NCBI GenBank assembly: GCA_964508365.1 | Contig: CAZDTP010000022.1 | Location: 1 to 46,237, forward strand | Source: an uncultured archaeon | GTDB taxonomy: Archaea; Asgardarchaeota; Lokiarchaeia; Sigyniarchaeales; SOKP01 | Length of the DNA: 46,237 nucleotides | Reading direction: 5' to 3' | Shown: positions 1 through 46,237 of the stretch, in pieces | Numbering within the stretch: the stretch's first letter is position 1 | Layout of the letters: every line of letters begins with the position of its first letter | Made by a program: the position numbers and the translations under genes | The notes under the pieces: generated by a model | What the model saw: the letters and a program-made list of their open reading frames with translations, nothing else | What the model was told of the DNA's origin: nothing | The model's database searches: none

Positions 1-46
1 AATTGCCGATGAACGCAATAGTCTTCAGATTTGGATATCTTCTCAT
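1..46 (-). CDS. Possible N-terminus of a glycosyltransferase (GT4-like), running off the window edge
   Basis: ATG at 46 reads MRRYPNLKTIAFIGN. This resembles the 'KIAFIG(N/T)Y' start of GT4 enzymes often encoded beside GH130 genes. Only 15 codons are visible. Confidence 0.3.
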   Translation of the reverse strand, partial: MRRYPNLKTIAFIGN

Positions 47-126
47 ATTTTTAAAGAAACTCTCAATATTTTTTTTATTTCGACAAGATAGAAATTTAAG
101 ATTACAATCAAAAATAAATTCTTGGG

Positions 127-150
127 TTATTATTATTATTATTATTATTA
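127..150. repeat. (TTA)8 trinucleotide microsatellite
   Basis: Eight perfect TTA units, intergenic, downstream of the GH130 gene. Confidence 0.9.
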
Positions 151-212
151 TAAGGATGATTTTATGACTTAGGAGGTCCTTCTCGAAGTCTAAGTAAGAA
201 ACTAAATACTAA

Positions 213-1442
213 TTACTTAATATCTCCGGTCCATATTTTTAATTTACCATTTTCCCGTCTAAAAATAACCTTTTCTTCCCTCGCTAACCAGCCTATTGCC
301 ATTAGCAATAAATCTAGTCTATCTGCATACTTTTTCTTTAGCTGCTCTAAATTAATTTCTTTCCTAGAAGCTTTTTTAAAGATTTCTCCAGCAAGGAATC
401 CTATATCCACATCGAAATTGGATTGGGATTTTATTAATTCTTTTAATAACGCAGTAAGATTAAGTGATACTACAGCTATCCGCTTATCGGCTGCTCCATA
501 ATAGATATACAATCTATTCTTGAAAATAGCAGTGCCTGTAGGAAAAACAACATTCCAAACATCGCCCATTTTCTCGTAATCCTCCTTTGGAGAAAAAAGT
601 GGTTTCTTCAACCGACCAATAACTCTAAAGGGAGGTTCTTTTTCAAGTAAGGCCGCAGAGGCGTGATAGATTTGGCCTGCATTAGTATCCTCAACTGCGT
701 GATAGATTAAGAGCCAACCTAATGGTGTATTGATTAGAGGTGCTCCACCACCTATATGGTGAGACTCGTAACTAAACTCTGGCTCCATCAAGACATGTTG
801 GTCTAATGTTTTTAAATATTCTTCCCAATACTTTAGATTCTTTAATTGATTAAAGTCCTTGAAATCAATTAATTGAATATCTGGTAAGATCCTATGCATA
901 AAAACAAAGTTGTTGTTATATTTTTCAGGGAATAAATAACAATCTTTTTCCCATAAAAGAACGTCTGGAGCGGTAATATCTTTAATATATGATACGAAGT
1001 GAAAATATTTATGTTTCAAATGTGATTGCTTGAATAAATTTTTTGCATCTTCATAACTTATTGAAGGAGTAATTAACCCATGTTTCTCCCAATTAATCAA
1101 ATCTTTACTTGTTGCGAATGCAACTCTTGCATTTTTTCCATCATATGCTGTATAAAAAAGATAAAAAATCCCATCTAGTGAAACAATCCGAGGATCTTCT
1201 ACACCGTGGATTTCATAATCATATTCGGGAAAAATAATAGGTTCTTCTTTTTTTTCAATAATATTTAAAGGACCCTCTAATTTAATATGTCCAATACTTG
1301 AATAATTCCCTTTTCTTACTGCACGGTAGAACATATGAAGGGTATTATCTTCTTGGTATATCGTAGGATTTAAAACTGCTTGATTTTCAAATTCTAAATC
1401 AGTCGCTTCAAGTAAAACCCCCTCTCTTTTAATCACTACCAT
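213..1442 (-). CDS. GH130-family glycosidase/mannoside phosphorylase-like protein with a C-terminal DUF2582-like winged-helix domain
   Basis: Beta-propeller motifs NP(T)IY, GVEDPRI, EKD, IGGGAP, WLLIYH and VVFPTG. The last ~60 aa (IGFLAGEIF...LLMAIGWLAREEKV) match the DUF2582 wHTH pattern. Confidence 0.8.
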   Translation of the reverse strand: MVVIKREGVLLEATDLEFENQAVLNPTIYQEDNTLHMFYRAVRKGNYSSIGHIKLEGPLNIIEKKEEPIIFPEYDYEIHGVEDPRIVSLDGIFYLFYTAYDGKNARVAFATSKDLINWEKHGLITPSISYEDAKNLFKQSHLKHKYFHFVSYIKDITAPDVLLWEKDCYLFPEKYNNNFVFMHRILPDIQLIDFKDFNQLKNLKYWEEYLKTLDQHVLMEPEFSYESHHIGGGAPLINTPLGWLLIYHAVEDTNAGQIYHASAALLEKEPPFRVIGRLKKPLFSPKEDYEKMGDVWNVVFPTGTAIFKNRLYIYYGAADKRIAVVSLNLTALLKELIKSQSNFDVDIGFLAGEIFKKASRKEINLEQLKKKYADRLDLLLMAIGWLAREEKVIFRRENGKLKIWTGDIK

Positions 1443-1647
1443 AAGTTATTGATATATTTAAAGTTATTAAGTTTTATTAGTTTTTGTATGCCAGCTATAT
1501 TTTCGACTAAAAAAATATAGACGGAAAAGACATATAAACCAGCGGATCTCACCTCTTAGGTAAAGAATACAATAGCAAAAAAAGGTTTATTTCGAGCCAA
1601 AAAAAAGTTTTCCCACCACAATTTTTTTATTTAATTCTCTTACAATT

Positions 1648-2655
1648 TTAATTTTGTTCAATTAACTTAATTACATCCTCAGGAAATTCTTCTCCTCTAT
1701 TTTTCATCCTGTTAAACATGTCTTTAACTTCAGATATCGTGTTACCGTAAATATGCAAAGAATTACTAAAATCTAAGTAATGTCCCATCTCTAATCCAAG
1801 TTGATCGGCGACATACTTCTGGATTCGAATCATTCCATTTACATTTGCTTCCCACGCTCTAAACAAATCTCTACTCCTCCAGGTTGTTTGCATGATTAAT
1901 TTATCATCTTTTACTCGCATATAAATCCTCTGAAGACAAGGAGGATCAATGTGAAATGGATCGACAAGCGGTCGCCAAGTTATTGCTTGAGCTCTACGTG
2001 AATATGGTTTTTCTTTTAACTTTCTAATTATATATTCAATTTGATCTATTTTTGGGAAATCTATTACTTCGATGGGTATTTTTTGGATTCCTACCTGGTC
2101 TTTTATCTTTTTATTTAGATTGAAATCAACTAAATGCTTTAATTTCCAGATTTTAGAATCATCAGAAATTTGAACTTTGCCTGCTTTCAATAGTTTTTTA
2201 TGCTTACTTACGAAATTATTATCAACAAATTCTAAATCGTAATTTACATGGATAGAATCCTCCAGAGAATAAGGTGTATAATTAAATATTCTATCGTGGT
2301 ATGAATATGGAAAGCTCGTATCCGAATCCCATAAATAATGATCGTTTACGCCCTCCATGATTTCTTCAATGTAGCCGCTTTGAATAGATCCTATCAAGTA
2401 AGTGTCTGCCATACAACCGTAAACTTCGAATGAATTTCCATATTTTGAGTTGATTTTCATTACTTTATCTTTCCGAGAAATAGGATTGCTCATAGGGTTT
2501 TCTATTTCGATTAGTACCGTCGCGTCTTTGGAGGGAAGGTCTTCTTTTTTATCGTATTCAGTTCTAATGTCATCTCCATTGTATAAAACTTGAGCGACGG
2601 CTGAAAGCCATGCGTCCCGAACTGTTTTCTTAGAAATAAAAATTACTTGAGCCAT
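1648..2655 (-). CDS. thyA: Archaeal-type thymidylate synthase with a ~70 aa internal insertion
   Basis: YSYHDRI, DQIEYII, SRRAQAITW, catalytic PPCLQ, RSRD, specificity Asn in AWEAN, SLHIY. Likely start is ATG 2655; the ORF track extends it to 2679. Confidence 0.85.
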   Translation of the reverse strand: MAQVIFISKKTVRDAWLSAVAQVLYNGDDIRTEYDKKEDLPSKDATVLIEIENPMSNPISRKDKVMKINSKYGNSFEVYGCMADTYLIGSIQSGYIEEIMEGVNDHYLWDSDTSFPYSYHDRIFNYTPYSLEDSIHVNYDLEFVDNNFVSKHKKLLKAGKVQISDDSKIWKLKHLVDFNLNKKIKDQVGIQKIPIEVIDFPKIDQIEYIIRKLKEKPYSRRAQAITWRPLVDPFHIDPPCLQRIYMRVKDDKLIMQTTWRSRDLFRAWEANVNGMIRIQKYVADQLGLEMGHYLDFSNSLHIYGNTISEVKDMFNRMKNRGEEFPEDVIKLIEQN

Positions 2656-2908
2656 TTTCTTAAACCTTAAAAGATTCACTAAAAATCTTATTTTTATTCT
2701 ATTAGAATCTAATTGTTAAAACCTTAACAAAATTGATTTTATTCCATCATATAAATCCATTATACACTCCCCGATTAAGTTGAAGGGTGTTAATTGAGTG
2801 CATCCAATTACATGTTCCATTTTTTATATATAATTACCAACAATATTTAATAATCGTAATTATTTAATCTTCTTAGTAGTTCTTATAACTAAGGAAGTGG
2901 TTTAAAAG

Positions 2909-3202
2909 TTGATATCCTTAAAGTTTAGATTTGAACCGCCATTTAACGAAATTACGAACAATACAAATCAAATCATTAAATTCGACCAAGAACTAACAGT
3001 TAAGGAATTGTTAGAATTTTTTAAAGCGCATTTTGGCGAAAAATTCTATGAATTACTCTGGGATAAAAAGAAAAAGAAAGAGTTTAGTTCTTTCCTTTCA
3101 ATTATTATAAACGGTATAAGTTTTAGGGACGAGCATTTTCTAGATAAGACTTTAAAAGATGGCGACGATCTCGCGTTTTTATACCTCTATTTTGGCGGTT
3201 AA
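2909..3202 (+). CDS. MoaD/ThiS/SAMP-family ubiquitin-like (beta-grasp) protein
   Basis: 97 aa with 'IIING', 'LKDGDDL' and a C-terminal Gly-Gly (YFGG). TTG start preceded by a purine-rich RBS. Confidence 0.85.
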   Translation: MISLKFRFEPPFNEITNNTNQIIKFDQELTVKELLEFFKAHFGEKFYELLWDKKKKKEFSSFLSIIINGISFRDEHFLDKTLKDGDDLAFLYLYFGG

Positions 3203-3233
3203 TCTAAAAGAATCTTCAATTACTACGGATTAT

Positions 3234-4265
3234 TTACAGCAAAAGAATCAGCCACATTCCAAAACCAGTTAAAATCGGATTTAAAATGTTATCCGAAATA
3301 TGGTTTGCAAAAAAATCGACTATTAAGAATAAGACTGTTGATACTATTGCCATAAGTAAGATTTTTACAATACTCACAGGCATCCAAACATGATATATAT
3401 TCATTACTATCAAAACAATTAAAAATGTAGTCACGCCACCAGTTATAAATCCCTCTATCGTTTTATTAGAATCTTTTTTTAGACTATAAGATCCGTACTT
3501 TTTACCTATCAGGCAGGCGGCAGCATCAGCCCCGGTAGTTATTAATGCAACTGAAGCCAAGATAGGAAATGGAGCAAAAATAAAAGGGATCAATGACAAA
3601 ACCAGAGGTGTAGACGCTAAAAAAGTATTGAGCTCCTCAGGCCTCATCGATAAAAGCCAGCGTTTAGCCCAATTAGGAAGCATATAGAATTTATTTAGGC
3701 GGGCAAGATCAGCAACCTGGAACATTATAACAAACCCAAATCCTATCGTAATTATTAACCAATGAGAAAAGCTATAATTATCTAAATTAAATTGGCTTAA
3801 AATGCCAAAATTTTCAAGAATGGTTCCTAACGACCAAAAAAAAAGAATGATAAATGTAGTAAATAAATGTAGAAACTTCCTCCCGAATTCGCTCTTAAAA
3901 TCGTCAATCCATCTATTAGTCACTTCCACACAATAATTATTATAATCCCTTTCTGCCATTATTTCAGGGTTTTTTTTAGAGATAATTGTATTATAAAGTA
4001 AAGTGGCAATCCATACGCTGATCTCTATTAAAAAAAATAAAGAGGTTAAGAACCATAAGAAACTCAATGACTCTAATGGCAAATATGGTGAGTGATACTG
4101 AATCATAAAAGGAAATAAAATTCCTGCTGTTAAAAATAAGATTGCTATCAATATCTCGTTTAATAATAAGTGGTTTTTGATCTTCTCGATTCTATTTTTT
4201 ATAACATAAATGAATGTTAAAACGGAATAACCAATGAAAATCAAAGAAGTCGGTAAATAATTCAT
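3234..4265 (-). CDS. Dolichol/phytol kinase-like (CTP-dependent polyprenol kinase, Sec59-like) membrane protein
   Basis: Multi-pass hydrophobic protein with family motifs RKFLHL, GADAAACLIGKKYG, KTIEG and DNILNP. Confidence 0.75.
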   Translation of the reverse strand: MNYLPTSLIFIGYSVLTFIYVIKNRIEKIKNHLLLNEILIAILFLTAGILFPFMIQYHSPYLPLESLSFLWFLTSLFFLIEISVWIATLLYNTIISKKNPEIMAERDYNNYCVEVTNRWIDDFKSEFGRKFLHLFTTFIILFFWSLGTILENFGILSQFNLDNYSFSHWLIITIGFGFVIMFQVADLARLNKFYMLPNWAKRWLLSMRPEELNTFLASTPLVLSLIPFIFAPFPILASVALITTGADAAACLIGKKYGSYSLKKDSNKTIEGFITGGVTTFLIVLIVMNIYHVWMPVSIVKILLMAIVSTVLFLIVDFFANHISDNILNPILTGFGMWLILLL

Positions 4266-4312
4266 TTTTAATCGTAAAAGGTGAGTGCTTTTAAAAATTC
4301 TACTTTATTTAA

Positions 4313-5419
4313 TCAAATCAATGTTAAAATTATTGTGTAATAATCTAAATTAAAAATAAACCGTACAAACAAAAAGATAAGGCTACTACCAAACGGGATT
4401 AATAGATTATCTGATACATTGAAAGGTTTATTTGTAAAAACATCAAAAATAAAGAAAGCAATAGTAAAAATAAAAGCCCAGTAAATGCCAATAAACAACA
4501 TACATATAATAAAAGACGCAACTATTCCAGCAAATGCTCCTTGCCAGGATTTGTCATTATTCCACTTGATTTTATTTTTCCCGTATCTTATCCCCACTTG
4601 ACTTGTTGCTAAATCTGCGAGAGAACTCATCCCTAAAATCGTTAAAAACACCATAGGTGGCGTAATTAAGGCAGCAACCATTTGACCGATGGCAAAAAAG
4701 AGATACGTTCCATAACTTCTTTTTTCTTCTTCACATAGTAGAACATGACAGAGAAAATTAAAGGGGAATCCAAGCTTCTTAGTTTTTCTTGTAAACTCAT
4801 TTGCTAATGTAATAAGGCAAAACCCATAGAAAAAGAAAAATAGGAGATAATAAAACCAACCAAATGAAAATAAAACCGCACCAATACTATTAGGTTCTGT
4901 CATTATTGTTAAAAACACCAGAAACATGTTATTCTCATCTGGAATCATCCCACTAATTGAACCTGATACCTCTTTCACAAAAATTACTCCTAAATACCAA
5001 ATGAAAAGTAAACCAATAAAAATAAGAACGTGAGGGATTTTCCGATAAATATCTCCTCTTAATTTACTTCTCTTATTTGTTTTTTCCTCTAACGAGCTCC
5101 AAAACTTCGATAAATCCTTATATTTAAAGATTTTTTTATACGAAAATAACAAAATCGATGAGATCAAGATTATCGCTCCAATTATAAGTAAAGGAAGTCC
5201 AAAAGTACGATAAAAAATTGGAACCGTTTCGAAATATAGTGTTCCATCTAGAAACATTAACAAGGCGACAATTAAAATAATTATAAAAGTTAAAAATAAA
5301 GCGCTAAATCCTAAAACATTGTTAAGCACTTCATTTTTATATGAAAAATATACATAACTAAATAATACAATGAAATAAGAAAATTCCATTAATAGTATCC
5401 AAAATAAAAACTCTGTCAT
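4313..5419 (-). CDS. Second dolichol/phytol kinase-like membrane protein (tandem paralog)
   Basis: RKIPH, LADLATSQVGIRYGK, KSWQG and SDNLLIP motifs; multiple TM segments. Confidence 0.75.
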   Translation of the reverse strand: MTEFLFWILLMEFSYFIVLFSYVYFSYKNEVLNNVLGFSALFLTFIIILIVALLMFLDGTLYFETVPIFYRTFGLPLLIIGAIILISSILLFSYKKIFKYKDLSKFWSSLEEKTNKRSKLRGDIYRKIPHVLIFIGLLFIWYLGVIFVKEVSGSISGMIPDENNMFLVFLTIMTEPNSIGAVLFSFGWFYYLLFFFFYGFCLITLANEFTRKTKKLGFPFNFLCHVLLCEEEKRSYGTYLFFAIGQMVAALITPPMVFLTILGMSSLADLATSQVGIRYGKNKIKWNNDKSWQGAFAGIVASFIICMLFIGIYWAFIFTIAFFIFDVFTNKPFNVSDNLLIPFGSSLIFLFVRFIFNLDYYTIILTLI

Positions 5420-5497
5420 GTGTATTTCAAATTTAACAAAATAATTCCTTATATTAATGATAGTGGGATCATTTTATAAATAAACTATTTTACTAAT

Positions 5498-6106
5498 TTG
5501 ATCATGAAAAAAATAATATTAGCATCAAAATCAAGGGATCGATCAGAACTAATTAATAGGCTAAATATTTCTTTCGAAATTCTCAATACAAACATTAACG
5601 AGAGCGATTACAAAGATCAATATTCTGACCCAATCGAATTGGTCAAAGAATTAGCTAAAGCTAAAGCATTGAGAGCAAAAGAACTAATAAAAAACGAAAA
5701 GATAGGAACAATTATCGTTGCTGCTGATACTATCGTGGAATTTAATGGTAAAATCATTGAAAAGGCCCAAAATGAAAAAGAGGCATTTCAAATTCTAAAA
5801 TCTCTAGCCAATCGCTCTCATAACCTCATAACTGGTATAGCTTTAACAGGCGTAGGCGATCCTAAAATTATAGTTGATCACGATATTACCATTGTTACTT
5901 TTTTGGATTTATCTGATGATGACATTCGGAACTATATTAAAATTGAAGAATGGAAAGGTAGAGCTGGTGCTTACTCTATTAGGGATAGAGCGTGTTTATT
6001 TATTAAAGAAATTCGAGGGTCTCCTTCAAATGTAATAGGTTTACCTATGCAAAAGATATTTAATATTCTAAAAACGGAATTTAATTTGAATTTATTTGAG
6101 AATTAA
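5498..6106 (+). CDS. maf: Maf-family nucleoside triphosphate pyrophosphatase
   Basis: ILASKSRDR (canonical LASxSPRR), AKAKA, VAADTIV, KGRAGAY, SNVIGLP. Confidence 0.9.
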   Translation: MIMKKIILASKSRDRSELINRLNISFEILNTNINESDYKDQYSDPIELVKELAKAKALRAKELIKNEKIGTIIVAADTIVEFNGKIIEKAQNEKEAFQILKSLANRSHNLITGIALTGVGDPKIIVDHDITIVTFLDLSDDDIRNYIKIEEWKGRAGAYSIRDRACLFIKEIRGSPSNVIGLPMQKIFNILKTEFNLNLFEN

Positions 6107-6138
6107 ATTTGAATATAGTAGTAAAGAAGCTAAAATTT

Positions 6139-6309
6139 CTATGTTTCTAACTCTTCTTTCCAAACTTTTAAATTTTGATAGAAATTTAACATTTTTTCGA
6201 GCTTGCTAACCATTTTTTCATAATAATCGTGATCAGCATATTGTTTTTTCGCCAGATTTCGAGCTAAAGTTAAATTTTCTTTATATCTTAGTATTTTTTC
6301 TTCAATCAC
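6139..6309 (-). CDS. Small helical hypothetical protein (56 aa), missed by the ORF track
   Basis: GTG at 6309 gives VIEEKILRYKENLTLARNLAKKQYADHDYYEKMVSKLEKMLNFYQNLKVWKEELET, with TAG at 6139-6141. Amphipathic and fills an otherwise empty gap. Confidence 0.6.
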   Translation of the reverse strand: MIEEKILRYKENLTLARNLAKKQYADHDYYEKMVSKLEKMLNFYQNLKVWKEELET

Positions 6310-6531
6310 ATAGTTTTTTGAAATCCTTTGTAATTAAAAATAAAGAAATATCTGGATAACACCTCTGAAATTCTGAATTTAATAAGATATAGAATGAATA
6401 TCAAATCGATTTATAAAAAAAAATTAAATATTGCATAACTGATATTTCTAAAATGAAAATTTTAAATGCTTTTATAGGTTAGTTTCTTAATACAATTAAC
6501 ACAACTAAATTACTTTATAAAATGATTAAAT

Positions 6532-6867
6532 ATGGGTAGACACTACAAAAACGAACAAATAATGAAATTCTTGACGATAGTTGGGGCTCTAGTAGGATTG
6601 GCAACGTTGATCCTTGGATTACTTGGACTCCCGAATTATGGAATTGTTAATCCTGTATTAGGATTAAATATAGTCCTTAATTTTATTGTCGGGTTAGTTA
6701 TCGTTATTTTAACATTTTTAGTTGCATTAAAACCTAATGCACCACTTCCCTTTCACTGGTTAGTTTTATTTATCTTAGCTATCTTACTCGTTATTTTTGG
6801 AGCGGGAATTTGGGCTTGCGTGTTAGTAATCATCGCAGCGTTAATAGGTTTGATCGAAGATTTATAA
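6532..6867 (+). CDS. Small membrane protein, 3-4 TM helices, unknown function
   Basis: Highly hydrophobic 111 aa ORF with ATG start. Confidence 0.7.
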   Translation: MGRHYKNEQIMKFLTIVGALVGLATLILGLLGLPNYGIVNPVLGLNIVLNFIVGLVIVILTFLVALKPNAPLPFHWLVLFILAILLVIFGAGIWACVLVIIAALIGLIEDL

Positions 6868-6915
6868 AAATGTTTATTGTCAAACATCTATTTTTTTCTT
6901 TTTATTATTTTCAAA

Positions 6916-7794
6916 TTATAACTTTACATTATTAAGGAAATATGAAACGATTTCTTCCGCCAAATTAGTATCACATACTTTTTGAATCGCTGTAAATCCG
7001 GGAATCGAGTTAACTTCTAAAACTAGTAGACCTTTTTCACTTTCTACAATATCTACTCCCGCAATTTCTGTTTTTGTTATTTTAGCAGCCTTAATTGCTA
7101 AATTTTTTACCTCTTTTGTGAGCTCTATTGGCTCCATTATTGCTCCGGAATATATATTTGTTTTCCAATTATTACTTACTCGGTACATACCTGCTATCGC
7201 TTTGTTGCCTAAAACTAAAACTCTAATATCTCGATTATTATGCTTGATAAACTCCTGTATATAAAAGATATGATTTAATTGTCCTAGAGAGTAAATTACA
7301 TTTTCTGCAAAACCCATATCTGATATCCTCGTGATGCCAATGCCTTTTGATCCATAAAGGGGCTTGAGTACTATATCATTTCCTAATTCCTTAAAGGATT
7401 CTAATGCATCGTTAATATTTTCACATATTACAGTTTTTGGAGTAGGGATATTATGTCGATCTAAATAAATTGATGTTAAAAACTTATCACTTGCTATTTC
7501 TAGTGATTCTCGAGAGTTTATCAACTTGAGACCATATTCCTCCATCGCGTTCAGTAGATCAAGCCTAAAAAAGATCTTTTGAGTAGCGGCAGCTCCAAAA
7601 CCTCTTACAAGAGCGCCATATGGATCGAGCTTTTCAAACTGTTCTTGAAATTGCTTATTATCTATTTTAACTTTTACATTTGATGGAATAAAATATTTTA
7701 CTTCATATCCTCGGTTTTTAAACGCCTTAGATAACACCTGAACTTCGGGATCCTTAGGATTAGGCGTTATTATCATAGTATGCATATTATTCAC
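6916..7794 (-). CDS. RimK-family ATP-grasp alpha-L-glutamate ligase (possibly MptN/CofF-like cofactor glutamylase)
   Basis: DKFLT, VLKPLYGSKGIGI, YIQEFI, DIRVLV, WKTN, AGVDI and LEVNSIPG ATP-grasp motifs. The substrate cannot be determined from sequence alone. Confidence 0.85.
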   Translation of the reverse strand: MNNMHTMIITPNPKDPEVQVLSKAFKNRGYEVKYFIPSNVKVKIDNKQFQEQFEKLDPYGALVRGFGAAATQKIFFRLDLLNAMEEYGLKLINSRESLEIASDKFLTSIYLDRHNIPTPKTVICENINDALESFKELGNDIVLKPLYGSKGIGITRISDMGFAENVIYSLGQLNHIFYIQEFIKHNNRDIRVLVLGNKAIAGMYRVSNNWKTNIYSGAIMEPIELTKEVKNLAIKAAKITKTEIAGVDIVESEKGLLVLEVNSIPGFTAIQKVCDTNLAEEIVSYFLNNVKL

Positions 7795-7870
7795 TCATAA
7801 GAAAATTACATAATTCAACTGACACATAATAAATAAATTTAAGTTCTTAAAAATATATATGTAGAATTAA

Positions 7871-8470
7871 ATGGATTCTAATAATAAGGAAAACGAAACG
7901 GAGAAATTAACACACATCCTTTCAGTAGTTCAGAATCTTTACTACAAAAAAAAAGAGCAACTGGAAGATTTAGAGCTAGAGATTACTGATTTGCAATCAG
8001 TCTTAAACCAAATAACCTCTTTAATATCAAATCAATCGTTTTCCAGCGCAGATGAATTATATTCAGAGTTGCAATCTTTAGAGAAAAAAACGGTAGACGA
8101 CTATTTCAAAGAGGAAATTTCAGAAGAAACATTTAAAGGAACTAATATTAAAAGAAAAATCTTTTCAAATCAAAACCAGAAAGAAGAAAATTTATTATGT
8201 GTACTTAATCTCTACGATTTTAAAAGGGTAGAAATTAAATTCATTGAACCTGAAAAAAGAGCTATTCAGGAAACTTCAGAAAGTTTTATTAATGTTTTTC
8301 TTAAAGGAGCTCTGATCAAAATAAAAGAAAATAATCCTAATTTAAGTATCAGTTATCGCTTTAAGAATACTGATAAAATCGAATATATTACTATTTCTAA
8401 TTTAAGCTCTATCGAAGATTACGATCTAATAACTGCAAAAATTCGAGAATTATTAGCTCGTGAAAAGTAA
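7871..8470 (+). CDS. Hypothetical protein with an N-terminal coiled coil
   Basis: 199 aa ORF with a heptad-like N-terminus (KKEQLEDLELEITDLQSVL); no family recognised. Confidence 0.65.
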   Translation: MDSNNKENETEKLTHILSVVQNLYYKKKEQLEDLELEITDLQSVLNQITSLISNQSFSSADELYSELQSLEKKTVDDYFKEEISEETFKGTNIKRKIFSNQNQKEENLLCVLNLYDFKRVEIKFIEPEKRAIQETSESFINVFLKGALIKIKENNPNLSISYRFKNTDKIEYITISNLSSIEDYDLITAKIRELLAREK

Positions 8471-8610
8471 TCCACCTATAAACTACGGATCAGATAAAGT
8501 TTGAATAGTATGTGTTATATAAAGATATTATATTGATTAATTAAAATACAAAGAATTAATTATACAAATTTCCATATTATTTTTAATTACTAATTTGGAC
8601 CGTAAAAACA

Positions 8611-9426
8611 ATGGCTAAGAAAAAGAAAATTTTAATGATGCCTATAATTCATTCGAAATTTAACGACAAAGACTTGGAAGATTCGCTCGTCAATAAATCG
8701 AGAAATCTTTTAACAGAAAAAAAAGGAGGCGTCGCATCCTTCATCTTTCTCTCTGGAAGTTTTTTCGATGTAAAAGGATTTGTTTACACAGGACTTCGAG
8801 CGTGGAAAGGGACTGTAAAACCATCAGATAGAGACGAGGGTAGAAGACCTTTACTGGAAGCTACATTTGCATCGTTATCCGTCTATCTCAGCTCTTTACT
8901 GGCTCTTCAATCAGATTTTTACTTCGCCTACGATGAAATAAAAGATATCTTATTAGAGAAAAAAAGAGAAGATCTATGGGCAATCGTTTCAGAAAAACTT
9001 CCTTTTATTTCATTACCACCAAAAGAAATGTATGGAAATCAAGTTTCTCCAATTTCTCCCTATTTTGTGATCGAGCAAGACGACGAGCTTACGCTCGGGG
9101 AAATTTATCCTTCAGCCTACCTAACAAAAGTCATCTCTTCTATTAAAACGAGATTTTTTGTGTACTTTCAATATTTAGGCTATTCCGCTTTTGGATTTTT
9201 CGATTCTTTACCTGAACGTACAAAGTTTGGATTTGAAGAAAAAGCGAGAGAATTTGAAGGAGAACCAACCTCAGAAAATATTCAAAAATACGCTAATAAT
9301 GCTAAAAACTTAAAGGAAGTACTGATTGCACTCATTGAAGCTCATAACAACGCTTATCTCGGACAATACTTAATTGAAGATTATGAACTATTATTAAATA
9401 AATTATTAGAATCGGAGGAGCTCTAA
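8611..9426 (+). CDS. Hypothetical protein, translationally coupled to the downstream GTPase
   Basis: 271 aa ORF; its stop at 9426 is 1 nt before the GTPase ATG at 9428. Confidence 0.7.
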   Translation: MAKKKKILMMPIIHSKFNDKDLEDSLVNKSRNLLTEKKGGVASFIFLSGSFFDVKGFVYTGLRAWKGTVKPSDRDEGRRPLLEATFASLSVYLSSLLALQSDFYFAYDEIKDILLEKKREDLWAIVSEKLPFISLPPKEMYGNQVSPISPYFVIEQDDELTLGEIYPSAYLTKVISSIKTRFFVYFQYLGYSAFGFFDSLPERTKFGFEEKAREFEGEPTSENIQKYANNAKNLKEVLIALIEAHNNAYLGQYLIEDYELLLNKLLESEEL

Positions 9427-9427
9427 A

Positions 9428-10063
9428 ATGGTGAACATTGGATTACTTGGTGATATAAGCGCGGGTAAAACAAGTATTCTTCGCTTATTTGTAAGATACT
9501 TAAAAGTTGGAGACATAGAACATGTAAAAGGGGGACTGAAATGCACCGTTGTTAAAACAGACTTCTCAGGTGAAGCAACTGTTCCCGGAGGAGATAAAGA
9601 AGATAGACTCAACCAAAAAGAAACTAAAACAATTCATCCGAATCGTGTGGTATTTAGAGAAGACGCATCTGGAAAAGCACATACCATCTTCGCACCTGGT
9701 GGAGATAGGCAGAGAGCGGTGGTAAAAATGGGCATAATTACTATTAGTCGAATAGCTACGCAAATTGTAGCCGTATTTTCTTTAGATCGCGAATTAGAAC
9801 GGCAATTCGAATTCTTCAACGATGTTCGCTTTTTCCCCGATAAAATTTATGTATGTATAAATAAAATTGATTTAGTAAAAGGAAATAGAGATAAAAAGAT
9901 AGAAGAAGTTAAAAAGAAAATAGACTCCTTTTTTAATCAGAGGAAAATCTCTGTTATCGATCACTTTATAACCTGCGGAGAAACTATTAAAGACTTTGCT
10001 GAAGTTGAGGAATACAATAATCGTGTTGCCGAAATGATATTAGGAATAACCATACCTCGTTAA
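9428..10063 (+). CDS. Small Ras-superfamily/MglA-like GTPase with an atypical G3 motif
   Basis: G1 GDISAGKTS and G4 CINKID. The G3 position reads FAPGG, with no Asp. Confidence 0.75.
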   Translation: MVNIGLLGDISAGKTSILRLFVRYLKVGDIEHVKGGLKCTVVKTDFSGEATVPGGDKEDRLNQKETKTIHPNRVVFREDASGKAHTIFAPGGDRQRAVVKMGIITISRIATQIVAVFSLDRELERQFEFFNDVRFFPDKIYVCINKIDLVKGNRDKKIEEVKKKIDSFFNQRKISVIDHFITCGETIKDFAEVEEYNNRVAEMILGITIPR

Positions 10064-10087
10064 ATAATCTAAAAAAACTCATATTTC

Positions 10088-10603
10088 TTATTCTTTTAAT
10101 TTTAAAGCCAATCTTACAAAAAGTTTCTGCAAATCAAGTTTGTAGCCAATAAGAGGAGTTAATCGGATATTAGTTGTTTTTTTATCTATCTCTAAAAAAC
10201 CTTCTTTTTCCAATATTTTTATATCATCTTTGACATCCTTTTTATTTCTTAATATCCTAATTTCCTGAATTGAGGTATATCCTGAATTTTTAAGGCAAGA
10301 AGTTAAAACACATAGTAAGGTCGCTGATAAACTCGGTCTGCCCTCAAAAGGATTAGCTGAAATTAATTCTGTTAGCTCAATATCATAATTTATAAACCAA
10401 TGTGAATTTAACGAGTTGAAGTTTATTTGAAGTCCCAATGGCTCGAGATATTTGGATAAACCCATTATTAGGTCTTGGAAGTAAACTGATTTATTCTTAT
10501 TCTTAACATTTAATGACTTCAAAATCTCTTTTTTAGTAGCTCCTATTTGATGGATGCTTTTCTTTCTACTTAACAGATACATTAAAATTGAAATTTCGTT
10601 CAT
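10088..10603 (-). CDS. KITE subunit (tandem winged helix; Nse1/Nse3-MAGE or ScpB-like)
   Basis: Last gene of the smc operon. Two WH-like halves: LMYLLSRK..ATKKEIL..FQDLIMGLSKYLEPLGLQI..HWFI resembles MAGE/Nse WH-A, and ATLLCVL..ILEKEGFL..IRLTP resembles WH-B. Confidence 0.65.
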   Translation of the reverse strand: MNEISILMYLLSRKKSIHQIGATKKEILKSLNVKNKNKSVYFQDLIMGLSKYLEPLGLQINFNSLNSHWFINYDIELTELISANPFEGRPSLSATLLCVLTSCLKNSGYTSIQEIRILRNKKDVKDDIKILEKEGFLEIDKKTTNIRLTPLIGYKLDLQKLFVRLALKLKE

Positions 10604-10616
10604 TTATTAGATAACC

Positions 10617-11270
10617 TCATATGTATAATGTATTGGTATTTTTTTCATATTTTATTTTGCCTAGCTGAAGCAAATGTAGCAAGTATACAAATTGTTCATA
10701 AATCTCTATTTGATCCAGTTCATTATCGAACACATCTTCAAAAAAACAAGGGAGTTTTTTGTTTATTTTTTCATAAAATGCACTAATTTTTTCAGTAAAT
10801 TTATACTTTGGAACCTCTAATAAAAATTGATCATTAGTTTTCTCTCTAATCAAGTGTTCAATGTTAAAATTTGTTATCCTTTCTTTAACATAACGATTAG
10901 AAGCGTAATCTAAAAATTTCATAGAAATTGGTTCGAAATGAAATATTTTTCTCCAACAACCGCGAAAAAGGTCAGATATTTGGTCCTCGCCAGGGTTAGT
11001 TTTCAAAAAATCTTCGAACTTTTTTTCTATATCTAATGAAGTTAGCAAATTCTTTAATTCTTCAAATTTTTGGTTGAGTAATTTGACTGCATTTTTATAG
11101 CTTTGCGAATAATTTTCGATGTTGGATATACTAATTGAGTCATTAATTTCGCTAAAAATAGGATTGAGTTGTAGATCTAGTAACTTAATCTTACCTGAGA
11201 GGACTTCTTCTTTTATAAGTGCGATCCTTTTATTAATTTTTTCTGATAAATCTAATTCCTCCACTTTCAC
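10617..11270 (-). CDS. Kleisin (ScpA/Nse4-like)
   Basis: Start overlaps the smc stop by 4 nt. N-terminal helical region (SGKIKLLDLQL) and a C-terminal WH, FVYLLHLLQLGKIKY, matching the ScpA pattern F(L)ALLxLxxxGKI. Confidence 0.7.
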   Translation of the reverse strand: MKVEELDLSEKINKRIALIKEEVLSGKIKLLDLQLNPIFSEINDSISISNIENYSQSYKNAVKLLNQKFEELKNLLTSLDIEKKFEDFLKTNPGEDQISDLFRGCWRKIFHFEPISMKFLDYASNRYVKERITNFNIEHLIREKTNDQFLLEVPKYKFTEKISAFYEKINKKLPCFFEDVFDNELDQIEIYEQFVYLLHLLQLGKIKYEKNTNTLYI

Positions 11271-14200
11271 CCTTCCCTAACGATTTTAGGATTAAAAATA
11301 GTCGACACTTCCTTTTTTCCTACTCTAGCAACTCCGATTAACTTGTCTGCAAGTAAATAAAGTGTGTTTGATGATTTTGGTAAGAATAATAGCATTTGAA
11401 TAGAATTATTCTCAAGAGTTGATTTTATCATCTTATATGAAGCTTCTGAATTCCTATCATCTAAAAACATCCCAGCTTCGTCAAGCATTACAATAGGAGA
11501 ACTTCTAATCTCTAAAAGTGATAAAATTAAACCAATAGATATCATGGATATCTGACCACCGCTTAAAGCTTTGCATGATTTTAACTGATCCTTAGAAATC
11601 GCAGCTTTAATATCTATTCCTAAATCTTCGAATTTCCCTATTAACTCAAGCGTACAATAGGCCTTAATATCTGTAGACTTAAATTTATCATTAATTCTCG
11701 TATTCAGTTTCTTTAATACTAAATGAAATTTGTTGAAATAAGTGTCCTCCATTTTATTTTCAGTCTTTAATGCTGCTTCTATATCTATTTCTATTTCTCT
11801 CTGATTTTTTGTAATTTCTTTTAAACCCTTTAGAATTTGCTCTTTTTCAACCAAGATACTATCATCAATATCTAAGTATTTCAAGAGATCTTTGTCTATG
11901 TTCAATATATCTCGATTTATGTCTTGAATAGGTCGAAGCGTTAGTACCTCTTCTTCAATTAATGGACCAATTTCAGATATAACACGCTTTAAGTCATCTT
12001 CTTTGATGCCTAATTCGCTTGAAATTGAAGTCTGCTTAAAAATCTCTTGTTCTAATCTTAAATTTAGTTGAATGTAAGATTTATCAAGTTCCTTTTTTTC
12101 AATTAGGGTTATATTTTTTTTTTCTTTAAACTCTGAGATGACATTGTTAACATTTAATAATTCTTCTTCAATGTTCTCTAATTCTCTATAAATTCCAAAT
12201 GCTTTTTTATCTGACTTTTGGAACGCATCTTTTTTGAAATTATAGTTATCTTCGGATGACTTTAAATCGCTGGTATAATAATTTAATTTCTCACTGATCT
12301 CTTTTAGAGATTCTAGATTTTCACTAAGTTTTTCTTCCCATTTTTTTAATTCGTCGTTGTAATTATTTAGTTCGCTGGGAATTTCCTTGATTCTTTTGTT
12401 CCAATCGAAGAACTCTGGGTCTTTCTGAGATTCTAAATCGTTGAGTTTTCTGGACACTTCGCTTAGGTTGTCATTAAATTCTTTATTACGCTGCTCTAAG
12501 GAGTAAATCAGCTTATATTGATGATTCTTCTTGGTAGTTAACCTTTCTTTCTGTTTAAAATTGAATAGAAGATCGGTAAATGATTCTTTTTTTCTGAGAA
12601 TATCATTTTGGTGTTTATCAAGTTTAGTTAGTTCCACTTTTAATTCTAAAACTTTGTTGTTTAACGATTTGATTTCTTTCTCCAAGAAATTTGATTGTTC
12701 TTTTTGTGTTCCTGTACTCAACAGTCCTTTTAACCTTTTTACGTGAGGACTTTCATAGGCATATCTATAAGATATAATTTGTTTTCCCTGTAATGTCACA
12801 CATTTTCCCTTAAAACCACTAGTTCTGTAAATTTCTTTAGCAGACTGGTAGTCATCAACAACAATACAGTTTTTGATTATTGAATAAATAACCTTTTGAA
12901 TATCAGAGTCTCCGTTTATAATTTCAATCAATTCGACTAAATATCCAATTACTCCATTCGCAGCAATTTTTGGATATTTAGTAATGTTGCCTTTTTTTGG
13001 AATGTAAACGTTACAATAAGCGTTATATTTTTTTTTTAACCTCTCCATTAAGTTTAGTGTATCCCAATCACTCGCAATAAAGCTATTTAGTAATCTTTCT
13101 CCAAAAACAGATTCAATTGCGTAGCTTAATTTATCATCATATTTTAAGTATTCAATTATAGGTCCCTTAACCCGATCGAATAAATCTCTTTTTTTAATTT
13201 CTTCTTTCAGAATATTTATATTAGGTGAGAGTACAATTTTTCGTTCTCTTAACGCAGTTTGTATTTGTTTAAATTCTCTTATTTTTTTTGACTTATCATA
13301 TTCTATTTTTTCAATTTCAGCTCCAAAATTTAATGTTTCCACTGTTACTCTTTTAAGATTTATATCTAACTGTTTTAATAGATCTTCCGTAGGATTTTCT
13401 AAAAACCATTTGTTATTAGATAATTTGTGGTCAATATCCTTCAAACTCTGAAATATATCGTTTATATCTTTTTTAATGTCTTCAATGTTATTTTCGTTTT
13501 CTTGGATGGATCTTAGAATAGTCTCCCTCCGTTGCGATAATTTATTGTACTTTTCTAAAAAAAGATCATTCTCTTTAATTTTCCTTGTTAAATCACTTTG
13601 CTCCTTGATAATACTATCAATTTTGGTTTTTATAAAATCTGTCTTTGTTTTTATTGCATCGGCTTTCTCATCAACATTCTTTTTCTGATTTCCAATATTT
13701 TTTAAGATTTTTTTCTTTTCTGCAAGTTTTTCTGCTAATTTATCCAACTCACTTTTAGCAGTAATTTTCTCTTTTTGCCATTTACTAATCTCGTTTATAA
13801 ATTCCTGTTTCTTATACCCTAATACACCTAAATTTTCCGAAAAATTGCTAATTTTAGTATCAACATCAAGAATAATCTTTTCTTTTTCATTGATTAAATT
13901 TTGACACTTGTCAACTTCTTTTCTTATAATATCAATTTGGATTTCGGTGTCACTGAGATTGGCCTTTAATTCTTCAATTTCTTTTTGTAATTCGCCTTTA
14001 TTTGCCCAAAGTAACTCGTCGGTGTATTTCTTTTTAATATCTAATAATTTATTTTTCTCCCTCAATCGTTTTAATTTTGGCGTCAACAGATCCAGGTTAA
14101 TATTTAGAGCATTTTTTCTTGAAACTAAAGATTGAAATTCCGTGTTTAATGCCAATACACCTTTTTTTTGTTGGAGGATTTCATCTCTAAGGCCTTTTAA

Positions 14201-14770
14201 TCCAATACCCTCTTCTAGAAATGAACAAAGCTCTATTGGTTTTAAATTCTTTATAGCATCAATTTTTCCTTGGCTTACGAACGCAAACTGGTTATCAGGA
14301 TTAATATCTAGCTTAGAGACTAATTTTTGAACTTCAGTTACATGAGCTTTCTTGAATTCTTTGTCCTTGTCAAATTGTATTTCAAAAAAAGGAGATTTCC
14401 CTTTTACTACAGTTCTTCGAATTTTAATAATCTCGGTATGATGTTGAATATGAAGCTCTACCATAGCGTGTGCTTGGCTGTTTCTTATAAAATCAGACCA
14501 TTTCTTATATCTCTCATCTCTTTCGTTACTTCCTAATGCAAATTTAATAGCTTGAAAAATTGAAGTCTTACCGCTCCAATTCGGGCCAATTATCAAAACA
14601 AAACGAGGAATTTCCTTAATTTTTTTGGTTGAAAAATCAACTTCATCCCGTTGGAAAGATAAAAAATTCTCTAAAATAACCTTCCGTATATAGGTACCAC
14701 TCTTGTTTAATGATTTATTTGTGGTGTCAATCGTTTTTTTTTTACTAGAAATAGCCGTCTTTTCTCTCAC
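11267..14770 (-). CDS. smc: SMC protein of the SMC5/6-related type
   Basis: Walker A GPNWSGKT, Q-loop FVSQG, long coiled coils, hinge (GPIIEYL..AIESVFG..LNSFIA), signature LSGGQ, Walker B MLDEA. The end motif QMLLFLPK resembles the SMC5/6 Q(F/Y)xxxTP(K/Q) motif rather than the ITH/ISH of condensin-type SMC. Confidence 0.9.
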   Translation of the reverse strand: MREKTAISSKKKTIDTTNKSLNKSGTYIRKVILENFLSFQRDEVDFSTKKIKEIPRFVLIIGPNWSGKTSIFQAIKFALGSNERDERYKKWSDFIRNSQAHAMVELHIQHHTEIIKIRRTVVKGKSPFFEIQFDKDKEFKKAHVTEVQKLVSKLDINPDNQFAFVSQGKIDAIKNLKPIELCSFLEEGIGLKGLRDEILQQKKGVLALNTEFQSLVSRKNALNINLDLLTPKLKRLREKNKLLDIKKKYTDELLWANKGELQKEIEELKANLSDTEIQIDIIRKEVDKCQNLINEKEKIILDVDTKISNFSENLGVLGYKKQEFINEISKWQKEKITAKSELDKLAEKLAEKKKILKNIGNQKKNVDEKADAIKTKTDFIKTKIDSIIKEQSDLTRKIKENDLFLEKYNKLSQRRETILRSIQENENNIEDIKKDINDIFQSLKDIDHKLSNNKWFLENPTEDLLKQLDINLKRVTVETLNFGAEIEKIEYDKSKKIREFKQIQTALRERKIVLSPNINILKEEIKKRDLFDRVKGPIIEYLKYDDKLSYAIESVFGERLLNSFIASDWDTLNLMERLKKKYNAYCNVYIPKKGNITKYPKIAANGVIGYLVELIEIINGDSDIQKVIYSIIKNCIVVDDYQSAKEIYRTSGFKGKCVTLQGKQIISYRYAYESPHVKRLKGLLSTGTQKEQSNFLEKEIKSLNNKVLELKVELTKLDKHQNDILRKKESFTDLLFNFKQKERLTTKKNHQYKLIYSLEQRNKEFNDNLSEVSRKLNDLESQKDPEFFDWNKRIKEIPSELNNYNDELKKWEEKLSENLESLKEISEKLNYYTSDLKSSEDNYNFKKDAFQKSDKKAFGIYRELENIEEELLNVNNVISEFKEKKNITLIEKKELDKSYIQLNLRLEQEIFKQTSISSELGIKEDDLKRVISEIGPLIEEEVLTLRPIQDINRDILNIDKDLLKYLDIDDSILVEKEQILKGLKEITKNQREIEIDIEAALKTENKMEDTYFNKFHLVLKKLNTRINDKFKSTDIKAYCTLELIGKFEDLGIDIKAAISKDQLKSCKALSGGQISMISIGLILSLLEIRSSPIVMLDEAGMFLDDRNSEASYKMIKSTLENNSIQMLLFLPKSSNTLYLLADKLIGVARVGKKEVSTIFNPKIVREG

Positions 14771-14778
14771 CTACTTAC

Positions 14779-16056
14779 TTAATACTCTCCAAACGCTCTC
14801 TTTAAATTATCGATACGTTTCTTCGCTTTTTCTAAATTAATTTGAGCCATATTAGGACTATCGTTAAAAATAAACGCATATTTAGCTAACAATTTTCTCT
14901 CAATTTCTTCTAAATGCTCGTTCTTGTTTAATTTGTCAATTATCAGCACAAGCTCGGTATAATTTTTAGATGCCGCGTTTTCGTACAATTGATTGAGCAT
15001 AAAATCTGTAAACCTTTCCTCTTTAATTTCACTGCTTAAGTTTTGAGTGTAAATGTTTTTACTTTCTATATTTCTCCCGTTCATGGAATTTTTTTTAGAA
15101 AATTCATTATTTTTGTGAAAATTTGAATCTAAGTTTTCGATATTTCGTTCTGTCTCTGAGGTAGTAGGAATATACTCTCCTGATTCTATCAAATTAATTA
15201 AACCGTCTGTAATTTCATTACTCGACTCGTTTAGTTCAGAATTGAGAAAATGTTTAAATATCCCAATTTTTAGTAACTGAATTAGGTCTTTTGTCTCCCA
15301 ATTTGCTGTATAATCAACTAACGTCTTAATATCGAACACTATTTTCGGATTTTTCTCAGAAAAAGCTCTAAATATCGTCTCCCTTTCTATCTTATCCAAA
15401 ATTGGCACTTTGATAAAGAGATCAAATACTTCAAAAATCAGTTGCGAACTTTTTTTGATTTCTTTCATAGTATTATTAATCCAGATTAAAACTAATCCAT
15501 CTTTTATAAAACTTGTTCTATTCTTATAAGATACCATAAAAAGTTCTAAAATATTCTTCCCATTTAAGTTAATACTGGAAAATTTCTGTTGGTCTATTAT
15601 CAATAATCCTTTAATTTTAGATTGTCCAGGATCGTGTTCATTTGATCGAGATGCTTCGTTGTTTTTTGTTTCATTTTCTCTATTTTTCAGCGTCCGTTCT
15701 ATTATACTCTCTAAAATGTCAATAAAATTAGATATAAACTCGTCAGGAGCCTTTACAATTTCTTCATGATTCAGTTCGAAAAAATTTAAATAATAATTTT
15801 TAGATATTAATTTTAAATAATCTACGATATCAGTTCCAGGATTTACCTTTATTAATATTGCACCTTTAAGGCGAATGAATTTAATGTAACTCTGAATAAC
15901 TGATTCCTCATCATTAGTTAAGATTATTTTCAAATAATTTATTATATCGTTATATTTTTGACGATAAAAAATCTCCTCCCTATCAATATCCATTTCATTT
16001 GGCGTGATTAACCGATAAAATTTAGAAAATTTCAAATCGTCTGTTTTACCTTCCAT
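14779..16056 (-). CDS. Degenerate (pseudo-ATPase) classic-clade AAA+ protein, first gene of the smc operon
   Basis: KGAILIKVNPGTDIV aligns to KGxLLxGPPGTGKT, LLIIDQ to Walker B, FDLFIKVPILDKIERETIF to FDxxIxxPLPDxxxRxxIL, and TANWETKDL to TxGFSGADL. The catalytic GK and the Walker B Glu are absent. 8 nt from the smc start. Confidence 0.7.
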   Translation of the reverse strand: MEGKTDDLKFSKFYRLITPNEMDIDREEIFYRQKYNDIINYLKIILTNDEESVIQSYIKFIRLKGAILIKVNPGTDIVDYLKLISKNYYLNFFELNHEEIVKAPDEFISNFIDILESIIERTLKNRENETKNNEASRSNEHDPGQSKIKGLLIIDQQKFSSINLNGKNILELFMVSYKNRTSFIKDGLVLIWINNTMKEIKKSSQLIFEVFDLFIKVPILDKIERETIFRAFSEKNPKIVFDIKTLVDYTANWETKDLIQLLKIGIFKHFLNSELNESSNEITDGLINLIESGEYIPTTSETERNIENLDSNFHKNNEFSKKNSMNGRNIESKNIYTQNLSSEIKEERFTDFMLNQLYENAASKNYTELVLIIDKLNKNEHLEEIERKLLAKYAFIFNDSPNMAQINLEKAKKRIDNLKRAFGEY

Positions 16057-16401
16057 TCAGAATGCCATCAATTTTTTATTTATAATTTTTAAACATTATT
16101 TTCAAGATAATTATCACATATATATTTAGCTATAGGTTATCCCCCGACAATATTATATACATTTAAATGTCATATATCAATTGTTTTAATTCATAATTAA
16201 AAAATTATGTGAAGATGTTTAATATAAATAAAGAGAGTCGATAATTTAATAATACTATAAATGGATAAAAAAAAAAGAAGGTTTTTTATATCTAAATTGC
16301 TTTACATCAAATTTTAATGATAGTACAAAAAGGAATGATCCTTTAAGTGAATTACCATAAACTTTATAAGTAATTTGCTTAATGTATAGAAGATTTTCGT
16401 T

Positions 16402-16650
16402 TTAACCTATTTTTTCAGGCATGCAGAAATATCCTTTCTCTAATTCGTACTTTGAAAATAACCCACATCCAAAACAACTACAACCTTTGTTTTGAATTTA
16501 TGAAACTGGTTTTTTAGATTTTCCTCGTGAACAAAATAACGCATGTGGCTCAAACTTGTTGAGTTTATTTGGTTTGAAAGAAGGGCAAGGATCACAGAAT
16601 TTTATATACTCTGCCATTGACTCTTCAGTATCTAAGACTAGTAGTGGCAT
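16402..16650 (-). pseudogene. DUF2769-like Cys-rich small protein interrupted by an in-frame TAA
   Basis: ATG 16650 gives MPLLVLDTEES..FCDPCPSF..LFCSRGKS..PVS, then TAA at 16498-16500, then the same frame continues IQNKGCSCFGCGLFSKYELEKGYFCMPEKIG to TAA at 16402. Both halves fit the CxxCPS/LFCxxGKS/GCxCxxC/YxC pattern. Confidence 0.65.
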
Positions 16651-16822
16651 TTTATTTTTCCTCTTAAGTTTTTTGATGTATTTTGAATATTTAAAAAAAT
16701 TCAAATAAATCTTGAAATGTCCTTTTAAGCTATTAAATTTAATATTTATAGATTATTAGTTTTTGAGGATATTGATACCTCCTTGAGCAATTCAGAACAA
16801 AAAAAAGTTAACAATATATTCA

Positions 16823-17212
16823 TTATAAATTTAAATTCTGGTTAAAAGTTATTAAGTTATGCTTCAATTCTTCTTTAAATAGATGATAGTAGGTGAATTT
16901 CTGCTTTTTATATCCTTGAATTAACCCCGCAGCAACTAATTTTCTTAAATGGTGAGATATTGTTGATTGTGATTTATTTAATATAGTTTCTAACTCACAA
17001 ACGCACCTATCTTGCTCTTTTAAAGCATTAATAATGATTAATCGCTCTTTTGATGCAATCGCGGATGTGAATCTTTCAATGACATCTAAATTCTCATTCT
17101 CTTCTAATTTCTTACCCAATATTAGTAACTTATCGAAATCAGAGTTTGAATTTGAGCAATTTTTACAGGCACACAACATCTTCTTAATTTCTTGACTTCT
17201 TTTTTGCTTCAT
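16823..17212 (-). CDS. arsR: ArsR/SmtB-family metalloregulator
   Basis: ERLIII, CVCEL As(III)-type CxC site, SQSTISHHLRKL helix, GLI..YY. Extra N-terminal CACKNC. Divergent from acr3. Confidence 0.9.
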   Translation of the reverse strand: MKQKRSQEIKKMLCACKNCSNSNSDFDKLLILGKKLEENENLDVIERFTSAIASKERLIIINALKEQDRCVCELETILNKSQSTISHHLRKLVAAGLIQGYKKQKFTYYHLFKEELKHNLITFNQNLNL

Positions 17213-17382
17213 ATAGTGCCAATTTTTATATATATCTCTTGTATATGTATATAAAATAAATCGATAAATATAAATTTATAGGATTTAAAGCTCCATATCT
17301 TCTCAAATCGATAACCTTAAATTTGAAGTATTATATTTTATCTTAAGCTTCCACCATAAATAATATGAATCTATGAGAAATT

Positions 17383-17556
17383 ATGGATAAATCCTATAAT
17401 CTAAGGGTTGGGGTAATTTTAGATGGAAAGTATGGTGAAAGAGCTTATGAGAATATTAAGAAAAGATTAAATGCATTTTGGATAACTCTCAAACAATTTA
17501 TAACTAAAATAAAAAATGAACAAAAAGTTAGAAAAGAAAATTCAAAACTTAATTGA
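17383..17556 (+). pseudogene. Truncated remnant resembling the N-terminus of a DUF166-family protein
   Basis: 57-codon ORF MDKSYNLRVGVILDGKYGERAYENIKKRLNAFW... The G(K/E)YGERxxENI start is typical of DUF166, but the rest degrades into low-complexity K/N sequence and stops. Confidence 0.45.
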
Positions 17557-17561
17557 TCATT

Positions 17562-18653
17562 ATGGTTGAAGAAGATATTGAAAGTAAAGCAATAGATAAA
17601 TTAAATAAATCAGAAGAAGCAAAACAAGAATCAAGAAAGATTAACTACTTCGAAAAGCTTCTTCCTATATGGGTGGTATTATGTATCATCATAGGTTTAA
17701 TTCTTTCCCAGTTTGTACCAGAGATAAGTCAAGCGATAAATTCTTTACAAATTGGAGGTATTTCTATACCAATTGGGATTTGTTTATTTTTAATGATGTA
17801 CCCCGCAATGTTGAATTTACAAGCATCAGAATTGAAGAAATTAGGTAGAAACCCAAAACCTATAATCTTGACATTAATTTCTAATTGGCTTGTTGCTCCT
17901 TTTGTGGGCTTGGCGATGGTTAATATATTTCTACCAGGCACAACTGAATCTATAATACAATTGAAAGTTGCGATAATATTACTCTCAAGTTCGCCTTGTA
18001 CGGCTATGGTTTTAGTGTGGGGATGGATGGCGAAGGGGAACCAAGAACAAAATGTGTTAAATACGAGCTTAAATACGATAACAATAATCTTTTTGTACGT
18101 AGGAATGGTTTCCTTATTAACAGGTATTCAAAATATTCCAATTAATCCATGGTTATTATTAATCTCTTTAGTATTCTTCATTGGTATACCATTATTATTA
18201 GGAATAGTAAGCAAGAGATTAATCATCTCATCAAAAGGAATATCGTGGTTTAATGAAAGCTACAAACCATTTGTTGGAAAGATTTCAATTGTTGCTTTAT
18301 TGACAACTTTAGTTGTTTTATTTTCTCTAAATGGCGAAGTTCTTCTAGATAATCCTGATTTGTTACTACTAGTCTCAATTCCTCTTTTAGTAGGTTTTGT
18401 TATTGTAGTTGCTTACAACGTTTTTATTACTAAAATCTTCAAAATGAAGTATAAAGAGGCAGTTATTACCGTAATTATCGGATCATCAAGTCACTTTGAA
18501 ATTGCCATTGCAACAGCTATCGCTATATATGGAGTTGGTTCCATAGCAGCTTTAGGAACTACAATGGGTTTATTTTGGGAAGTACCTGTTATGCTAGCAA
18601 TAGTATATCTTGGAAAATTCCTTGAGAAACGAGGTTTCTGGAAAATTAATTAA
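17562..18653 (+). CDS. acr3: Acr3-family arsenite/antimonite efflux transporter
   Basis: MMYPAM, NWLVAPF, the conserved PCTAMV Cys motif and SSHFEIAIATAI; ~10 TM. Likely ATG at 17562. Confidence 0.92.
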   Translation: MVEEDIESKAIDKLNKSEEAKQESRKINYFEKLLPIWVVLCIIIGLILSQFVPEISQAINSLQIGGISIPIGICLFLMMYPAMLNLQASELKKLGRNPKPIILTLISNWLVAPFVGLAMVNIFLPGTTESIIQLKVAIILLSSSPCTAMVLVWGWMAKGNQEQNVLNTSLNTITIIFLYVGMVSLLTGIQNIPINPWLLLISLVFFIGIPLLLGIVSKRLIISSKGISWFNESYKPFVGKISIVALLTTLVVLFSLNGEVLLDNPDLLLLVSIPLLVGFVIVVAYNVFITKIFKMKYKEAVITVIIGSSSHFEIAIATAIAIYGVGSIAALGTTMGLFWEVPVMLAIVYLGKFLEKRGFWKIN

Positions 18654-18696
18654 TCATAATAAAAAGATATTAAAAAATGAAAGAGGTTTAATATTA

Positions 18697-20364
18697 ATGG
18701 CAGTAGTATATATGCGTAAACTAGAGCAAGAACCTGATAGTTATGATTCTAAATTCACAGCACTTACAAAGGGAGTAAATTTAGAAGTTAGAGAATGGAT
18801 ACTTGATAAGGTTGGTACGTCTAAATCCATCCTAGAAGTTGGATGCGGAACTGGTAGTCTCGCCTCTCAAATGGCGTTAAACGGAAATAATGTTACCGCA
18901 ATTGATATAAATTTTCAAATGATCAACTACGCCATGCAGAACTATCCTTCTGATTTAAAAGAAGGTTCGCTTTTATATCAAAAGGGATCTTTTTCCTACA
19001 TGCCAGTAGAGGTTAATTCCCAAGATTTGGTAGTTAGTACCTTTATGTTATCTGAACTTCGGCCTTTTGAACAACAAATCTTTCTTAGAAATGCCTGGAG
19101 AGTTTTAAAACCACATGGTAGCTTATTAATCGCAGCAGAATTTGTTCCAAATGGTTTTTGGAAACTGATATTTAAAATAAAAAGATGGAGATATAAAAAA
19201 AAACTGAGGCGTCTTAAATTGCGGAGTACTTTTCTATTAAAATGGTTCTTCAACTATATTGAACCAATTGGATTCAAAATCAATGCAAAAGAAGCCTGGA
19301 AACATGGAACAATTCAAGCTCTCGAACTGATAAAGGATGGCGATAAAGGAATCAATGAGCCAGGATATTATCAACCTAACCCAAAACGATTCAAAGGGAT
19401 AATATCACAGCTAAGAATATATCGCTGCATTTACACAGGTCAAATTGATCTCGTTCCAATAGATCCTGGTATTTACAAATCTGGTAATCCTACTGAATCC
19501 TCTCCTATAATAGTGACAGCTAACTATGAATTCACTTACATTAAAGTAATGAGAGATTTAAAGGGTATTGATGCATGGGTATTATGTGTTGATTCTAACG
19601 GGATTAATGTGTGGTGTGCTGCGAGAGGAAATGATTTTGGAAATAATCAACTAATCGAGGCTGTTGAAGCTACTGGTATTGAAAGGTTAACAGACAAAAA
19701 AACATTAATTCTCCCACAATTATCTGCAGGAGGAGTTGCTACTCCAGAATTGCAGAAAAAATCTAAAAATTTTCCCTTTAGGGTTGTTTATGGGCCTGTT
19801 TGGTCTAAAGATTTACTCGAGTTTCTTGAAAAACGCCCCGCTCGAAAACCCGATAGAATGAAACTTGCTAAATTCACCCTAAAACATCGATTTCGTGGTT
19901 TTATCACGCACACAACATTTCTATTAAGAAAGATTTTCATGCTACCTCTTATAAGTTTATTCGTTGTATTCCTTATACTTAATGCTCTCAATATATCCGC
20001 TAAATTGTGGTGGGTTGGTGAATTATTACTTTGGATAATTACATCAAATTTCATTATAATTTTTGCATTTCCGATAGCAAATTTCACTCGTCGGTTTATT
20101 ATTAAGGGAATCTTCTTTGGAACTTTGAATGTTTTTATTTTGGGAATAATCTCCTATTTATTTCATAATTCGATAATTTTTACACTTTGGAACTTAAGTT
20201 TTTTCTTTTGGGTTTCATTTTTTTCAACAATGTCTTTAAGTGGATATACGATGGCCACTAGTCCTAGCGAAATACAAGAGGAGTACCCCCTTTTTAGTAT
20301 TTTAAATAAAGTTTTATTAACAATAAGTATAATTTCATTATTAATTGGAATCATTTTTCTCTAA
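18697..20364 (+). CDS. Fusion of a class I SAM-dependent methyltransferase (CpaM-like) and an HgcA-like corrinoid-binding domain with C-terminal TM helices
   Basis: ATG 18697 follows a GAGGT RBS. MTase motifs LEVGCGTG, AIDIN and LKPHG. Then PGIYKSGNP..SPIIVTANY..WVLCVDSNGINVWCAARG (cap helix, 19606-19629) and ILPQLSAGGV, with 4-5 TM helices at the end. Confidence 0.85.
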   Translation: MAVVYMRKLEQEPDSYDSKFTALTKGVNLEVREWILDKVGTSKSILEVGCGTGSLASQMALNGNNVTAIDINFQMINYAMQNYPSDLKEGSLLYQKGSFSYMPVEVNSQDLVVSTFMLSELRPFEQQIFLRNAWRVLKPHGSLLIAAEFVPNGFWKLIFKIKRWRYKKKLRRLKLRSTFLLKWFFNYIEPIGFKINAKEAWKHGTIQALELIKDGDKGINEPGYYQPNPKRFKGIISQLRIYRCIYTGQIDLVPIDPGIYKSGNPTESSPIIVTANYEFTYIKVMRDLKGIDAWVLCVDSNGINVWCAARGNDFGNNQLIEAVEATGIERLTDKKTLILPQLSAGGVATPELQKKSKNFPFRVVYGPVWSKDLLEFLEKRPARKPDRMKLAKFTLKHRFRGFITHTTFLLRKIFMLPLISLFVVFLILNALNISAKLWWVGELLLWIITSNFIIIFAFPIANFTRRFIIKGIFFGTLNVFILGIISYLFHNSIIFTLWNLSFFFWVSFFSTMSLSGYTMATSPSEIQEEYPLFSILNKVLLTISIISLLIGIIFL

Positions 20365-20419
20365 AAATAAAAATAATGCAAAAAAATAAAAAGAAATTGA
20401 TATTTAGGAGGTATGTAAA

Positions 20420-20782
20420 ATGACTGAAGCAAAATTTAAAGCGAGTTTAGATAAGTTATCTATAAAGGATTTTAAAATCTTTATAAAGGAAGATATTTGC
20501 AACGGATGCGGTTTATGTGCAGAATTGTGTCCCTTTGGGCTTCCACAACAAATGGATTCTGGGAAATACGAAATTAATAATCCTAAGCTATGTACTGAAT
20601 GCAGTGCTTGTAAGAGGAATTGTCCCGTAAATGCCATCATTATGATGGAAAAGAAGGGGTGCGGTTGTTTATGGAATGCAAGAGCAAAAGCAAAAAATTC
20701 CAATTCAGGAAATAAAGACATTAATAGTTGCGCCTGTGATCCAGAAAATGAAAGTGAAACAAAATCAAATTGTTGTGGTTAA
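20420..20782 (+). CDS. HgcB-like 2x[4Fe-4S] ferredoxin with a Cys-rich C-terminal tail
   Basis: CNGCGLCAELCP and CTECSACKRNCP, followed by GCGC, CAC and a terminal CCG. Directly after the hgcA-like gene, with a GGAGGT RBS. Confidence 0.85.
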   Translation: MTEAKFKASLDKLSIKDFKIFIKEDICNGCGLCAELCPFGLPQQMDSGKYEINNPKLCTECSACKRNCPVNAIIMMEKKGCGCLWNARAKAKNSNSGNKDINSCACDPENESETKSNCCG

Positions 20783-20834
20783 AATGGTATCAAAAATTAC
20801 TCTAATTTAGAATTAAAGAACATTAATTTAAAAG

Positions 20835-21272
20835 GTGATAAAAATGGAAAAAGAAGGATTAAAAATATCGGTTAGTGAAAATAAAAATTGTCAAATAAAA
20901 TTAGAAAATTCATGCTGTGGTTCATCAAATTCTTGTTGTGAGGACTTAACTTCAAAAGAATCGTCTAGCACTCACGAAATTAATTTGAAAGAGACAGTAA
21001 ATATCGATTCGAATAAATTATCAGTAGATGTATATGTTCCTCTGAATGCTTGCGAATGCGTTTGGTCTCAATTTATGAACCTTGTATTTTCGGCACTTAG
21101 CCCTTACATGAAACACATAAGGTTTGAAACAAAAGACTTAGATTCTGAGGAAGCTCGCAAGCTTAACTTAACGGGAAATTGCGTTGTTATTGACGGTACA
21201 AAGAAATATATAACTTCATTCGCATTAAAGAAAGATTTACCTATACTTCTAAAAGAAAAAGGATTATTATAA
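20835..21272 (+). CDS. Cys-rich protein with a thioredoxin-like C-terminal domain (possible metallochaperone)
   Basis: N-terminal SCCG..SCCE, then VDVYVPLNACEC..IRFETKDL..VVIDG, a thioredoxin/ArsD-like topology. Same strand as the preceding genes; GGTGA RBS. Confidence 0.6.
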   Translation: MIKMEKEGLKISVSENKNCQIKLENSCCGSSNSCCEDLTSKESSSTHEINLKETVNIDSNKLSVDVYVPLNACECVWSQFMNLVFSALSPYMKHIRFETKDLDSEEARKLNLTGNCVVIDGTKKYITSFALKKDLPILLKEKGLL

Positions 21273-21315
21273 ACTTAAGTTGTTTTATTCTTTTTTCTAT
21301 AAAAGGTGATACTAT

Positions 21316-21654
21316 ATTAAAAAAATTAAATTAACAATTTTTGGACCTGAAAAAGAGCTATCAAACGGAATTGAGTATGAAGTTTCTATAGAAGAGGAAG
21401 GAACGATAATTGAAGCATTGGCGACTCTAGATAGACAACTTCTTAACAATCCTAAGCTTTCACCGTTTCCTTTATATAAAGGTCTGATTAAAAGCTATCT
21501 CCAATTAATCTGGGATCCACAAAAGAATGCGATTTATGAAGACTGTGCAAGCAATGCCTATGGACCAAATAAAGCGTTTATGCCTCTTCTGGACGATGTA
21601 AGCTTCAATCTGTATCCGAACAGCGACATAACTCTTATAGTCCACGCTGATTGA
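21316..21654 (+). CDS. Beta-grasp (MoaD/ThiS-like) protein lacking the C-terminal GG; non-canonical ATT start
   Basis: The frame is open from 21310. GGTGAT at 21305-21310 precedes ATT at 21316. KIKLTIFGPEKEL..YEVSIEEEGTIIEAL..LQLIWD..FNLYPNSDITL follows the MoaD pattern. Ends HAD-TGA-TGA. Confidence 0.6.
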   Translation: MKKIKLTIFGPEKELSNGIEYEVSIEEEGTIIEALATLDRQLLNNPKLSPFPLYKGLIKSYLQLIWDPQKNAIYEDCASNAYGPNKAFMPLLDDVSFNLYPNSDITLIVHAD

Positions 21655-21666
21655 TGAGCTGATAAC

Positions 21667-21774
21667 ATGAGAGAACGCTTAGATTTTGGAACATTCAAGA
21701 GAGTAATCATGAAAAAATATGGAAAAGAACACGATACTTTTGCTCATTATTTTATAACAAAAATAAAAGATTAA
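21667..21774 (+). CDS. Possible 35 aa peptide (MRERLDFGTFKRVIMKKYGKEHDTFAHYFITKIKD)
   Basis: In frame with the preceding ORF after TGA-TGA; RBS-like GAGCTGAT upstream. Confidence 0.3.
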   Translation: MRERLDFGTFKRVIMKKYGKEHDTFAHYFITKIKD

Positions 21775-21840
21775 AAGCAAGGATGATATCTTTCAATAAA
21801 TTTTAGTGGAAGATTGACCACGGGATTGCTTCCCTCATGC

Positions 21841-22131
21841 TTTATATTACTACTACCTTTTTTTCAAACCTAAAGGTCTTTATTTGAGTTATTATTCCAT
21901 CTACATTAAATGATTCGTTTCATTGATTACCCAAGCATACAAATTAATGGCATCAAAACTCCCAACCGCAGAATAAAGAGGTTCATGATCATATCTTGCA
22001 ACATAAGCGTTCCAGAATGGAACGGATACGGCTATTTTTGAAATATTATGCAGAAATAATAGAATTGTCTCGTAACTGCAATTTCCACTTGAATCTGCCC
22101 AAAATGTATCAAGTTAAGATTGGACATCAAT
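21841..22131 (-). pseudogene. Decayed fragment of a paralog of the adjacent ABC substrate-binding protein
   Basis: Reads IDVQS*LDTFWADSSGNCSYETIL..VSVPFWNAYVARYDHEPLYSAVGSFDAI..W.IN; the intact gene reads IDVQSQLDTFWTDSLGACEFETVL..VSIPFWNAFIARFSHEPLYTAVGSYDAI..WAIN. TAA at 22114-22116, then a frameshift (SFNVDGII..KVVV). Confidence 0.85.
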
Positions 22132-22281
22132 TTCTATAACAATAAAACTAGGTTCAACACCAACGTATGAATAATATTAAAGACTAATGATGATTTTAAT
22201 TGTATTTTAGAGTAATAAAGAAATAAACACAAAACAAGGAATTAAAAAAAAAAAAACATAATTAATTTTTTTGATATCTCT

Positions 22282-23661
22282 TTATGGATTCCAGGTCCAT
22301 GTTGGATGAGCTACTACTGGTGTTTGATAGGATCCCGTAGCTAAAGTGTTTGGATAGGGATTACCATGAGCGGGTACTACAACTTTCGTACCACCTGCTT
22401 GCCATTGCACGAATAGCGTATAACCATAGGGATATCCTTCTTGAATGTCATGACTAGGCGTAAAAGCACCCATTCCTCCAGCGCCAGGGAGGTAATTTGC
22501 TCTAGTCAAAGTCTCAAGCTGGGCCACTATAGTATCAGCATTGAAGGATTGAGATTTATTGATTGCCCACGAATACATTTTAATTGCATCATAACTACCT
22601 ACTGCCGTATAGAGGGGTTCGTGGCTAAATCTAGCAATAAAAGCATTCCAGAACGGAATGGAAACCGGTGTCTTTGCTGTCGCGTGCAAGGATTGTAACA
22701 CAGTCTCAAACTCACAAGCTCCAAGAGAATCAGTCCAGAAGGTGTCGAGTTGAGATTGGACATCGATACCAATCACGACAAATCCGTATCCTGGTAAGCC
22801 TGCTTTATAAGATTTCATCATCAAAATACCACCCTGGGCAGAGATGACAGGAATTAAGATCTGGGTACCGTTTGTTTGAAGTTGAGCCACGTACCCATCC
22901 ATATCAGTTTGAGTAGCGGTAATGGGGTAGGCGACGGAAGCGACTATCTGACCTCCATATAAAGGAAGAACACCTTTTAGCGCACCTACTAGCGGGGTGG
23001 TCCAATCTAAATCTTCATACAAAATACCGACCTTATAATGGCCTAATACATACATATAGGTTGCAAGAAATCCGATAATTTCAGCTCCTAAAGAACTCGA
23101 GTTGATTGGGTTGTTTCTAAAGAAATACTTGTATTTCGCATAATTATCCAAAACATTTTGACAGAAGGAATCAGTTGCTGCTCCGGTATTGATGAATGGA
23201 ATCTTTGCGGCCATGACTGTCTCGATATAAACTGCCAATGATTCTGTTCTAAACCCTCCAGTAAGGAATTGAGCTTGCTTATAATTAATAATTCGTTCAG
23301 CAGCGGCAACTCCTTTGGTGGTATCCAGGTTTGGATTGGATTCATCCGTGTCTTCTGAAGTAACTCCAATATAATAGGTTTTACCTCCAACATTGATCCC
23401 TCCAGCACTGTTTATCTCATACGCAGCTTGAATTGCCCCTTCTACTTGTCCTGCACCTTGAATCTCATAAATGCCACCAAGAACACCAATTCTTATTATC
23501 TGATCTTCCGTTATGTTTGCAGGTGCACCAGGACAGTCTTTAGCTCCCCAAGAATAGGGCGCTACGAATATCCAGACGGTTACACCAATACCCACACCAA
23601 TAACAGCAATCAATACAATAGCTAGGATTCTTTTTGTTAATTGTTCCATTTTTTTTGTCAC
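22282..23661 (-). CDS. livK: Branched-chain amino acid-type (Liv family) ABC substrate-binding protein, membrane-anchored
   Basis: N-terminal TM anchor, IRIGVLG, AAYEINSAGGINVGG, AAERII, GGFRTE, YFFR, YDAI. Divergent from the permeases. Confidence 0.85.
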   Translation of the reverse strand: MTKKMEQLTKRILAIVLIAVIGVGIGVTVWIFVAPYSWGAKDCPGAPANITEDQIIRIGVLGGIYEIQGAGQVEGAIQAAYEINSAGGINVGGKTYYIGVTSEDTDESNPNLDTTKGVAAAERIINYKQAQFLTGGFRTESLAVYIETVMAAKIPFINTGAATDSFCQNVLDNYAKYKYFFRNNPINSSSLGAEIIGFLATYMYVLGHYKVGILYEDLDWTTPLVGALKGVLPLYGGQIVASVAYPITATQTDMDGYVAQLQTNGTQILIPVISAQGGILMMKSYKAGLPGYGFVVIGIDVQSQLDTFWTDSLGACEFETVLQSLHATAKTPVSIPFWNAFIARFSHEPLYTAVGSYDAIKMYSWAINKSQSFNADTIVAQLETLTRANYLPGAGGMGAFTPSHDIQEGYPYGYTLFVQWQAGGTKVVVPAHGNPYPNTLATGSYQTPVVAHPTWTWNP

Positions 23662-23897
23662 TTTTTTTTAAATAAAGATTTACAAGTACTATTTCAGATA
23701 AACATCTATTTAAAGATTTATACTTTTATAGGTAATGTTAAGTTATGATTAACTGGTATACTTTTTATACAGTCAAAGCTCCATAAAATAAAAAATAAGT
23801 TTTTTATATTATGAAATCAAAGTAAATATCAACATAAAAAAAATGGAAGTTTCTATGAATTAAATCCATTATGTTGTATTTTAATAGGTGAAATAAT

Positions 23898-24767
23898 TTG
23901 TCTGATGCTCTTCTTAATTTTTTAATATTTGGAACCATTCAGGGTTCCATTTATGCTTTATTGGCGATGGGATTTTCATTAGTATATGGCGTAGGGGGTA
24001 TTTTAAATCAAGCTCATGGCGCATTTTATGTTATAGCAACCTATATCTTCTATTGGTGTTTTGTTAATATTCCCCAGTATGGATATTATGCTGGGATGAT
24101 TATCGGGATAATTGCTACAACCATAATTGGAGGATTGATTTATATATTGCTAATTAAACCATTAAAAGAAAGCCACGTGGGAGTCGTTATTGTTACCTTT
24201 GCTTTCGCTTTCTTTGTCGAACGATTAGTAAGTATTGTTGTCGATTCAATTTATCACAATATGCCGTATATAATCCCTGGATCCTTTAATTTTCTCGGTG
24301 TGAATATTCAATATCAATATATCATAATTCTCATTGTATCACTATCTTTATTAGCGCTCATCACGCTTTTTATCAATAAATTTAAGTTAGGTAAATCCAT
24401 CCGAGCAGTAGCTCAAGATTCTGAAGCAGCTTCGTTAATGGGTATAAATGTAGATAGAATTCTTGCATATACCTTAATGATATCTGCATTTCTTGCGGCA
24501 GTTGCAGCCGTGTTATATGTGCCAGTTGAGACAGTTGCCCCACATATCGGATGGAACATTCTACTTAATTCATTTGCAATTGTAGTTCTTGGTGGCTTAG
24601 GAAGTTTACCTGGTAGTGTAGTAGGCGCATTTGTTTTGGCTTATGCCAGAGCTTTTACGAATTACTTTATCGATCCCGTTTTAAGTGCCTTAATCCCAAT
24701 AATCGTAATAGTATTGATGTTAGTTTTAAGACCAAGGGGTCTTTTTGGCAAAAAAGAAATTAATTAA
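23898..24767 (+). CDS. livH: Liv-type ABC permease
   Basis: GSIYALLAMGFSLVYG..NQAHG, GKSIRAVAQD..AASLMGIN, VVLGGLGSLPG, RPRGLFG. Confidence 0.92.
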   Translation: MSDALLNFLIFGTIQGSIYALLAMGFSLVYGVGGILNQAHGAFYVIATYIFYWCFVNIPQYGYYAGMIIGIIATTIIGGLIYILLIKPLKESHVGVVIVTFAFAFFVERLVSIVVDSIYHNMPYIIPGSFNFLGVNIQYQYIIILIVSLSLLALITLFINKFKLGKSIRAVAQDSEAASLMGINVDRILAYTLMISAFLAAVAAVLYVPVETVAPHIGWNILLNSFAIVVLGGLGSLPGSVVGAFVLAYARAFTNYFIDPVLSALIPIIVIVLMLVLRPRGLFGKKEIN

Positions 24768-24794
24768 TGTTAATATTAACAAGAGGTTAAAATT

Positions 24795-25853
24795 GTGAAA
24801 GAAACTAAGCACGATAAAATCTCTAACTTTCCAAGTTATCTTAGAGATTGGATTAAGACATTTAGAGGAAAAGCAACCATTATTTGTCTTATTGGATTAG
24901 GCATCATTCCATTCATTACTAACAACTCGTATATTATCGGTATTTTCAACACATTTATGATTTATACGATTTTTGCCGCTTCGTGGGACTTTTTAGCAGG
25001 TTATGTGGGGCAAGTTAGTTTTGGACACGCTATTTTTTTAGGGATTGCCGGATACACAACTGCTTTTTCTACCCGATATTTGGGATCGCCATGGTGGATC
25101 GCTTTATTGCTAGGTGCTTGTTTTGCGGTAGGATTTAGCCTGATCGTGGGTGTTCCTGCCTTAAGACTAAAGGGACCTTATTTGGCCTTGGGAACCCTCG
25201 CAATGAGCTTGATCTTGTATCAATTATTCTTAATGGGTTCCTTAGGAATTCTTTGGGAAAACGCTTTTCCCGGAACTGAATTATTTGGAACGGATGGAAT
25301 AGGACAAGTTCCTCCAATCTCAGATATTCCAATCGTTCAATATGTCGCTATTTTTTTAATAATGTGCGCTTCGATGTTAATTTTTACTCATCTCGTTAAA
25401 TCAAAGACCGGGACCATATTCAAGGCGATAAGAGATGATGAAACAGGCACTAGCGCTTCAGGAATTAATACGACAAAATATAAAATTTTAGCATTCTTGA
25501 TTAGTGGCTTTTTTGCGGGTATTGCTGGAGGTTTATATGCGTTAAGATTTAGCGGTGTAAATCCAGGAGTTTTTCAACCATTATATTCGTTTTATGCGAT
25601 TATCATGGCAGCCGTTGGAGGGATTGCTTCAATTTCTGGAGCTGCTCTAGGAGCATTTATTTTTGTATTCCTCGGTGAAATTCTCCGATTGCTTGGAGAT
25701 ATCCCCCAACTTGCGGTATTTGGGGGTTTTGTGGAACCTATATTTATATTTTCTATATTATTAATTCTGATAATTCGATTTGCAGAACAAGGAGTATTAA
25801 AACCAATGTTAGAGAGATTGCAAAATATGTGGGATCTCTTATTGGGAAGGTAA
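24795..25853 (+). CDS. livM: Liv-type ABC permease
   Basis: GYVGQVSFGHA, LRLKGPYLALGT, TGTIFKAIRDDE, GINTTKYKI, AGIAGGLYA. Confidence 0.92.
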   Translation: MKETKHDKISNFPSYLRDWIKTFRGKATIICLIGLGIIPFITNNSYIIGIFNTFMIYTIFAASWDFLAGYVGQVSFGHAIFLGIAGYTTAFSTRYLGSPWWIALLLGACFAVGFSLIVGVPALRLKGPYLALGTLAMSLILYQLFLMGSLGILWENAFPGTELFGTDGIGQVPPISDIPIVQYVAIFLIMCASMLIFTHLVKSKTGTIFKAIRDDETGTSASGINTTKYKILAFLISGFFAGIAGGLYALRFSGVNPGVFQPLYSFYAIIMAAVGGIASISGAALGAFIFVFLGEILRLLGDIPQLAVFGGFVEPIFIFSILLILIIRFAEQGVLKPMLERLQNMWDLLLGR

Positions 25854-25897
25854 TTTAAATTTATAATAAAAAATAATAAAAATTTTGATGTATTAAT

Positions 25898-26641
25898 ATG
25901 GGAGTACTTTTAGAAGTAAAGAACCTAACTAAAAAGTATAGTGGATTAACAGCAGTCAACGACTTTAGTTTTGAAGTTAAACGTGGGGAATTTACTGGCC
26001 TAATTGGTCCAAATGGAGCTGGAAAAACCACTTTATTTAATCTTATATCAGGATTTGAAAAGCCTAGTTCTGGAACAATTCGGTTCGATGGGCGTGATAT
26101 TACTGGGATGAAACCTCATAAAATTGTAAATTTAGGTATTGCGAGAACTTTTCAACTAGTTCGATCTTTTAAATTTATGTCACTATTAGACAATATTTCT
26201 GTATCGTGTCTTTCACCTCGCGGTAAAAGACTCGCAAAGGAATACGGAATAGATGAATCTGCGAGCTCAATTTTAGCAGCTGTTGGTCTTATTGATAAAG
26301 CAAGAATACCCCCAATAATCCTACCTCATGGTGATTTAAGAAAATTGCAAATTGGAAAAGCTTTAGGTACTAATCCCCAGCTACTCCTATTAGACGAACC
26401 ATTTAGTGGACTTTCTCACGAAGAACAGAAAGGCATTACAGAATTGATAATAAAATTGCACGCTGATGGAGTAACAGTTTTTATGACAGGTCATGTATTA
26501 CGTGAACTAATGCACCTAGTCCCGAGAGCAATCGCTATGCATCAAGGTAAATATATAACAGAAGGACCTCCAGAAGAGGTAGCAAAAAATAAAATAGTAT
26601 TGGAAGCATATCTAGGAAAAGGAAGTGAAAAACTTGCTTGA
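25898..26641 (+). CDS. livG: Liv-type ABC ATP-binding subunit
   Basis: GPNGAGKTT, GIARTFQ, LLLLDEP, V.EAYLG. Confidence 0.92.
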   Translation: MGVLLEVKNLTKKYSGLTAVNDFSFEVKRGEFTGLIGPNGAGKTTLFNLISGFEKPSSGTIRFDGRDITGMKPHKIVNLGIARTFQLVRSFKFMSLLDNISVSCLSPRGKRLAKEYGIDESASSILAAVGLIDKARIPPIILPHGDLRKLQIGKALGTNPQLLLLDEPFSGLSHEEQKGITELIIKLHADGVTVFMTGHVLRELMHLVPRAIAMHQGKYITEGPPEEVAKNKIVLEAYLGKGSEKLA

Positions 26642-27338
26642 AATGAGAAAAATATATCATTATTATGGAAAAGCTAGAGCCCTTGAAGAAATAAACTTAA
26701 CAATAGAGGAAGGAGCTCTTGATGCTGTAATTGGGCCTAACGGAGCAGGGAAATCAACGCTCCTTAGAGTTATTGCTGGGTTGGAAGAACCAGATAGAGG
26801 TAAAATCGAATTTCTAGGGGAGCGAATAGATGAACTAAAGCCTCATAAAATAGCAAAGAAAGGAATTGCTCTTTGTCCTGAGCGTAGAAGGTTATTCTAC
26901 GATATGACTGTAATGGAAAATATCGAAATGGGAGCGTATTCGTTAAAAGATAAGAAAAAATTTGACGAGCTCTTAGAATTTATTTTTAAACTTTTCCCTC
27001 GCCTAAAGGAAAGAAAAAAACAAAGAGCAGGTACATTGAGCGGTGGAGAACAACAAATGTTAGCAATCGCTAGAGCGATTGTAGCAAATCCAAAATTGCT
27101 TCTTTTGGATGAACCTTCTTTAGGATTAGCTCCTAAAATCAAGGATCAAATATTCGTTGCGATCAATGAAATTAAAAGAGAGGGGACAACAACTTTGTTA
27201 GTTGAACAAGATGCTGTGTTAGCTATGGATGTTGCTGAAACTATTTATTTATTAGAGGAAGGAAAAATAGAAATGAGAGGAACAAAGGAAGAACTTGAGA
27301 AAGAACCTCGAATTAAAAAAGTTTATTTAGGAATTTAA
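26625..27338 (+). CDS. livF: Liv-type ABC ATP-binding subunit
   Basis: GPNGAGKST, CPERRRLF, LSGGEQQMLAIAR, LLLLDEPSLGLAP, LVEQ. Overlaps livG. Confidence 0.93.
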   Translation: MKNLLEMRKIYHYYGKARALEEINLTIEEGALDAVIGPNGAGKSTLLRVIAGLEEPDRGKIEFLGERIDELKPHKIAKKGIALCPERRRLFYDMTVMENIEMGAYSLKDKKKFDELLEFIFKLFPRLKERKKQRAGTLSGGEQQMLAIARAIVANPKLLLLDEPSLGLAPKIKDQIFVAINEIKREGTTTLLVEQDAVLAMDVAETIYLLEEGKIEMRGTKEELEKEPRIKKVYLGI

Positions 27339-27349
27339 GGTGATTAAAA

Positions 27350-28696
27350 ATGTCGGCTACCTTAGAACAGTTATTAAGAGATGCGAGAATAGATTTAGTT
27401 TTAGCGAGAATAGAAAAAGAATCTACTGTTATTGAAGAAGTTATTAGAAATGTAGATAATGAATCACGTTCTATCCGCTTTAATTCGATATTTGTTCTCG
27501 GTGAATTAGGAGAGAAATCAGGTGAAAAGGCTGTTCATAAAATTACTGAATATTTAAATGATGACGATTGGAGTATTCGTCGAGAAGCAGCTAGATCACT
27601 AGGAAAGATTGGAAAATTAGCAAGTTCTTCAACTAACGAATTATCTAAGTGCTGTTCAGAAGAAGAAGAATCAATTCGCCTTGCAGGGGTTACCTCCCTT
27701 GGCACTATTGGTTATGTTTCAGAAGAGGTTTTAAAAACTCTTAGAAATGCATTGAAAGATAAAAGCGAGCAAGTACGAATTGAGGCCGCAAATGCCTTAG
27801 GGTTATTAGGCTCCGAAGCATTCGAAGTTATGCCTGATTTAATGAGGAGTATTAGCGATCCAAGCTGGGCGGTAAGAACAACTTCAGCTCGAGCTATGAG
27901 TGGTATTGGCAAAGGCACAATTAAAGCAATTCCTACCTTAGTAAATGCTCTCGATGATAAAGATTGGCGTGTACGGTACCACATTGTTAATACTCTTAGA
28001 GAAATTGGTGAAGAATCTATTCCTCACTTATTAAATGCGTTGAATCATAAAAATAGAGTTGTAAGAAAAGATGCGGTGGATGCTTTGGGAGAAATAGGGA
28101 TAAAGACTCCTGAAATTATTGAAAAATTGACTTCAATGTTGAAAGATTCCAAAGAAGAAGTAAGAGGAAAAGCTGCTAATTCTCTTCGAAGCTTAGGTAA
28201 AGAAGCAGTCCCTGCTTTAATTGAAGCTATAAAAATTGCTAATACGAAGATGAAAATTGTTATTATATCTGCGATTAGTGGGATTGGATTAGAGGCAAAA
28301 GAAGCGATTCCCGACTTAATAAGCCTATTAAATGATAAAAAATCTTCTGTCCGAGTGGAAGCCGCCAGAAATTTAGGATCAATTGGCATAGATTCAGAAG
28401 AAACGATGATAGCCTTAGAGAAATCTTTAAAAGATCCAAAAGCAATTGTTAGGCGAGAAGCAGCTCTTTCGCTTGGAAAAATTGGGCCTATAGCAAAGAA
28501 AGCAGTTCCGTCTTTGTTAATCGCATTGGAAGATAATAAACCTGATGTCCGATGGAGAGCATCTGAAGCCTTAGGAAAAATTAAGCTAAATACGCCAGAA
28601 GTAATATCAGCTTTAAAAATTCTAATTCATGACGAATGTGATTATGTTTGTGAATCTGCTGATTTTGCAATTGATGACATCACAGAAACTATTTAA
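27350..28696 (+). CDS. HEAT-repeat (PBS lyase-like) alpha-solenoid protein
   Basis: About 12 repeats of ~31 aa, L..AL.D....VR..AA.ALG.IG. Starts 11 nt after livF with an AGGTGA RBS. Confidence 0.9.
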   Translation: MSATLEQLLRDARIDLVLARIEKESTVIEEVIRNVDNESRSIRFNSIFVLGELGEKSGEKAVHKITEYLNDDDWSIRREAARSLGKIGKLASSSTNELSKCCSEEEESIRLAGVTSLGTIGYVSEEVLKTLRNALKDKSEQVRIEAANALGLLGSEAFEVMPDLMRSISDPSWAVRTTSARAMSGIGKGTIKAIPTLVNALDDKDWRVRYHIVNTLREIGEESIPHLLNALNHKNRVVRKDAVDALGEIGIKTPEIIEKLTSMLKDSKEEVRGKAANSLRSLGKEAVPALIEAIKIANTKMKIVIISAISGIGLEAKEAIPDLISLLNDKKSSVRVEAARNLGSIGIDSEETMIALEKSLKDPKAIVRREAALSLGKIGPIAKKAVPSLLIALEDNKPDVRWRASEALGKIKLNTPEVISALKILIHDECDYVCESADFAIDDITETI

Positions 28697-28780
28697 ATTT
28701 TAACTTATTTTATTTCAGATATATTATATATTAAAAAGAAAAAATAATATTAACTCATACAATCAAAAAGGACGGTTAAA

Positions 28781-30469
28781 ATGATGAATGAAAATCCATA
28801 TGCTGCTAAGCCTTGGTTAGAGCATTACGATGAAAATGTGCCCTCGCATATAGAATATCCTAATATGAATATTTTCGAATTTTTGGATAATTCTGCAATG
28901 GATTTTGGTGGTCGAACAGCAATTTGGTTTATGAAAAACAAAATTTCCTATAAGAAATTTAAAGATATAGCTGATAGACTCGCAACTGCTCTCGTTGAAT
29001 TAGGAGTAAAGAGAGGCGATGTGGTTGCATTAATGATACCTAATTTCCCTCAATTTATTTTCAGCTATTATGGGATATTGAAAGCGGGAGGAATAGTTAC
29101 TGCTTGTAGCGTTCTCCACACAGAACACGAATTAGCTTACCAATTAAACGATACAGGAGCAGAGATCATCATAGCATGGGATAACCAAGTCGAAAAAATA
29201 AATAACATACGAGCTAGAACCCGATTGAGACATGTAATAATCACAAATATATTTGATTATACAATGATGGCACCAAGAAACCCTCCTGAAATCGCTGGAA
29301 CAAAGCAATTTATAAATCTCATTAATAATACGAAGCCTGATCCTCCAAAGTTCGAAACAAATGCAAAGGAAGATATAGCCTGCTTACAATATACTGGTGG
29401 TACAACCGGATTGCCTAAAGGCGCAATGTTAACTCATAATAATATTGTATCCAATTGCATAGCAACTCACAAATGGTTAGGTGCGGAAGTTAAAAGAGGT
29501 AAAGATACTGGGCTTACCAACTTACCATTATTCCATATATATGGTCAAACAGTATGTATGAATACCATGATATACAATGCCTCAACCATCGCTTTAAATC
29601 CAGATCCGCGCGATCAAAAATCTCTATTCGAAATAATTAAGGCAACTAGCCCTGCAATGTTTCCAGGAGTGCCAACAATGTACATGCGTTTATTAGAACG
29701 GGATGACCTAGAAGATTACGCTAAAGATTTGAAATCTATTAGAATATGCAACACAGGAGCAGCCCCCATGCCTCCTGAAGTCCTTAAAGAATTTGAAAAG
29801 AGGACGGGTGGTAAAATTATTGAGGGTTACGGACTGACAGAGACGTCACCGGTCGCTACTACTAACCCTGTTCAAGGAGAAAGGAAGATAGGTTCTGTTG
29901 GAATGCCCATTCCTGATACAGAACTAAAAATCGTAGATATTGACGATTATACCAAAATTATGCCTCTTGGCGAATCGGGTGAAATTATGATAAAAGGACC
30001 TCAAGTTATGAAAGGTTATTGGAACAAGCCTGAAGCTACTGCTAATCAAAAAAAGGGTGACTGGCTTTTAACAGGAGATATCGCGAAAATGGACGAAGAT
30101 GGCTATTTCTTTATAGTTGATAGGAAGAAGGACATGATAGATGTTAGTGGTTTTAAGGTATATCCCAGAGAAGTTGAAGATATATTATTTGAATACGAAG
30201 CTATTGAAAATGCTGCTGTTATTGGAATCCCTGATCCTAATTTACCTGGTAGTGAAAAAGTAAAAGCCTACATCGTTCTTAAAGACGGATACAATGAGTC
30301 TGAAGAATTAAAAGCTGAAATCAAAGATTTCTGCAGACAAACCATGGCACCATATAAAGTACCTAAGTTTATTGATTTTAGAAAAGAACTACCCGAAACT
30401 CTCGTTGGTAAAGTTTTAAGAAAAGATCTGAAAGATATTGAAGCTAGAAAGCGAGGAGAAGAAGTTTAA
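28781..30469 (+). CDS. fadD: Long-chain fatty acid-CoA ligase (AMP-forming)
   Basis: AMP-binding YTGGTTGLPKG, EGYGLTE, TGDIA, DRKKDMI..GFKVYP, ELP....GK. Confidence 0.92.
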   Translation: MMNENPYAAKPWLEHYDENVPSHIEYPNMNIFEFLDNSAMDFGGRTAIWFMKNKISYKKFKDIADRLATALVELGVKRGDVVALMIPNFPQFIFSYYGILKAGGIVTACSVLHTEHELAYQLNDTGAEIIIAWDNQVEKINNIRARTRLRHVIITNIFDYTMMAPRNPPEIAGTKQFINLINNTKPDPPKFETNAKEDIACLQYTGGTTGLPKGAMLTHNNIVSNCIATHKWLGAEVKRGKDTGLTNLPLFHIYGQTVCMNTMIYNASTIALNPDPRDQKSLFEIIKATSPAMFPGVPTMYMRLLERDDLEDYAKDLKSIRICNTGAAPMPPEVLKEFEKRTGGKIIEGYGLTETSPVATTNPVQGERKIGSVGMPIPDTELKIVDIDDYTKIMPLGESGEIMIKGPQVMKGYWNKPEATANQKKGDWLLTGDIAKMDEDGYFFIVDRKKDMIDVSGFKVYPREVEDILFEYEAIENAAVIGIPDPNLPGSEKVKAYIVLKDGYNESEELKAEIKDFCRQTMAPYKVPKFIDFRKELPETLVGKVLRKDLKDIEARKRGEEV

Positions 30470-30565
30470 TCTTTAGTAAATTTTAATTTTTAACTTTTTT
30501 ATTGGCTTTTAGTTATTATTAATTGCGTTGTTAATTACTATATTTCATTTAGGATAATAATTATT

Positions 30566-31159
30566 ATGGATCTTGAAGATATAATTGCAAATGTTCGCTC
30601 ATTTGCATATGAAAATTCCATGAAAGACGATATTCACGGTTTTAAACATACTGAAAGAGTATTAAAACAGAGTTTAGAAATAGGAACGAGTTTAAATGCA
30701 AATTTAACAGTAATTAAAATAGCCGCGTTACTTCATGATATTGGTAGAAATATTAAAAACGGGGAATTAGTAGAAAATCACGCTGAAATCTCTGCAGACA
30801 TCGCAGAGGGATTCATTTACAAAAATAAGTTTGACATAACTAAAAATGATATCAAAAATATCCTTCACAGTATCCGATCCCACTCATTTTCGAATGATAA
30901 AATACCCAAAACTCTCGAAGCAAAAATATTGTCCGACGCAGATAAATTGGATGCAATAGGGGCGATTGGTTTATATAGAACTATAGGATTTACTATTCAA
31001 AATCAGGGAGGAATTGACAAAGTAATTCAACATTTGGAAAATAAAATAATGAAATTGAAAGATTTATTATATCTGGATATCAGTAAAAAAATCGCAGAAG
31101 AAAAACAACAAATTATAAAGGATTTCTATGAAAAGGTTAAAGATGAGATTCACCGTTAA
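30566..31159 (+). CDS. HD-domain metal-dependent phosphohydrolase
   Basis: HGFKH..RV, LLHDIG, NHA, SHS, DADKLDAIGA. Confidence 0.9.
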   Translation: MDLEDIIANVRSFAYENSMKDDIHGFKHTERVLKQSLEIGTSLNANLTVIKIAALLHDIGRNIKNGELVENHAEISADIAEGFIYKNKFDITKNDIKNILHSIRSHSFSNDKIPKTLEAKILSDADKLDAIGAIGLYRTIGFTIQNQGGIDKVIQHLENKIMKLKDLLYLDISKKIAEEKQQIIKDFYEKVKDEIHR

Positions 31160-31234
31160 AGGTGGTAAATATATATTTGGATAGTCCAAAGCAAGAAATT
31201 TTAATACTTGAAAATAAATTATTTAATTTCTTTT

Positions 31235-31855
31235 TTAGCCAGATTTAGAAATTATCATATAATTAGCAATTATATCAATTAAAGTTTCAAGTATTTCAGG
31301 ATACTTTTCTTTACCAATATATACGACAGTTTCTTCGTCTAATCCTATAGTAAACAGAGATTTTAGTATTCCTGCTAGAATTTGAGGGTCCTTATTGATA
31401 ATAAAGCCACTATTTTGCCACATTTTTATAAATTGTGGGATATATTCATAAGTTTGCATTATTTGCTTTATATTAGGATTATTTTGTAATTTTCGAATCA
31501 AATAATCTCTTGTATTTTTGTCTGCTACTTGTTGGATTATTGGTTGCTCTTTTGGGACCCGAAAATGAAACCTTATAAAGTCTTTAAATGTTTCTTTAGG
31601 ATTTTTTTTCATATTTTTTAGTAATTGCTGTACTTCTTTTATTACTTTTTTTTCTGTTCGCTGTAAAATGTCTAGAAATAATTCTTCTTTAGAACTATAA
31701 AAGCTATAAAAAGAACCTTTAGCAATATTTACAGCACTTGTTATTTCTTCAACATTAGTCTTTTTCAATCCATAAGTTCCAAAAAGATCTGTTCCTTTTT
31801 CAATTAGATTATCTTTTATAATCTTTTTTTCCTGTTCAGTAAAACCCTTCGGCAT
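31235..31855 (-). CDS. TetR/AcrR-family transcriptional regulator
   Basis: LFGTYGLKKTNVEEIT..IAKGSFYSFYSSKEELF helix-turn-helix. Confidence 0.92.
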   Translation of the reverse strand: MPKGFTEQEKKIIKDNLIEKGTDLFGTYGLKKTNVEEITSAVNIAKGSFYSFYSSKEELFLDILQRTEKKVIKEVQQLLKNMKKNPKETFKDFIRFHFRVPKEQPIIQQVADKNTRDYLIRKLQNNPNIKQIMQTYEYIPQFIKMWQNSGFIINKDPQILAGILKSLFTIGLDEETVVYIGKEKYPEILETLIDIIANYMIISKSG

Positions 31856-31892
31856 TATATATATAAAATAGTATTTAATCCTTATAAATTTA

Positions 31893-31920
31893 TGACTATT
31901 TGACTATATGAATCAATGAC
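31893..31920. promoter_or_regulatory. Repeated TGAC(T) half-sites between the divergent tetR and SDR genes; possible TetR operator
   Basis: TGACTAT at 31893-31899 and 31901-31907, plus ATGAC near 31916. No perfect palindrome. Confidence 0.3.
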
Positions 31921-31982
31921 CAGAAAGTTTAAATAGTCCTTTTAATATTTCTAGAATTATATAAAAAATAGATGGTTAAGAA

Positions 31983-33269
31983 ATGTTTATAGAAAAATTA
32001 GGTTTATCACAGGACTCTCTTGTAGATAAAGTCGCAGTCATTACAGGAGCTGGAAGAGGAATCGGGAAGGAACTTGCTAGAGCCTTAGCATGGTTAGGAG
32101 CTAAAGTTATTATCGCTGAAATTAACGATTATGGTAAAGACGTTGAAACTTTAATCAAATCAGAAGGTGGAACCGTTTTATTTGTAAAGACTGATATTTC
32201 TAAAGAAGAAGACATCAGATTCTTAGAAAAAAAAGTTATTAAAACTTTCGGAAAAGTAGATATTTTGATTAATAATGCATATGCTTCTGCATCGGGTTCT
32301 GTATTGGAAATTCCAATGGAAGATTGGGATAAAGTATATCAAGTCAATATCCACGGCGCTGTCTATGCAATTAAAACTTTTTTGCCTTATATGATGAAAC
32401 AGAATGAAGGTGTAATCAATAATCTTACCTCTGCGGAAGGATGGCCATATATGGCACCTTATTTTGCTACTAAAACTGCTCTAACATCAATTACTAAATC
32501 CCTAGCAGCCGAATTAGATGATACCAATATTTCTGTGTCTGTATTTGGACCTGGAATGGTTGATACCCCTGGATTACAGGAATACTGTCGTATTCTAGCT
32601 CCTAAATATGGTATGACAGAAGAAGAGTTTAAGAATCAAGGAGTAAATCCAGGTTACGAAGGATTAATGCCGGCAGATCATTGTGCAGCAGGATGGGCAT
32701 ATACAATAGTACATGCTAAAGAGTATCACGGACAAATTACTGAGCCATTTTCACCACTCTTAAAATTGGGTTTTATTACAACCAAAAAAAAAGAAATTAC
32801 ATCTAAAAAACAAATAATAAAAACTCAAGATGATTTGAATAGTTTTATTTCAGAGACTATTGAAAACTCCAAAAATGTATATGAAATCATAAAAAAACTT
32901 CAACAAGAAACAAATGAATTAGGTTTATTTGCAAGAAAATGGATGAATCGCACTTTTTCGAATAGGTGTGGAATGAAAATTGAAAAATGTGTTGAGGTTA
33001 TAACAGAACTTGACAGTGAAATTCAAAAAATATCTAATCACGTCCAAAACCAAAAATTAGATAACTCTCTTCCTATATTGAAAAAACTATCTTGGTTCAT
33101 ACTCGTTTTGGAAAGCCTTACAAAGCATTTTCGTGAATGTAAAGATGACGCTAAAGGATGGATAAAGGATCCTAATGATTTGAAAGTGGCCTTAGACACA
33201 TTAGATATAAGAGAACAATCAATACTAAATTTAATCTCTAAACTTAATCAAATCGAAAATCTAATCTAA
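31983..33269 (+). CDS. Short-chain dehydrogenase/reductase with a ~160 aa helical C-terminal extension
   Basis: TGAGRGIG, DILINNA, catalytic YFATK, PGMVDT. The tail after ~aa 270 is amphipathic helical. Confidence 0.88.
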   Translation: MFIEKLGLSQDSLVDKVAVITGAGRGIGKELARALAWLGAKVIIAEINDYGKDVETLIKSEGGTVLFVKTDISKEEDIRFLEKKVIKTFGKVDILINNAYASASGSVLEIPMEDWDKVYQVNIHGAVYAIKTFLPYMMKQNEGVINNLTSAEGWPYMAPYFATKTALTSITKSLAAELDDTNISVSVFGPGMVDTPGLQEYCRILAPKYGMTEEEFKNQGVNPGYEGLMPADHCAAGWAYTIVHAKEYHGQITEPFSPLLKLGFITTKKKEITSKKQIIKTQDDLNSFISETIENSKNVYEIIKKLQQETNELGLFARKWMNRTFSNRCGMKIEKCVEVITELDSEIQKISNHVQNQKLDNSLPILKKLSWFILVLESLTKHFRECKDDAKGWIKDPNDLKVALDTLDIREQSILNLISKLNQIENLI

Positions 33270-33276
33270 TTTTTTT

Positions 33277-34515
33277 TTATCCTATTTTTAAAATCATATT
33301 CACTAGAAGAGTAAATTTTTCTTTTGAACCCCAAACTACATAAATTTTATTATCAATGGGAATAGCTACTAGTTTTATAATAGTAATAAAATCATTGCCT
33401 AAATTTATTGCTGAATTAGTTCCTTCTCTAAATTTTACAGATATTTCTGCCCCTAAATAATTCTTTATAGTACTTTCTAAAACTTTTATTTCCTCTAAGT
33501 CAGGATGTTGTACAATTTCATTTTTAAGTTTTTCTGTATACAATCTAAGCTTTACCCGATCCAGGTTTTCTTCATCTTTTATTATTCTATCATACTCAAA
33601 AATTACAATACCACAGTCTTTCTCAAAACCAATGATTTCGTATATATCAATATCAAATTGCATTTTTAGATCTTTATTGGCGTCAGATATTATATGCCAT
33701 CCATTTTCAGGAGTTTCACTTAAAATTAATCTGATTCCTTTTATTATTTTTATTTCATCTTCCTTCTCTTTTATGATTCTATCAATTATATCCGATAATG
33801 GTCTTGCAGAAAAGTATTGAGCACTTTCTGGCAAAATTGATTTTTTTTCAACCCATCCCTTTTCCGTTAATCTTTCAATAATTCGATAAATATGAGTTCT
33901 TTTTAAATCTAGTTCCTTATTTAATTTTCCTACTTTTTCTCCTTCAAAGCCTTTTCTTAATAGAGATAAATAGACTTTCGCATCTGCTTCACTTAAACCA
34001 ATACTTTTTAATCCTAATTTCTCTAATATATGAGAGTTTTTAGATAATATTTTCGGTGTTAAATCCACTTCTTTTTCTCGTATAGTTTCTTGCTTTTCTT
34101 TAATTAAATAAGGTTTTTTAGAGCTAAGATATCTTAATATTTCAGCTGTTTTTGGTACTGCTAATAACAAGAATTGACCTGTGGGATCTTGGGGGATTTT
34201 ACATAGTATTATCCTTTCATTATCTTTAAAGCCAACTATACTTTCTTGGTTGACAATTTTATTTTTAATTTTAATTAGGGACACAGCAATCAGTCTTTCT
34301 AATGTATTTTGTAATATTGTATATTTATTTCCTGAGATAAATAGATACCTTTCCTTTTTAGAACCCCAAATAGATTTAATATGATCGAAATCTTCACTAA
34401 TATCCCAATTATCCGTCGTATAAACAATTTTATTTTTACCTTCAATTATTGCCGCAGCTATAATCTCTGGGTCTTTTTTAATATCGTAATCAATTTTAGA
34501 TATTATTTCTTCCAT
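33277..34515 (-). CDS. Profilin-like N-terminal domain fused to a TrmB-type winged-helix domain and an unknown C-terminal domain
   Basis: ATG 34515 after a GAGGTG RBS. AAAIIEGKNKIVYTTDNWDIS..LFISGNKYTILQNTLERLIA matches the Loki-profilin pattern (AII..G.I..QTENW.I..L.I.G.KY.I..NT.ER.I). LGLS..DAKVYLSLL..RTHIYRIIERLTEKGWV..YFSARPL is a TrmB wHTH. Confidence 0.75.
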   Translation of the reverse strand: MEEIISKIDYDIKKDPEIIAAAIIEGKNKIVYTTDNWDISEDFDHIKSIWGSKKERYLFISGNKYTILQNTLERLIAVSLIKIKNKIVNQESIVGFKDNERIILCKIPQDPTGQFLLLAVPKTAEILRYLSSKKPYLIKEKQETIREKEVDLTPKILSKNSHILEKLGLKSIGLSEADAKVYLSLLRKGFEGEKVGKLNKELDLKRTHIYRIIERLTEKGWVEKKSILPESAQYFSARPLSDIIDRIIKEKEDEIKIIKGIRLILSETPENGWHIISDANKDLKMQFDIDIYEIIGFEKDCGIVIFEYDRIIKDEENLDRVKLRLYTEKLKNEIVQHPDLEEIKVLESTIKNYLGAEISVKFREGTNSAINLGNDFITIIKLVAIPIDNKIYVVWGSKEKFTLLVNMILKIG

Positions 34516-34532
34516 TCTTTCCACCTCATAAT

Positions 34533-34545
34533 AAAAAAAAAAAAA
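34533..34545 (-). terminator. T13 tract after the actin stop codon; possible archaeal terminator
   Basis: 13 consecutive A on the + strand within the short actin to profilin-TrmB spacer. Confidence 0.4.
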
Positions 34546-34560
34546 TAAATTATAATTAAA

Positions 34561-35706
34561 TTAAAAACATCTATGTATTACTTCGGGACCCATTTCCTTA
34601 TATTCTCTTCTCGTTATCCACATTCTATTAAAAGTCTTCAGAGAGCTTAATATTGACCCCCCAATCCAAACCGAATACATTCTCTCAGGTGGAGCTATGA
34701 TTTTTACGTCGATTGACTCTGGAATCAACTCTTTTATCTCCTTTGTTAATCGCTCTTTAACTCCAGGAAACATTGTTGAACCCCCTGAAAGAACGATATT
34801 ACCATACAATTCTCTACGGAGATCTACATCACATTCAGATATTGCTCCTACGATAAGATCATCTAAAGGCTCTAATTCTTTCCCTAATACTGAAGGATTA
34901 AAGAAAGATTCAGGACCTAAAAATCTCTCTAACCCTATGTTGATAACTTCACCATCGGGCATCATATAACTTTTCTCCATACCAGATACTCTCTTCGAAA
35001 GTATTACTTCTTTTTCAGGATCCATGGCTACATAACACAATTTTTCTTTGATATCTCTTACGATCTCCTTTTCTGCTGAACTCGTGAAATTATAACCTCT
35101 CTGTCTTAACAACCTTTGTAAGTAAGTTGTAATATCTCTACCTGCGAGATCAACTCTTTGAATTGCATGACTAAGCGCGAATCCCTCAAAAATCGGAACT
35201 ATATGCGATACTCCATCCCCAATATCTAGAACGCAACCCGTTGTTCTACCAGACGCATAAAGAGATAAAACTGCTTGGGTTGCTACGTAAAGTGCTGGTA
35301 CATTAAATGTTTCAAACATTATTTCTGCTAATTTCTCTCTATTTAACCGAGGATTTAAGGGTGCCTCAGTTAAGAGAATTGGATGTTCTGAGGGATCCAC
35401 TCTAAGATCCGTAAAAAAAGTATAATGCCAAATCCGTTCCATTGAAGGCCAATCATCAACCACTCCATGTTCAATTGGAAAATGAAGGTTCATAAGCCCT
35501 TTGAGTTCTATGGCTTCCTCTCCAATATACCATTCTCTTGAATATTCCTTCACATCAGGCATAATGTTTCCATATTTTGGTTTACCTATTACGGTTGGAA
35601 ACACAGAACGTGGTTGATCTTCACCAGCATAACCATTCTTAGAAATTCCCGTTCCATTATCTAATACTAATGGTCTTCCACTTATAAAATCACCATTGAC
35701 TGACAA
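34561..35706 (-). CDS. Asgard actin (Lokiactin-like, close to eukaryotic actin)
   Basis: [127 protein letters not shown]. Confidence 0.97.
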
Positions 35707-35804
35707 AACAAACCCCTTTTGTTGTTCTTATTTAATTTTTCAATTTTTTTAATGATAGAAAATAATTCTAATATTTCCTATTTAGTAGTAAATAGAAAAA
35801 CGAG

Positions 35805-35856
35805 TATTTAAATCTTGTCACAACTCTGTGACAAGTATGATCTATCATTGTGACAA
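35805..35856 (-). promoter_or_regulatory. Putative actin promoter: TATA-like TTTAAATA with an adjacent palindrome TTGTCACA-N4-TGTGACAA and a third half-site
   Basis: TTGTCACA 35815-35822, TGTGACAA 35827-35834, a second TGTGACAA 35849-35856, and TTTAAATA on the minus strand at 35812-35805. Confidence 0.55.
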
Positions 35857-35861
35857 AAAAA

Positions 35862-38357
35862 TTATAATAAGTAAGAGCCGGTCTTAGAATTTACATTTTC
35901 CTTTATCTCTTTAGGAGTACCAGTTGCGATCACTTTTCCTCCATTTGGACCACCTTCAGGACCTAATTCGATAATGTAATCCGTGTAAGATAAGATTTCT
36001 GGATCGTGTTCTATAATCACAACACTGTTTCCTTCTCGAACTAATTGATCTAGAAGCTCCATTAATTTAACAGCATCATAAAAAGATAAACCAACTGTAG
36101 GTTCATCTAAAATGTATAACGATTTGGTTTTTCTAGCTCTTCCAAGTTCTTTAGCAAGTTTTACTCGTTGAGCCTCTCCACCACTCAATGTAGGAGCTGG
36201 TTGTCCTAATGTTATATATCCCATTCCAATCTTTTCAAGAATCTGTAAGACATTAGATATACTAATATCTGACGCAAACAATTGTAATGCTTCTGAAACG
36301 GTCATATTTAATACATCTGCTATTGAATTGTTTTTATATTTCACTTCCAATATTTCTGGTTTATATCTGAGCCCATGACATTCTTTACAAATAATGTTAA
36401 AGCTACTTAAAAACGATATTCTTAGGTCTTGTTCGCCGGTCCCTTTACAGGTTGGGCATCGTCCCTTGTCAGAATTATAAGAAAAATGACCTGTGGTATA
36501 TTTACGTTTTTTAGATTCAGTTAGTTTTGAAAATTTATCTCTTATTTTATCCCAAATTCCTATATATGACGCAGGTGTAGATGTTTTTACTCTTGAAATT
36601 GGTTTTTGATTGACAACTATAACTTCATCTAGTTTTTCCCATCCGTTAACCATTCCAGAATACTCTAAAAGCTCATCACCATTTTCGTCCTCACCATTTT
36701 CACTATCTTTATTTTCGTTTTTATCTACGCCTCGCTTGAAAAACGGTTGCAATAATGGAACTAATGTGTCTAAGATTAGAGAACTTTTCCCGGCTCCAGA
36801 TACTCCCGCAATTCCTACCATCATGCCTAAAGGGATTTTGACTTCAATATTTTTTAAATTATTTGTGTTGGCATTCCTAATAGTAAGAAACTCTGTTGAA
36901 TCACCTATAACTTTTTTTAACTCGTTCTTTTTTTGAGGTAATGATAATTTTCCACTAAGAAATTGCCCAGTATAGGAATTACTAACTTTTTTTAACTCAT
37001 CTAATGTTCCTTGGAAGACCAATTCTCCCCCATTAATTCCTGCACCTGGACCAATGTCGATAATCTCATCAGCTATCTCAATAAAGCGTTTATCATGCTC
37101 TACAATTATGATAGTATTTCCTAAATCTTTTAATTTCTTCAACATTTTTATTAATGAGTCTTTTTCTCGTTCATGCAAACTCATACTTGGCTCGTCCAGA
37201 ATATATATAAGGGAATCAATACCGGCATCTAAATGAGTCATCAATGATAATCTCTGGAGTTCTCCACCACTTAATGTGGGTAATGCTCGATTTAAATGAA
37301 TATATGATAATCCTACATCTCTCATACTATTTAATCCTTTGATTACTAACTCACATAAATTCTTTCCCTGTATAGTTGAGAGAATACTTTTGTTCAATTC
37401 AACTAGAAAAGAGATTAATTGGTCGATAGGCATCATTGCTAGCTCTCCTATATGGTTATCTCCAATTTTAATGCTTCTTGCTTGCTCGTTAATTCTATAT
37501 CCCTCACACTCATCGCATTTTTTTAATAACATGAAATTTCTATTAATCTTAGTTCGTCGATATACACTTTTTGATTCGCCAAGAGCACGCTCTATATGGG
37601 GAATAATTCCCTCAAATTCTCTTTCTAATATCCCAGTAAATGTTTTAGACTCCCAATTAAATGGTAGCTTCTTTCCACTCCCATATAAAAAGATTTGTTT
37701 AACATTTTCTGGTAAATCTTTATATGGAGTTTTAATATCAAATTCATAAAATTTGGGTAGTTGTTCTACAAATCTGATTTGATCCGCAAATACTGCTGAG
37801 CCGGCTTTAGTAATTTGAATAAGATTTCTATTATAATTTTGAATAATCAATTCTTCAGTAAGATGCATTTGATATCCCCGTCCTTTACAAGTTAAGCACA
37901 TGCCACTTGGTTCATTGAAACTAAAGTGTTTAATCTCCAAACGTTCTACTACCATTCCACATATATCACATTCAAGATTTTTTTTTACTGGTTCCTTACA
38001 AATAGGACAGATTAAAATACCCTCTGTTGCATATAACATTCTTAGAAGATTATATAATCTAGTTTTTGTACCAACTGTGGAACGAGGATTGAATATGCGG
38101 GTTGTCCTTTGCTCCACTGCTACGGTAGGACTTAATCCTTCAAGTAAATCAAACGGTTTTTCATCTTCAAACTTTGGAGGAAATCCAATAGATTGTAAAT
38201 ATCGATTCATCCCTTCGTCAAAAATGATGTCAAAAGCTAAACTTGATTTACCTGAACCTGATACACCAGTAATTACTACCATTTTTTTTTTCGGAATTTC
38301 TACATTTAAATCCTTTAAATTATGAAGTCTTGCTCCTACTACTTTTATCTTATCCAT
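35862..38357 (-). CDS. uvrA: Class II UvrA (UvrA2; lacks the UvrB-binding domain)
   Basis: GVSGSGKSSL, FSFNEP.G.C..C.G.G, LSGGELQR, LDEPS, GVSGAGKSSL, LSGGEAQRVKLA, LDEPTVGL. Only ~25 aa lie between CPIC and FSFN, where class I UvrA has the UvrB-binding domain. Confidence 0.9.
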   Translation of the reverse strand: MDKIKVVGARLHNLKDLNVEIPKKKMVVITGVSGSGKSSLAFDIIFDEGMNRYLQSIGFPPKFEDEKPFDLLEGLSPTVAVEQRTTRIFNPRSTVGTKTRLYNLLRMLYATEGILICPICKEPVKKNLECDICGMVVERLEIKHFSFNEPSGMCLTCKGRGYQMHLTEELIIQNYNRNLIQITKAGSAVFADQIRFVEQLPKFYEFDIKTPYKDLPENVKQIFLYGSGKKLPFNWESKTFTGILEREFEGIIPHIERALGESKSVYRRTKINRNFMLLKKCDECEGYRINEQARSIKIGDNHIGELAMMPIDQLISFLVELNKSILSTIQGKNLCELVIKGLNSMRDVGLSYIHLNRALPTLSGGELQRLSLMTHLDAGIDSLIYILDEPSMSLHEREKDSLIKMLKKLKDLGNTIIIVEHDKRFIEIADEIIDIGPGAGINGGELVFQGTLDELKKVSNSYTGQFLSGKLSLPQKKNELKKVIGDSTEFLTIRNANTNNLKNIEVKIPLGMMVGIAGVSGAGKSSLILDTLVPLLQPFFKRGVDKNENKDSENGEDENGDELLEYSGMVNGWEKLDEVIVVNQKPISRVKTSTPASYIGIWDKIRDKFSKLTESKKRKYTTGHFSYNSDKGRCPTCKGTGEQDLRISFLSSFNIICKECHGLRYKPEILEVKYKNNSIADVLNMTVSEALQLFASDISISNVLQILEKIGMGYITLGQPAPTLSGGEAQRVKLAKELGRARKTKSLYILDEPTVGLSFYDAVKLMELLDQLVREGNSVVIIEHDPEILSYTDYIIELGPEGGPNGGKVIATGTPKEIKENVNSKTGSYLL

Positions 38358-38376
38358 ATTTTTTACCTTTTATTAA

Positions 38377-39042
38377 TTAATCTCCTTTCTTCTGTAAAAT
38401 ATAATACGCACAATCGCTATCATTAGGATTGGCCTTTACCCACTTAATTTCAGCTTCAATAGCGCTAATATTTTCGAAAATATCTGAGTCTTCTTTTTTT
38501 TCACGAATCTGTTTGATTTTTCTCTCCAATGGTTCATAATAATCCGTCCACCAGCAACCCTCAGGCCAGTTCAATTGTTTGATAAGATCAAATCCACACT
38601 TGGTTATCAAATCTTGATTCTTATCCATAGTTTTAATAGCTTCTCCAAGCACTAAATACCCTCCATCCTTTAGGATTCGATGGCACGCTTCGAAGCTTTT
38701 CTTAAAACCAATGATGTGCACCACGCCTGCCTCCCAAATTAGATCAAAGTATTTATCTGGAAAATAATTTTTTAAAAGATCCATTCTTTGAGTTGTAATT
38801 CTATTTGTAAGATTTCTTACCTTTATTTTTTTGATTAATCGATCTAAGAGCACTTGGTCAATGTCTATCGCAATGATATCACCATTGGTCAATTTCGCAA
38901 GCTCGATAGTAAGAAGACCAGACCCACAACCTAATTCAAGTAATCTCGGTTTTTTCATCTTGGGTAAAAATTTAAACGCATCTCTTGCGTATTTAAGAAA
39001 GTTTGCCCTTAATTGTTCCGTGTATGATTCTTTATATGACAT
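38377..39042 (-). CDS. Class I SAM-dependent methyltransferase
   Basis: LLELGCGSG, IAIDID, FDLIWE.G, ILKDGG. Confidence 0.88.
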   Translation of the reverse strand: MSYKESYTEQLRANFLKYARDAFKFLPKMKKPRLLELGCGSGLLTIELAKLTNGDIIAIDIDQVLLDRLIKKIKVRNLTNRITTQRMDLLKNYFPDKYFDLIWEAGVVHIIGFKKSFEACHRILKDGGYLVLGEAIKTMDKNQDLITKCGFDLIKQLNWPEGCWWTDYYEPLERKIKQIREKKEDSDIFENISAIEAEIKWVKANPNDSDCAYYILQKKGD

Positions 39043-39055
39043 CTTCTTCTCCCTA

Positions 39056-39484
39056 TTATCTTATATTCGGATTAATTTTATTACCACAATCAAAACATTC
39101 AGCATCGTGGACGCAAATCTCTCCATTACAATCCGGACATTGATATAACTTTTCTTTTTCTTGTATCCATTGTTCAAATCCAACCTCTTGAAGTCTCTTC
39201 AGATTCTTAATGGGACTCACACCATATTTTTTAAAATATCTCTCATCTATCCTTTTTAAATTTGGACAAGGAAAGTTTTCACATTCGTAGCAGAATTCTA
39301 TTTCGTTTTTTCTTATTAACGCACAATCTCTTTTTATAAATGAACAATTTTTATTTTTAATCCGACAGCCTTTACAACCACGCTTATACCCTTTTTCTTC
39401 TAAGAGATCTTCTTTCAATAACAAATATGATCTACAAGCACCACAATAAACTCCACATGGAGCTGCTAAATTTTTTTCATACAT
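39056..39484 (-). CDS. DUF3795-like Cys-rich protein with a C-terminal zinc ribbon
   Basis: APCGVYCGAC, CKGCR, CYECENFPC, CPDC..C..C..C. Confidence 0.8.
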   Translation of the reverse strand: MYEKNLAAPCGVYCGACRSYLLLKEDLLEEKGYKRGCKGCRIKNKNCSFIKRDCALIRKNEIEFCYECENFPCPNLKRIDERYFKKYGVSPIKNLKRLQEVGFEQWIQEKEKLYQCPDCNGEICVHDAECFDCGNKINPNIR

Positions 39485-39514
39485 TTCTTAATTCACTTCA
39501 AATTTTTAGTTTAT

Positions 39515-40543
39515 TCAATTGTAAAACCCTTTCAAAACTTTCATAGCTTTTAGAGTAAGCCATTTACTTTCTTTACCCTTTTGCTCAATATTTGCTTGCA
39601 TTCGTCCATTAAAGGTTTTTTCTAATATCCATCTACCATTTTCATTTTGCTTGGATATAATTAGATCAATAGCATCCTGCATTCTATCATCCTTACAACC
39701 TAATCTTGTTAATATCTCTAAAACCTCCAAAGCATCAGTCTTCCACATTAACGGGAAACCAAATTGTGTCCATTCTTGCTTAGCTATCGCATTTAAATTA
39801 TGACTTTGCTTATAGATGTGATGAACGAGTAAGTATTCAACTGCTTTCTTAATAACATTTCTTACTCCTTCCGTTCTCATGTTGGTTGGAATTTCAGATA
39901 GAGCTTTTAAATTTTTAACAACACACATATAACAAGTATGTTTTCCCCAACATGCTTCACCCTTTTTGGATCCAACATTATAAGGCCATTTATCAGGAGC
40001 AGGTTCTAAACCATCGTCAAAACGCTGATAATTGACAATCCAATTTATTCCTTGTTGAATTCTTGAATCAGTTAAATATCCAAATTTGATTAAGCTCCAA
40101 AGCATATTACCAGTAAGACATGGCAGAATTTTATTCTGATCTCCTCCATTTCCATTATTATAATACGCAAACGATCCAGATGATTTATCTTGTGAGTTTT
40201 CAAGAATAAATTCGCATGTTTTTTGAATTCTTTTATCTCTACCATCCGCACCAAGTTCTGCTAATACAATTATTTGCCATACAGTTCCTTTATATTTTGT
40301 TCTGATATAGAAGTTTTCAGCCATTTCCCAATAACCCCCATCTTTTTGTTTACTAAGAATTTTAGGGGCTATTCCTTCCGCCATTATTTTCTCTTTGGCT
40401 TCTTTAACTTTACTATCACTTTCATTTTGGTTCATAATCTCTATTAGAGTGAAGTATCGTACTGAAGGATTGTGTTCCTCTAATAACCATTCAGTTGGGT
40501 CTGATTTCAAATAACTTTTCCACTTTTCCACTTTTTCTAACAC
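39515..40543 (-). CDS. Prenyltransferase/squalene cyclase-like alpha/alpha-barrel protein of unknown function
   Basis: WLLEE.NPSVRY, QKDGGYW, QRFDDG, QNENGRW (QW-like motifs), PCLTGN, FGFP. Confidence 0.7.
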   Translation of the reverse strand: MLEKVEKWKSYLKSDPTEWLLEEHNPSVRYFTLIEIMNQNESDSKVKEAKEKIMAEGIAPKILSKQKDGGYWEMAENFYIRTKYKGTVWQIIVLAELGADGRDKRIQKTCEFILENSQDKSSGSFAYYNNGNGGDQNKILPCLTGNMLWSLIKFGYLTDSRIQQGINWIVNYQRFDDGLEPAPDKWPYNVGSKKGEACWGKHTCYMCVVKNLKALSEIPTNMRTEGVRNVIKKAVEYLLVHHIYKQSHNLNAIAKQEWTQFGFPLMWKTDALEVLEILTRLGCKDDRMQDAIDLIISKQNENGRWILEKTFNGRMQANIEQKGKESKWLTLKAMKVLKGFYN

Positions 40544-40550
40544 CCATTCT

Positions 40551-41966
40551 TTAAACTTTGATTTTGGCTAGATTTTTAAACAACTTTTCCTCCAGTATGA
40601 GAATCTCTAAAATTATCCTATGTAAATTTTCAAAATCTACATGATTTAAACATTCCTTTTTATATTCATCAGCAGAATTTTTTAAAATTTCAGCAAACAT
40701 AGTCCAGTTCTTAGCAGAATCACTAATTATGGGTATACAATCTTCTATTATCTTGAATTCTATATCATTCCATGCCATTGAACCCTCTCTAAGCACCTTA
40801 TGACTTAATAATTCTTGAAGAAATTGCATGTAAAGGTTACGAAAAGCTGCCCCTCCAGTGCCCCAAGTCTCAATATATCCATGTAATAATTCAAACATAA
40901 GTCTCGCTCGTGAAATATTCTTCCCTGTAGGATCCTTTGATTCACCTTCCAATTTAACTTTCCATTCTGGGATTGATCTTGCTAATAATTTAATCCCTTG
41001 GATTCCACTATTATTTATTGATGGACGCAACATATTATCGACTACTTTTTTAATTGCGACTTTTACTCCTGCTGCTAGAGGTGGATGTTTTCCGTCAGGT
41101 CTTCTCACCATGGAAAATTGAACATTGTTTGGATACATAAATTTTGGACCATGTTCAGAACTCCTTGCTTCCTTTAGTTTTTCTATAGGGACTTCCTGGA
41201 ATCCTTCAAGATCGGTATCACCTACATAAGCAATTCCTGCCTCCTCATCATAACCCGCTAAAGTAATTGCATGTCCACCAAAGTGAACATCTCCCACTTC
41301 TTCAAAATAGGGTAAATACCCTAAATCAACTTTGAGGATTAAGGGATTATTTTGGATTAACATCTTTTTTGACTCTTCCCATGCTTTATTAGCACTAGTG
41401 AAAGACTGCTTCCTTAATGTGATTCCTAATAATCGGCAAGCTAAAGAATTTGGTTCAATTGTTCCCTGCTTACCTCCAAGGAAAAAAGGAATATATGATT
41501 CTGGGATAAACGATACACTATTTGTAGTGTCGAAAAATCCAAAACCCATCGTAGCATCTAAACCAAATGCCATAGATTCAGACATAGGAAAACCATGAAA
41601 TTCAAAAAGATCTCTCATAGCAGATGATTCGCAATGCTGGCCTTTTCTATGCATAAAATCTTTAATGATATACCCTTTCATTCCTCCTATCTCCGAGATG
41701 TCCTTCTGAATTATTAAATTAGCATTCTCATACCAATAATCCCTTTGTTCTCTGATGTAAATCCTCCTATTAGGATTGAAACCATAAATTTTATGGCATG
41801 ATTTGCATAATGGTGCAGCATTATTTATTTCATCAGAACCACCTTCACTTTGAGGAATTATGTGATGAATGTCTAAAGCTTTTAGCCTGTGGCATATCGA
41901 GCATCTATAATATGCTTTTTTACTTAAATCATTTTTAATCTTTTCACTAAATGGCATAGAAATCAC
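40551..41966 (-). CDS. N-terminal HNH endonuclease domain fused to a BtrH-N/papain-like cysteine peptidase (DUF4872-type) protein
   Basis: CSIC..DIHHIIP..GG....N..PLC..CH (aa ~22-60). After M96 come GQHCES (Cys), GGHAITLAGYD (His) and a helical tail. Overlaps padR by 4 nt. Confidence 0.75.
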   Translation of the reverse strand: MISMPFSEKIKNDLSKKAYYRCSICHRLKALDIHHIIPQSEGGSDEINNAAPLCKSCHKIYGFNPNRRIYIREQRDYWYENANLIIQKDISEIGGMKGYIIKDFMHRKGQHCESSAMRDLFEFHGFPMSESMAFGLDATMGFGFFDTTNSVSFIPESYIPFFLGGKQGTIEPNSLACRLLGITLRKQSFTSANKAWEESKKMLIQNNPLILKVDLGYLPYFEEVGDVHFGGHAITLAGYDEEAGIAYVGDTDLEGFQEVPIEKLKEARSSEHGPKFMYPNNVQFSMVRRPDGKHPPLAAGVKVAIKKVVDNMLRPSINNSGIQGIKLLARSIPEWKVKLEGESKDPTGKNISRARLMFELLHGYIETWGTGGAAFRNLYMQFLQELLSHKVLREGSMAWNDIEFKIIEDCIPIISDSAKNWTMFAEILKNSADEYKKECLNHVDFENLHRIILEILILEEKLFKNLAKIKV

Positions 41967-42562
41967 TCCAACACCTTTTTTTCTGATAATTTTTTGTAAT
42001 TATTATTATCTTTAGATACTTCTTTGATAACCAATTCTAAAAATTCAGTATCCGCTTGTAATATCTTAATTGGGTGGATAAATAGCCCTCGAACATTGAG
42101 AGGTTGATTAATGTTATGTTTTAGCATATCCTCCAATTCTTTCTTATGATTTTGTATCATGTTAAGAGAATTGGAAAAAACTTCAATTTGTTCTTCCTGT
42201 GTTAAGTAGGGTAGCATTGAGAAAGCCATATAAAAATCATGATCATTTTTTCCAAAAAATTCATTCAGAATTTTATATATCATTCTCTTTAATAATTTAG
42301 TTCCTTTCAGGGTAACCTGATACATTTTGACAAATCGATTATCTTCTTCTTCCACCCATGATTCTACTAATCCTTTATCCTTTAGATTTTTCAAAACACC
42401 ATATATTGAAGATTTTCCAATAGCAGTCCAACTCCTCATACCTCTTTCTTCAATTCTTCTATTTATATCTTTCCCATGACATGGATGCTCAGATACTAAT
42501 CCCAGAACAACGAAAGCTACATGGGTTAATTCTATATTTCGTTCAATTGACATTAAAACCAA
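41963..42562 (-). CDS. PadR-family transcriptional regulator
   Basis: VLGLVSEHPCHGKDI, IGKSSIY..LK.L...GLV, K.Y.VT.KG; helical C-terminal domain. Confidence 0.88.
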   Translation of the reverse strand: MVLMSIERNIELTHVAFVVLGLVSEHPCHGKDINRRIEERGMRSWTAIGKSSIYGVLKNLKDKGLVESWVEEEDNRFVKMYQVTLKGTKLLKRMIYKILNEFFGKNDHDFYMAFSMLPYLTQEEQIEVFSNSLNMIQNHKKELEDMLKHNINQPLNVRGLFIHPIKILQADTEFLELVIKEVSKDNNNYKKLSEKKVLE

Positions 42563-42691
42563 TCATTCCAAATCAAGATCATTCTTAATATAGAATGATA
42601 TGAAGCAAGAATATATAAATTTTTCCTTCAAAGAAATTAAAAATAAATTCTGTCATATTTTTACTGAAAGCAAAAAAAAAGTAGATCATCA

Positions 42692-43384
42692 ATGAAAAAA
42701 ATTCAAAATAAGAAAAAAGCAATAATATTAACAATAATATTAGTAATCGCTGGTATTTCTGGAGTTTTATTGACTTTAACATTAGGTTTCAGACTATTAT
42801 TGAAGAATTTATTGATAGATTTTGGTGATTGGGATCCTGCAACCAATCGATCTGGATCATTTCTTTTCTTAGAGTCAGAAGATAAAGACTTCTTAGAATT
42901 TGGAGCGGAAGTGACTGGTCTAGAAGGCTCAAAAATCTTACCAACCTTCGAATATCGAGTATTAGCAAATAGTAATGTGTAAGCTCCTTGCGATGGTTTT
43001 ATCATACGAGCGGATTTTCAAGCTGATACGAATGATTATGAGATTTTTATTGCATCAACTAGCATTTCCTGGGTAAAAGTCTCGATAGTTCATATCTCTA
43101 ACCTTACTGAAAGCTTAGGGCAGTATGTTAAAGCGGGAGAAATTATTGGGAAACCAGGCACCTGGTATGGTGAACTTAGGAGAGTAGAGTTATCTATCAA
43201 CGAAAATCCAAATATCCATCGTGCTCCTTTTGCACTTTTCGATCCAGAGCTCCAATCAGAATATGAGGCGCTTGTGACTGAACATATGAAAGATTAGGAA
43301 TTATTTAAGGGTAACTCTCCCATATACGATCAAGAGAGCATGTTTTATCCAGGATGTCTTTATGAAAATTTGGTTGGAAACTAA
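42692..43384 (+). pseudogene. Membrane-anchored M23-like (hybrid-motif) protein interrupted by two in-frame stops
   Basis: One frame throughout: TM anchor, ..SNV, TAA (42980-42982), APCDG..HISNL..GQYVKAGEIIG..HMKD, TAG (43295-43297), ELF.., final TAA (43382-43384). V.AP.DG and G..V.AG..IG are M23-fold signatures; no HxH zinc motif is seen. Confidence 0.6.
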
Positions 43385-43505
43385 ATTCGCCTTTTTCTTT
43401 TCTTCTTTATATTTATCTGAGGTTTGAAACAAATTTGAATTAAACTATAAAAATGATGACGAACCAGATATTTTTATATGTAATTTTTCTATCTATTAAA
43501 AAAAT

Positions 43506-45566
43506 TTGATAAAAATGCTGAGATATCAAAACATATTTTCAATTTTACTTGTTGGAATTATATCCTATCTGTTTATAGAGTCGTTTTATAATGTAATAGT
43601 CGATATAAATGCGTATATTTTTATGAATTTCTCAGATATTATTACTATAATGCCGAGTTTGATAATAGCAGTATTTATTTTAATCGTTGAGTTTTTCCTA
43701 TTCATGTTAGGTAAGATTAAAAAATATTACAAACCTTATATCTTACTTTATCTTATTTGTGGCTTGCGTATAAGTTCCCAGTTTATTATTATTCCAAGTG
43801 CGATATTTATCATTAACTTTTTGATGATTTTTTCACTTCTACTTTTTTTCATGGCATTTATAATTCTAGTCGAGACAAATGATGCTTACATGTCCTTTTC
43901 GCAATTTCTGGGAAGTGTGATAATTGGTTTAGGAATTTACTTTGCTTTCTTAGTTGTTAATATTTCCTCAAATCTTACATCAGACCTTATCAAAATTATT
44001 CCGACTATTATTTTTGTAGGAATAATAATTTTCGTTAATCAGAGTCTTTTTAATCCTAAACGTATTGAAAAATTGCTTTCTGATGTTAGTGGCAAAAATG
44101 TACGTGATCCAAATAAAAAAAGCGTATCATTTCTCCATTTTATAATCTTAGGAGTTCTTTTTATTTTTTCAACGATGTGGATTTTTAATCCAATGGCTCT
44201 TTCTGCGTATGATATAATCAACCTAAATATTAATGGGTTAATTTCAAACTCAATTAATATCTGGCCCGCTTACGGATTTACTTATTATCTCTTGTTGATA
44301 TTAGTTGCTGCCATATTGAGTTATGTTTTAATTGTGAAATATTTATTTTCGTTAAATCTAAAATTACTAAGGATTACTATTGTTATGTCCATCAGTATTA
44401 CATGTATTTTAACGTTCCTCGCGATTTTCGTAATTCAACACGATCTTACCATCATATCTTCAATATACATATCAATTATGACGATATTTGGAGTATTTTC
44501 TGTTATCTTCTATCTATCATATTTATTTAATTATTACTCATTTGATTCTTCGAAAAAGTTATTTGTAGGAATTATATTTTTCTTTGCCTCTGCCCTTTTC
44601 TTTCTCATTCTCCATACGACTATAATGTGGTACGAGTACATGTCTTTGTTGAATCATCTTCTTATTCAGATAATCACTTGTGTTGCTCTAATTTTAATAA
44701 CCGAAATAAAAAATTTGAGATATTCATTCAAGATAAAAGAGCGAACTTTAAGCTTTAATAAAACTATAGCAATCACCTTCATAGTTATTCTAATAAGTAA
44801 TATAATTTTAATTGGTGTTATAGTTCAGAATAGCAAAGTTGAATCAACACAAAAACCTGAACCTACTCTGATGACTTGGAACATTCATAATGCTATTGGA
44901 GATGATGATATTATAAGTTTAGAGCGTATTGTAGAAGATATAAAGAAATATTCACCAGAAATAGTTGGTTTAAATGAAGTGGATTTAGGAGCACTAAAAA
45001 CTGCTTCTATTGATTTACCCTCTTACTTTGCCCATAAACTAAACATGTATTACTTTTATGGCTATACATTTTATAAGCATTATGGAAATGTTATTTTAAG
45101 TAAATATCCCTTTTTAGAAGTAGAAATTATTTCATTACCACTTGCTATCCTGTCAGCTGAACCAAGATCATTGATAAGAGCAAAGCTAGAAGTAAACCTA
45201 TCAATTTGGACTGTTTTTATTACTCATTTATCAACTGAAGAAGACGATCGATTAATTCAAGTTCCTTTCATAATCTCTGAGATTGAAAAGGAAATGACTT
45301 TTGAGAAAATTGTTTGGATGGGTGATTTTAATTTTGAACCCTCCTCTACTGAATATTCTTTAATTAATAGTACCTCAATTCTGAATTTTACTGATACATA
45401 TTCATTTCTAAATTCTGACCTTGGATATACAAGTCATTTCGATGAAGATCATATTCCACATAAGAGAATCGATTATATAATGTGTTCTCCTGATTTATTA
45501 CCTAAAACTAGTGAAATTTTTTGTTCACTTAGTTCTGATCATTGTTCTGTGATAACCCAATTCTAA
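43506..45566 (+). CDS. Polytopic membrane protein with a C-terminal exonuclease/endonuclease/phosphatase (EEP) domain
   Basis: About 12-13 TM segments, then MTWNIH, GLNEVD, GNVILSKYP, THL, MGDFN, RIDYI and SDH motifs. Confidence 0.85.
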   Translation: MIKMLRYQNIFSILLVGIISYLFIESFYNVIVDINAYIFMNFSDIITIMPSLIIAVFILIVEFFLFMLGKIKKYYKPYILLYLICGLRISSQFIIIPSAIFIINFLMIFSLLLFFMAFIILVETNDAYMSFSQFLGSVIIGLGIYFAFLVVNISSNLTSDLIKIIPTIIFVGIIIFVNQSLFNPKRIEKLLSDVSGKNVRDPNKKSVSFLHFIILGVLFIFSTMWIFNPMALSAYDIINLNINGLISNSINIWPAYGFTYYLLLILVAAILSYVLIVKYLFSLNLKLLRITIVMSISITCILTFLAIFVIQHDLTIISSIYISIMTIFGVFSVIFYLSYLFNYYSFDSSKKLFVGIIFFFASALFFLILHTTIMWYEYMSLLNHLLIQIITCVALILITEIKNLRYSFKIKERTLSFNKTIAITFIVILISNIILIGVIVQNSKVESTQKPEPTLMTWNIHNAIGDDDIISLERIVEDIKKYSPEIVGLNEVDLGALKTASIDLPSYFAHKLNMYYFYGYTFYKHYGNVILSKYPFLEVEIISLPLAILSAEPRSLIRAKLEVNLSIWTVFITHLSTEEDDRLIQVPFIISEIEKEMTFEKIVWMGDFNFEPSSTEYSLINSTSILNFTDTYSFLNSDLGYTSHFDEDHIPHKRIDYIMCSPDLLPKTSEIFCSLSSDHCSVITQF

Positions 45567-45677
45567 ATTCACTTCTTATTTTTTTTTAGTTTTTGGAACC
45601 AACCTTATTCTCAAGATGTAAAAAACTTTAAGCAATCTATCCTATTTAAATAACAATGGCTGAAGGCAATCAGAATA

Positions 45678-46237
45678 ATGCATATAAAAACTGAAAAATT
45701 ACTTACACTAATTGCAGAAAAAGCTCAATTATCGGAAGGAGTTGAGGGTATTAGATCAATACTCCTTACGATGTTTCGCTTTCCTTCATTAAAAAATAAA
45801 AAAGTTTCCCAAAAAACTGGAATCGCCATACCTGCCTTAGCTGCTGCTCGAGGAGAATTAGTAAAAGCGGGAATTATTGAAAAGAAAAATTTTCTTGGCG
45901 AAAATGGTAGAACTTGGATTCAAGAAAATTTGAACTTAAAGTTCGATTATGATCCTCTTCCAAAGAATTTTGACTTGTCTTTAACTCAAATTCCGGAAGA
46001 ATTTGCTTCTATTAATAAACTCGAAGAAATTTTAAGCAATCGTCCTGAACCAGATTTTGCTTTAGACCAATCACATGCTATTTCTTCTACAGTAGTAAAT
46101 CGTGCTCTTTATCTCTTAAAAAAAGGAGATCTTGAGGGAAGAAAAATAGTATTCCTTGGTGATGACGACGCTACTTCTTTAGCTGTTGGCTTATTAAACT
46201 TAGCTGAAGAAATAACAGTTATAGATATCGATCCTAA
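45678..46237 (+). CDS. bpsA: Branched-chain polyamine synthase (BpsA/DUF43-like) with an N-terminal wHTH-like extension; truncated by the window end
   Basis: ATG 45678, open to the end of the window. RP.P....DQ, RA.Y....GDLEGRKIVFLGDDD..S.A and V.DID match DUF43/BpsA. Not in the ORF track. Confidence 0.75.
   Translation, partial: MHIKTEKLLTLIAEKAQLSEGVEGIRSILLTMFRFPSLKNKKVSQKTGIAIPALAAARGELVKAGIIEKKNFLGENGRTWIQENLNLKFDYDPLPKNFDLSLTQIPEEFASINKLEEILSNRPEPDFALDQSHAISSTVVNRALYLLKKGDLEGRKIVFLGDDDATSLAVGLLNLAEEITVIDIDP

Follow-up and report, generated by a model that had tools for sequence, protein, structure and literature searches.

Organization of the operon

The window, the 46,237-nucleotide stretch of a Loki-type Asgard archaeal contig that was analyzed, contains an operon with the gene order pseudo-AAA+, smc, kleisin-like and kite-like, all on the minus strand. 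The operon and its flanking elements are:

16072..16093, minus strand: TATA-like A/T-rich stretch, 16-37 nt 5' of the ATG, read from the sequence
14779..16056, minus strand: pseudo-AAA+ gene, gene 1 of the operon; intact open reading frame of 425 aa plus stop, classic AAA fold
14771..14778, minus strand: 8-nt spacer from the AAA stop codon to the smc GTG, read from the sequence
11267..14770, minus strand: divergent SMC of 1167 aa with a GTG start, the second SMC paralog (PF02463, 5.5e-30; PF06470, 2.9e-9)
10617..11270, minus strand: kleisin-like protein of 217 aa, overlapping smc by 4 nt; an ortholog profile matches the ScpA C-WHD
10088..10603, minus strand: kite-like tandem winged-helix protein of 171 aa, not recognized by the ScpB Pfam model

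A first-pass annotation, made from the letters of the window, had placed a gene at 14779-16056; an intact 425-codon frame is present there on the minus strand, and the plus strand is riddled with stops. The gene is single copy in this genome. Approximately 600 nt of AT-rich non-coding DNA separate it from the nearest intact upstream gene, and within this region the A/T-rich stretch 5' of the ATG is a possible archaeal promoter for the operon. Comparisons with orthologs that are 84-96 % identical gave dN/dS values of 0.15-0.29, indicating that the gene is under purifying selection, and a large protein collection contains 567 homologs of the protein, with 86 representative clusters. The dN/dS values and the breadth of conservation exclude a pseudogene.

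The first possible smc start is the GTG at 14770, which agrees with the 8-nt gap originally reported. The smc ribosome-binding site that had been assigned to this gap was upheld only in part: the gap together with the start codon provides a partial AGGTG, but the clearest SD-like element, GGAGAG (14785-14790), lies inside the last AAA codons. The translated SMC has intact-looking head motifs (GPNWSGKT, LSGGQ and MLDEAG) and a hinge. It scores 166 bits with TIGR02169, for which the cut-off is 729, and a SMC encoded on another contig of the genome (C34) scores higher. The C34 gene is followed by ScpB, the only PF04079 match in the genome (112 bits). What was initially called the SMC operon is indeed one, but it is the second, non-ScpB operon of this genome, the ScpB-type SMC being located on C34.

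The kleisin-like protein has no match in a Pfam search; a profile built from seven orthologs gives a weak match, at the expected position, to the ScpA C-terminal winged helix from P. furiosus (4i99_C, E 0.006; 5xns_C, E 0.04). The kite-like profile matches only generic wHTH proteins in the PDB and does not reach Nse1/Nse3, and the kite ortholog at the same operon position in family f28 matches ScpB PF04079 at 50 bits. Condensin, prokaryotic SMC and Smc5/6 score alike in PDB sequence searches, with no Smc5/6 preference, and an SMC5/6 identity by similarity is thus supported neither way by these searches.

An AAA+ scaffold joined to a helical bundle

The pseudo-AAA+ protein is divided into the following segments:

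15409..16056, minus strand: N-linker and large alpha/beta AAA subdomain, residues 1-216 (hhalign, alignment, model)
15823..15846, minus strand: Walker A remnant VNPGTDIV, residues 71-78, aligned to GPPGTGKT, without the Lys and without the Ser/Thr
15589..15606, minus strand: Walker B remnant LLIIDQ, residues 151-156; D155 kept, catalytic Glu replaced by Q156
15157..15408, minus strand: AAA lid subdomain and post-lid helix, residues 217-300 (alignment, hhalign, model)
15019..15156, minus strand: linker, predicted disordered, residues 301-346 (pLDDT <50 at 302-346)
14782..15018, minus strand: C-terminal helical bundle, residues 347-425 (pLDDT 90.2 folded alone)

Searched against Pfam, NCBIfam and the PDB sequences, the protein returned no AAA match. 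PF00004 was absent from the Pfam search even at E values up to 1, and ten distant homologs were likewise without a match in Pfam. Profile and structure comparisons confirmed both the Cdc48/PAN/Vps4-type scaffold proposed in the first-pass annotation and the extra helical domain at its C-terminus (residues ~347-425). Aligned by hhalign to the Cdc48/PAN/Vps4 AAA modules of the same genome, the family alignment gave a probability of 97.5 % and an E value of 6.5e-12. The AF2 model (pLDDT 78.9) matched p97 D2, FtsH, PAN/Rpt and SPATA5 in Foldseek (E 3e-9, prob 1.0), with FtsHi chains also among the fold matches. VIA-align placed 257 residues, spanning model residues 6-310, at a Z of 16.6 and an rmsd of 4.1; the classic-clade fold neighbors are SPATA5L1, Vps4, p97 D2 and PAN (Z 16.6). 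Orthologs from Thor, f19, f28 and f16 pass the PF00004 gathering threshold (40, 76, 75 and 42 bits, respectively), evidence of common descent.

With classic-clade AAA+ proteins (Cdc48/p97/VAT, SPATA5/Afg2, PAN/Rpt, Vps4, FtsH; PF00004 plus AAA_lid_3) the protein shares the large alpha/beta subdomain, the four-helix lid and their order, the linker helix preceding Walker A, and the signatures 'FD..I.hP.p...R..I' and 'T.gW...D'. The alpha/beta subdomain carries a Loki-specific, low-confidence insertion (residues ~121-148). Within the lid region of the alignment, R225 and W253 are invariant and P297 is near-invariant. Unlike classic-clade members, the protein has no N-terminal substrate domain and ends in an added helical bundle without a fold match.

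This bundle is the most conserved region of the protein, having the highest information content (2.57 bits per column) and conserved residues at Q356, Y358, A361, L382, F395, A411 and K412. The linker that precedes it is poorly conserved, with the lowest information content of all regions. The bundle had no match in Foldseek (best E 1.8), nothing convincing by VIA (best Z 5.3), no Pfam family in 21 members and no look-alike in the ESM Atlas; no new fold is claimed, given the difficulty of matching small helical bundles. A MIT-like reading of the domain, based on its sequence pattern, found no support.

Loss of the catalytic motifs

Motif positions were read from the hhalign register, which bears out both defects first reported: a Walker A (VNPGTDIV) without GK and a Walker B (IIDQ) without Glu. 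The Walker B DE position varies in the family, being occupied by DQ, NQ, ER, EK, SR and others. Where the SRH would read RpGRfD the protein has --EVFD, such that both arginines are gone and only the Asp (D212) is conserved. Pore loop 1 (KFYG) is replaced by E-F-I-S, which has no pore-loop glycine; this segment is helical in the model and is not conserved in Thor-type copies. The sensor-1 Asn aligns with N195 in the copy studied here, in a column that is not conserved across the family.

The motif loss, for which the first-pass annotation had suggested a conservation check, extends throughout the dead clades. The Walker A lysine is missing in 194/194 Loki-type sequences and in the Thor, f2, f8, f9 and f26 copies. 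The P-loop of all 194 Loki-type sequences conforms to xxxG[TS]DIx and that of Thor-type copies to G..GTDF, a dead PGTD P-loop being common to both. Compared with classic-clade AAA+ proteins, the Walker A Lys/Thr, the Walker B Glu, the arginine fingers and the pore-loop glycine are all missing. On these motifs the protein would be a pseudo-enzyme in which canonical ATP binding and hydrolysis, substrate threading and arginine-finger supply have been lost, and this forms part of the overall explanation that we favor with somewhat better than even confidence.

Conservation of the gene and its neighborhood in Asgard archaea

The adjacency to smc is not confined to this genome, contrary to a possibility that the first-pass annotation had raised against its own proposal. 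An AAA-family gene lies directly upstream of the non-ScpB type of SMC in 53/53 loci from 11 Asgard families. The order AAA, SMC, kleisin, kite was found in 29/29 same-family loci, as far as their flanks reach, and, among distant loci, in 24/24 belonging to 10 other families. The spacer between the AAA and SMC genes is ≤25 nt in 42 of the 53 loci, and in 11 of these 42 the genes overlap (-1, -4, -11 or -38 nt). An apparent AAA-SMC fusion in genome G077 (1563-aa open frame) was rejected, as a TGA stop separates the two genes.

A single-protein scan of genome contigs returned only close Loki-type MAGs. As the whole-protein profile cross-matches every Cdc48 at ~100 bits, a specific C-domain profile was used instead for the phyletic survey, the scope of which was Asgard genomes. 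The C-terminal domain is present as one copy per genome in 110/201 genomes. The C-domain and the kite occur together in 107 of the 201, neither is found in 81, and 13 are discordant, counts that overstate the support, since related genomes do not amount to independent observations. Of the discordant cases, at least four are at contig ends and three have the other AAA subtype. Genome G141 (98 % complete) and one Thor genus have neither gene. In related Asgard genomes, no AAA-family gene was found beside the ScpB-type SMC operon (the corresponding upstream region in the genome studied here is cut by the contig end) or beside a third SMC/ScpB-like locus. We conclude that the pseudo-AAA+ gene travels with the second SMC complex across Asgard lineages.

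Orthologs that retain Walker A

Proteins from f19, f16 (Candidatus Borrarchaeum) and f28, together with the Helarchaeales protein P0181, keep GK[ST] and are missing the Walker B Glu. The f19, f16 and f28 orthologs are SMC-linked too, the two genes being -4 to +1 nt apart. The possibility raised at the outset that orthologs elsewhere are intact and unlinked ATPases is contradicted by these contexts, in which the Walker-A-positive copies still adjoin the SMC gene. In a quick ML tree, which has long branches, the Walker-A-positive proteins take an intermediate position, with ordinary AAA proteins on one side and the dead clades on the other. The existence of lineages with a Walker A P-loop and without the Walker B Glu suggests that the ancestor was an ATP-binding switch that later became constitutive. 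The f16 and f28 proteins have a different C-terminal domain, and given this difference a picture of one family with one role may be too simple.

Discussion

Taken together, the sequence comparisons indicate that the pseudo-AAA+ protein probably serves the second SMC complex as a subunit or regulator that is non-enzymatic and has not been described before. We think it rather likely to be a dedicated, co-translated fourth component of the Asgard second SMC-kleisin-kite (non-ScpB) complex. In the mechanism that we envisage, a flexible linker would join the dead Cdc48-family AAA+ module to the small conserved helical bundle. The bundle may be a docking module, with its binding partner a guess because it has no recognizable relatives. 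The dead AAA body would be a rigid platform for protein binding, through which the SMC ring is regulated or targeted; ring loading, head engagement or turnover are candidate steps for this regulation. We infer physical binding to the SMC complex and, likewise, the SMC surface contacted, the direction of regulation and the role as scaffold, loader or regulator.

By analogy, the protein may be likened to nucleotide-free AAA+ folds that act as static subunits or cofactors in other machines, such as clamp-loader delta-prime, LAP1/LULL1 for torsins, and FtsHi in the Ycf2 motor. These proteins pair with active AAA+ subunits, and LAP1/LULL1 donate an arginine finger. The pseudo-AAA+ protein resembles them in having an AAA+ fold without canonical nucleotide chemistry that is under selection, theirs being part of a larger machine. 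Unlike them, it has no arginine finger, and its conserved partner is an ABC-type SMC ATPase and not an AAA+ ring. Nse5/Nse6 (an SMC5/6 regulator/loader), JetD and MksG are also extra subunits found with an SMC-kleisin-kite core and having a possible role in loading or ATPase control. The analogy is functional only: Nse5/6 are built as helical solenoids, JetD/MksG belong to the Toprim-type nucleases, and neither group is related to the pseudo-AAA+ protein in sequence or fold.

In descriptions of SMC complexes, SMC is combined with a kleisin and with a kite or hawk, at times also with nucleases or loaders, and to our knowledge an AAA+-derived subunit is not among the known SMC partners. The searchable literature yielded no paper describing such a partner, in line with the first-pass annotation, which had considered a pseudo-AAA+ partner foreign to described systems. 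Second SMC-kleisin-kite operons of TACK and Asgard archaea, termed SMC5/6-related, have been described as containing three subunits (van Hooff et al., bioRxiv 10.1101/2024.01.07.573240; Yoshinaga and Inagaki, PMC8665677). The genome studied here fits this description in having two SMC operons with separate kleisins, one operon having a ScpB-type kite and the other a non-ScpB kite. It differs from the three-subunit operons in that a fourth, AAA-derived gene is constant in the Asgard operon; the main texts and accessible supplements of both papers do not mention an AAA gene. A more specific proposal, which we put forward tentatively and rate at somewhat below even, is that the archaeal SMC5/6-like ring contains the dead AAA+ protein as a stoichiometric fourth subunit, which serves as its loader or gatekeeper and descends from a Cdc48-type, ATP-binding partner that some Asgard lineages still have.

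An alternative involving active AAA+ proteins is raised by the neighboring genes in some lineages. A ~570-aa MoxR-like protein (AAA_5/AAA_3) and a ~560-600-aa protein with a below-threshold VWA match adjoin the operon in Thor, f8 and f26, the f8 genes being co-directional and overlapping. Because the pair adjoins the operon in these lineages, the dead AAA may act via MoxR-like/VWA and not directly on SMC. It would then be an adaptor that recruits or co-assembles with an active AAA+ protein (a MoxR-like ATPase with VWA, or a Cdc48/VAT hexamer) to load, extract or recycle SMC rings, and would not regulate SMC alone. In the genome studied here, the MoxR-like/VWA pair is encoded elsewhere (contig C11:32903-36351), and inactive AAA paralogs that join active ones are known, FtsHi being among the fold matches. 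We nevertheless consider an adaptor unlikely: the pair is not linked to the operon in Loki-type genomes, MoxR falls in another AAA+ clade, and the dead protein is without the arginine fingers and nucleotide site that normally form AAA inter-subunit interfaces.

Weak PADLOC matches of the SMC head to the LmuB, PtuA and JetC models, and the restriction of episomal DNA by eukaryotic SMC5/6, are compatible with an SMC-based DNA surveillance or defense system in the style of Wadjet, Lamassu or SMC5/6 restriction. In such a system, the AAA-like protein would act as an effector or sensor adaptor and not in chromosome maintenance. This is a distinctly unlikely reading. The operon encodes no nuclease or other effector domain, and PADLOC, which matched neither the kleisin nor the kite and gave nothing meaningful for the AAA protein, did not find the JetA/B/D or LmuA/C partners and nuclease effector of Wadjet and Lamassu. 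The gene is also single-copy and near-universal within Loki and Thor families, which favors a housekeeping function over a patchy defense island.

The C-terminal domain is without a known partner and the AAA-SMC link is one of gene order, spacing and co-occurrence, which leaves room for an operon passenger that is merely co-transcribed and has a function unrelated to SMC. We regard a passenger as very unlikely, given the adjacency in every one of the 53 loci across deep divergence, the spacing by which the AAA and smc genes are translationally coupled, the joint loss of the AAA gene and the kite, and the other SMC operons without an AAA gene. That the protein is still an enzyme, binding nucleotide or hydrolyzing ATP through non-canonical residues, is highly improbable: this copy keeps G74 and T75 of the P-loop, Asp155 of Walker B and the sensor-1 Asn, but it has lost the Walker A Lys and Ser/Thr, the catalytic Glu and both arginine fingers, the P-loop is occupied by Asp, and family members differ at the Walker B and sensor-1 positions.

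The preferred reading, a non-enzymatic fourth component of the second SMC complex, concerns an AAA-derived gene that is constant in the second SMC operon of several Asgard classes, an operon for which a relationship to eukaryotic SMC5/6 has been proposed. Their small size makes the proteins amenable to co-expression, by which the regulation of an archaeal SMC ring and its relation to eukaryotic complexes would become directly testable. The family forms a natural series, from members that keep Walker A (ATP-binding) to fully dead ones, which could reveal how the complex is loaded, gated or removed. If the more specific proposal of a stoichiometric fourth subunit is true, a Cdc48-family module would be an ancestral, built-in SMC regulator in the closest prokaryotic relatives of eukaryotes.

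Organization of the SMC operon and selection on its first gene

The four genes of the operon are arranged as follows.

14779-16056, minus strand: pseudo-AAA+ gene, a single intact ORF of 425 aa
GTG start at 14770, minus strand: SMC, 1167 aa, beginning 8 nt after the AAA gene
Overlapping smc by 4 nt, minus strand: 217-aa protein, a putative kleisin weakly similar to ScpA
13 nt after the 217-aa gene, minus strand: 171-aa protein, a kite-like winged-helix protein

The 8-nt distance to smc given in the first-pass annotation is thus correct; its placement of the smc ribosome-binding site within the gap is not clearly right, as the best match, GGAGAG, lies inside the AAA gene, in its final codons. 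GTG is the only in-frame start available to smc and gives the protein a 26-residue Lys/Thr-rich N-terminal extension (14693-14770, minus strand) ahead of the conserved head start 'YI(R/K)K(I/V)ILENF'. The SMC orthologue of genome G077 starts with ATG two codons before this motif.

The ∼600 nt upstream of the AAA gene are AT-rich and contain no intact gene, and a TATA-like A/T stretch lies 16-37 nt before its ATG, so that the AAA gene plausibly heads the transcription unit. A small, conserved Cys-rich ORF (16404-16650, minus strand) is located ∼350-600 nt upstream of the AAA gene and shares its strand. Relatives carry this ORF uninterrupted, as an 82-aa protein of the DUF2769 family (PF10967, E 6e-12). 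The window's copy has an in-frame TAA in place of the Glu codon that follows residue 50, as well as a Cys-to-Tyr substitution; either the gene has recently become a pseudogene or the assembly is wrong here.

Homologues of the AAA protein number 567 in a large protein collection, where all named ones are from Asgard archaea save one from a probably mislabelled bin, and a further search gave 86 representative clusters. The gene is single-copy in the window's genome, and dN/dS is 0.15-0.29 against five orthologues with 84-96 % amino-acid identity. From this breadth, copy number and constraint, we conclude that it is a real gene under selection. A 96 % identical orthologue within the same operon is present on DATKTW010000069.1 (L086). 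This contig, deposited as 'Candidatus Nanopelagicaceae bacterium', is probably of Asgard origin, its bin having been mislabelled.

A classic-clade AAA module without its catalytic motifs

Plain profile searches returned no AAA match for the window's copy. An alignment of 33 homologues was compared by hhalign with the AAA modules of the genome's own Cdc48, PAN and Vps4, which it matched over residues 62-268 with a probability of 97.5 % (E 6.5e-12). The AlphaFold model (mean pLDDT 78.9) matched p97 D2, FtsH, PAN/Rpt and SPATA5 in Foldseek (E 3e-9, probability 1.0), and VIA-align superimposed 257 residues, within model residues 6-310, at Z 16.6 and 4.1 Å rmsd. All three methods place the protein among the classic-clade AAA modules.

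In the hhalign alignment, the Walker A motif GPPGTGKT falls on V71-NPGTDI-V78, the DE of Walker B on D155-Q156, the pore-loop KFYG on EFIS, and the arginine-finger segment 'RpGRFD' on '--EVFD'. Given these changes, the protein is predicted to be incapable of binding and hydrolysing ATP in the canonical manner, of trans-activation and of threading substrates. The lid retains the classic 'FD..I.VP.....R..I' and 'T..W...D' signatures, with R225 and W253 invariant in the alignment. The earlier description of a catalytically dead AAA+ scaffold is therefore upheld by both fold and motifs.

The annotation's further claim of an extra helical C-terminal domain also stands. Past the lid, a short conserved helix is followed by a disordered, poorly conserved linker (301-346) and a helical bundle (347-425), which reaches a pLDDT of 90.2 when folded alone. 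Conservation within the protein is highest in the bundle, at 2.57 bits per column versus 1.2-2.1 elsewhere, and the bundle had no relative in Pfam, Foldseek, VIA or ESM Atlas searches.

Conservation of the motif loss

Loss of the P-loop lysine is widely conserved. Walker A reads xxxG[TS]DIx in 194/194 Loki-type sequences and G..GTDF in Thor-type sequences, and copies from families f2, f8, f9 and f26 likewise have no Walker A lysine. The shared 'PGTD' suggests that the dead P-loop arose once. The loss does not extend to three families whose SMC-linked AAA genes keep GK[ST] (f19, GRSGTGKT; f16, GLPGMGKT; f28, GPSGNGKT). These proteins score above the PF00004 threshold (42-76 bits) and have no Walker B glutamate (DN, DD and EN, respectively). 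The f19 protein, whose nearest solved structures are Cdc48/p97 and SPATA5L1 (E 2e-38), carries the conserved bundle; in f28 (L072:3912-5594) and the Borrarchaeum-type f16 (L075:4890-6143) a different, winged-helix-looking domain replaces it. The Helarchaeales protein P0181, annotated 'AAA family ATPase', combines GPLGTGKS with the conserved bundle. In a quick maximum-likelihood tree, provisional and with long branches, the Walker-A-positive forms branch in between, with ordinary AAA modules on one side and three dead clades (Loki with f2, Thor with f26, f8 with f9) on the other, an arrangement that would fit one loss of Walker A.

Association with one type of SMC operon

The genome's other SMC, on contig C34, outscores the window's on the canonical SMC model, and downstream of it lies a ScpB that Pfam recognises, the genome's only PF04079 match. 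The window's SMC has a hinge and intact-looking head motifs and is divergent (TIGR02169, 166 bits versus a cut-off of 729); the 217-aa kleisin-like protein weakly resembles ScpA (4i99_C, E 0.006), and the 171-aa kite-like protein is not recognised by the ScpB model. This agrees with the two SMC operons described for TACK and Asgard archaea, of which the non-ScpB one has been called SMC5/6-related (van Hooff et al., bioRxiv 10.1101/2024.01.07.573240; Yoshinaga and Inagaki, PMC8665677). For the window's operon that term is the literature's name only, its SMC showing no preference for Smc5/6 by PDB similarity.

Some Loki-class genomes, the window's not among them, have a third SMC locus (L076, G144:C10, 8373-12543; L077, G226:C1, 6177-10393), in which a ∼1200-aa SMC directly precedes a protein that matches ScpB more weakly (63-69 bits); a separate kleisin-sized ORF between the two is lacking, as is an AAA gene.

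Gene order was found to be conserved across Asgard genomes. An orthologue directly precedes this SMC type in 29/29 loci of the window's own family, and AAA, SMC, (kleisin) and kite follow one another in 20/20 loci from more distant genomes (f1, f2, f7, f8, f9 and f26) and in four further loci of f19, f16 and f28; by source names, f7 is Thorarchaeota and f16 Candidatus Borrarchaeum. The AAA-SMC spacer is 25 nt or less in 42/53 loci, 11 of these being gene overlaps. Neither the ScpB-type operons, examined in G144 and a Thor genome, nor the third locus of G144 and G226 has an AAA-family gene as a neighbor.

In a sample of 201 Asgard genomes with a completeness of 85 % or more, the C-domain profile matched 110 genomes, exactly once each (f1 46/51, f2 4/4, f7 47/55, f8 3/3, f9 1/1, f19 6/6, f26 1/1, f29 1/1) and had no match in the genomes sampled from 17 further families. 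The kite profile is distributed almost identically: 107 genomes have both, 81 have neither and 13 are discordant, counts that describe a pattern rather than a statistic because related genomes are not independent. In at least four discordant genomes the gene found lies at or near a contig end, or its partner is expected beyond one; in three (f16, f28) an AAA gene of the other C-terminal type adjoins SMC. The C domain and the kite are both missing from G141, which belongs to the window's family and is 98 % complete, and from four sampled Thor genomes of genus g36.

A candidate non-catalytic partner of the SMC complex

Full-text searches and the studies cited above yielded no account of archaeal SMC operons that include an AAA gene. 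Eukaryotic SMC5/6 carries RING-type subunits, and for this reason one neighbor is worth recording as a hint only: the gene just upstream of the f19 operon (L074:2610-3350) has a RING finger match of 22.6 bits, below the 27.3-bit threshold, along with a weak but above-threshold peptidase M48 motif match.

The dead AAA protein could couple SMC to an active remodeller. Next to the operon in Thor, f8 and f26 (L044:4212-7653, L046:4978-8290, L048:10520-12217) lie genes for a MoxR-like AAA+ protein of ∼570 aa (AAA_5/AAA_3) and for a second protein of ∼560-600 aa, which in f8 matches VWA weakly and below threshold; in f8 both genes are co-directional with it and overlapping. This adjacency keeps such coupling in consideration, but we regard it as improbable; in the window's genome the pair is unlinked to the operon (G000:C11:32903-36351). 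A defence system, a passenger gene, or an AAA protein with residual enzymatic activity are less likely readings.

The genes are tightly coupled in translation, keep their order across deep divergences and are present or lost together, and the AAA gene accompanies only one of the SMC loci, of which a genome has up to three. Within the protein, conservation peaks in the small tethered bundle. Taken together, these features fit a dedicated, non-catalytic partner of this SMC complex. Most likely, the bundle would serve as the docking module for the complex, with the dead AAA body providing a platform for interactions. Such a protein would be analogous in function, not homologous, to the nucleotide-free AAA+ subunits of other machines and to the Nse5/6-type regulators of SMC5/6.

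Follow-up and report, generated by a model that had tools for sequence, protein, structure and literature searches.

An arsR-linked acr3 operon of a Sigyniarchaeales archaeon encodes a methyltransferase-HgcA-like fusion and an HgcB-like ferredoxin, a candidate corrinoid-dependent methylation module

The window, that is the whole stretch of DNA analysed here (46,237 nucleotides, contig CAZDTP010000022.1 of an uncultured Sigyniarchaeales archaeon), contains an arsenic locus of six genes. The arsR gene lies on the minus strand, divergent from a plus-strand run comprising, in this order, acr3, a gene fusing a CpaM-like methyltransferase to an HgcA-like protein, an HgcB-like ferredoxin gene, a gene for a CxC thioredoxin-fold protein (ORF5) and one for a beta-grasp protein (ORF6). 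This gene content and order, together with the short gaps, had been proposed in the first-pass annotation and were confirmed for all six genes. Intergenic distances were 43 nt between acr3 and the fusion gene, 55 nt between the fusion and ferredoxin genes, 52 nt between the ferredoxin gene and ORF5, and 43 nt between ORF5 and ORF6 if the latter starts at ATT 21316, i.e., 43-55 nt throughout the run. The features are the following:

16823-17212, minus strand: arsR, ArsR/SmtB-family repressor, 129 aa (HTH_5, NF033788)
17303-17326, no strand: operator-like palindrome TCAAAT-N12-ATTTGA in the arsR/acr3 intergenic region
17383-17556, plus strand: DUF166 gene remnant, 57 aa, whose ends match intact DUF166 genes
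17553-18653 (start codon tentative), plus strand: acr3, ACR3-family arsenite efflux permease (TIGR00832)
18697-19341, plus strand: N-terminal CpaM-like class I SAM methyltransferase domain of the fusion (NF043040)
19444-20364, plus strand: HgcA-like part of the fusion, corrinoid-binding and C-terminal membrane domains (CdhD, NF043039, NF040863)
19606-19629, plus strand: cap-helix motif NVWCAARG, with the presumed cobalt-ligating Cys at residue 307 of the 555-aa protein
20420-20782, plus strand: HgcB-like 2x[4Fe-4S] ferredoxin with GCGC motif and C-terminal CC (NF040864, 46.7 bits)
20835-21272, plus strand: ORF5, Cys-rich thioredoxin-fold protein (predicted structure)
21316-21654, plus strand: ORF6, beta-grasp protein, probably 112 aa (open frame, relatives, predicted structure)

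Since the identical gene order recurs in 23 related genomes with diverged fusion proteins (54-96% identity to that of the window over the HgcA part), the arrangement is not due to chance. A scan for sigma-70 promoters and intrinsic terminators, which is ill-suited to archaea, returned counts no higher than the shuffle expectation. Between arsR and acr3 we also observed the DUF166 remnant, absent from the first-pass gene list, which has lost about 184 internal codons in frame compared with the 241-aa gene of the closest relative; intact DUF166 genes (PF02593, 96 bits) occupy the same position in loci L099, L098, L110-L116, L133 and others.

The ArsR protein matched Pfam HTH_5 (1.1e-17) and exceeded the NF033788 cut-off of 55 with 70.1 bits, confirming its family assignment. 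Its cysteines are grouped in an N-terminal LCACKNC cluster and in an RCVCE motif of helix 3, both conserved in about 30 orthologs. As a site combining N-terminal Cys with CVC presumably also resembles the Cd/Pb-sensing sites of CadC type, the inducer of this ArsR is not certain. The operator-like palindrome showed one exact match in the window against 0.01 expected. Of two AAATCGATAA repeats, at 17258-17267 and 17306-17315, the latter overlaps it. The palindrome is equivalently placed in 11 relatives, including L141 and L143, and in acr3-less loci such as these two the distance from it to the downstream fusion gene is 63-122 nt. We infer that ArsR binds this palindrome and controls the operon. 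The Acr3 protein aligned with positions 2-325 of the 327 of TIGR00832, narrowly missing the cut-off of 282.8 with a score of 266.8 bits, and contains a PCTAMV sequence, which we take to be the ACR3 motif with its conserved Cys; no second acr3 was found in the 4.07-Mb genome.

The fusion gene was assigned a start at ATG 18697, as all homologs begin with MAVVYMRKLE, and ends at 20364, encoding a protein of 555 aa. Its methyltransferase domain was best described by the CpaM model NF043040, with 139.7 bits over residues 32-238 of the open reading frame, below the cut-off of 180 and far ahead of the runner-up family (52.8 bits). CpaM is defined as a stand-alone protein of about 216 aa encoded beside an HgcAB-like gene, whereas here the domain is fused. 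The GCGTG motif and the acidic residues D70 and D110 were invariant across 13 homologs of the fusion. The HgcA-like part gave 179.5 bits with the HgcAB_like model NF043039 (cut-off 285) and 173.9 bits with the HgcA model NF040863 (cut-off 275), both matches covering residues 282-579 of the open reading frame, and also matched Pfam CdhD. About 33% identity to canonical HgcA was found over the corrinoid and membrane domains alike, the alignment extending through the membrane domain of the fusion (residues 406-555, approximately), in which 4-5 hydrophobic segments were counted, in line with the roughly five helices of HgcA. The cap helix retains its Cys; the GINVWCAARG sequence is invariant in the fusion homolog alignment and continues as NVWCAARGN, departing from the N(V/I)WCA(A/G)GK pattern of HgcA, since RG replaces the GK present in all 22 canonical sequences sampled (NVWCAAGKG).

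A quick tree with SH-aLRT support, in which the deep relations rest on one long outgroup, recovered a canonical HgcA clade with 99% support and placed the protein of the window in a separate clade supported at 100%. The fusion clade was joined to canonical HgcA (moderate support, 83-90), away from the A-B fused paralogs, and methyltransferase-fused forms appeared on several deep branches, including bacterial ones adjoining canonical HgcA. The fusion family is therefore separate from true HgcA, and the HgcA designation given at first pass had to be revised, considering the scores below cut-off, the cap helix devoid of GK and the clade of its own.

The ferredoxin shows two CX2CX2CX3CP motifs, a GCGC motif and a terminal CC, and scored 46.7 bits with the HgcB model NF040864 (cut-off 99). 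GCGC aligns with the canonical GVGC that holds Cys73, and the terminal CC with the canonical Cys94/95; the two cluster motifs, the Cys73 equivalent, the terminal Cys pair and the position just downstream of an hgcA-like gene are the features that define HgcB. All of its relatives keep the eight cluster Cys and GCGC, and nearly all have CC or CxC at the terminus. ORF5, which had no Pfam or NCBIfam match, starts with a disordered CC-rich N-terminus and continues as a thioredoxin-fold domain whose strand 1 is followed by an invariant CxC. Residues 60-145 of the predicted structure had a pLDDT above 90, and the fold matched thioredoxin-like proteins (VIA Z 10.3, rmsd 2.1 over 78 residues; Foldseek E of about 1e-3). 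The fold searches returned generic thioredoxin folds, with ArsD not among the top 50, and the ArsD family PF06953 had no match in ORF5 or in the genome; a protein-atlas search pointed weakly to small proteins of Thioredoxin_3 type (score 0.86), to be read as a lead only. ORF5 was found in about 26 relatives, nearly all in ars-type loci. A complex prediction for the ferredoxin and the ORF5 thioredoxin domain gave a score of 0.02, which counts neither way. As for ORF6, an open frame extends back to 21310 and the residues before TTG match the N-termini of relatives of 104-123 aa, so that the protein probably comprises 112 aa from an ATT preceded by a GGTGAT ribosome-binding site, rather than 78 aa from TTG 21418. 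Its model shows a beta-grasp fold of moderate confidence (mean pLDDT 70), SAMP1 being the best fold match (E 1.5e-3, TM 0.55-0.68).

The fusion is a conserved Asgard family, being present in 58 of the 68 genomes of the window's family and in 121 of 300 Asgard genomes. A survey of 48 related loci within the window's family confirmed the linkage to arsenic genes: a divergent arsR was present in 32, acr3 lay directly upstream of the fusion in 23, and the ferredoxin gene followed it in 47. Apart from one MarR-linked clade (98% support), all subclades include ars-linked loci. In about one quarter of the related loci the linkage is to MarR, and the neighbours are generic efflux and detoxification genes, including MFS, GNAT, cupin and FMN-reductase genes. 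Fusions of Thor type carry arsR immediately upstream on the same strand; no ars genes were seen near the more distant Asgard fusion clades (families f24 and f14). The operons of two relatives also contain a true arsM, namely L110 (347 bits), where it ends 38 nt upstream of the fusion, and L136 (363 bits).

The absence of an ArsM gene from the locus, already reported at first pass, was found to hold at cut-off for the entire genome, where the best match to NF008823 reached 74.6 bits against a cut-off of 263; the methyltransferase domain of the fusion itself scored 32-33 bits with this model. ArsM, pI258-type ArsC and ArsD all had no match at threshold in the genome. Within the window's family, 34 of 101 genomes carry a true ArsM gene (335-369 bits). 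Of the 58 relatives with the fusion, at least 17 have both, two of them within one operon, which argues against reading the ArsM-independent route suggested at first pass as a replacement for ArsM. A strict complementarity between fusion and ArsM was considered and rejected, since ArsM occurs both in these 17 or more genomes and in at least 6 of the 10 that lack the fusion. The genome of the window additionally codes for CdhD/E-like proteins (contigs C16 and C24) and, as a second copy, a classical pair of CpaM and A-B fusion (G000:C9:76588-78385) with no ars neighbours. This stand-alone CpaM scored 250.4 bits with NF043040 and shares 29% identity with the methyltransferase domain of the fusion; the identity of the fusion to the classical pair is 28-29% and their clades differ.

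These features were compared with known systems. The locus shares with canonical HgcA/HgcB the corrinoid domain, the Cys-bearing cap helix, the C-terminal multi-helix membrane domain, a separate downstream 2x[4Fe-4S] ferredoxin with an extra internal Cys and a terminal CC, and a frequent tie to ArsR-family regulators and ars genes. It differs in the N-terminal SAM methyltransferase domain of about 250 aa, in the cap helix (NVWCAARG instead of NVWCAAGKG), in the ferredoxin motif (GCGC instead of GVGC), in the two extra conserved genes for the CxC thioredoxin-fold and beta-grasp proteins, and in its placement within an acr3 operon. The pair formed by CpaM and the HgcAB-like protein (NF043040/NF043039; Pyrococcus furiosus, Kosmotoga and others) contains the same three modules with a different fusion point, the methyltransferase being free and HgcA joined to the ferredoxin, whereas here the methyltransferase is joined to HgcA and the ferredoxin, which NF043039 expects in the same polypeptide, is encoded separately 55 nt downstream. 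ArsM/AS3MT proteins have in common with the fusion a class I SAM methyltransferase fold and an ars-operon context; the fusion, in contrast, lacks the ArsM-type Cys triad domain, and its proposed methyl path would run via a corrinoid requiring ferredoxin-driven reduction. CdhD/CdhE of acetyl-CoA synthase share the Pfam CdhD corrinoid-binding domain and lack the cap-helix Cys motif, the membrane domain and the SAM methyltransferase, their methyl donor being methyl-tetrahydropterin. We found no published description of a methyltransferase-HgcA fusion, including in the CpaM and Asgard hgcA literature; Lin 2023 (PMC10083202), having cut away the first 327 columns of the alignment, placed Asgard sequences with the fused-HgcAB clade; this trimming may have removed the N-terminal domain of the fusion. 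The association of an HgcAB-like pair with ars genes, claimed at first pass, was observed here. The linkage of canonical hgcAB to arsR, acr3, arsC and arsM and its control by ArsR have already been published (PMC7438021; 10.1101/2022.10.17.512643).

The reading we prefer, to which we assign a probability of roughly 0.5, is that a corrinoid charged by SAM hands methyl groups to As(III), Sb(III) or a further soft metal(loid), with ArsR as the regulator. In that case the locus would be an ArsR-controlled operon combining arsenite export by Acr3 with a self-charging corrinoid methylation module. The CpaM-like domain would bind SAM and methylate the Co(I) of the corrinoid held under the HgcA-like cap helix; the methyl group would pass to a thiolate-held soft metal(loid), with the GCGC and terminal CC of the ferredoxin as candidate ligands, possibly fed by the CxC thioredoxin-fold protein; and the two [4Fe-4S] clusters of the ferredoxin would re-reduce the cobalt. 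As(III) or Sb(III), the species handled by a CVC-type ArsR and by Acr3, would be the most likely substrate. Several points weigh against this reading: methylarsenite is more toxic than arsenite and no exporter of ArsP/ArsK type was seen in the locus, some related loci are tied to MarR, the f24 and f14 fusion clades show no ars neighbours, and the many relatives that also have ArsM weaken the need for a second arsenic methylase. The SAM-to-cobalt step is suggested by analogy with canonical HgcAB, for which SAM was experimentally shown to be the methyl donor (PMC11588087), and a fused SAM-binding domain fits this first half-reaction. Linkage to ArsR alone does not imply arsenic methylation, since in Pseudodesulfovibrio mercurii ND132 arsenic induces canonical hgcAB through ArsR, yet putative thioarsenicals were produced and no mono- or dimethylarsenicals were detected (PMC7438021; 10.1101/2022.10.17.512643).

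A bolder version appears doubtful. In it, the fusion and the ferredoxin would form a second, ArsM-independent path to methylated As or Sb, with the methyl group moving from SAM to a Cys-ligated corrinoid and on to thiolate-bound As(III) or Sb(III). Metal(loid) methylation with a dedicated SAM-binding partner would be the ancestral job of the HgcA family, and the Hg-methylating HgcA a derived form that lost its partner; the methyltransferase-fused forms on several deep branches would fit this view.

It is unlikely that the module instead methylates a thiol, a small molecule or a protein under arsenite or thiol stress, or has some other corrinoid-dependent role. The NCBIfam CpaM entry is a mere hypothetical equivalog within a CpaM/HgcAB-like superfamily of no established function, the second copy in this genome is free of ars neighbours, the gene set of the MarR-linked loci is typical of organic-toxin responses, and the putative thioarsenicals of ND132 would also agree with such a role. 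Against it, the extra conserved cysteines (GCGC, terminal CC, CxC and the CC-rich tails) are typical soft-metal ligands, and the association with arsR, acr3 and arsM is a specific one that reappears in deeply diverged loci.

Rather improbable is a functional mercury methylase, namely an HgcAB variant with a built-in SAM domain whose link to ars genes merely reflects shared regulation of ArsR type. The score of 173.9 bits against the HgcA cut-off of 275, the separate clade and the replacement of a GK invariant in 22/22 canonical sequences speak against it, despite the resemblance to canonical HgcA (about 33% identity, the cap-helix Cys, the equivalents of HgcB Cys73/94/95 and a grouping supported at 83-90). 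ArsR-regulated hgcAB is documented in P. mercurii, but a fusion sited inside an acr3 operon, and with arsM in two relatives, indicates more than co-regulation. Moreover, in the account of Podar 2015 given in PMC10083202, the fused HgcAB of P. furiosus, the only non-canonical paralog tested, did not methylate Hg.

An anaerobic demethylase whose Co(I) strips methylarsenicals made by competitors, with Acr3 exporting the freed As(III), would explain the co-location of acr3 and would exploit the strength of Co(I) corrinoids as methyl acceptors; an oxygen-independent methylarsenite demethylase is not known. This reading is highly improbable: the fused domain belongs to the class I SAM methyltransferases and keeps its SAM motif intact, methylation of S-adenosylhomocysteine to regain Co(I) is implausible on energetic grounds, and the operon encodes no methyl acceptor enzyme.

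The native role of HgcAB has been in question since its discovery; mercury methylation brings no obvious benefit to the cell. The clade described here, with its self-contained SAM/corrinoid/ferredoxin module within an arsenic operon in many Asgard genomes, provides a concrete test of that role. If As/Sb methylation is its function, corrinoid-dependent arsenic methylation would take place in anoxic sediments and would have been missed by surveys based on arsM; if Hg is the substrate, the known methylators would come to include Asgard archaea, and the hgcA marker models that exclude the fusion would need revision. Either way, the fusion adds a separate line of genomic support for the view that HgcA-type proteins take their methyl group from SAM.

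The six genes that the first-pass annotation had assigned to an arsenic locus were all confirmed by ORF and family searches. They lie on a contig of a 4.07 Mb genome (149 contigs) whose nearest protein matches carry the names Lokiarchaeota or Promethearchaeota, and are arranged as follows:

16823-17212, minus strand, arsR
17553-18653, plus strand, acr3
18697-20364, plus strand, fusion protein of 555 aa
20420-20782, plus strand, HgcB-like ferredoxin of 120 aa
20835-21272, plus strand, ORF5, a Cys-rich protein of 145 aa
ending at 21654, plus strand, ORF6, a small protein

The plus-strand genes are separated by 43-55 nt. The ATG at 18697, preceded by an AGAGGT ribosome-binding site, was taken as the start of the fusion gene rather than an upstream TTG, since MAVVYMRKLE opens all homologs. 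The ORF6 frame is open from 21310, its upstream residues resemble the N-termini of relatives of 104-123 aa and a GGTGAT site occurs 5 nt before an ATT at 21316; ORF6 is therefore probably 112 aa long, starting from this non-canonical ATT, while callers using ATG/GTG/TTG starts shorten it to 78 aa. A 57-aa ORF between arsR and acr3 (17383-17556) is what remains of a DUF166 gene after an in-frame internal deletion. The intact gene (241-250 aa, Cys-rich, PF02593 match) stands between arsR and acr3 in the nearest relatives (L098, L099), as it does in many further ars-type loci, and is found upstream of the fusion in a MarR/arsM locus, L136, as well. From this comparison, DUF166 seems to be a member of the module that is dispensable in the window's genome. 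At one Promethearchaeum sp. MAG locus (L030:5921-7681), three additional plus-strand genes, including a ResA-like thiol-disulfide oxidoreductase and a DsbD/ArsG-like membrane protein, lie between acr3 and the fusion.

The N-terminal ~215 residues of the fusion protein showed their best match with the CpaM ('corrinoid protein-associated methyltransferase') family (NF043040; 139.7 bits, below the cut-off of 180), the second-best family scoring 52.8 bits. Across 13 aligned homologs, GCGTG (the SAM motif) and two acidic residues, D70 and D110, are invariant. The HgcA-like part scored about equally against the HgcAB-like fusion protein family (179.5 bits, cut-off 285) and HgcA (173.9 bits, cut-off 275), falling below both thresholds, and also matched Pfam CdhD; four to five hydrophobic segments occur at residues 406-555. 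Its cap helix, GINVWCAARG, is invariant across the fusion family, whereas canonical HgcA carried NVWCAAGKG rather than NVWCAARG in 22/22 sampled sequences.

Among aligned relatives, the HgcB-like ferredoxin displays two CX2CX2CX3CP motifs and an invariant GCGC, and nearly all of them keep a terminal cysteine pair, either CC or CxC. In the alignment with canonical HgcB, GCGC corresponds to the GVGC motif holding Cys73 and the terminal CC to Cys94/95, the three non-cluster cysteines reported as necessary for mercury methylation (PMC11588087). ORF5 gave no match in the family search; its residues 60-145 were predicted as a thioredoxin-like domain with pLDDT above 90 (VIA Z 10.3, rmsd 2.1 A over 78 residues; Foldseek E ~1e-3), in which a CxC following strand 1 is invariant, and a CC-rich N-terminal tail is variable. 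The ORF6 model, of moderate confidence, returned a beta-grasp fold closest to SAMP1 (E 1.5e-3).

The linkage with arsR and acr3, which the first-pass annotation had singled out for a survey, proved to be conserved in the window's family. All 48 loci fetched came from genomes of this family; the ferredoxin lies downstream of the fusion in 47, acr3 immediately 5' of it in 23, and a divergent arsR upstream in 32 (the 23 with acr3 and nine with arsR directly facing the fusion). ORF5 and ORF6 were found nearly exclusively in the ars-type loci. A MarR regulator with generic neighbours occurs at 12-13 of the 48 loci (L117, L119, L122-L132), the neighbours being an unknown 194-aa protein, a gelsolin-repeat protein, a cupin, an MFS transporter, an FMN reductase and a GNAT acetyltransferase with a weak ArsN1-like match (32 bits). 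On the fusion-protein tree the MarR-linked loci group in a single clade (98% support) and ars-linked loci appear in every other subclade, while the outgroup of Thor-type fusions has a same-strand arsR immediately upstream. Therefore, as read from these sequences, the ars linkage is ancient and maintained, and MarR linkage is a switch in one lineage.

The arsR-acr3 spacer contains the palindrome TCAAAT-N12-ATTTGA (17303-17326), with one exact match in the window against 0.01 expected. Relatives carry it at the equivalent position, exactly or with one change, and at two loci without acr3 (L141, L143) it lies 63-122 nt upstream of the fusion gene. We infer that ArsR would bind this palindrome and respond to an inducing metal. 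The window's ArsR and its orthologs carry RCVCE in helix 3 together with LCxCxxC near the N-terminus; in Thor-type regulators N-terminal Cys are combined with ACVCE, and those adjoining bacterial canonical hgcA have RCICGE and C-terminal cysteines instead.

Profile searches of the whole genome showed that this acr3 is the only one; no ArsM (best match 74.6 bits, cut-off 263), no pI258-type ArsC at cut-off and no ArsD were found. True ArsM (335-369 bits) was detected in 34/101 genomes of the window's family and co-occurs with the fusion in at least 17, hence ArsM and the fusion are not mutually exclusive. In two related genomes a true arsM, over the cut-off, lies within the fusion operon itself: L110:6079-6960 (347 bits), in the order arsR / DUF166, acr3, arsM, fusion, hgcB, ORF5, ORF6, with arsM ending 38 nt upstream of the fusion, and L136:9524-10324 (363 bits), in the order MarR, arsM, DUF166, fusion, hgcB. 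This arrangement is a closer tie between the module and arsenic chemistry than shared regulation by itself would give, and it argues against simple redundancy with ArsM.

The genome also contains a classical pair, a stand-alone CpaM (250.4 bits) and, after it, an HgcAB-like A-B fusion (377.8 bits), each above its cut-off (G000:C9:76588-78385; L017:8589-10386). The pair shares only 28-29% identity with its counterparts in the window. It adjoins a CPA2 cation antiporter and an ISH3-family transposase-like gene (96 bits against a cut-off of 225), and no ars genes occur in its neighbourhood. CdhD-family members number four across the whole genome.

Asgard metagenome-assembled genomes commonly encode full-length fusions (548-565 aa), which databases name merely 'methyltransferase domain-containing protein'. 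At E 1e-30 or better the fusion-family profile matched 121/300 sampled Asgard genomes, part of these matches being shorter HgcA-like paralogs; the window's family accounted for 58/68 genomes and its genus for 24/27. Among the matches listed from 1.84 billion representative proteins clustered at 50% identity, at least ~25-30 clusters are full-length fusions. More distant full-length fusions are present in three other Asgard families. No ars genes were seen near the fusion in the more distant Asgard clades. Bacterial methyltransferase::HgcA-like fusions occur in Anaerolineae, Desulfobacteraceae and Poribacteria. Those of Anaerolineae and other Chloroflexota (L038-L053, ~540 aa) resemble the window's only across the methyltransferase and corrinoid-binding domains, their C-terminal parts being unlike, and tblastn found no HgcB-like gene at most of these loci. 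Triple fusions that include the HgcB-like part (590-630 aa) were observed in one Asgard family (f14; L154, L156, L157) and in Desulfobacteraceae (L043, L054).

Eighty-six HgcA-like domains were placed in a quick maximum-likelihood tree with CdhE as the outgroup. Its deep relations have moderate support and its root depends on a single long branch. The tree recovered canonical HgcA as a single clade (99%) and the window's Loki-type fusions as a separate one (100%) with Thor-type fusions as sister (93%). NF043039-type A-B fusions are placed elsewhere, and the triple fusions cluster with these A-B fused paralogs.

In the best-supported reading, to which we assign a probability of about 0.5, the module would be a self-charging corrinoid methyltransferase acting on a soft metal(loid). 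SAM held in the CpaM-like domain would methylate Co(I), the Cys-on methyl-corrinoid would pass the methyl group to a thiolate-bound metal(loid), and the ferredoxin would regenerate Co(I). The first of these steps has experimental backing in HgcAB, which was shown to take its methyl group from SAM and not from methyl-tetrahydrofolate (PMC11588087). Judged from the context, the most likely substrate is As(III) or Sb(III); against arsenic methylation, the canonical hgcAB of P. mercurii is ArsR-regulated and arsenic-induced, yet the organism produced no methylarsenicals (10.1101/2022.10.17.512643). A substrate other than a metal(loid), to be weighed with the MarR-type loci on one side and the long-maintained ars linkage on the other, is unlikely. 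Mercury methylation, with the matching ferredoxin cysteines on one side and the separate clade and cap helix on the other, seems quite improbable, and a role in demethylation very improbable.

Linkage of hgcAB with acr3, arsC, arsM and arsR (PMC7438021, Fig. 6), its control by ArsR (10.1101/2022.10.17.512643) and a position of Asgard sequences close to fused HgcAB paralogs (PMC10083202) have already been published, and CpaM and the HgcAB-like fusion are catalogued as families by NCBIfam curators. A search of open-access and preprint literature turned up no paper on the methyltransferase::HgcA fusion or on its position within acr3 operons. The fusion in the acr3 operon is real, conserved and experimentally approachable.

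Follow-up and report, generated by a model that had tools for sequence, protein, structure and literature searches.

The open reading frame at positions 18697 to 20364 of the window, by which is meant the whole stretch of 46,237 nucleotides analysed here, encodes an in-frame fusion of a SAM-dependent methyltransferase with an HgcA-like corrinoid and transmembrane protein, and it is a real and widely conserved gene of a Loki-type Asgard archaeon. By its sequence, the protein is related to, yet distinct from, canonical HgcA, and it groups with the catalogued CpaM and HgcAB-like families. In the reading that is preferred here, with a probability of about 0.5, the fusion would be a methyltransferase from the CpaM/HgcAB-like clade of HgcA paralogues, self-contained and dependent on SAM and a corrinoid, acting with an HgcB-like ferredoxin, and its acceptor would most likely be As(III) or methylarsenite. 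Its substrates are probably arsenic-like elements and not mercury. No paper describing the fusion was found in the literature on CpaM, HgcAB-like proteins and corrinoid arsenic methylation.

Architecture and spread of the fusion gene

The reading frame is uninterrupted from the ATG at 18697 to the stop codon at 20364. A longer frame from a TTG at 18610 was rejected since it overlaps the upstream acr3 gene and since the orthologues begin at an MxxxYM motif, the position equivalent to the ATG. The features of the gene are as follows.

18697..20364, + strand: CpaM-type methyltransferase–HgcA-like corrinoid/transmembrane fusion, 555 aa (ORF translation, Pfam, NCBIfam, orthologues, AlphaFold2)
18697..19341, + strand: class I SAM methyltransferase domain, aa 1-215 (NF043040, 139.8 bits; seven strands in the model)
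18829..18858, + strand: SAM-binding motif I, ILEVGCGTGS, aa 45-54 (G49 and G51 invariant)
19447..19866, + strand: corrinoid-binding domain of the CdhD/CFeSP type, about aa 251-390 (Pfam CdhD, 59 bits)
19606..19629, + strand: cap helix N304-V-W-C307-A-A-R-G311 (from the sequence; Cys307 is the presumed cobalt ligand)
19879..20358, + strand: five-helix transmembrane domain, aa 395-554 (AlphaFold2 helices; HgcA profile aligned up to position 321/325)

The earlier note, made from the letters alone, had described one frame holding a full class I methyltransferase (about aa 1-215), a corrinoid domain and transmembrane helices, and had proposed a profile search for each domain. The methyltransferase, corrinoid and HgcA-like regions were each matched in Pfam (Methyltransf_11/25 at aa 45-145, CdhD at aa 235-344) and NCBIfam (CpaM at aa 3-209, HgcAB-like at aa 253-512, HgcA at aa 255-550), and the AlphaFold2 model (pLDDT 91.5, pTM 0.88) agrees with that description. 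The model consists of a seven-stranded class I methyltransferase fold, the cap helix (305-310) and, towards the C-terminus, five long helices (395-430, 438-461, 467-490, 493-517 and 523-554); it is compact, without a disordered linker, and predicts that its three parts pack together as a single unit. In the fold search, the methyltransferase fold was nearest to small-molecule and lipid methyltransferases, and the corrinoid domain was best matched by an HgcA model (PDB code: 9a0b_A; E 7e-13). Among PDB entries, the domain also matches the gamma subunit of CFeSP (PDB code: 2h9a) at E 5e-9.

The methyltransferase domain begins with the CpaM-type motif YMxxLE..P..YD and carries a basic amphipathic helix at aa 155-172. 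In an alignment of 55 fusions, which spans sequences down to 22% identity to the 18697-20364 protein, G49, G51, D70, D110 and E148 of this domain and W306 and C307 of the cap helix are invariant, and G53 of motif I is conserved in at least 90% of the aligned sequences.

The same architecture (541-578 aa) was found in more than 120 protein clusters of 63-92% identity from independent assemblies and at about 75 genomic loci, and full-length, stop-free matches are present in about 45 of the 201 Asgard genomes sampled. Its carriers include two cultured strains with complete genomes, Promethearchaeum syntrophicum MK-D1 and Ca. Lokiarchaeum ossiferum, and more distant fusions exist at 22-35% identity, bacterial ones included. 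An artefact at the junction, which the earlier note had named as a possible refutation, is ruled out by this recurrence across independent assemblies; together with the linker, which is conserved in the alignment and confidently modelled, it leaves a negligible chance that assembly or gene calling produced the fusion.

Relationship to HgcA, CpaM and the HgcAB-like proteins

The fusion scores below the cut-offs of all three related families: 174.1 bits for HgcA (NF040863, aa 255-550; cut-off 275 bits), 179.7 bits for HgcAB-like (NF043039, profile positions 14-270/350; cut-off 285 bits) and 139.8 bits for CpaM (NF043040, positions 2-212/216; cut-off 180 bits). Despite its score, CpaM is the best family of the N-terminal domain, as had been surmised from the resemblance of the N-terminus (YMRKLE..P..YD). 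The SAM-binding motifs are intact (G49, G51, D70 and D110 invariant), and the neighbouring HgcAB-like corrinoid protein is present as the in-frame fusion partner. The fusion also has the conserved cap-helix Cys and the C-terminal five-helix transmembrane domain of HgcA. With the HgcAB-like proteins it shares clade membership and a cap helix lacking Lys; their joining of HgcA part and ferredoxin in one chain is absent, the ferredoxin gene being separate and 55 nt downstream.

The cap helix, NVWCAARG, retains Trp and Cys and, just as first read, carries Gly-to-Arg and Lys-to-Gly changes relative to NVWCAAGK. With RG for GK it falls outside the Hg-MATE high-stringency set, N(V/I)WC(A/S)(A/G/S)GK, which defines the accepted HgcA motifs (PMC10087281). 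The earlier note had called this cap helix a variant; a motif lacking Lys is, however, common to all methyltransferase-fused and HgcAB-like representatives and is a signature of the whole clade. The altered cap helix may change the acceptor. In a quick, unrooted tree, a branch with SH-aLRT 93 separates all 30 Lys-type HgcA representatives from the fusion. Therefore, from the scores below cut-off, the absence of the cap-helix Lys and the position outside the Lys-type clade, the fusion is not a canonical HgcA. In the analysis of Lin et al. (2023), whose alignment was trimmed of its first 327 columns, Asgard sequences fell in the fused-HgcAB clade.

These results bear on whether the fusion might methylate mercury as HgcAB does. 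In favour of this, it has in common with HgcAB the corrinoid domain, the cap-helix Cys, five transmembrane helices and a ferredoxin with a terminal Cys pair, the HgcA model is its closest match in fold, and Asgard genes resembling hgcA are listed among the putative methylators in some surveys (PMC12484752). However, the score of 174 against 275 bits, the failure to fit any accepted cap-helix motif and the place outside the Lys-type clade all speak against this function, and the cultured carriers of related fused HgcAB that were tested all made no methylmercury (PMC10087281, PMC10083202), so that mercury methylation appears quite improbable.

Split methyltransferase and hgcA-like pairs, which the earlier note had proposed to look for, do occur. 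On contig C9 of the same genome, cpaM (250 bits) lies directly upstream of an HgcAB-like fusion (377.8 bits), and triple fusions of CpaM, HgcA and HgcB are present in other taxa; therefore, the three modules appear to work together. The split, double and triple arrangements are interleaved on the tree. The methyltransferase domain is 29% identical to the genome's free CpaM, and the two halves of the fusion, at 29% and 28% identity to the C9 pair, have diverged equally. The association of CpaM with HgcAB-like proteins is already catalogued in NCBIfam/PGAP, and PGAP names some 548-aa fusions CpaM.

The earlier note had further proposed that the fusion, as a Rosetta stone, names the enzyme that loads the methyl group on cobalamin. 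As judged from the three arrangements, this idea holds for the paralogue clade lacking Lys, in which a SAM methyltransferase is linked to the corrinoid protein, and for that clade only. No methyltransferase fusion was seen among about 100 Lys-type HgcA representatives. In purified canonical HgcAB, SAM methylates Co(I) and an extra methyltransferase is unneeded in vitro (PMC11588087); therefore, the fusion does not name a loader for canonical HgcAB. For the fusion itself, we infer that the methyltransferase domain is the corrinoid loader. A literature search found no published test of CpaM methylating the corrinoid of its partner. Among class I methyltransferases, we know of none that methylates a protein-bound corrinoid.

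The domain might have another role: it may methylate a substrate or product in tandem, or it may only reactivate the corrinoid during demethylation of methylarsenicals, when the corrinoid domain would accept methyl groups from methylated arsenicals anaerobically and be reactivated as in methionine synthase. MetH employs SAM for reactivation only, and such a role would also accord with the acceptance of SAM by canonical HgcAB without an extra domain, as well as with a mechanism of anaerobic methylarsenical demethylation that is described as poorly resolved (PMC10579292; bioRxiv 10.64898/2026.08.27.747368). Against it, the domain has a single Cys, within motif I, and so lacks a site for As(III) like that of ArsM; its score with ArsM (NF008823) is 32.2 bits (cut-off 263 bits). 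That CpaM is strictly paired with the corrinoid clade lacking Lys, in three arrangements, fits a direct partnership, as does the compact predicted model. A role other than loading is unlikely.

The arsenic operon and the probable acceptor

The fusion gene lies in the only arsenite-pump operon of the genome; the genes of this operon and those next to it are as follows.

16823..17212, - strand: divergent arsR-family regulator (Pfam HTH_5, 64 bits; NCBIfam ArsR/SmtB, 70 bits, above the 55-bit cut-off)
17401..17511, + strand: DUF166 gene remnant, 37 aa, between arsR and acr3 (tblastn 49% identity, E 8.5e-8)
17553..18653, + strand: acr3-type arsenite efflux permease (TIGR00832, 266.8 bits, cut-off 282.8, positions 2-325/327)
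20420..20782, + strand: HgcB-like 2x[4Fe-4S] ferredoxin (best match HgcB NF040864 in NCBIfam, 46.7 bits, below the 99-bit cut-off)
20835..21272, + strand: 145-aa protein with a disordered, Cys-rich N-terminus and a thioredoxin-fold core (predicted structure; no family)
21316..21654, + strand: conserved small protein of about 112 aa (tblastn 41% identity to a 117-aa gene of a relative's locus, L017)

The regulator carries an R-C-V-C-E motif, whose CVC we take to be an As(III)-type site, and an N-terminal CxCxxC. The acr3 gene is the only one found in the genome, and relatives have an intact DUF166 gene at the position of the remnant. The ferredoxin has a GCGC-L-W motif, CAC and a C-terminal CC; such a ferredoxin follows nearly every orthologous fusion having downstream sequence, and the orthologous ferredoxins keep GCGC(L/I)W and the C-terminal Cys pair. 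The 145-aa protein has SCCG and SCCE in its N-terminus and CxC (C73, C75) in its core, and many orthologous loci encode it alongside the fusion. Pfam and NCBIfam gave no family for it; its core (pLDDT about 95) gave weak, generic thioredoxin matches in the fold search (E 2e-3, TM about 0.6). Assignment to ArsD (PF06953) or Thioredoxin_3 (PF13192) was rejected, as neither profile matched and the fold search did not single out ArsD. The gene for the protein of about 112 aa, which has no family match, follows the operon in many relatives.

Among 60 orthologous loci with upstream flank, 26 have arsR and acr3 and 12 have arsR alone; 13 have a MarR-type regulator in place of the ars genes, and nine have none of these neighbours. 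The MarR-type regulators at fusion loci carry N-terminal Cys pairs. The ars-linked loci include Promethearchaeum and others without the SMC synteny of the window. The distant fusions (22-35% identity), bacterial ones included, occur in unrelated contexts, which for the bacterial triple fusions are housekeeping ones; therefore, arsenic may apply to a sub-clade only.

A true ArsM (347 bits) adjoins the fusion in some relatives, its gene lying immediately upstream, and no ArsM was found in the present genome. ArsM is adjacent or co-resident in eight of the 28 family genomes with the fusion, which argues against simple redundancy. Altogether, 20 family genomes have the fusion only, eight have both, four have ArsM only and three or four have neither; a complementary distribution was rejected as a weak trend among related genomes.

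The operon context would suggest arsenic as the acceptor, and one possible mechanism can be described as follows. The protein-bound corrinoid would be reduced to Co(I) by the ferredoxin; since no CobS was found in the genome, the cell would need to import the corrinoid. The CpaM-type domain would then bind SAM and methylate Co(I) to methyl-Co(III), with Cys307 as the axial ligand, and the methyl group would be transferred, at the face of the membrane, to a soft metalloid bound by thiols, which in this arsR-acr3 operon is most likely As(III) or methylarsenite. Vicinal-Cys motifs in the tail of the ferredoxin may present the substrate, perhaps together with the CxC thioredoxin-fold protein. We infer every chemical step, and the identity of the acceptor, from the genes and their order. 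A methylcobalamin route of arsenic methylation has long been reported for anaerobic archaea, and tentatively the fusion might be the corrinoid-dependent arsenite (or methylarsenite) methyltransferase behind it.

The same chemistry, from SAM through the corrinoid to an acceptor, might instead serve a different thiophilic element (Sb, Se, Te, Bi or some other metal), or else a membrane or thiol compound that is not a metal, with the ArsR/Acr3 neighbourhood reflecting general metalloid stress regulation. This would accord with the variable contexts (MarR-type 13/60, none 9/60, housekeeping for bacterial triple fusions), with the fold's similarity to small-molecule and lipid methyltransferases and with relatives that co-encode a true ArsM, where arsenic methylation may already be covered; Acr3, moreover, also exports Sb(III). 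However, the gene is flanked by the genome's single acr3 and by Cys-rich partners, with a CVC-type ArsR as the regulator, and the operon contains no further gene specific to metalloids, so that another acceptor seems less likely.

Significance and comparison with known systems

The fusion bears on the question of why microbes have genes of the hgcAB type. [quoted passage not shown] The Loki-type fusion inside an arsenic operon leads to a concrete hypothesis of B12-dependent arsenic methylation, which the orthologues in two cultured strains make testable. If true, the fusion would be the sole arsenic methylase in most Lokiarchaeia without ArsM, no class I SAM methyltransferase before its CpaM domain would have been shown to load a corrinoid bound to a protein, and metalloid methylation would be a candidate native function of the superfamily. 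Metagenome surveys should leave such genes out of mercury-methylator counts.

ArsM (NF008823) likewise belongs to the class I SAM methyltransferases and has its gene in ars operons, but it binds As(III) by conserved cysteines and uses no corrinoid, whereas the fusion's domain has one Cys and scores 32 bits against 263. In the Wood-Ljungdahl pathway, the CFeSP large subunit (AcsC/CdhE) has a homologous corrinoid domain (PDB code: 2h9a; E 5e-9) that is methylated by a separate methyltransferase, MeTr; however, the donor is methyl-tetrahydrofolate, delivered by a TIM-barrel enzyme, and CFeSP is soluble, with no transmembrane domain and no Cys cap ligand.

HgcA/HgcB (NF040863/NF040864; Pseudodesulfovibrio mercurii ND132) shares the Cys cap helix, the corrinoid domain, five transmembrane helices and, as the partner, a dicluster ferredoxin that ends in a Cys pair; its methyl donor is SAM (PMC11588087), and hgcAB is likewise linked to ArsR and ars genes (bioRxiv 10.1101/2022.10.17.512643; PMC7438021). 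HgcA differs in having no methyltransferase domain and a cap helix NVWCAAGK, whereas the fusion has RG for GK and is separated from it by the main split of the tree.

CpaM ('corrinoid protein-associated methyltransferase', a hypothetical equivalog) and the HgcAB-like protein contain the same three modules in the same clade, namely a CpaM-type methyltransferase, an HgcA-like corrinoid/transmembrane protein lacking the cap-helix Lys and an HgcB-like ferredoxin. The fusion point has moved: here the methyltransferase is joined to HgcA and the ferredoxin is free, with Cys-rich tails, whereas there the methyltransferase is free and HgcA is joined to the ferredoxin, without such tails in the C9 protein. 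The function of the reference family is itself putative, and the ars-operon context sets the fusion apart from it.

The fusion protein and its distribution

The fusion of a methyltransferase to an HgcA-like domain is encoded by a 555-aa open reading frame (18697-20364, plus strand) in a window of ~30% G+C; a longer frame from a TTG at 18610 was rejected, since it would overlap acr3 and is unused in orthologues. Its close protein matches are all from Lokiarchaeota/Promethearchaeota and other Asgard MAGs. In Pfam, aa 40-168 matched models of class I methyltransferases and aa 235-344 matched CdhD; the three best NCBIfam families all matched below their curated cut-offs.

Best NCBIfam matches of the fusion protein
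HgcAB-like (HgcA-ferredoxin) fusion protein, NF043039: aa 253-512, 179.7 bits, cut-off 285
HgcA, NF040863: aa 255-550, 174.1 bits, cut-off 275
CpaM (corrinoid protein-associated methyltransferase), NF043040: aa 3-209 (profile 2-212 of 216), 139.8 bits, cut-off 180

The AlphaFold2 model, based on an alignment of 55 fusions, has a mean pLDDT of 91.5 and a pTM of 0.88, and its linker is not disordered. The methyltransferase part is of class I, with seven beta strands and a basic helix inserted at 155-172, and is followed by the cap helix (305-310) and five long helices (395-554). G49 and G51 of SAM motif I, D70, D110, E148, W306 and C307 are invariant among the 55 aligned fusions. In a fold search of the PDB, 9a0b_A, a deposited model of HgcA, ranked first (E 7e-13), ahead of methyltransferases that act on small molecules and lipids. 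A sequence search of the PDB returned no HgcA structure, the closest entry being the CFeSP gamma subunit 2h9a (E 5e-9). The domain matches and the model thus confirm what the earlier note had observed, a methyltransferase, a corrinoid domain and transmembrane helices in one frame, and the cap helix is exactly as claimed there (N304-V-W-C307-A-A-R-G311). The CpaM-like N-terminus stands in part: CpaM is the best family match, but it scores below the cut-off.

The same architecture occurs in more than 120 protein clusters (541-578 aa, 63-92% identity), and a scan of species-representative genomes gave 80 loci, among them those of two cultured strains, Promethearchaeum syntrophicum MK-D1 and Ca. 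Lokiarchaeum ossiferum (51% identity, full length); therefore, an assembly artefact at the junction is ruled out. At 50% clustering, full-length fusions extend down to 22-35% identity, some of them from Anaerolineae bacteria. A match was found in 76 of 201 sampled Asgard genomes, among them 33 of the 40 from the window's own family. MAG ABR03 carries it on two contigs (loci L065 and L070). One contig with a protein 95% identical to the window protein (L047, DATKTW010000069.1) is filed under 'Candidatus Nanopelagicaceae bacterium'; since it keeps the window's Asgard synteny (SMC, AAA-like, arsR, acr3), it is probably mis-binned or mislabelled.

A clade without the cap-helix lysine

Among the 150 best representatives, the cap-helix Lys is absent from every methyltransferase-fused or ferredoxin-fused protein, which follow the pattern NVWC[AGS][ASG]x[GE]G..F, whereas nearly all of the ~100 unfused proteins (300-400 aa) have Lys at that position, typically NVWCAAGKGTFGT. 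The AARG form is confined to the Asgard sub-clade to which the window protein belongs; the variant helix marks the clade and is no quirk of this one protein. A quick, unrooted tree built on the corrinoid domain has a branch (SH-aLRT 93) that sets all 30 Lys-type HgcA sequences apart from the methyltransferase-HgcA, methyltransferase-HgcA-HgcB and HgcAB-like proteins. These last three types are interleaved, and the window protein lies within a well-supported group (98) of seven methyltransferase-HgcA sequences.

The split pair proposed as a check in the earlier note was found in the same genome (contig C9, 76591-78373).

Split pair, in coordinates of the extracted locus L001
774-1433: cpaM, 219 aa, 250 bits, above the cut-off of 180
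1471-2571: HgcAB-like fusion, 366 aa, 378 bits, above the cut-off of 285

The cpaM gene lies directly upstream, separated by 37 nt. The HgcAB-like protein has the cap helix NVWCGACG and no Cys tail beyond its ferredoxin part. Identity of the window protein to the pair is 29% in the methyltransferase half and 28% in the HgcA-like half. Since methyltransferase (A), HgcA-like (B) and ferredoxin (C) modules are found as A + BC, AB + C and ABC, there is strong evidence that the three function together. The Rosetta-stone logic of the fusion therefore holds for the Lys-less paralogue clade, but only there.

This association is already embodied in the CpaM model of NCBIfam, and PGAP labels some 548-aa Hodarchaeales fusions CpaM; literature searches found no paper on the CpaM/HgcAB-like association. 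Lin et al. assigned Asgard sequences to the fused-HgcAB clade, but the first 327 columns of their alignment were trimmed (PMC10083202). The present analysis adds the same-genome split pair, the contrast between Lys and CpaM across 150 representatives, the interleaving in the tree, a 60-locus context count, and confirmed orthologues in two cultured strains.

The operon and its context in relatives

The genes run in the order arsR, DUF166 remnant, acr3, fusion, ferredoxin, 145-aa protein and small ORF, with gaps of 43-55 nt between the plus-strand operon genes.

Neighbours of the fusion gene in the window
16823-17212, minus: arsR, with an RCVCE site
17401-17511, plus: DUF166 remnant, 37 aa, 49% identical to a gene that relatives have in intact form between arsR and acr3
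17553-18653, plus: acr3, the sole acr3 locus in the genome
20420-20782, plus: HgcB-like ferredoxin with two CX2CX2CX3CP motifs, GCGCLW, CAC and a terminal CC
20835-21272, plus: 145-aa protein of no catalogued family, with a thioredoxin-fold core with CxC and a Cys-rich N-terminus
21316-21654, plus: conserved small ORF, ~112 aa, of no family, which at many orthologous loci comes after the CxC protein

The DUF166 remnant has the look of a gene that decayed between arsR and acr3. Residues 62-145 of the 145-aa protein are confidently modelled as a thioredoxin fold, in which an invariant C73-x-C75 takes the place of the Trx active site. Residues 1-55 form a disordered region, and the number of SCCG/SCCE repeats in it differs among relatives. 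No specific match to ArsD was found. Further on, a 79-aa stretch (21913-22149, minus), 61% identical to part of the adjoining periplasmic-binding-protein gene (22282-23661), may be a duplicated gene fragment.

Context was counted in 60 orthologous loci whose upstream flank spans 2.5 kb or more. The fusion adjoins arsR and acr3 in 26, including the three loci of Promethearchaeum, three further ones that lack the window's SMC synteny, and the Lokiarchaeum locus; it adjoins arsR alone in 12, a regulator of MarR type with a Cys pair at its N-terminus in 13, and none of these in nine. In the MarR class (L067, L070, L073, L075, L077, L081, L083-L086, L089, L105, L116; 64-69% identity), a 154-aa regulator lies directly 5' of the fusion-ferredoxin pair, and ars genes are absent out to 6 kb. 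An HgcB-like ferredoxin lies 3' of nearly every orthologous fusion with downstream sequence to inspect, and these ferredoxins retain GCGC(L/I)W and the terminal Cys pair. Distant fusions (22-35% identity) retain the ferredoxin, but ars genes are seldom found near them; the triple fusions of bacteria are surrounded by housekeeping genes.

A DUF166 gene often adjoins the fusion in relatives, as in some does a true ArsM (NF008823, 347 bits), but no ArsM above cut-off was found in the window's genome (best match 74.6 bits against 263). Within the family, 20 genomes have the fusion only, eight both, four ArsM only and three or four neither, only a weak trend as related genomes are non-independent.

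Proposed chemistry and comparison with HgcA

In purified HgcAB, reduction to Co(I) proceeds via HgcB, methylation by SAM gives Cys-ligated methyl-Co(III), and no extra methyltransferase is needed (PMC11588087). By analogy, the ferredoxin would reduce the corrinoid of the window protein to Co(I), the CpaM domain would deliver the methyl group from SAM, Cys307 would stabilise methyl-Co(III), and a metalloid bound by thiolates would then accept the methyl group. For the operon in the window, the most likely acceptor is As(III) or MAs(III). A missing cap-helix Lys is strictly paired with the presence of CpaM, a pattern that rests on a single deep split in the tree; it suggests, as a speculation, that the clade has outsourced the handling of SAM. 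Since CobS (PF02654) was not found in the genome (estimated completeness 100%), the organism probably imports the corrinoid that its HgcA-like and CdhD-type proteins require.

Genes for arsenic resistance often flank hgcAB as well (PMC7438021), and cultured carriers of fused HgcAB, where tested, did not methylate mercury (PMC10087281). Unlike HgcA, the window protein scores below the HgcA cut-off, has a cap helix without the Lys, and lies outside the Lys-type side of the tree; it should be neither filed as HgcA nor counted as a mercury methylase.

Follow-up and report, generated by a model that had tools for sequence, protein, structure and literature searches.

A 46,237-nt stretch of DNA from a Loki-type Asgard archaeon, hereafter the window, carries a two-gene cassette on its minus strand, in which an actin gene is followed by a gene encoding a profilin domain joined to a TrmB-type winged helix-turn-helix (wHTH). 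We propose that the second protein is a dedicated regulator of the operon, which would sense actin through its profilin domain and act at a palindrome in the promoter of the actin gene; to this model as a whole, read from sequence comparison, we give a probability of roughly one half. The actin of the cassette is distinct from the main Lokiactin of the same genome and is called the spare, or type A, actin below.

Organization of the cassette

The spare-actin gene (34561–35706, minus strand) encodes 381 amino acids from a TTG start codon and matches the Pfam Actin family with an E value of 4e-129. The full open reading frame of the regulator, downstream of it, spans 33277–34524, and the ATG at 34515 is its likely start because a GAGGTG ribosome-binding site (34522–34527, minus strand) precedes it. 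The regulator gene thus read (33277–34515, minus strand) comprises 412 codons plus the stop codon, and the intergenic gap counted from that ATG is 45 nt. A database protein is 100% identical to the regulator, and 99 related clusters were found, nearly all of them 400–430 aa long. Since the gene that lies further downstream, encoding a short-chain dehydrogenase, is convergent, the unit consists of two genes. The cassette is chromosomal and single-copy, and its neighbors, among them an HD-domain gene and UvrA, are partly conserved. An actin gene at these coordinates, with a regulator following on the same strand after about 45 nt, had been given in a preliminary description made before this analysis, and our ORF reading agrees with it; the domain order claimed there, namely, a profilin, a TrmB wHTH, and a C-terminal domain without known identity, was borne out by sequence search and by the fold model.

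Between the two genes lies a run of 13 T (34533–34545, minus strand), a candidate oligo-T terminator or attenuator. Nearly all of the 32 loci examined have a run of T7 to T14 5′ of the regulator gene, behind either actin or a small ORF, and such a run may let the regulator be transcribed independently of actin. A WH2-like LKKT motif in a 64-aa micro-ORF of other loci was considered and rejected, as the motif is not conserved. In other genomes a 182-aa gene is found 3′ of the regulator, and it showed no similarity to the 182-aa gene located 3′ of a stand-alone profilin.

The N-terminal domain of the regulator is a profilin

The first domain of the regulator (aa 1–134; 34114–34515, minus strand) is a genuine profilin by both sequence and fold. 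Searching the PDB by phmmer with the first 140 aa retrieved Loki profilin-1 (E 7.6e-6), Loki profilin-2 (E 5.9e-5), and Odin profilin (E 3.4e-3). In an AlphaFold model of the regulator, which was built from 64 orthologues and had a mean pLDDT of 75.7, aa 1–134 fold as a helix, two strands, a helix, five strands, and a helix. Foldseek on this model ranked three Asgard profilins at the top and eukaryotic profilins second, and VIA-align superposed the domain on 5yed with a Z score of 16.9 and an rmsd of 2.2 Å over 122 aa, the best 50 chains all being profilins. The preliminary description had placed a profilin-like N terminus at about 34515–34120 and had cautioned that profilin-like folds overlap with GAF- and roadblock-type sensor folds. 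Comparison of the domain with known structures upheld the former, and a fold search independent of Foldseek scored profilins at Z 11–17 but Roadblock/LC7 chains at no more than 10.4 over about 100 aa, with fewer aligned residues; the caution is therefore settled in favor of profilin.

Stand-alone profilins in the same lineage, about 200 aa long, bridge the homology. To these, aa 16–142 of the regulator are about 40% identical, and they themselves match Odin profilin (E 1.5e-13) and Thor profilin (E 3.7e-11). The Pfam Profilin model (PF00235) did not match the regulator at E values up to 1; it is a weak test in this lineage, because the stand-alone Asgard paralogues score only 17–25.7 bits, at or below the cut-off. 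The profilin domain is less conserved than any other domain of the regulator; its mean pairwise identity of 0.45 and its conserved motifs indicate that it is under purifying selection. Only 68 relatives of the domain were found among 1.84 billion representatives, several of them fused to Ras-type GTPases, Sir2, leucine carboxyl methyltransferase, or a zinc ribbon, and these fusions suggest that the profilin fold may be a general adaptor. The genome of the window additionally encodes three stand-alone profilins, on contigs C7, C25, and C61.

Stand-alone Asgard profilins bind monomeric actin at its barbed face, and the C-terminal end of a profilin is situated on the polyproline side, away from the actin-binding face. 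It is at this C-terminal end that the remainder of the regulator is attached. From homology we predict, with moderate confidence, that the profilin domain of the regulator binds actin as well. Odin profilin was crystallized with actin, according to the title of PDB entry 5zza, and Asgard profilins have also been reported as PIP2 binders (PMC8410842). A read-through fusion, in which actin, its TAA read as Q, a 15-aa linker, and the profilin domain form one chain, was modeled by AlphaFold from 14 in-frame paired loci plus 20 actin rows; with a pLDDT of 46, a pTM of 0.29, and the actin part unfolded, this model is uninformative on the complex.

The profilin domain heads a TrmB-type DNA-binding protein

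The profilin domain is followed by a low-confidence linker (aa 135–168; 34012–34113, minus strand), where the pLDDT falls below 50 over aa 134–166; the AlphaFold model thus predicts about 35 disordered or flexible residues between profilin and wHTH. The TrmB-type wHTH itself (aa 169–240; 33796–34011, minus strand) carries the recognition helix KRTHIYRII. Its PF01978 match covers aa 172–229 (33829–34002) at 45 bits, versus a cut-off of 25.6, near the interval of about 34010–33775 first estimated for a TrmB wHTH, and the archaeal wHTH proteins 1ku9 (Z 11.6) and 3r0a are its fold matches. Across orthologues the recognition helix is near-invariant, reading KRT(H/T)IYRII with the H/T at position 208 as the sole variation. 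The long helix behind the wHTH (aa 241–266; 33718–33795, minus strand), which spans aa 240–265 in the AlphaFold model, is likely a dimerization helix, by analogy with TrmB-family proteins.

The rest of the protein is modeled as a C-terminal alpha/beta domain without an assigned fold (aa 267–412; 33280–33717, minus strand). Pfam gave no match on aa 246–412, the regulator gene was not among the matches of a PF11495 scan over the genome, and no chain covered this domain in either PDB fold search of the full-length model, namely, the best 50 chains of VIA-align and the Foldseek-independent search. The language-model neighbors of the domain include PF11495 clusters at 0.79–0.80 only, scores too low to be trusted. 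On contigs C24 and C2, the same genome encodes two TrmB-like paralogues, each about 287 aa long, which have the wHTH, the helix, and the C-terminal domain in common with the regulator but carry no profilin head. The regulator is therefore a profilin domain added to a pre-existing type of regulator.

The cassette actin is an accessory paralogue

Compared with eukaryotic actins in the PDB, the spare actin gave an E value of about 1e-159. The canonical Lokiactin of the same genome, whose gene lies in two pieces at the ends of contigs C60 and C103, is 83% identical to it. Using canonical actin as the query, we found two actin types in the family: the canonical type is 95–100% identical across the family, whereas the spare type is 81–86% identical to the canonical one, and spare actins are about 80–96% identical among cassettes. 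In a quick tree, the canonical actins had almost no branch length and the spare actins lay on longer branches in three groups; whether the spare actins are monophyletic was not settled by this tree. Thus, the cassette actin is a faster-evolving accessory paralogue, distinct from the main Lokiactin; the neighboring gene is an actin, as had been described, but it does not represent the main Lokiactin of the organism. The fixed differences between spare and canonical actins concentrate in the D-loop and subdomain 2. In its barbed-face regions, the spare actin retains canonical residues at 0.93–0.97, versus 0.83 overall, when these regions are defined by the residue ranges that we take, from 2BTF, to be the profilin contacts in eukaryotic actin.

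A palindrome adjoins the TATA box of the spare-actin promoter

Upstream of the spare-actin gene lies a perfect 8+4+8 palindrome, TTGTCACA-GAGT-TGTGACAA (35815–35834, minus strand), which we consider a candidate operator; its core, GTCAC-N6-GTGAC, is at 35817–35832. The TATA box of the promoter, TTTAAATA (35805–35812, minus strand), begins 2 nt past the 20-nt palindrome and is near-invariant in 42 aligned promoters. Aligned on this box, the 42 promoters yielded the consensus TGTcAC-N6-GTGACAA-nA-TTTAAATA, and the spacing of the site to the TATA box is 3–4 nt throughout. All exact copies of the core in 525 kb of orthologous loci (31/31) are upstream of a spare actin, 81–221 nt before its start codon, and loci without an exact core have either GTCGC-N6-GCGAC plus a proximal GTGAC or three half-sites. 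Aligned comparison of the canonical-actin promoters revealed nothing like the palindrome. Neither the 46-kb window nor the 4.07-Mb genome as a whole contains a second copy of the core; a reversed control likewise occurred once, so it is not uniqueness by itself but position and conservation that are significant.

Of 41 promoters, 35 have the proximal half-site at −9 from the TATA box, and 27 have its partner at −20. The half-sites keep an 11-bp phase at −9, −20, −31, and −42, those at −31 and −42 being weaker and present in a minority of promoters. In the window, a distal GTCAC half-site (35850–35854, minus strand) is found 22 nt upstream of the main palindrome, at offset −42. An ACAA-nn stretch between the half-site and the TATA box occupies the place expected of a BRE, and the candidate operator abuts or overlaps this position. 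In its TCAC/GTGA core, the half-site is similar to the TrmBL1 motif TATCAC-N5-GTGATA; in that family, repression goes with TrmB sites that overlap BRE and TATA box, and activation with TrmBL1 sites located upstream of the promoter (PMC4706686).

The proximal half-site is near-invariant, in step with the near-invariant recognition helix. We found no covariation of operator class with the recognition helix, the H/T at position 208 being independent of operator class; the assignment of protein to site therefore rests on co-occurrence, from which we consider it very likely that the regulator binds the candidate operator. Allowing up to one mismatch, 11 sites were found in the genome, and a TATA box adjoins the actin site alone. 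A wider regulon was accordingly rejected, and the regulator looks dedicated to its own cassette.

Spare actin and regulator are co-inherited in one family

The distribution of the cassette was surveyed in 399 genomes of the phylum, with 135 genomes in the GTDB family in question. The full-length regulator was detected in 45 of those 135, spread over four genera, and in 0 of 265 other Asgard genomes, and most other genomes of that family have a stand-alone profilin only, at the survey threshold. The survey confines the regulator to this one GTDB family, and we make no claim of an Asgard-wide spread. Submitter labels on some loci (Thor-, Odin-, Hod-, and Hermodarchaeota) are at odds with this assignment. 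Given that the cassette is absent from two thirds of the family's genomes, it is not essential.

Synteny in related genomes showed the strict linkage to actin that the preliminary description had made decisive for its proposal: 48 of 50 orthologous loci have an actin gene immediately upstream in the same orientation, and both exceptions are cut contigs. Conversely, every listed type A actin (41/41) adjoins the regulator on the same contig, and the spare type is confined to regulator-bearing genomes. Five complete or near-complete genomes without the regulator each have one close actin, which is canonical and has a different N terminus, with no regulator beside it and no motif. Spare actin and regulator are thus co-inherited, and neither was found alone in that family.

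Proposed mechanism and its alternatives

We propose that the window holds a self-contained regulatory cassette made of an operator, a spare actin, and a regulator. The regulator, probably as a dimer, would bind the GTCAC-N6-GTGAC palindrome at the spare-actin TATA box through its TrmB wHTH, and, once bound, would control the actin gene and also, where transcription reads through the oligo-T run, its own gene; the sign of control could be either. The oligo-T run would pass only a fraction of transcripts on to the regulator gene. On its flexible linker, the profilin head would probably take up monomeric actin at the barbed face, be it spare actin, canonical Lokiactin, or both. Actin occupancy would change the geometry of the dimer or sequester the regulator and so alter or remove the DNA-bound form, and the output of spare actin would then track the free actin pool. 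Co-inheritance and homology point to the binding of the site and of actin, while for the coupling between the two we advance a hypothesis.

The profilin-fold head could serve a local operon regulator in another way, by sensing a non-actin ligand, such as a phosphoinositide-like lipid, a proline-rich partner, or another protein, or by oligomerizing only. We regard this as possible, though rather unlikely. The lack of a Pfam Profilin match, the low conservation of the domain relative to the rest of the regulator, and the fusion of related domains to GTPase, Sir2, methyltransferase, and zinc-ribbon modules, in the manner of roadblock and longin platforms, are all in line with such a role, as is the PIP2 binding reported for Asgard profilins (PMC8410842). 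However, stand-alone profilins of the Odin type share about 40% identity with the domain, the fusion is confined to actin-adjacent loci in every genome having it, and attachment of the regulator at the polyproline side leaves the actin-binding face away from the fusion point. It is also conceivable, but improbable, that the palindrome has nothing to do with the regulator and is instead the site of another regulator or, in its BRE context, part of a strong promoter, the fusion protein acting elsewhere. The pairing of protein and site is indeed proposed from co-occurrence rather than covariation, and the conserved ACAA-nn before the TATA box may be just a BRE; yet motif, spare actin, and regulator are distributed alike, in an all-or-none fashion, the motif is absent from canonical-actin promoters, and an N6-spaced inverted repeat suits a dimeric wHTH of the TrmB family (PMC4706686).

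The gene order of site, actin, and DNA-binding adaptor matches that of a ParMRC-like (type II) partition or positioning system, in which the spare actin would play ParM, the regulator would be the ParR adaptor tying filament ends to DNA, and the phased half-sites would form an autoregulating parC. ParR uses a barbed-end cleft pocket on ParM, and the predicted actin-binding part of the cassette's adaptor would target the barbed-end cleft too. Moreover, the site is unique in the genome, its half-sites are phased by 11 bp at −9, −20, −31, and −42, and the cassette is accessory and patchy, with a faster-evolving actin paralogue. Nevertheless, an iteron array is absent, there being one strong palindrome joined in a minority of loci by one or two weak half-sites, and the 3–4 nt spacing between palindrome and TATA box, fixed in all promoters, points to transcription. 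The single-copy, chromosomal location with partly conserved neighbors also argues against such a system, as does the identity of about 80–96% among spare actins, unlike the divergence of ParM-type actins. We therefore hold this reading to be highly unlikely. The same low standing applies to the more specific version of it, in which a dimeric regulator on a unique chromosomal site would feed or anchor the barbed ends of spare-actin filaments and would autoregulate only incidentally. If true, that would be a positioning or polymerization device, an archaeal counterpart of ParR/parC/ParM made of eukaryote-type parts.

Comparison with known systems

The regulator head has the same fold as the stand-alone Asgard profilins (Loki profilin-1, 5yed/5yee; Loki profilin-2, 5zzb; Odin, 5zza; Thor, 7pbh; Heimdall, 6yrr) and detectable homology to them, and both have the motifs NW-x-(I/V)S and G-x-KY-x-(I/V)-(I/L)-Q in common. 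Stand-alone Asgard profilins, however, are single-domain proteins of 120–150 aa, or about 200 aa with a tail, that act on filament dynamics, whereas in the cassette the domain stands at the N terminus of a DNA-binding protein of 412 aa and is predicted to bind actin. On the DNA-binding side, TrmB, TrmBL1, and TrmBL2 of Thermococcales share the wHTH family (PF01978) and the long helix behind it, and TrmBL2 (5bpd) is a weak whole-chain Foldseek match to the regulator. A palindrome with TCAC/GTGA half-site cores near BRE and TATA box is TrmBL1-like. The regulator differs from that family in that its wHTH is internal rather than N-terminal, the half-site spacing is N6 instead of N5, and the extra domain is a profilin; the sugar-binding C-terminal domain of TrmB (PF11495) was not detected in it by Pfam or by the genome scan. 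CodY of bacteria has the same one-component layout, in which an alpha/beta sensor with a fold of the profilin-like class is N-terminal and is followed by a linker and a wHTH, and it appeared among the Foldseek matches, but it superposed poorly (TM 0.23), its ligand is a small molecule, and its fold is that of a GAF domain, not of a profilin. With ParMRC the cassette shares the order of a cis site, an actin-fold ATPase, and a DNA-binding, autoregulating adaptor; its actin, in contrast, is a close Lokiactin paralogue, its site consists of one palindrome at a TATA box, and its adaptor is unrelated to ParR.

Transcription that responds to the state of the cytoskeleton is regarded as a trait of eukaryotes, exemplified by G-actin/MRTF-SRF and by tubulin autoregulation. 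The logic proposed here is like that of MRTF-SRF in animals, where a G-actin-binding module sits on a transcription regulator that counts actin genes among its targets. MRTF relies on RPEL motifs and on shuttling into and out of the nucleus, and SRF belongs to the MADS-box proteins; neither RPEL nor MADS-box appeared in the Pfam listing of the regulator, and with no shared parts the likeness is one of analogy only. A profilin-wHTH fusion had earlier been said to be undescribed, and our search of the open literature, which took in the papers on Lokiactin and on crawling motility as well as the Asgard COG preprint, likewise found no description of the fusion or of the cassette.

The cassette is thus a compact candidate for actin feedback on an actin gene in a prokaryote, given its predicted actin binding, and it consists of three short parts, a 134-aa domain, a 20-bp site, and an actin, in the lineage of archaea closest to eukaryotes. 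If the model is true, the Asgard profilin would be a reusable signaling module beyond filament regulation, and its other fusions point the same way. Two actin isoforms coexist in some Lokiarchaeia, of which one has hardly changed in sequence and the other evolves fast and, on our model, is regulated, a state that bears on the origin of actin paralogy and of isoform-specific control.

Sequence and Leader of the Spare Actin

Canonical Lokiactin retains 95-100% identity throughout the family, and its conservation there is, as judged from the sequences, extreme. In the window's own genome, the gene (locus L096; C60:19965-21011 plus C103:6637-6783) was broken across two contigs by the assembly: the end of C60 cuts it off, and the final 49 aa are found at the start of C103. 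The encoded protein is 99% identical to that of a closed relative. When the spare actin beside the regulator (window 34561-35706, minus strand) was compared with canonical actin, fixed differences were concentrated in the D-loop and subdomain 2 (residues 46-56 and 67-87), and, numbered as in eukaryotic actin, the fixed substitutions include E41G, T43P, E46K, and T49S. The spare actin keeps the canonical barbed face, and its longitudinal filament contacts may differ. Measured from the TATA box, the start of the spare actin lies in one of three distance classes, about 54-68, 106, or 160-207 nt (at loci including L016, L019, L022, L023, and L036); therefore, the spare actin has long 5′ leaders in some lineages.

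Relatives of the Regulator and Its Profilin Domain

Two TrmB-like paralogues of the regulator, each of about 287 aa, are encoded in the window's own genome (C24:36099-36962, locus L090; C2:73690-74550, locus L091). Both share with the regulator, at 28-30% identity, the wHTH, the helix, and the C-domain without an assigned fold, and both lack the profilin head. By sequence comparison, these two paralogues mark the parent family of the profilin-TrmB fusion. Relatives of the regulator's profilin domain were found fused to other modules in five protein records (P0127, P0132, P0133, P0139, and P0150), the partners being Ras-family GTPases, in which profilin forms the C-terminal part, a zinc ribbon, a leucine carboxyl methyltransferase, and a Sir2 deacetylase. 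In these archaea, profilin seems to serve as a module that can be reused. In the stand-alone profilin of ~200 aa, the profilin part is extended by a conserved tail of about 60 aa, and a second own-genome paralogue, on C61, carries the same tail as the C25 copy. The ~200-aa form lies in a conserved neighborhood, together with genes for TFB and for a C2H2 zinc-finger protein (L061:4296-7136; L073:4292-7114; own-genome contig C25, L092).

Gene Surroundings of the Cassette

In about half of the cassettes, the gap between spare actin and regulator holds a micro-ORF, conserved and about 64 aa long, with the motif IK-x-IDGIPCI (L001:4755-4949, L002:4729-4923, and about 20 more loci); the window and its whole genome lack it. 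Downstream of the regulator, many cassettes also encode a conserved protein of 182 aa that belongs to no Pfam family (L001:6266-6814 and 18 more loci), and a 49% identical copy lies away from the cassette in the window's own genome (C30:23961-24512, L095). The product of the convergent short-chain dehydrogenase gene (window 31983-33269) is extended at its C-terminus by about 200 aa with many predicted helices, for which a family match was not found. The chromosomal surroundings of the cassette are partly conserved. UvrA lies upstream both in the window and in L002, and several cassettes encode, a few kilobases past the regulator, an HD-domain protein of about 196-200 aa (window 30566-31159; L001:9386-9976; L002:9842-10432; L004:9097-9699).
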